DNA of 20,000 nucleotides from an uncultured virus (IMG/VR IMGVR_UViG_3300032330_000970) (lineage: Duplodnaviria > Heunggongvirae > Uroviricota > Caudoviricetes), in the IMG/VR virus record IMGVR_UViG_3300032330_000970; one strand, given 5' to 3'. The notes under the pieces are model-generated. The model did no database searches and had not been told where the DNA came from. It was given only the letters and a program-made list of their open reading frames with translations. Shown here piece by piece: positions 1 through 20,000 of the stretch. The position numbers and the translations under genes are program-made. Each line of letters begins with the position of its first letter. Position 1 is the first letter of the stretch.

Positions 1-1
1 T

Positions 2-1039
2 ACTGGTAACACTCCTCACATTAAAAAACTAGGAAATAAACAATGGGAGTGGACGGACAGCAATCCTAATTTTATGTACATATTCGACGAAGTGCATAAG
101 TGTAAAAGCTATAAGTCTCAAAATGGGGCAATGCTTGAGGCTGCAAAATCTTCTAAAATCCTGATGTTGTCAGCTACCGCGGCTGGCAGTCCATTGGATA
201 TGCGTTTTACGGGGAGACTATTGGGGTTACACAACGGAGTAAACTTTTTTAGTTGGCTTCACAAGAACGGTGTAGTTAAAGCTCCGTGGGGAGGAATGAC
301 TTTTCGTGGGGGAAAGAAAGTTCTTACGGACATCCATTCGAAGGTATTCCCGGACAAGGGGGTTCGAATAAAGATTAGTGAGCTTGGAGATGCTTTCCCA
401 AGCAATCAGGTTAACGCTCAAACGTTTGACATTTCCCCAAAGATCGGAGAACTATATCAGCAAGTGGAGCGAGAGATAGCCGAACTGAAAGACAAAGCCA
501 AAGACGATAGAGATCCGGAAAGCCCTTTAACAAAACGCCTCCGCATGAGACAGGAAATTGAACTTTTGCGAGTTCCTGTGATTGTAGAAATGGCGGAAGA
601 ATTTCTTGCGGAAGATAAAAGCGTTGTCTGCTTTGTGAACTTCAGACAAACATTGGAAGCAATCGGAGAGCGGATGAAAAAACTAAAACCTTTGTTTATC
701 CACGGCGGGCAATCTTCTGAAGAGCGGGAGGACAATGTAAAGGCATTTCAGTCGAACGCACATCATCTATTGTTGTGTCAAATTAATGCCGGAGGAGTTG
801 GGGTGAATCTTCACGATTTACACGGAAGACCGCGCGTATCGCTAATCAGCCCAACGTACTCGGCTATTGATTTGAAACAGGCTCTTGGTCGTATCCATCG
901 TTCGGGAGCAAAATCGCCAGCTCTTCAATATATTTTGTTTGCAGCAAATTCTGTTGAAGAAGAAGTCAGCCAATCTGTCAAGAGAAAACTTCGTAACATT
1001 GATTTATTGAACGACGGCGATTTGTTAACTCATAATTAA
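2..1039 (+). CDS. SNF2/SF2-family phage helicase (5' partial)
   Basis: The frame is open from the window edge. SF2 motifs present: DEVH (II), LSAT (III), GGVGVNL (V), QALGRIHRSG (VI). Confidence 0.9.
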   Translation, partial: TGNTPHIKKLGNKQWEWTDSNPNFMYIFDEVHKCKSYKSQNGAMLEAAKSSKILMLSATAAGSPLDMRFTGRLLGLHNGVNFFSWLHKNGVVKAPWGGMTFRGGKKVLTDIHSKVFPDKGVRIKISELGDAFPSNQVNAQTFDISPKIGELYQQVEREIAELKDKAKDDRDPESPLTKRLRMRQEIELLRVPVIVEMAEEFLAEDKSVVCFVNFRQTLEAIGERMKKLKPLFIHGGQSSEEREDNVKAFQSNAHHLLLCQINAGGVGVNLHDLHGRPRVSLISPTYSAIDLKQALGRIHRSGAKSPALQYILFAANSVEEEVSQSVKRKLRNIDLLNDGDLLTHN

Positions 1040-1042
1040 TCC

Positions 1043-1071
1043 TTGACGATTGTGATTCCAGAGTCACAATC
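1043..1071 (+). promoter_or_regulatory. Putative sigma70-type promoter overlapped by a palindrome
   Basis: TTGACG-N16-CACAAT, with the inverted repeat GATTGTGA-N8-TCACAATC at 1048-1071. Confidence 0.45.
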
Positions 1072-1083
1072 TACCCCACGCTA

Positions 1084-1320
1084 ATGGACACTCAACACGC
1101 AAGGTATAGCCCAAGCACTCTTAAAAACCGCGAACTCTGTCCGGGGTATGAACCCAAGAGAGACGGAGAAGTACATATTGTTACTCAACGGGGAACCGCT
1201 ATGCATCACGCTTGTGAAATGAGCGACTTTGAAAATTTGAATGCCGACGAAACTAAACTTGTAATGAAATGTTTAGACTACATCGAACGTTTACGAGCGG
1301 AGTTGACTACTGATGCTTGA
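1084..1320 (+). CDS. N-terminal part of a DUF2800/Cas4-like PD-(D/E)XK nuclease
   Basis: HARYSPS...R..CPG...GTAMHHACE matches the typical N-terminus of this phage nuclease family. Confidence 0.75.
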   Translation: MDTQHARYSPSTLKNRELCPGYEPKRDGEVHIVTQRGTAMHHACEMSDFENLNADETKLVMKCLDYIERLRAELTTDA

Positions 1321-2185
1321 CCTCAAAGAAATTAAGCTAGAGGTTTTTGATCAATGGGGTTTTGTAGACCGATTGATGATTCGCGGTAATAAAGCGCATT
1401 TGATTGATTATAAATTTGGGTTCAACCCCGTAGATGATGCGGAGCATAATGCTCAGATGTGGGCTTATACGTTGGGTGTATTTGATAAATACGATTACAT
1501 TGACGAGGTAACAGTTCACATTTTGCAGCCAAGACTAGATTTGATTTTCACCCATGCGTTTAGCCGCGAGGCTGACTACGGGAGAATCCACAAAAGAATA
1601 AAAGGAATCATAGACAAATGCAAAAATCATACGGAATTGGATTACACTCCGGGAGATCAGTGTATCTACTGTCACAAACTATCCGACTGTCCAGCAGTTC
1701 ACGGAGCTACTATGCAAATTGTTAAAGCTTATGACATGGCGCACGACGCTCAACTTCCGGAGCTCTTTCAGCCAAGCCAACTATCCACCCCAGAACGTAG
1801 GGCTCAAGCGCAACGTATTGCAATGGTTATGGAGGCTTGGTGTTCAAGTGTGCGTAAACACAATTTAGAATTTGCCAAAGAGGGTGGAGAAATTCCGGGG
1901 TATGGATTGAAAGAAATTCAAGGACGCCGTGAGATTAAGGACTCTCAGAAGGCTTGGGATTTGGTAAAGAATAAACTTACTCCCGAGGAGTTTAGCTCCG
2001 CGTGTGAGATTAAGTTCACAGATTTGGCCGATCTAGTTGCGGCCAAGGCGCCTCGCGGTCAGAAGACCGTGGCGAAAGAACAACTGGAAGATGACCTCAT
2101 CGCTGCCGAAGCAATGACGCGCGGGGAGCCATCTTATCAACTAAGAAAAAATAAAGAAGTAAAAGAGCTAAAACAAATAAAATGA
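1313..2185 (+). CDS. Catalytic and C-terminal part of a DUF2800/Cas4-like PD-(D/E)XK exonuclease
   Basis: GFVD, IDYKFG, NAQMWAY, ILQPR and C-terminal CIYC-x5-C motifs. Confidence 0.85.
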   Translation: MLDLKEIKLEVFDQWGFVDRLMIRGNKAHLIDYKFGFNPVDDAEHNAQMWAYTLGVFDKYDYIDEVTVHILQPRLDLIFTHAFSREADYGRIHKRIKGIIDKCKNHTELDYTPGDQCIYCHKLSDCPAVHGATMQIVKAYDMAHDAQLPELFQPSQLSTPERRAQAQRIAMVMEAWCSSVRKHNLEFAKEGGEIPGYGLKEIQGRREIKDSQKAWDLVKNKLTPEEFSSACEIKFTDLADLVAAKAPRGQKTVAKEQLEDDLIAAEAMTRGEPSYQLRKNKEVKELKQIK

Positions 2186-2898
2186 AAACATCATTCAGTA
2201 AGAAGGATAAAGAAGCGGTAGAGGCAAACGAAGATAAGGCATTGGCGGTTGCGGAGAACAAATCTCCAACAATTACCAATCGCAACGCTGGAGTAGACGG
2301 AGAGTTCAAGGCTTCCGACTTTTTGATCCCAAGGATCAATCTTGTCGGTAAGACTGGAAACCTCAGCAATAACTTTCAGCCAGGTTCTTTTGTGTTCAAC
2401 AAAGAACTTGTTGTTGGGAGCAAGGACTCGGCGATGGAAGCAATCATCACCCATATCCAGAAGAAATACATCCAGGAAATTCCTTACGGAACGGATGTAA
2501 TTCCAAAGATCTTTGCTTCGCAAGCCGAGGTAGAATCAGCGGGTGGGACTTTGGATATCTCCGAATCCGACGATGTGGATCGGTATATTCCATTCTTGGT
2601 TCTAACTTTGTTAGTTTCAGAACCTAAAGAAAAGAATCCGGTCTTCTCACTTGAAGGACCGGATAAAAAGAATTATGCGCTGGCGCAGTATAATCTTACC
2701 AAGAGTGCGTACCGCGGAGCTGGTCGTCAGTTATTGACTGACAGTCAGACAGTATTGCGTGGTGGCCTAACAAAGGGTCGCTATCAAGTTAGCAGCAAGC
2801 TCAACACCAATACGATGGGTAGTTGGTTTACCCCCACGTTTAAATTGGCTGGAACAAACAATGACGAGTTCCAGGCTTGGGCTTCTAGCTTAATCTAA
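2182..2898 (+). CDS. Putative ssDNA-binding/annealing protein
   Basis: Lies between the nuclease and PolA, where APSE-type modules carry an SSB. It has a DFLIPRINL segment and an aromatic WFTP near the C-terminus. The function is inferred from context. Confidence 0.5.
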   Translation: MKTSFSKKDKEAVEANEDKALAVAENKSPTITNRNAGVDGEFKASDFLIPRINLVGKTGNLSNNFQPGSFVFNKELVVGSKDSAMEAIITHIQKKYIQEIPYGTDVIPKIFASQAEVESAGGTLDISESDDVDRYIPFLVLTLLVSEPKEKNPVFSLEGPDKKNYALAQYNLTKSAYRGAGRQLLTDSQTVLRGGLTKGRYQVSSKLNTNTMGSWFTPTFKLAGTNNDEFQAWASSLI

Positions 2899-3063
2899 GC
2901 TAATGAAGAAGGGGAGACGTTCCGGCATGGTGCGACGCGAGAAGCGTCGACAGGTTAAGTGTTCCTTGCCGCGTGAAACACCGGACGTCCTCCGTCAACT
3001 TGTACATCTTTTTCAAGATGTATTTCATTTTCAAGTACAAGCACCGATGCAAGTGAAAGGTAT

Positions 3064-3363
3064 ATGGATCAAGACAAAATAGCTCCTACGATTGAGGAAG
3101 TGGCAACTGTGGCTTTTTCCGTGGTATCCCGAATCATGGATAAAGGTTCGGACAAAAGTCCTTTTGGAAGGTGGTTTCACACTGACAGTCGTAGATATAA
3201 TGCAGATAGGCTTATTGCCCACGTAACACAAGCGATGATGCAAATTGATGGGAATAGACCTAATCCAGATACCAATGGAGAAGATGCTATTGCGCATTTA
3301 GAAAGAGCATTGGTCCGAGCAGTTTTTCTTTTATATAAAACTTACAGAGGTAAAATACAATGA
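3064..3363 (+). CDS. Divergent DUF5664 (dATP/dGTP diphosphohydrolase domain)-like protein
   Basis: V..IM.KG..K...W......Y.AD....H....D..GE....HL..A...FL resembles the DUF5664 pattern. Confidence 0.55.
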   Translation: MDQDKIAPTIEEVATVAFSVVSRIMDKGSDKSPFGRWFHTDSRRYNADRLIAHVTQAMMQIDGNRPNPDTNGEDAIAHLERALVRAVFLLYKTYRGKIQ

Positions 3364-3566
3364 TGGATTATTTTTGGCTATGGCTTTTTGTGTGGATCAG
3401 CAAGCGGTGGTTTCCTACTGTCATTTTTTCTACTGATCCAAAAACTGAACGGACTACCTCTATTTTCTTTTTTGACTGCGATGCTCACGCAAAAAAATTA
3501 ATGGATCTTATTCAGGAAAATAAACTAAACCATCAACTAGAAAAGGAGACACCTAATGATAATTGA
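3360..3566 (+). CDS. Hypothetical protein with an aromatic/hydrophobic N-terminus
   Basis: ATGA-coupled to the upstream gene. Confidence 0.6.
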   Translation: MMDYFWLWLFVWISKRWFPTVIFSTDPKTERTTSIFFFDCDAHAKKLMDLIQENKLNHQLEKETPNDN

Positions 3567-3681
3567 ATGGCTATGGGATCGTCGGGGATTTGCATTCCCA
3601 AAAACCGAAACAAAAAATACAAAACCAAATATAAAAAAGGTAAAATCAAATGCTAAAAGAAAACCAAGAAAACAAAAATAA
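3556..3681 (+). CDS. Small basic hypothetical protein (41 aa)
   Basis: AAGGAG Shine-Dalgarno upstream; MIIEWLWDRRGFAFPK...KQK. Below the ORF-track size cutoff. Confidence 0.5.
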   Translation: MIIEWLWDRRGFAFPKTETKNTKPNIKKVKSNAKRKPRKQK

Positions 3682-3793
3682 ATTTACCGCGGAGGTATTA
3701 AAGGAGCTAGATTATCTTCTAGCAGAAGGATTTGTATGTTTAACCAACCCGAAGAACCCTACCATTGTTTTAAACCAGGAGGCCAGCATATGA
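3650..3793 (+). CDS. Small hypothetical protein (47 aa)
   Basis: MLKENQENKNKFTAEVLKELDYLLAEGFV...; its stop overlaps the ATG at 3790. Confidence 0.5.
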   Translation: MLKENQENKNKFTAEVLKELDYLLAEGFVCLTNPKNPTIVLNQEASI

Positions 3794-4095
3794 AAATTGA
3801 AGAAGTAATAGGCAAAGAAGAACTGAAAAAAGAATCCTTTTCAACTCAAAAAAACTTACATAGAATACATCAGTTTTACCACCGAGTGGTAGATCTGGCG
3901 GAACAAAACCATAAAACGGCTGCTGTCCTTGTGGAGGAGAATGGCCGTCTACAAATAGAGAATGAGGGGCTGAAAGAGTTTACCCAGGAACTTTTAGGCT
4001 TCATGGCAGACCTTGAGCGGGAATGTTCGGATTGTCGCAGCAAGGCCAGGTCAATCATCCTCAACCAACCACAAATGAAAGAAGAAGAAAAATAA
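3790..4095 (+). CDS. Coiled-coil hypothetical protein with a CxxC motif
   Basis: Start re-called at 3790 (GGAGG upstream, ATGA overlap). Helical heptad pattern and CSDC. Confidence 0.65.
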   Translation: MKIEEVIGKEELKKESFSTQKNLHRIHQFYHRVVDLAEQNHKTAAVLVEENGRLQIENEGLKEFTQELLGFMADLERECSDCRSKARSIILNQPQMKEEEK

Positions 4096-4096
4096 T

Positions 4097-4432
4097 ATGA
4101 TTGAATTAGCAATTCAGATTAAAAACGAAGACGGAACAGATAAGATCAGCGTGGAAATGCTTCCGCGTGATGGCGAGGCAAACGCAGTAGAAAAAGATGT
4201 ACTTAGCGGATTGTTCCCTCTCATAGTTGAACTTTTCAATGGAGTTCTTGGCGGAGAGGGTTTTCGTAAGAACGAAAAGATGGCTCAGATTCCGGAACAA
4301 GAGTCACGAATTGTGGACAAGAACGGAGCCCCAACAGCTATTCCGATGAACGAGGAATACCTTCTAAAGAAAGGTCTAATCGAGCCGCTTGATGGACCTC
4401 AAATTGTTGATAGAAAATCCCTAGAGGGATAA
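4097..4432 (+). CDS. Hypothetical protein
   Basis: 111-aa ORF packed tightly in the operon. Confidence 0.7.
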   Translation: MIELAIQIKNEDGTDKISVEMLPRDGEANAVEKDVLSGLFPLIVELFNGVLGGEGFRKNEKMAQIPEQESRIVDKNGAPTAIPMNEEYLLKKGLIEPLDGPQIVDRKSLEG

Positions 4433-4433
4433 C

Positions 4434-4715
4434 TTGAAACGAGCCAGTGAAGGACTGGCCGAACAATTTAACATAATACCGTACCCATTCGTGGGTAGGG
4501 ATTATGATGAAATAGCGGCCGAGTTTGTATTGCTCCGGGAATCTGGAGTTCGTTCTAAAGAACTTGCTCAGATGCTTTTGGACGCAATAGAAATCCTTTT
4601 ACGTGGATTGGCAAAACAAAATATAACAAAACAAAGAGAAGAAAAACTTACCAGAGATCTGTCAGACATGCTTGGGAGACTGAGCATCCTTGAAGACCTC
4701 AACTTTAAAAAATGA
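4434..4715 (+). CDS. Hypothetical protein
   Basis: TTG start with GAGG upstream; the stop overlaps the polymerase start. Confidence 0.6.
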   Translation: MKRASEGLAEQFNIIPYPFVGRDYDEIAAEFVLLRESGVRSKELAQMLLDAIEILLRGLAKQNITKQREEKLTRDLSDMLGRLSILEDLNFKK

Positions 4716-6505
4716 AAAATACATACGCGATCGATTTTGAAACTTATTACGACAAAGAAATATCAATTACAACAATGGGGCAGTGGCATTACTTGCGAAA
4801 CCCAGCATCAGACATTTATCTGGTTTCAATTCATGGGCCCGATGTACAGTACGTCGGATCTCCAAAGAAAGCTCCGTGGGAAAAGATTGATGGTGGAAAT
4901 TGGTTGGCACACAATTATTCATTTGACGGAGCTGTGTTGGAAAGATTGCGAGAGCTTGGAATAACTAAAGCAAATCCGTCTAGTTGGTTTTGTACGGCGA
5001 ATCTGTCTGTTGCTGTCGGTGCTCCTAGAAATTTGTTGGGCGCATCGCGGGAACTTCTTAATCGAAAGATTGACAAAGATCCGCGGGATAAAATGCACAG
5101 CAAAAAGTGGAGTGATGTCGAGGGAACGGAATTTGCTAAAGAAGTCATTGAGTATGCGAAAAACGATGCTCAAGCATGCTACGAAATCTACGATAAGTTC
5201 CACAATCAGATGCTTCCAACGGAACAGGAACTATCTAAACACACCATAGAAATGGGCTGGAAAGGGGTCCAAATTGACCAAAATGCGGTTGAAATGGGGG
5301 TAAAAAAGCTTGAAAGAGTGACTTGGGAGAGCGAAAACGCCCTACCTTGGATTGAGGAAACCAATGGGGTTGTCCTTTCCACAAAGGCTTTTAGGCGTGA
5401 ATGCGCCAAGGCTGGCATCCCTTGGCCCACATCGTTGGCTGAAAACTCGGAAGAATGTGCTCTATGGGAGGAACAATACGGGAATCAGGTTCCGTTTGTG
5501 GGTATCATGCGGGATTGGCGCAAGGCTAATTCCTTGTTGGCAAAGCTAAAGGTAATGAGAAACCGTATACGCCCAGACGGGACAATGGCTTACGGACTCA
5601 AATACATGGGCGCACACACTGGTCGGTGGTCTGGTGACAGTAAGTGGAATTGCCAGAACCTTCCGAGAAATGAGATGTTTGGGGTAGATTTACGGGGTTG
5701 TATTATACCCCGTTCGGGTAAGAAGTTTGTAATTTGTGATCTAGCGCAAATTGAGCCCAGAGTATTAGCTTGGCTATCTGGAAACGAAGGACTTCTAGAT
5801 GCAATCAGAAAAGGATATGGCATCTACGAGGCGGCCGCAAAAAATATGGGGCTATGGAATGGTGACAAGGGAACCCTTAAGAAAACCGATCCTGATCTTT
5901 ATCAATTGGTAAAGTGTATGGTTTTGGGTTTGGGCTATGGAGCTGGGTCTAAGAAGTTTGCGCTGATCGCAAAGATGCAATACGGAATCAATATGACTGA
6001 GGCAAGAGCCGGAACGGTGGTGAATGATTTCCGATCACGCAATCAGCCAATTATGGATTTATGGAGAAAGCTTGAAGGTGATTTTCAAAGGGCTAAGGCA
6101 GACAAACAGTTTGAGGTTGGATTGCCTGGGGGAAGAATCCTTACCTACCGTAACATCATGTCACAGTGGCCTGAGTCACAGAAGTTTGGAAAGAATGGAG
6201 TGGCTCGCAAGCCAGCATGGACTGCATGTGTTGAGCGTGGAGGACCGCAGATCCCGTTCTATGGTGGAAAACTATGTGAGAATCTTGTACAGGCTGTGGC
6301 GCGAGATGTTATGGGAGAGGCTATTCTGCGGTTAGAAAAAGCGGGATGCTCCGTGGTGATGCACATCCATGACGAAGCTGTTTGCGAAGTTGACAATTCA
6401 GTTCGGGCTGGTGAGATTGAACACCTCATGAGCGTCTGTCCTGAATGGCTTGAGGGTTGTCCGATAGGGGCGGAAGCAGCAGATGCAATGAGGTACAAAA
6501 AATGA
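4712..6505 (+). CDS. Phage family A DNA polymerase with a 3'-5' exonuclease domain
   Basis: ExoI DFET, ExoII HNYSFD, ExoIII YAKND; TGRWS; motif A DLAQIEPR; motif B K...LGLGYG; ENLVQ; motif C HDE. Confidence 0.95.
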   Translation: MKNTYAIDFETYYDKEISITTMGQWHYLRNPASDIYLVSIHGPDVQYVGSPKKAPWEKIDGGNWLAHNYSFDGAVLERLRELGITKANPSSWFCTANLSVAVGAPRNLLGASRELLNRKIDKDPRDKMHSKKWSDVEGTEFAKEVIEYAKNDAQACYEIYDKFHNQMLPTEQELSKHTIEMGWKGVQIDQNAVEMGVKKLERVTWESENALPWIEETNGVVLSTKAFRRECAKAGIPWPTSLAENSEECALWEEQYGNQVPFVGIMRDWRKANSLLAKLKVMRNRIRPDGTMAYGLKYMGAHTGRWSGDSKWNCQNLPRNEMFGVDLRGCIIPRSGKKFVICDLAQIEPRVLAWLSGNEGLLDAIRKGYGIYEAAAKNMGLWNGDKGTLKKTDPDLYQLVKCMVLGLGYGAGSKKFALIAKMQYGINMTEARAGTVVNDFRSRNQPIMDLWRKLEGDFQRAKADKQFEVGLPGGRILTYRNIMSQWPESQKFGKNGVARKPAWTACVERGGPQIPFYGGKLCENLVQAVARDVMGEAILRLEKAGCSVVMHIHDEAVCEVDNSVRAGEIEHLMSVCPEWLEGCPIGAEAADAMRYKK

Positions 6506-8637
6506 ATTTGTATCGCATACCAAATTTATCGTCGACGATTGCTGGTCCTTGCACTCCTTGGGATGGGAATGTTAATCAACCGCCAAGCCTAGATCCTGAT
6601 ATAGCCAAACGGTGGGCTATTCAGAGTTCTACTGATGGAATGTTTGTCAGCGGATTTGAGGGTCGTGCCGCGGCTATGCGGGTTACCAAAGATAATCCTC
6701 CGGCCAAGATGCATGCCTTTATTGCAGATTATGATTGCGAACTTACATCCGAAGAGTTTATTTCCGGTATTGGGGCTAAAGCCAAAGCCGGTCTTAAGCC
6801 AATGTACGCTCATCGCACACCAAGTGGAGGTGCGAGAGTCATCTGGATGTTTGAGTCCCCCATGCAGATTCCGGTGGGTTTGTTGCCCGCATTCTTAAAA
6901 CGAGTTGCAAAAGAGCTTGGTGCAAAGCGTATATTTGCAGGGCTTGATGATAACCACGTAAAGCCTGAGCAGTATTACGCTTGGTATCTTCCGATCACAA
7001 AAGTTGGGGATATCCCTTTAAGGACAGAGACATTGTACAGTTGGTTTGCCTCGACAATTGACGCTGACCACAAGTACCGCGGCGAAGGCCCGGTAGAGAT
7101 CCCAATGGATCGTGTACGTAATCGCGTACATGAAATGTATCCAGACAAACTGATGGGAAGTCTTGAGGTGAATGGAAGAACGAATGCGTTCTGGACTGCT
7201 ACTTCGGACAACCCAACGGCTTGCGTAGTTACTCCTACCGGTATTGTTAGTTTCTCGCAGGACAAGAGTTTCTACAGCTGGGCCGAAATCCTTGGCGCTG
7301 GCTGGGTGAAAGAGTTTGAGGAGGATCGTCTTGGTGCTCCATTGGCAAACTATTACTTCGACGGAAAGCGTTACTGGAGGCAGGACGGCAGAGGAATCTG
7401 GCGTGATACAGACTCTGAGACTACCAGAAAAGATATTGCTGGAATATATGGATTGTCTTTAGCCCCAATGCAGCGAGGTGGGATGTGCGAAGTTGACCAG
7501 ACTGTCTTGCGTGTCCGTGAGACTCGTCGGGTAGACGATGCCGGACCGATCCTGTTTAGTAAGGAAGAAGTCGTTTACATGGGTGGACGGACTGTCCTGA
7601 ATATCTCACGGGTAAAGGTGTTGGAGCCGCGTAACGAACCGTGTGAAAAGTGGGGAGATGGATTCCCATGGATAGCCAAGTTCCTTGACGGCTTCTTTGA
7701 TCCGCACGATTCGCTTCAGTATTTTCTGGCATGGCTGCATCACTTCTATGTAAATGCCAAGTCGGGTAAGCAGTCTCAGGGTCAGGCAATCTTTATTGCC
7801 GGGCCAGTCGGTGTCGGCAAGACGCTTATGGGAACACAGATTGTTTCCAGGCTAATGGGTGGAGGTTGTGACGCATCGGGACATATCTCGGGAGAGAGTG
7901 AATTCAACTCTGAGATGTTCGAGGTCGGTGTTCTCAACGTTGACGATACGATTGCATCAACTAGCCACGAGAAGCACTTGCTATTCTCCAATACGGTGAA
8001 GAAGTTTGTTGCCAATCGTCGACATCGTTACCGCGCCATGTGGAAGAATCCTGCCACCATTGAATGGAGCGGACGGGTATTTGTGACTTTGAATGACGAT
8101 CCAGATTCGATGCGAGCCGTTCCATACACAGACGCAAGTATATTAGACAAGCTAATGCTATTCAAAGCCTCGTCTAAAGGTATGGAGTTTCCTCATTCAC
8201 AGGAACTACAACGTATCTTAGACGGAGAATTGCCGGCGTTCGCCAGGTGGCTAACCGATCACGAGATTTCGGAAGAGTTGAAAAGTTCAAATCGATTCCA
8301 GGTTAAGTGCTACCATCATGCGGATATCTTGGAAGACACGAGAACAACTCACCCCAATCATGCGTTCTCGGAACTGTTGGATGAATTCCTAATCGGATTC
8401 AATCAGGCCAATCCAAAAGAAAGAACGTGGAAGGGTTCAGCGACCCAGCTACTCAACCAGATGCTCAACGATAACAATCTTACAAATCTTACCCGTCACT
8501 ACGCCTCTACTCCGGAGAAGATGGGGCAGCGGTTGGCAAAGTTAATGACCACAAAGGGCATTGAGCGGGTAACCGTACAGGGCAAGGTGCTATGGAAAAT
8601 CCCGGTTGACTCAAACCCGGAGGTTGAAGTAAAATGA
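6502..8637 (+). CDS. Primase(-polymerase)-helicase fusion with an NrS-1/DUF5906-like P-loop domain
   Basis: ATGA-coupled start. N-terminal DYD and TPSGG primase-like motifs, Walker A GPVGVGKT, FNSE...VDD Walker B. Confidence 0.8.
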   Translation: MNLYRIPNLSSTIAGPCTPWDGNVNQPPSLDPDIAKRWAIQSSTDGMFVSGFEGRAAAMRVTKDNPPAKMHAFIADYDCELTSEEFISGIGAKAKAGLKPMYAHRTPSGGARVIWMFESPMQIPVGLLPAFLKRVAKELGAKRIFAGLDDNHVKPEQYYAWYLPITKVGDIPLRTETLYSWFASTIDADHKYRGEGPVEIPMDRVRNRVHEMYPDKLMGSLEVNGRTNAFWTATSDNPTACVVTPTGIVSFSQDKSFYSWAEILGAGWVKEFEEDRLGAPLANYYFDGKRYWRQDGRGIWRDTDSETTRKDIAGIYGLSLAPMQRGGMCEVDQTVLRVRETRRVDDAGPILFSKEEVVYMGGRTVLNISRVKVLEPRNEPCEKWGDGFPWIAKFLDGFFDPHDSLQYFLAWLHHFYVNAKSGKQSQGQAIFIAGPVGVGKTLMGTQIVSRLMGGGCDASGHISGESEFNSEMFEVGVLNVDDTIASTSHEKHLLFSNTVKKFVANRRHRYRAMWKNPATIEWSGRVFVTLNDDPDSMRAVPYTDASILDKLMLFKASSKGMEFPHSQELQRILDGELPAFARWLTDHEISEELKSSNRFQVKCYHHADILEDTRTTHPNHAFSELLDEFLIGFNQANPKERTWKGSATQLLNQMLNDNNLTNLTRHYASTPEKMGQRLAKLMTTKGIERVTVQGKVLWKIPVDSNPEVEVK

Positions 8638-8652
8638 CGCCACGCAGAAAGT

Positions 8653-9066
8653 ATGAACATTCGTATCATAGCCATGGCTATATCCATGCTTCTATCGTTC
8701 CCTATTGTCGCGTCAAACGTGATAATCGAACCGGAACCAAAATCCAAACCTTCGAAGAAACTCAAGGTTCGGGTTACAGCTTATTGGTGTGGTCAAGACC
8801 CGGACACATCCAGATTTAGATCCTCAACGGGCTATACCTTGAAGTCAGGTAGGTCGTGTGCGGTTGATCCCAGGATCATTCCGTATGGGAGTACTGTGGT
8901 TATCGACGGCAAGGAGTTTAAAGCCATCGACACGGGTACGGATGTGATCAGAAAAAAAGCTTCCCACGGAAAACTTCCGGTAGTAGACTTATTTTACAAA
9001 ACGGAAAAGCAAGCCATGGTAGCACTGGATAATCTGCCTATGCATCCATGGGTTGAAATACGATAA
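8653..9066 (+). CDS. Secreted 3D-domain (MltA-like) cell-wall protein
   Basis: Signal-peptide-like N-terminus. VTAY, AVDPRIIPYGS, DTG and VDLF supply the three conserved Asp residues. Confidence 0.85.
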   Translation: MNIRIIAMAISMLLSFPIVASNVIIEPEPKSKPSKKLKVRVTAYWCGQDPDTSRFRSSTGYTLKSGRSCAVDPRIIPYGSTVVIDGKEFKAIDTGTDVIRKKASHGKLPVVDLFYKTEKQAMVALDNLPMHPWVEIR

Positions 9067-9075
9067 GGAGCACAC

Positions 9076-9291
9076 ATGAAAAAGACACCCAAACCCGAAA
9101 CGCTGGGGACAATTAAAATCCTGGCCGAACGTCAACTCCAATATGTTGAAATGGATTTAGACGTTGATGGAAACACATTCAACAAAATTGCCAAGGCTGG
9201 GCTGATTGAAATCAAGCGTGATAAAAAAGCGTTGTTCAATTATGCAATCACCAAGGCACTGGAAGAATTAAGTGCAAGAGAGCGTAATTAA
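9076..9291 (+). CDS. Hypothetical protein
   Basis: Strong TAAGGAG Shine-Dalgarno; 71 aa. Confidence 0.7.
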   Translation: MKKTPKPETLGTIKILAERQLQYVEMDLDVDGNTFNKIAKAGLIEIKRDKKALFNYAITKALEELSARERN

Positions 9292-10281
9292 ATGTTTAGC
9301 ATCAGCTTTGGCGGCCTTACTGGGTTTGGCCGTATGTGTATTTTTAACCGCCATCTACATGCAAGTTCGTTGTTGGCTGCGGCGCTGGTTTTAATCCCGC
9401 TTTCGGCAAAAGGAACAGACTTTAGTCACCCATGCGAACTGAGCATGAAGTCTGTAGTTCGTGTGTTCCAGAATGAAAAGGACACAAACAAGATCACGTT
9501 TGGAACCGGCACAATCATTGGAAGGGATGGAACTATCCTGACATGCGCCCACGTAGTTGATGGGACTGGCAAGATTGATGTAATGTTTGGTGACGGTCTT
9601 ACCAACGCAGTTTATAGTGCCAAGGTAATTCAATCCGACGCGAAGTTGGATTTGGCTCTACTGAAACTTGAGGGATGTCCGGAACATTTGCGGCCGATGC
9701 CACTATCCAAAATGCCAACGCCTCCGCGGGGAACTCCAGTAGTGGCAATTGGTTCACCGCTTAAGATATTCCGAACGGCAACCCAAGGCATCGTTAGTTA
9801 TGCAGGTCCGGATGAAGGCCAAGATATCCTGGTGTTTGACGCCAGGGTCATGCCAGGATGCTCAGGAGGGCCCGTAATAGACGAATCTGGCGACCTTATA
9901 GGCATTGTGACGGGTGATCTAGGCAGAGACACTCATAGGCTTGCTAGGGCCGTTTACTTGACAGAAATCGAAAAGTTCTTGGCAAACGTATCGTCCAACG
10001 CTCCCCAACGGGGGTTTCTTGGGATTGACACAACTCCGGTAGGTACGGGGATTGCGGGTCCTGGAATGTCAGAAGGTCTGAAGGTTACCAATATGTCTGC
10101 CATAGATGAGCTTCTTCCGGGAGACGTAATCATGACTTTCAATGATTACCAAGCAACTAACCATAAAGACCTAGTTAGGATGGTTCGTAAATGTACACCA
10201 GGAGACCGAGTTGAGGTAGGCATTTTACGTAATGGTGAGTTCAAACTTATACACATGATTATTAAGGAGTTGCGGAAATGA
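9292..10281 (+). CDS. HtrA/DegP-like trypsin serine protease with a C-terminal PDZ domain (start uncertain)
   Basis: GTGTII..DG.ILTCAHVV (His), DLALLK (Asp), PGCSGGP (Ser). PDZ features GFLGI, L.PGDVI and V.ILRNG. Signal-like segment LLAAALVLIPLSA. Confidence 0.9.
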   Translation: MFSISFGGLTGFGRMCIFNRHLHASSLLAAALVLIPLSAKGTDFSHPCELSMKSVVRVFQNEKDTNKITFGTGTIIGRDGTILTCAHVVDGTGKIDVMFGDGLTNAVYSAKVIQSDAKLDLALLKLEGCPEHLRPMPLSKMPTPPRGTPVVAIGSPLKIFRTATQGIVSYAGPDEGQDILVFDARVMPGCSGGPVIDESGDLIGIVTGDLGRDTHRLARAVYLTEIEKFLANVSSNAPQRGFLGIDTTPVGTGIAGPGMSEGLKVTNMSAIDELLPGDVIMTFNDYQATNHKDLVRMVRKCTPGDRVEVGILRNGEFKLIHMIIKELRK

Positions 10282-10532
10282 CAACTCTTTTGGGCATCTT
10301 GTTCTCTACCATAGGGTTATGCGTGTGTGTTATTGGGTTCTCTCATTGGTTTGTGCAAACATTTAACATTGATGCATTTGTCAATAAATTTTGGGATCAT
10401 GAAGAGGCTAGAAACATACGTTTTGTCCCCAAAGGGACACATAAAATGATTAAGGTAAGGACTGACTTTATAGTCAAGTTACATACCCCCACCCACAGGA
10501 ATTGGTGTAAAGGATTACGAATCAAAGGTTAA
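10278..10532 (+). CDS. Hypothetical membrane protein
   Basis: AAGGAG Shine-Dalgarno; N-terminal hydrophobic helix. Confidence 0.7.
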   Translation: MTTLLGILFSTIGLCVCVIGFSHWFVQTFNIDAFVNKFWDHEEARNIRFVPKGTHKMIKVRTDFIVKLHTPTHRNWCKGLRIKG

Positions 10533-10790
10533 GGATTCGAAGGGTGTAGGGTGGGGGGTGGAGGGGTGGTTTTGAACTCGTTGTTCCTACAGCTTTGCGT
10601 GTGTGCCGTGTGTGTCAAAACTTCCGGAACGAGTTGGGGTACCCCCACCCACCCCCACCACTCCCACCCTCTCTTTCTTTATATTTATATATTTAAATAA
10701 TAAACATATACTTACACAAGGACCCAAGGTTAAAAATTTGGGTGGGGGTACCACTTTTTGACCCCCCACCCTAGGCAACACCCCCACCCT
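10484..10790. repeat. CCCCCACCC repeats in both orientations around an AT-rich core (candidate replication origin)
   Basis: Perfect inverted repeats at 10547-10559/10761-10773 and 10638-10651/10739-10752; AT-rich stretch at about 10672-10712. Confidence 0.7.
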
Positions 10791-10941
10791 AAAGGATGCT
10801 TCTGCTGGTGACTGCCTGCCGCACTTCTCTCTTCAGCTAGTCCAAAGGGCAAGGAAAGTGCTAAAACGCCCACCCAGCAAAAGCAATCACGACTATGATT
10901 TGTCCTTTACAGAAGTCAAAGGGTTTGAGACACTACGCCCT

Positions 10942-11118
10942 ATGAAAACACTTGGTTTCAACTTCAGCCTATTCGGTTTTGTTTTCAACCTTCGAATCAG
11001 CGCTTATCGATCTGCGCACCATGCCCCAGTGTTTCATTACGGTTCGACTTCAAACTTTGGTAAATGGAAGATTCCCCCGACTGGCATCAAGAACAAATAC
11101 AAGAGGAGACATAAATGA
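10942..11118 (+). CDS. Small hypothetical protein
   Basis: ATG at 10942 preferred over the GTG at 10858; the stop overlaps the next start. Confidence 0.5.
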   Translation: MKTLGFNFSLFGFVFNLRISAYRSAHHAPVFHYGSTSNFGKWKIPPTGIKNKYKRRHK

Positions 11119-11855
11119 AACAACCTAAAATTGTAACCATCGGTACACCCGCTTATGGTGGTCAGGTCACCAGCGGGTTTGCCACCTCCCTTGCTGCGTC
11201 AGTCAGTTTGTTTCAAAGCTACAACATGGAGTTGCACTGCATTCTTTTAACCGGACATTCCGTGATCCAAATGGCTCGCAACCGTGTGTTGCGCGAGTTC
11301 TTGAAAACAGACAGCGAAATGCTTGTGTGGATTGATTCCGATATTTCGTGGAATCCCACAGATCTTTTAAAGCTTTGCTTGCATGAAGAAGAAGTTGTCG
11401 GAGCAACCTACAGAAAGAAAACTGCCAACACGACCGAGTTTACCGTTCAGTTAAAGCGTGGAAATCTTGACCCCGATGACCGCGGCTTGCTTGAAGTTGA
11501 CCGCATTGGAACAGGATTCCTTCGCGTAACGCGGGAAGCTCTTGACGATTTGATTAAGGATACCAATCACCTTGACCTCCACAATAAAAATACCCAGACC
11601 CATACGATTGGTGGTTCTGGCAAGTATCAGGATTCCCAAACAGAATATATCCACAATGTGTTTGAGGTCGGCATCTACAAAGGCGAGTTCCTTTCCGAAG
11701 ACTTTATCTTTTGTGAGAAGCTAAAAGAAAAAGGTTACAAGATCATGATGGATACCAAAATTGATCTTGGGCATGAAGGGTCTTATGTTTACCGCGGAAG
11801 CATTTCGCACTTTCTTAAGTACATCAAAGAAGAAGAGGCCAAAGAAAAGAAATGA
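11115..11855 (+). CDS. GT-A fold (GT2-like) glycosyltransferase-like phage protein
   Basis: GTPAY, ARN, WIDSD (DxD), GTGFL, SEDFIFC and LGHEG motifs; GGAG Shine-Dalgarno. Confidence 0.8.
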   Translation: MKQPKIVTIGTPAYGGQVTSGFATSLAASVSLFQSYNMELHCILLTGHSVIQMARNRVLREFLKTDSEMLVWIDSDISWNPTDLLKLCLHEEEVVGATYRKKTANTTEFTVQLKRGNLDPDDRGLLEVDRIGTGFLRVTREALDDLIKDTNHLDLHNKNTQTHTIGGSGKYQDSQTEYIHNVFEVGIYKGEFLSEDFIFCEKLKEKGYKIMMDTKIDLGHEGSYVYRGSISHFLKYIKEEEAKEKK

Positions 11856-11913
11856 TATACGGATTCTTGCTGGGAATTCTTGTCTATTGGATCTTTGACA
11901 AATCCCGTAAAAG

Positions 11914-12348
11914 GTGCGGCTGGTGCAATCGACCTCAGTAAAAACTAAGTGGCTTGATCTCGCTATGCGGCTGGCTGACGCCGCGGCTAAAACCAGCGAA
12001 GATCAATTTGTTAAAGTTGGTTCTGCAATTCTTCGACACGACGGATCGGTTTGCGGAGTTGGCTATAACGGTTATCCACCAGGGTTTGATTTGACTAAAC
12101 AAGAATCTTTAGACCGCGATTACCGGCGGGACTTTATGGTCCATGCCGAGATCAACGCCTTGGCTTATTGCAATCCTGGCGAACCTTTTATTATGGCCGT
12201 GACTTACCCTCCGTGTAAAGCTTGCTTGTTGGAAGCCGCCCGGTATGGAGTTAAGAATTTGATTTACCGTGAAAACAAAGACCGTGACATTTTTCCGTCA
12301 GATTATTTGGCCGCCCGTTTGGGCCTCACCCTGATTATCGAGAAGTAA
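11914..12348 (+). CDS. dCMP deaminase
   Basis: KVGS, GYNG, HAE and PCKAC zinc-deaminase motifs. Confidence 0.9.
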   Translation: MRLVQSTSVKTKWLDLAMRLADAAAKTSEDQFVKVGSAILRHDGSVCGVGYNGYPPGFDLTKQESLDRDYRRDFMVHAEINALAYCNPGEPFIMAVTYPPCKACLLEAARYGVKNLIYRENKDRDIFPSDYLAARLGLTLIIEK

Positions 12349-12678
12349 TTAGGCAGACCACCAACCAACGTTGGGAGGAAATGCGCTTTTCTTCTTTGTG
12401 ATATCCGCACCCTGACCGGGAACTTGAGGCTGCCCCGGCTTTTGATTTTGAGGGATTGCGGGAGCTTGCACTGGTTGCGGTGGAACTGTATCAGTAATTT
12501 GCTTTTGACCCGCTGCTACCAGTTTGTCGTATTCACTTTTGATAATAGCGTCAATGCTTGCAACACCGGTCAACAAGTCTTCAATCCGCGGAAGAGTGCT
12601 CGCCGCACCCGTATTCTTTGGGAGGATGTTCTGTGGGGAATAATCGTCAGCCTGATGAATGCCTGAAAGCAATTCCAT
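12349..12678 (-). CDS. Hypothetical protein with a Pro/Gln-rich C-terminus
   Basis: 109-aa ORF abutting the deaminase stop tail-to-tail, with its own promoter-like sequence. Confidence 0.7.
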   Translation of the reverse strand: MELLSGIHQADDYSPQNILPKNTGAASTLPRIEDLLTGVASIDAIIKSEYDKLVAAGQKQITDTVPPQPVQAPAIPQNQKPGQPQVPGQGADITKKKSAFPPNVGWWSA

Positions 12679-12684
12679 TAACCA

Positions 12685-12712
12685 AGTGTATTTTGCCAGC
12701 CATCTAAGTCAA
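12685..12712 (-). promoter_or_regulatory. Sigma70-type promoter, probably leaderless
   Basis: TTGACT-N16-TACACT-N6-ATG on the minus strand. Confidence 0.65.
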
Positions 12713-12865
12713 CCCACAAAAATAAATTAAATTTTTAAAATACATATACCCTATTATGGGCTGGCTGGAAGGGGGGTGGGGGAGGGGGTGCGTATAGGGG
12801 TTGTCCCGCAAACCCACAGCCCGATAGGGCAGGGGGGAGGGGGAAACCAAAAAGGAAACATAACT

Positions 12866-13291
12866 ATGAACAAAGCAATCATTAACTCTAACGAAGTAAC
12901 CATCAAACCCGCACGCACGGCCAAGAGTGGCAAGGCACTGAAGGCAGTGTTTGGACGTTGGGATGGCGAGGCACTTGTGACGGATGGCGGAAGGCTGGCA
13001 TCTCGCAAGGATTTCGGAACCATCCAAGACATCAAGGGTGCTCAACTCACAACCGAATACGCCAAGGCTCAAGCATCCTTCAACACCCTCGGCGAAGCCA
13101 CGCTCGCAAAGGAGCAGAGCGAGGTAGCATCGGGACGGCGAGAGATGAAACGCATCTTCACCAACCCCAAGAATGGGCGAACCATTCTCGAGACTGCACC
13201 CGCTGACAAGGCGGTGAAGGTTGTCGAAGCCCTCAAGGGATTGCCCCAAGAGGTGCAGGACAAGGTACTGGCCGCCCTCAAGATGGCCTAA
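12866..13291 (+). CDS. Ala/Lys-rich hypothetical early protein
   Basis: AAAGGA Shine-Dalgarno before the ATG at 12866; followed by a terminator. Confidence 0.75.
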   Translation: MNKAIINSNEVTIKPARTAKSGKALKAVFGRWDGEALVTDGGRLASRKDFGTIQDIKGAQLTTEYAKAQASFNTLGEATLAKEQSEVASGRREMKRIFTNPKNGRTILETAPADKAVKVVEALKGLPQEVQDKVLAALKMA

Positions 13292-13298
13292 CCCACTA

Positions 13299-13335
13299 GG
13301 GGAGGGGGGAGAGAAATCTCCCCCCTTCTCTTTTT
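13299..13335 (+). terminator. Rho-independent terminator
   Basis: GGGGAGGGGGGAGA-GAAA-TCTCCCCCCTTCTC stem-loop followed by TTTTT. Confidence 0.8.
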
Positions 13336-13413
13336 ATATCAAAGAATCCAAGAATCTTAGAATCTATGATACCAAGCTTAATGTATAAGTCGCACAATAC
13401 ATCTTGTATCAAA

Positions 13414-13869
13414 TTACACGTCGATGGTCGGCTTCGGTGCATCGTCGGTTCGAAGAATCGCCAAGTTAACCACAGTCTTTCCCATTTGTCCACCGTTTTG
13501 TGTTGCGAGTCCCAAAGCTGGTCGAGCTATTCTGTCCACCTTCTCGAGAACTTCGATATGATCTTTCAATTCCTTCCTGCTTCCAGGCATCTCGGCTTCG
13601 AGGACGTCCAAGCTGTGGTCGACTTGATTAGCAATCCTCGACAGATATCTGGCCTGTTTATCGGTAGCAGTCTGCACAATCTCCCGATCCACCTTCTGCT
13701 TCAGTTGCACAATGTTTGCATCCTTCCGTGCAACCCACTTGCATCGCCTAGCTTTACTAGCCAAAGTGTTAAGGCTCAGACAATACTGCGATGCAATGAA
13801 GCTACGACTCTTGCCTCCAACGAAGTCACGTTCAACCGCTTTCCAATCTATAGCCAAGGCTTTAGGCAT
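13414..13869 (-). CDS. Terminase small subunit-like HTH protein
   Basis: IDWKAVERDFVGGKS...IA.QY.LS.NTL..KARR.KW is a typical TerS N-terminal HTH, followed by helical segments. Confidence 0.65.
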   Translation of the reverse strand: MPKALAIDWKAVERDFVGGKSRSFIASQYCLSLNTLASKARRCKWVARKDANIVQLKQKVDREIVQTATDKQARYLSRIANQVDHSLDVLEAEMPGSRKELKDHIEVLEKVDRIARPALGLATQNGGQMGKTVVNLAILRTDDAPKPTIDV

Positions 13870-13875
13870 AAGCCT

Positions 13876-13904
13876 AGCTTATCGGGCATTGTGCATAAGG
13901 TCAA
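13876..13904 (-). promoter_or_regulatory. Sigma70-type promoter, probably leaderless
   Basis: TTGACC-N17-TAAGCT-N6-ATG on the minus strand. Confidence 0.6.
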
Positions 13905-14026
13905 TGCATCTTTGAATCAAGGAATCAACGATGCCGTGCATCCTGTGCACAATCAACCTTCATCCCCCCTGCCTTTCGGGTCGTTCCCGAAGGGGGAGGG
14001 GGAACCGCAGCGTATAAGGAGTACAT

Positions 14027-14503
14027 ATGAATAACACATACCTACAAGACTTCGGAACCTTACGCCGTGCAATGCACGACCGAGAGGTTAATGACCCTAT
14101 GTCCAGTGCTGGTCGTTGGGATGACCTGCAACTTGACCTACGCAAACCCCATATCCCGAAGCCTCGTCGGGACAATGTCCCCGCTAACCGCAGCTTGACT
14201 GTGGGCGGTGTGACGATTGGCCTCAAGGCTAACGTGAGTGGCGAGGTGACTACTGCCCTTGGCTTTGTATCCCGCGGGGCTTACAAGCACCAGTTGGTTA
14301 CCCCCAAGGCTCACAACTACCGCAGGGCTATGACCGAGGCTGGCAAGCCCGAGCAGACCAAGCTATTCCTCGATGTGGCTCCCAAGTATATGTCCATCCG
14401 CGATGGTATCAGATTCCATATCAGGAAGGTTCGGTTCGGTAGGTCTCCCGCCCGCAGTTTGGAAGCTGTGCGGTTGCTGTGGCCTTTGAGGAACTCCCGA
14501 TGA
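14027..14503 (+). CDS. Hypothetical protein
   Basis: TAAGGAG Shine-Dalgarno; 158 aa. Confidence 0.75.
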   Translation: MNNTYLQDFGTLRRAMHDREVNDPMSSAGRWDDLQLDLRKPHIPKPRRDNVPANRSLTVGGVTIGLKANVSGEVTTALGFVSRGAYKHQLVTPKAHNYRRAMTEAGKPEQTKLFLDVAPKYMSIRDGIRFHIRKVRFGRSPARSLEAVRLLWPLRNSR

Positions 14504-14751
14504 AGTGTGTCATCTGTGACGATCTTATCGAGGCCGAGCGTATCAACCTAGGTTTCTCCAAGTGCAAGGGCTGTGCGTTCCTGCACCCCGAAGAGAAGGT
14601 CAAAGGTGCGATGGTTTACTTGGATAAGACTGGCGGGGCAATCAATGTGATGAGTCCCGAAAGCTTTGATAACTACAAACGAATTTCGCGCAGGGTCGGT
14701 CAGCGTTCGGCACTAAGGAATGTGCTGGACAATGGCGGTCGCTCGCAATAA
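14500..14751 (+). CDS. DksA/TraR-like C4 zinc-finger protein
   Basis: MKCVICDDLIEAER...CKGC, i.e. CxxC..I...R...CxxC; ATGA-coupled start. Confidence 0.65.
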   Translation: MKCVICDDLIEAERINLGFSKCKGCAFLHPEEKVKGAMVYLDKTGGAINVMSPESFDNYKRISRRVGQRSALRNVLDNGGRSQ

Positions 14752-14772
14752 CCAAAAGGAGACACAAACCAA

Positions 14773-15057
14773 ATGAGAGGTAGACCCATCGATCTCAAAC
14801 ACGTCGTGACCAATGCCAGCCAAGCTTATTATAATCGCAGACTGAATAAGAAAGACTGGCAAAGGAATGTCAAGATGGCCAGACGCACTAGCCGAACGAC
14901 CATCGCGCTCAAGCGGAAAGAAGGCTTGGAATATCAGTATGCGTTGACTGACATCCATCGGGCGATCATCAAGAAAGCTATGATGACCCCCGATGAAGCT
15001 TATCAACGAAACAAGGTAACCAAGAAGCTAGGGCTTGCTTGGGTTATGTGCGGATGA
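14773..15057 (+). CDS. Basic hypothetical protein
   Basis: AAGGAG Shine-Dalgarno; 94 aa. Confidence 0.7.
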   Translation: MRGRPIDLKHVVTNASQAYYNRRLNKKDWQRNVKMARRTSRTTIALKRKEGLEYQYALTDIHRAIIKKAMMTPDEAYQRNKVTKKLGLAWVMCG

Positions 15058-15139
15058 GTGCCGAGAGATTACTGCTGTGGAGTTGGCTGTTCATGCTGAC
15101 TCCGTCACCCAAGCTTCGGCACGGAAACAACTAGGCGGA

Positions 15140-15197
15140 TAGACCAACTGACCTGCTGCCCGCGGGTAGGTCAGAAGTCTGGCCGATAGGCTGGAAA
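15140..15197 (+). ncRNA. Repeated structured element, copy 1
   Basis: TAGAC-N3-[hairpin]-N2-GTCT-GGCCGATAGGCTGGAAA; the same architecture recurs at 17630. Confidence 0.55.
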
Positions 15198-15232
15198 TGA
15201 AAGTAACACTAACCAAGAAAGAATCAGTAAAT

Positions 15233-15466
15233 ATGAAACTGAATAACGAAGGTAAGATAGTCATTGAAGTGAAACACGGCGTGTCATCAGACGGGAGTCT
15301 GAACGGCCGTTACTATATGGCCAGCATGGAAGGCTGGACTGGTGAGGGCTTGACCGAAGCGGACGCGGTGCGCGATGTGCATCAGTCCCGTGCGGAAGCT
15401 TTGACCAAGCTTCACCACAACAACCGCGTGTTTGGAACGCGCCTAAACTTCGAGGTGGTCTCGTGA
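15233..15466 (+). CDS. Hypothetical protein (alternative start at 15197)
   Basis: ORF with an A-rich leader. Confidence 0.65.
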   Translation: MKLNNEGKIVIEVKHGVSSDGSLNGRYYMASMEGWTGEGLTEADAVRDVHQSRAEALTKLHHNNRVFGTRLNFEVVS

Positions 15467-15603
15467 GTTGGGCGGAGTTCTTTGAGGTGATGACGATCAT
15501 CATCCAACTCGTGTGTGCGTTTCTGGTAATCCCTAGTTGCCTAGTCGCAGCTACGATTCTTCTACACCGCCTTCTCAAGATGGCCGCGGAGGAATTGAAT
15601 TGA
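15463..15603 (+). CDS. Small single-pass membrane protein (46 aa)
   Basis: GTGA-coupled with GAGG upstream; MSWAEFFEVMTIIIQLVCAFLVIPSCLVAATILL... Confidence 0.55.
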   Translation: MSWAEFFEVMTIIIQLVCAFLVIPSCLVAATILLHRLLKMAAEELN

Positions 15604-15953
15604 AAGCTGGCGACAAGCTATGGGTCGATGCCCAAATGATTGAGATCTTGAAAGGTCACAATCTTGGGCGGAAGTTCCGCTTGAACACTGGCGTGGTCGA
15701 GGTAGCTGGCGACATCTACACCGATGACACGATGGTGCCGAAGGAACTGAATGTGAAAATCGGTGATGCCCGTTGGGTCAGCCTGCCTTTGGGTGAGCTG
15801 GAACGTCCGTGGCGTTACCCAACCTTCCGCCGTTTGCTTGCGGTTATCCGCTCGTGGACTGGTGACTGGTTGTTCCGTGCTCGCAAGAAAGAGCAGGGAA
15901 TCGACATCGAAGAAACAATTAACAATGAGGAGAACGACAATGATCAAAGTTAA
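15600..15953 (+). CDS. Hypothetical protein
   Basis: Probable TTG start at 15600 after GGAGG, overlapping the upstream stop. Confidence 0.6.
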   Translation: MKAGDKLWVDAQMIEILKGHNLGRKFRLNTGVVEVAGDIYTDDTMVPKELNVKIGDARWVSLPLGELERPWRYPTFRRLLAVIRSWTGDWLFRARKKEQGIDIEETINNEENDNDQS

Positions 15954-16125
15954 GCTTGGTTGGGGGTGGATGCGTTTCCACTTCTTCGCAAACAGATTCA
16001 ACAACGCCATCGTGGCTAACGTGGAGTTTCGGCCTCTCGGTTTTGAATTCTACCGCGGTAGTCATTCGGCAATCATCTACTTGGAGCTTGTCATCGGCAC
16101 GCTGATGATCAAGTTGAGCAAATGA
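15940..16125 (+). CDS. Hypothetical protein
   Basis: GAGGAG Shine-Dalgarno before the ATG at 15940. Confidence 0.6.
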   Translation: MIKVKLGWGWMRFHFFANRFNNAIVANVEFRPLGFEFYRGSHSAIIYLELVIGTLMIKLSK

Positions 16126-16289
16126 AAGCTGACAAATACTTAGATACTTGTACAGAAGCAGAGTGTGAGTTTGTATACGAGAGATTTTATGGCCAATCGA
16201 CGCATGAATTGGTTGAAGATCTCCTAAGTTACATTGACCACGAACCTATCAAACAATTAGTCGAAAACTATAGAAAGGAAACCAAATGA
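16122..16289 (+). CDS. Small hypothetical protein (55 aa)
   Basis: ATGA overlaps at both ends; fills the gap exactly. Confidence 0.6.
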   Translation: MKADKYLDTCTEAECEFVYERFYGQSTHELVEDLLSYIDHEPIKQLVENYRKETK

Positions 16290-16675
16290 GTTACCCAATC
16301 GAAGTCGTGGCCGAGAAGGGAACGCTCCAGCGCAGGCTGGGTCTGACCCCTATCGACCGAACCTCAACGGCAGACTTCCCGAAAGGGAAGGTGACCATCA
16401 GAACAAACAGAATTCCAACAACATCAGAGGGCGGAGCTTATGCGTTCTACTACTCAAACCCCAAAGGTTACAGAGCAGTGTGTCACGTCGGCCCTGTGTT
16501 TGAATACACAAGCCAAGGAAGAGTTGCCAGTGAGGAAATCTATTATCACTTCAACTCTGGTTGCTTGAAGAAAACTCAACTCGACGCGTTTGTCGGAACC
16601 ATCAAGGCCATCGAAGCCAAGGTCGATGCCCTTATGAGAAAGGAATCCAATGGCTACCAAGACGAAATCAGTTAA
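16286..16675 (+). CDS. Hypothetical protein
   Basis: AAAGGA Shine-Dalgarno; 129 aa. Confidence 0.7.
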   Translation: MSYPIEVVAEKGTLQRRLGLTPIDRTSTADFPKGKVTIRTNRIPTTSEGGAYAFYYSNPKGYRAVCHVGPVFEYTSQGRVASEEIYYHFNSGCLKKTQLDAFVGTIKAIEAKVDALMRKESNGYQDEIS

Positions 16676-16985
16676 GCAGAAGCTGACCAATGCCCAGCTT
16701 GAGAGGATAAAGATTCAGGGCTTTATTAGCATCTATGCCGATGACGAGCACAAAGAAAACATCATCCTAGCCGATGGCTTGGACAAAGCTTTCATTGGGC
16801 TTGCCTATCGAGATGGTGAACACGGAGCACAAGTGGCGGTGTATGGAATTTTTTCCTGCATCGACACACTCGTGAAACAAAACAAATGGGATTGGGACGA
16901 AGCTGAAGAATACTTCAACTTCAATACCCGCTGGGCTTATGTCGGCGAGTATACCCCAATGTTCATTGAGGAGATGCCACGATGA
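16650..16985 (+). CDS. Conserved phage hypothetical protein
   Basis: ADG.D.AFIG...VAVY...EAEEYF.FN...AYVGE.TP.F resembles a pattern recalled from aquatic phage proteins; not verified by search. Confidence 0.75.
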   Translation: MATKTKSVKQKLTNAQLERIKIQGFISIYADDEHKENIILADGLDKAFIGLAYRDGEHGAQVAVYGIFSCIDTLVKQNKWDWDEAEEYFNFNTRWAYVGEYTPMFIEEMPR

Positions 16986-17230
16986 CTGCCAAGCTGACAC
17001 CTCAAGAGATTAGGCAAGGCGACACCGTGTGGTGGCGCGGAAGCTTTGGCAATGATGGCTGGGAGAAGGCGAAGGTTCATCGGATTGAACTCGTTCGCCC
17101 AGGCCAAAAAGAAAACGGACTCCTTGTGCCTTGGGTGCCTACAACCATTATCGAGAACTGTGTTTTCGATTTGGACAATGGGCATTGGGCATATGGATAT
17201 CAAATCAAACCAGTGGAGGAAACACTATGA
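16982..17230 (+). CDS. Hypothetical beta-rich protein
   Basis: GAGGAG Shine-Dalgarno; ATGA-coupled. Confidence 0.7.
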   Translation: MTAKLTPQEIRQGDTVWWRGSFGNDGWEKAKVHRIELVRPGQKENGLLVPWVPTTIIENCVFDLDNGHWAYGYQIKPVEETL

Positions 17231-17478
17231 GCGTGCAACAACTAAACTGCGGAACTATGATAACAGGAGAAAGCATCAATAGGTTTCGCCTATTGATGGC
17301 AATCCAAGGCTTGGAGACTCACATTCGATCGGGTGGTCGGATGCGTGTGTCACGAGGCGTAACACCGAAACTTTGTATGGGGATTGTGAGTGGGTTCACT
17401 CGCAAGAAATACAAGAGGACAGACGCGCAGAAAGCGGCTGATGATGGCCGTAACTTCTTAGCTCTGAATGGACTATGA
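17227..17478 (+). CDS. Hypothetical protein
   Basis: Start re-called at 17227 (GGAGG upstream, ATGA overlap). Confidence 0.65.
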   Translation: MSVQQLNCGTMITGESINRFRLLMAIQGLETHIRSGGRMRVSRGVTPKLCMGIVSGFTRKKYKRTDAQKAADDGRNFLALNGL

Positions 17479-17621
17479 GCATCGACCCTAAGCAAGACGG
17501 AGCTAACGGAGGTTATACCGAGGAGGAGCGAGAGATTGTCGAGCAATGTAAGTTCGACGAATACATCGCCACCAAGGATCTAGACGAGGACGGAGAGTCT
17601 GAGTCGGAATCTGAAGAGTAG
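17475..17621 (+). CDS. Small highly acidic protein (48 aa)
   Basis: MSIDPKQDGANGGYTEEEREIVEQCKFDEYIATKDLDEDGESESESEE; ATGA-coupled. Confidence 0.6.
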   Translation: MSIDPKQDGANGGYTEEEREIVEQCKFDEYIATKDLDEDGESESESEE

Positions 17622-17629
17622 TTGTCGCC

Positions 17630-17688
17630 TAGACACTCTGCCCCGTCGCTCGGACGGCGGGGTAGCAGTCTGGCCGATCGGCTGGAAA
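17630..17688 (+). ncRNA. Repeated structured element, copy 2
   Basis: TAGAC-N3-[hairpin]-N2-GTCT-GGCCGATCGGCTGGAAA. Confidence 0.55.
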
Positions 17689-17718
17689 CAAACGAAAACC
17701 AAAATGAAAGGACACAAT

Positions 17719-18036
17719 ATGGAACTAACAATACCATCAGAAGTGGTAGATGAGTTCGGTCGGGCGACCGAGTGGCTCAAACTATCCAATGAGAAACGCA
17801 AAGAATATCGGACTCTATTCCTAGAATCCGCGAAGCAAGGAATCAAAAGCTGGGTGGGCCAGCACTTCACGGTTCAGATGGATGAGCACGATAAGGCAAG
17901 ACTTGCCAAACCTTTGCTCAAATCCAACCTGCTCAAGTATCTGACGCCAGAGCAAGTCAACCACATCATCGATGCTTCAACAGTATCGAGCGAAGAGTGG
18001 CACTTTACGGCGCGAAGGATTCCGACAGGTGAGTGA
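17719..18036 (+). CDS. Hypothetical protein (alternative start at 17704)
   Basis: AAAGGA Shine-Dalgarno before the ATG at 17719. Confidence 0.7.
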   Translation: MELTIPSEVVDEFGRATEWLKLSNEKRKEYRTLFLESAKQGIKSWVGQHFTVQMDEHDKARLAKPLLKSNLLKYLTPEQVNHIIDASTVSSEEWHFTARRIPTGE

Positions 18037-18238
18037 GGCTGTAAAGATTGCAAACGAGATAACAAAGTGGGATGGCTACGCTTTGTTTGACAAAGACAAT
18101 GTATTACTCAACGACCAGTTATTCACACACTACGAACGGGCGCAGAAGATTGCCGCCTGTTACGAGAATGGTGAAGCCATCATCTGGAAAGTTGAACTGA
18201 ACAGAAAGGAAAAAGTCAATGATAATTACGTCATCTAG
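18029..18238 (+). CDS. Hypothetical protein
   Basis: Probable GTG start at 18029, overlapping the upstream gene end. Confidence 0.55.
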   Translation: MSEAVKIANEITKWDGYALFDKDNVLLNDQLFTHYERAQKIAACYENGEAIIWKVELNRKEKVNDNYVI

Positions 18239-20000
18239 AAACACGCCAGTATCGAGCGGGGTTACCGACACGATCGACTACAAGATCGATGTGTCCAATC
18301 TCGGTCACATTGCCAGTATCCTACGCAAAGCTTACTCTGACCCGATCAGAGCGGTTGTGCGTGAGTATGGCACCAATGCCTGCGAGGGTCACATCCTCAA
18401 TGGTAAAACCAACAAGCCCATCCAAGTCTCGCTTCCGACTGGTATGAAGCCAGTCTTTACGATTCGTGACTTCGGCCCTGGACTTGGCAAGGAGAAGTTC
18501 CAAGAGTTGTTCTGCTCGTATGGCGGTAGCGACAAGCGGGCAAGCAACGCCTTCACGGGCTGTCTTGGTATCGGTTGCAAATCGTATGGTGCCTATACGG
18601 ATGCCATTACGGTAGTCGATTGCAACGATGGCATAAAGCGTATCTGGAACTGCCACATTGACGAGAGTGAGGTGGGCAAGGCGTCGCTATTAACCGAGGC
18701 CAAGACCAACGAACCCTCTGGCGTTGAGATATCGATTCCAGTTCGGCCACAAGACATTAGTAGATTCCGCGAAACTGCGATGCAAGTCTATCGTGTCTTT
18801 GATGTTCGTCCCGACATCGTTAACCTATCGCCAGAAGAGAAGAAAGCATATGCCACTCAGACATACAAGGATGGCATTATCAAAGGAACCAACTGGTCTT
18901 TCAATGGTGAAGGCCAAAGCTGGCTCCAGATGGGTCTTGTGCTTTACCCGCTCAAGTCCGACTTCTCTGGCTCACCAGTAATCAAACAGTTGATTGATGC
19001 TGGAGTCTACGTGAGGGTCGATCTTGGCGATGTTCAAGTCGCTCCGTCTCGTGAGGACTTGCAGTATTCGCAGAAGACAATCCAAGGCTTGGTCAAGCAT
19101 CTCAATCCAGTCATTGACTCGATGGGGTCGACCTTGCTTGCCGACATTCAAGCGGCTCCAGATTACTTCCAAGCTCACTTGATCTTGCGTAGGTTCACTG
19201 GCACTGGCGGATATAGTTCCTCCAGTTTCCGTGAAGGCATTGTCAAGAAGCTGAAAGGCAAGCTGAAGTGGAAGGGAATCGATATGCATGACGATAATCG
19301 CATCCCCTTGTGTGCTTCGCCTCTCAAGAAAGATCAGACTGAAATCGAGTTGCTTAAGTCTCACGGCATCACTGCTATGAGTATAGGCAAGCGTAGTTGG
19401 GGCAAGGCTAAGTTCAATGTCGATCGCTCCGTTGACGAGCTGATTGTCCACAAGGACACACTCGTCATGGTCAACGATACTGGCACTGGCTCTGGTGAAG
19501 CTCGCGTTCGTCACTGGTTGATGAACGGTGGTCCGTCTGGCGCGACCGTGACTATCATCAACTTCAAAAACGGTGGCAGGGAGTTCCTTAACAAGACTCT
19601 CCCTTGGTTCGCAACGACGACATTCCAACAGGTATCGTCTCTGCCAATGCCCCCACCGAAACAGAAAGGTGTCGATGCGAATGGTGATGAAGTTGAATAC
19701 GACAAGAATGTCAAACACACCAAGGGGAATGTGTTTGGCTTATATGCCAAGTATCAACGCCAAGACAAGCGTAGTGACTATTGGGGAATCTCAGCAGTAC
19801 CTACGACTGGCAAGAAAGTCTACGTAACACTCGACCAATTCAAGTGGTCAATGCCTGGTAAGGACTACGAGATGGAGGAGTATTATCCTCTGTATCGGGC
19901 AAAAGAATACTTGAAAGCAATCGGGTATTGCGATCAAATCTATGGCGTGAAGGAAGCAGATGTTGACAAGAAGGTTGATGCAACTTGGACTAAATTACAG
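18219..20000 (+). CDS. rIIA: rIIA-like protein with an N-terminal GHKL/HSP90-type ATPase domain (3' partial)
   Basis: Translated by hand: IL.KAYSDPIRAVVREYGTNA, IRDFGPGL, YGGSDKR.SN...G.LGIG.KS..AYTD, EPSGVEISIPV. AAAGGA Shine-Dalgarno. Absent from the ORF track, which fits a frame with no stop before the window end. Confidence 0.85.
   Translation, partial: MIITSSRNTPVSSGVTDTIDYKIDVSNLGHIASILRKAYSDPIRAVVREYGTNACEGHILNGKTNKPIQVSLPTGMKPVFTIRDFGPGLGKEKFQELFCSYGGSDKRASNAFTGCLGIGCKSYGAYTDAITVVDCNDGIKRIWNCHIDESEVGKASLLTEAKTNEPSGVEISIPVRPQDISRFRETAMQVYRVFDVRPDIVNLSPEEKKAYATQTYKDGIIKGTNWSFNGEGQSWLQMGLVLYPLKSDFSGSPVIKQLIDAGVYVRVDLGDVQVAPSREDLQYSQKTIQGLVKHLNPVIDSMGSTLLADIQAAPDYFQAHLILRRFTGTGGYSSSSFREGIVKKLKGKLKWKGIDMHDDNRIPLCASPLKKDQTEIELLKSHGITAMSIGKRSWGKAKFNVDRSVDELIVHKDTLVMVNDTGTGSGEARVRHWLMNGGPSGATVTIINFKNGGREFLNKTLPWFATTTFQQVSSLPMPPPKQKGVDANGDEVEYDKNVKHTKGNVFGLYAKYQRQDKRSDYWGISAVPTTGKKVYVTLDQFKWSMPGKDYEMEEYYPLYRAKEYLKAIGYCDQIYGVKEADVDKKVDATWTKLQ

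What the first reader, a model, noticed from the sequence alone, without database searches (positions are those of the whole stretch)
15140..17688. Repeated two-hairpin structured element with compensatory changes punctuating the early operon
Seen: two intergenic copies (15140-15197 and 17630-17688), each a few nt after the TAG of a micro-ORF and before an A-rich leader. Both read TAGAC, 3 nt, an inner hairpin, 2 nt, GTCT, then GGCC-GAT(A/C)-GGCTGGAAA, with 21 of 22 nt identical from AGTCT onward. The inner hairpin differs in sequence but keeps its pairing and length: CTGACCTGC/GTAGGTCAG (27 nt) versus CTGCCCCG/CGGGGTAG (28 nt). AGAC pairs with GTCT across the same 3x2 internal loop. A related GCCC-GATA-GGGC hairpin precedes the first early gene (12819-12830). 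There is no U-tract, so these are not terminators. Known analogues: HK022 put antiterminator RNAs, T7 early RNase III sites and N4 hairpin promoters. Inference: a possibly undescribed cis-acting RNA or ssDNA motif controlling early expression.
Basis: partly seen in the sequence, partly recalled or inferred. Interest (0 to 1): 0.8.

Follow-up and report, generated by a model that had tools for sequence, protein, structure and literature searches.

The report
Two-state RNA hairpin in phage operons
Two distantly related groups of uncultured phages carry, between small early genes, the same RNA element (no Rfam match) whose two alternative folds are both conserved; it likely marks where the host's RNase III cuts the long message and leaves the downstream piece protected by its own hairpin.

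Summary
The genome has two copies. I collected 88 distinct homologues from two phage groups whose terminases are about 24% identical and whose only detected shared DNA is this element with its leader. It lies between a stop codon and an A-rich leader (ATG 50-56 nt after GTCT). The inner stem is swapped among five sequence types yet always pairs (G-U 140, A-C 0), so the fold is on the transcribed strand. Fold A competes with a 7-bp tail hairpin (fold B); both are kept in 88 of 88. Fold A resembles T7 RNase III sites. The best E. coli register (3 of 4 proximal-box positions) would cut so that the downstream mRNA starts at the first base of fold B. It is not HK022 put, a PeSL, a terminator or an Rfam family. 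It is present twice in 10 of 10 group A records and once in 20 of 61 group B loci. Cleavage is untested and the host is unknown.

The parts
15136..15195 (+). Copy 1, whole element (fold A 15136-15185; fold B 15178-15195)
   Evidence: (66 bits)
15136..15144 (+). Copy 1 5' arm CG-NNY-AGAC; pairs with 15177-15185 in fold A
15148..15174 (+). Copy 1 inner stem-loop (type iv, 10 bp), above a 3x2 internal loop
15178..15195 (+). Copy 1 tail hairpin, fold B (7 bp, GAUA loop); predicted 5' end of the processed mRNA (predicted cuts 15145/15146 and 15177/15178)
   Evidence: cut positions inferred
15196..15235 (+). A-rich leader and ATG (15233) of a 77-aa ORF; Shine-Dalgarno weak in this copy
15054..15134 (+). 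26-aa micro-ORF whose TAG abuts copy 1; kept in relatives
17626..17686 (+). Copy 2, whole element (fold A 17626-17676, extendable to about 17620-17683; fold B 17669-17686)
   Evidence: (59.9 bits)
17638..17665 (+). Copy 2 inner stem-loop (type iii, 11 bp)
17669..17686 (+). Copy 2 tail hairpin, fold B (GAUC loop); predicted cuts 17635/17636 and 17668/17669
   Evidence: cut positions inferred
17687..17721 (+). A-rich leader, AAAGGA at 17707-17712 and ATG (17719) of a 105-aa ORF, two genes before rIIA
17475..17621 (+). 48-aa ORF whose TAG precedes copy 2
12819..12830 (+). Related CC-GAUA-GG hairpin apex before the leader of ORF 12866; a separate unit, not a full copy

Best explanation
It is a conserved RNA element between early phage genes, with two alternative folds, that likely works as a cut-and-cap signal: the long hairpin would be cut by host RNase III, and the freed downstream mRNA would begin with its own protective hairpin. 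SHOWN: position between a stop codon and an A-rich leader; fold A (lower stem CG-NNY-AGAC with GUCU-GNC-CG, a 3x2 loop, and an 8-12 bp inner stem of free sequence) and fold B (7-bp tail hairpin) are each compatible with 88 of 88 sequences; the folds overlap, so they exclude each other. INFERRED: fold A forms first during transcription. RNase III cuts in the best-fitting register (5' strand inside the internal loop, 3' strand between the G and U of GUCU). The downstream product then starts at the first paired base of fold B, with a single-stranded A-rich leader behind it, which would stabilise it and boost the next genes. If only the 3' strand is cut, the inner stem would also shield the upstream mRNA's 3' end. 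As a by-product, the invariant cores act as crossover points at which stems and flanking genes are exchanged.
For: Covariation: 7 of 8 inner-stem pairs change on both sides, score 0.40 against 0.13 shuffled. The earlier 41-sequence set, not filtered for a hairpin, gave 8 of 9. Columns never used in any search pattern pair with the tail: C8-G58 88/88 (CG 87, UG 1), G9-C57 88/88, Y12-R54 88/88 (CG 64, UG 21, UA 3), while neighbours 10 and 11 pair in only 17 and 56 of 88. Fold B: G55-C64 becomes C-G in 4, G54-U65 becomes G-C in 4 and A-U in 3, and the loop varies freely. Strand: G-U 140, A-C 0 in the first 8 inner pairs. T7 intergenic hairpins from V01146 have the same build: imperfect lower stem, internal loop, 9-12 bp upper stem. 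Using the R1.1 cut at nt 5887 (PMC8708148) and the box rules of PMC1540722, 1 of 24 registers stands out: pb1 C-G 64/88, pb2 A-U 88/88, pb4 A-U 88/88, no antideterminant, db2 G 79/88. In the staggered partner register pb2 is A-U or U-A in 84/88 although that stem is otherwise replaced. A product starting at U51 forms fold B with mean probability 0.99. CC-GAUA-GG hairpins followed by an A-rich leader also sit just behind the sigma-70 promoter in several group B phages and before the first early gene of group A, which fits fold B being a 5'-end structure.
Against: No cleavage or RNA end was observed, and the host and its RNase III preferences are unknown. pb3 is G-C in all 88 where E. coli prefers A-U, and db1 is A in only 14/88. 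The core is invariant, so the register fit counts as about one observation among 24 registers tried. The 4 type-vi sequences have C-G at the partner pb2, and a further stem type seen as a contig loose end appears to have G-C there. Fold A does not dominate in the precursor once flanks are added: marker-pair probability is above 0.5 in 41 of 88 for A and 29 of 88 for B, and copy 1 favours B (0.38 vs 0.61). The 49-of-49 advantage for A used rough constraints. Fold B's double-sided change comes from one lineage. Most tail invariance was imposed by my search patterns; only the 20 terL-selected and 10 group A cases are free of that bias. The element is absent from 41 of 61 group B loci, and several downstream gene families occur without it.
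Confidence: 0.5

Rival explanations
1. An uncut stabiliser or ribosome-gated switch. A ribosome terminating at the upstream stop would cover the 5' arm and flip fold A to fold B, changing decay or translation of the downstream genes without RNase III.
For: The upstream stop lies just before the CG or within YAGAC in most loci (31-42 nt before GTCT; 47 and 51 nt in two). Blocking the 5' arm gives fold B with mean probability 0.98. The two folds are near balance in the precursor.
Against: Neither fold covers the Shine-Dalgarno or start codon (the ATG is 50-56 nt after GTCT). No U-tract follows, so there is no obvious output. A stop next to an intergenic element is expected from dense gene packing.
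Confidence: 0.2
2. Primarily a DNA-level feature: an internal promoter cassette or a recombination joint (PeSL-like), with RNA folding secondary.
For: Identical 5' arms carry different inner-stem types, and one downstream gene occurs with different stems. About nine downstream gene families occur in group B. A group B phage (L155) carries the group A type iii stem. TAGGCT in the tail looks like a -10 box.
Against: The -10-like hexamer is broken in the GAUC and GUGU variants, including window copy 2. There is no -35 match at the right spacing, and no promoter call at either copy. Group B has a clear sigma-70 promoter about 0.5-1 kb upstream. There are only one or two copies per genome. The G-U bias points to a single strand. 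No RNA polymerase family was found among the proteins scanned.
Confidence: 0.1
3. A put-like RNA that binds RNA polymerase and suppresses pausing or Rho-dependent termination in the early operon.
For: HK022 putL also has AGAC paired with GUCU, and putR lies about 270 nt into an early transcript (PMC9378689). A folded RNA with an invariant core fits protein recognition.
Against: In put, AGACG closes a 7-nt loop inside a pseudoknot and triplex, with a ~37-nt second stem. Here AGAC/GUCU encloses 26-34 nt and the second hairpin is 18 nt. My simple scan found an intrinsic terminator downstream of the element in 0 of 20 group B operons and none in the window.
Confidence: 0.08
4. A new class of small self-cleaving ribozyme, possibly a pseudoknot in which the 5' CG pairs into the loop of the tail hairpin.
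For: Intergenic slot, invariant core with a freely replaced stem, and spread between distant phages. Pairs 8-58 and 9-57 could coexist with 55-64 and 56-63 as a crossed fold.
Against: No Rfam match. Both loops vary freely and nearly every invariant base is explained by pairing in A or B, so there is no unpaired core. No known ribozyme reached gathering score in 18 element-less group B loci or in 9 further sources.
Confidence: 0.08
5. A neutral duplication or chance similarity.
For: It is absent from two thirds of group B loci.
Against: 0.00 expected by chance; pairing is kept across five stem types; fixed at two slots in 10 of 10 group A records.
Confidence: 0.02

Closest known systems
RNase III processing signals of the phage T7 early mRNA (R1.1 and the other intergenic hairpins of V01146)
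   Same: Intercistronic, after a stop and before a purine-rich leader; imperfect lower stem, internal loop, 9-12 bp upper stem with G-U pairs, often a GCAA loop. The T7 0.4-0.5 hairpin even has the 7-mer GAUAGAC on the 5' side of its internal loop, like copy 1 (low weight, may be chance).
   Different: T7 keeps the sequence of the upper stem; here the upper stem is free and the lower stem is invariant. Here the 3' arm has a conserved alternative hairpin. pb3 departs from E. coli rules. No cleavage has been shown.
HK022 put antiterminator RNA (PMC9378689)
   Same: Early-operon cis RNA of 60-70 nt with an AGAC/GUCU helix.
   Different: Different topology (put: 7-nt loop, pseudoknot, triplex, long stem II, G35-A9 pair); no intrinsic terminators found downstream here.
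PeSL promoter-stem-loop cassettes of T4-like phages (PMC4122927)
   Same: A repeated intergenic stem-loop ending in Shine-Dalgarno and start codon, at points where small genes are exchanged.
   Different: PeSLs contain a sigma-70 promoter and occur in many copies; this element has no conserved promoter and one or two copies.
5'-terminal stabilising stem-loops of bacterial mRNAs (recalled, not from a call)
   Same: Fold B followed by an unpaired leader, like the hairpin right behind the early promoter in several group B phages.
   Different: Here the hairpin is internal and would need a cut to become terminal.

Membership tests
T7-type RNase III processing signal | Between genes of a polycistronic early transcript | tested here: met
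   Stop upstream and ATG 50-56 nt downstream in 88 of 88; co-transcription inferred from gene layout and promoter position
T7-type RNase III processing signal | Irregular duplex of about two turns with an internal loop | tested here: met
   9-position lower stem (7 conserved pairs), 3x2 loop and 8-12 bp stem, plus a variable extension; at the short end of the range
T7-type RNase III processing signal | Proximal and distal boxes without antideterminants (E. coli rules) | tested here: inconclusive
   Best of 24 registers meets pb1, pb2, pb4 and db2, and fails pb3 and db1; host unknown
T7-type RNase III processing signal | Cleavage by RNase III at a defined bond | not testable with these tools
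   Only assembled contigs were available
HK022 put RNA | AGACG/CGUCU duplex closing a short loop, with triplex and pseudoknot | tested here: not met
HK022 put RNA | Long second stem and G35-A9 platform | tested here: not met
   The second hairpin is 18 nt; put stem II is about 37 nt
HK022 put RNA | Terminators downstream that must be read through | tested here: not met
   0 of 20 group B operons and none in the window, intrinsic type only; Rho sites not tested
HK022 put RNA | Acts through the RNA polymerase beta-prime zinc-binding domain | not testable with these tools
   Needs transcription assays
PeSL cassette | Contains a sigma-70 -35/-10 promoter | tested here: not met
PeSL cassette | Marks exchange points of small genes | tested here: inconclusive
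   Mosaic stems and many flanking genes, but the region is just as variable in phages without the element
Known self-cleaving ribozymes and other Rfam 15 families | Match to a covariance model | tested here: not met
   No hit over either copy at E up to 5; none at gathering score
Known self-cleaving ribozymes and other Rfam 15 families | Conserved unpaired catalytic core | tested here: not met
   Loop sequences vary freely
N4-type hairpin promoter (features recalled) | Phage-encoded virion RNA polymerase | tested here: inconclusive
   The 3695-aa protein gave only weak helicase hits, and no polymerase family appeared among the proteins scanned; a remote polymerase domain is not excluded
N4-type hairpin promoter (features recalled) | Short hairpin formed on the template strand | tested here: not met
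   Wobble pairs are on the coding strand, 140 vs 0; minus-strand folds are not significant
Intrinsic terminator | U-tract after the hairpin | tested here: not met
   An A-tract follows; no call at either copy on either strand

The most novel reading that the evidence does not exclude
A portable two-state RNA device, traded between distant phages of one host, in which the upstream ribosome decides whether the cleavable long hairpin or the protective tail hairpin forms, so that translation of one gene gates processing of the message for the next; or the same RNA cuts itself as a new pseudoknotted ribozyme class.
Probability: 0.13. Interest if true: 0.85.

Novelty: new variant of a known kind. 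Interest (0 to 1): 0.5.

Why it matters
If right, it is a 60-nt module that both specifies a cut and pre-builds the cap for the new 5' end, with natural variants showing which bases the nuclease reads. It would give RNase III recognition rules for an unstudied host and a compact part for setting expression within operons. It also shows a regulatory RNA moving between phages that share almost nothing else. The general design (hairpins between early genes) is known from T7 and has been noted in other phages by this scan, which limits the surprise.

Tried and rejected
Loose pattern scan: 120 loci, only 2 real. Prokaryotic genomes: 22 of 22 matches looked like chance (at most 30 bits, no A-rich leader), so no prophage or host clue. 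Cultured phages: no meaningful DNA match; the DNA polymerase is at most 28% identical to any. Host inference from the protease and terminase failed, and no whole-genome search for relatives or hosts was obtained. RNA runs: only contigs of related strains, with 6-21% of words shared. Contigs of two studies begin at 17680-17682 and others at 15189 and 15202, 11-24 nt past the predicted ends. But contigs cannot show ends, they break at repeats, one X4 contig runs across copy 2, and no DNA run was laid as a control, so this is not counted as evidence. Distant group A relatives: an alignment-based scan returned only the 9 loci already held. Gene linked to the element: family g12 is always followed by it (9 of 20 vs 0 of 41), but 11 element-bearing loci lack g12 and the loci are related, so no trans factor is proposed. 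Hammerhead resemblance of the tail (core motif recalled): rejected, since the upstream core is missing and the GAAA varies. A second long hairpin in L358, L361 and L378 overlaps a short ORF. Literature: the literal motif is in 0 papers. It was not found in 7 supplementary files of the viral structured-RNA catalogue PMC10690425, but files 1 and 2 could not be searched and may hold it, and bioRxiv supplements were closed.
Full report
CONTEXT. The window is the last 20 kb of a 64,406-nt single-contig phage genome. The genome encodes a family A DNA polymerase, helicase, terminase, rIIA and a 3695-aa protein with only weak helicase hits; no RNA polymerase family was found among the proteins scanned. 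The two copies lie in a run of small, same-strand unknown ORFs from 14027 to rIIA. The closest cultured phage polymerases are at most 28% identical. The host was not identified.

OBSERVATION. Confirmed as written: two copies in the genome and none expected by chance. With 10 more bases on the 5' side, both copies fold as a single long irregular hairpin in which the tail pairs with a 5' arm.

HOMOLOGUES. Pattern scans gave 14 loci, 43 loci (all scored at least 66 bits with a model built from them), 86 loci of which many were chance, and 123 metagenome matches from 26 of 64 parts scanned. I dropped 65 of those 123 for lacking an inner hairpin of -5 kcal/mol or an A-rich leader. The model also found a divergent type (L149, L157, L158, L187). 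The final set has 88 distinct sequences. The hairpin filter biases the 100% pairing of the inner stem in that set; the earlier 41-sequence set had no such filter and all 41 folded. The sequences fall into two phage groups. Group A (contigs of 67-82 kb, rIIA) has two copies at the same two slots in 10 of 10 records counting the window. Group B (contigs up to about 39 kb, terminase and portal divergent from a short early operon) has one copy. Of 80 loci fetched by terminase (the best 80 of 222), 61 reach at least 2.2 kb into the early side and 20 of these hold the element, some near-identical. Against the window's genome, group B proteins match only at 20-25% (terminase, portal, one other), and the only blastn hits are at the two elements. 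One group B phage carries a group A stem type (L155). Horizontal transfer is inferred from this.

ANATOMY (numbering of alignment A1). Stop codon; CG-NNY-AGAC (8-16); 3 free nt; inner stem-loop of 21-29 nt; 2 free nt; GUCU-RSC-CG-NNN-GG-SY-GGRA (50-69); A-rich leader; ATG 50-56 nt after G50 in 88 of 88. The inner stem has five sequence types, and 7 of 8 pairs change on both sides. Identical 5' arms occur with different stem types, so stems are exchanged at the invariant AGAC and GUCU. Wobble pairs fall on the coding strand only, 140 to 0, though these cells come from a handful of lineages. Fold A is supported by columns 8, 9 and 12, which no pattern asked for and which pair with 58, 57 and 54 in 88 of 88, while columns 10 and 11 drift. 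Fold B (51-57 with 62-68) is kept in 88 of 88, with one double-sided and two single-sided changes and a free loop; the double-sided change is one lineage. The two folds use the same bases. In the precursor they are predicted to be near balance (A marker pair above 0.5 in 41 of 88, B in 29); B is near certain once the 5' arm is removed or blocked.

MECHANISM. T7 intergenic hairpins folded from V01146 have the same build. I fixed the register from the R1.1 cut at nt 5887 (PMC8708148, passages) and the box preferences in PMC1540722 (passages and figure legends), then scored 24 cut positions. The best is a 5'-strand cut after position 17: pb1 C-G 64/88, pb2 and pb4 A-U 88/88, db2 G 79/88, but pb3 G-C and db1 mostly not A. 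Its staggered partner is between G50 and U51, where pb2 is A-U or U-A in 84/88 across four otherwise different stem types; the fifth type breaks it. U51 is the first base of fold B, so a cut there would give a downstream mRNA with a paired 5' end and an open leader. That such hairpins stabilise mRNA is recalled knowledge; that internal loops can limit the cut to one strand and leave a protective 3' hairpin is stated in PMC1540722. A similar CC-GAUA-GG hairpin plus leader lies right behind the sigma-70 promoter in several group B phages and before the first early gene in group A, which fits a 5'-end role for fold B. All of this is inference: no cut or RNA end was seen, the register fit is effectively one observation, and E. 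coli rules may not hold in this host. I put it at 0.5.

RIVALS. Ribosome-gated or uncut stabiliser, 0.2: the geometry allows it, but no output is evident. DNA-level promoter or joint, 0.1: no conserved -10/-35, and gene shuffling is as strong where the element is absent. put-like, 0.08: the AGAC/GUCU helix is shared with putL, but the published fold differs (PMC9378689, first three of nine parts read), and my scan found no intrinsic terminator downstream in 20 operons (1 of 20 had a call, upstream of the element; 3 of 36 element-less operons had one; 5 loci were dropped for lacking the end marker). New ribozyme, 0.08: no unpaired core, and no known ribozymes in the equivalent slots.

NOVELTY. 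No Rfam 15 match. The motif is in no searchable paper and not in the 7 searchable supplementary files of PMC10690425 (two files unseen). By words, earlier notes describe other hairpin families in early operons of other phages, one with two exclusive folds; these are unchecked AI notes and not support. PeSL features are from passages of PMC4122927. PMC11780869 was seen as passages only and not used. Verdict: a real, uncatalogued RNA family that most likely works like a T7-type RNase III signal with a built-in 5' cap hairpin; membership is not established. New variant of a known kind; interest 0.5.

Noticed in passing
window 12819-12865; L165:2190-2260; L138 about 5530-5595: A CC-GAUA-GG hairpin with varying stems precedes the A-rich leader of the first early gene in both phage groups; in several group B phages it starts about 7 nt after a sigma-70 -10 box.
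   Followed up: partly
window 12770-12800, 13964-14020 and 10529-10700: G-run tracts ending in GCGTAT(A) upstream of ORFs 12866 and 14027, conserved in relatives, with no sigma-70 promoter call; a similar G/C-run region lies near 10550-10700. Possibly a promoter type, G-quadruplex or genome-end signal.
   Followed up: partly
window 13964-14001: A strong hairpin (-30 kcal/mol with flanks) before the leader of ORF 14027, kept with changed sequence in L183, L184 and L186.
   Followed up: partly
window 13414-13869 (-) and 13298-13331 (+): The terminase small subunit gene sits alone on the minus strand inside the early region, facing a strong terminator, far from the large subunit gene.
   Followed up: no
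L015:7626-18713 (-): A 3695-aa protein among virion genes with only weak superfamily-2 helicase hits at residues 1359-1790; the rest is unassigned.
   Followed up: partly
window 9292-10281; L015:938-1645: The phage encodes an HtrA-like protease with a PDZ domain and an 8-oxoguanine glycosylase-like protein.
   Followed up: no
run X4, loose end before window 17665: A contig of a related phage shows a further, unrelated inner-stem sequence after AGAC, suggesting more stem types exist.
   Followed up: no
L299-L378, early operons: Group B phages with 89-100% identical terminases have almost freely shuffled 2-3 kb early operons drawn from dozens of small gene families.
   Followed up: partly
L358:4219, L361:4279, L378:3600 (minus strand): A long irregular hairpin directly before an A-rich leader in three element-less phages; it overlaps a short ORF.
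   Followed up: partly
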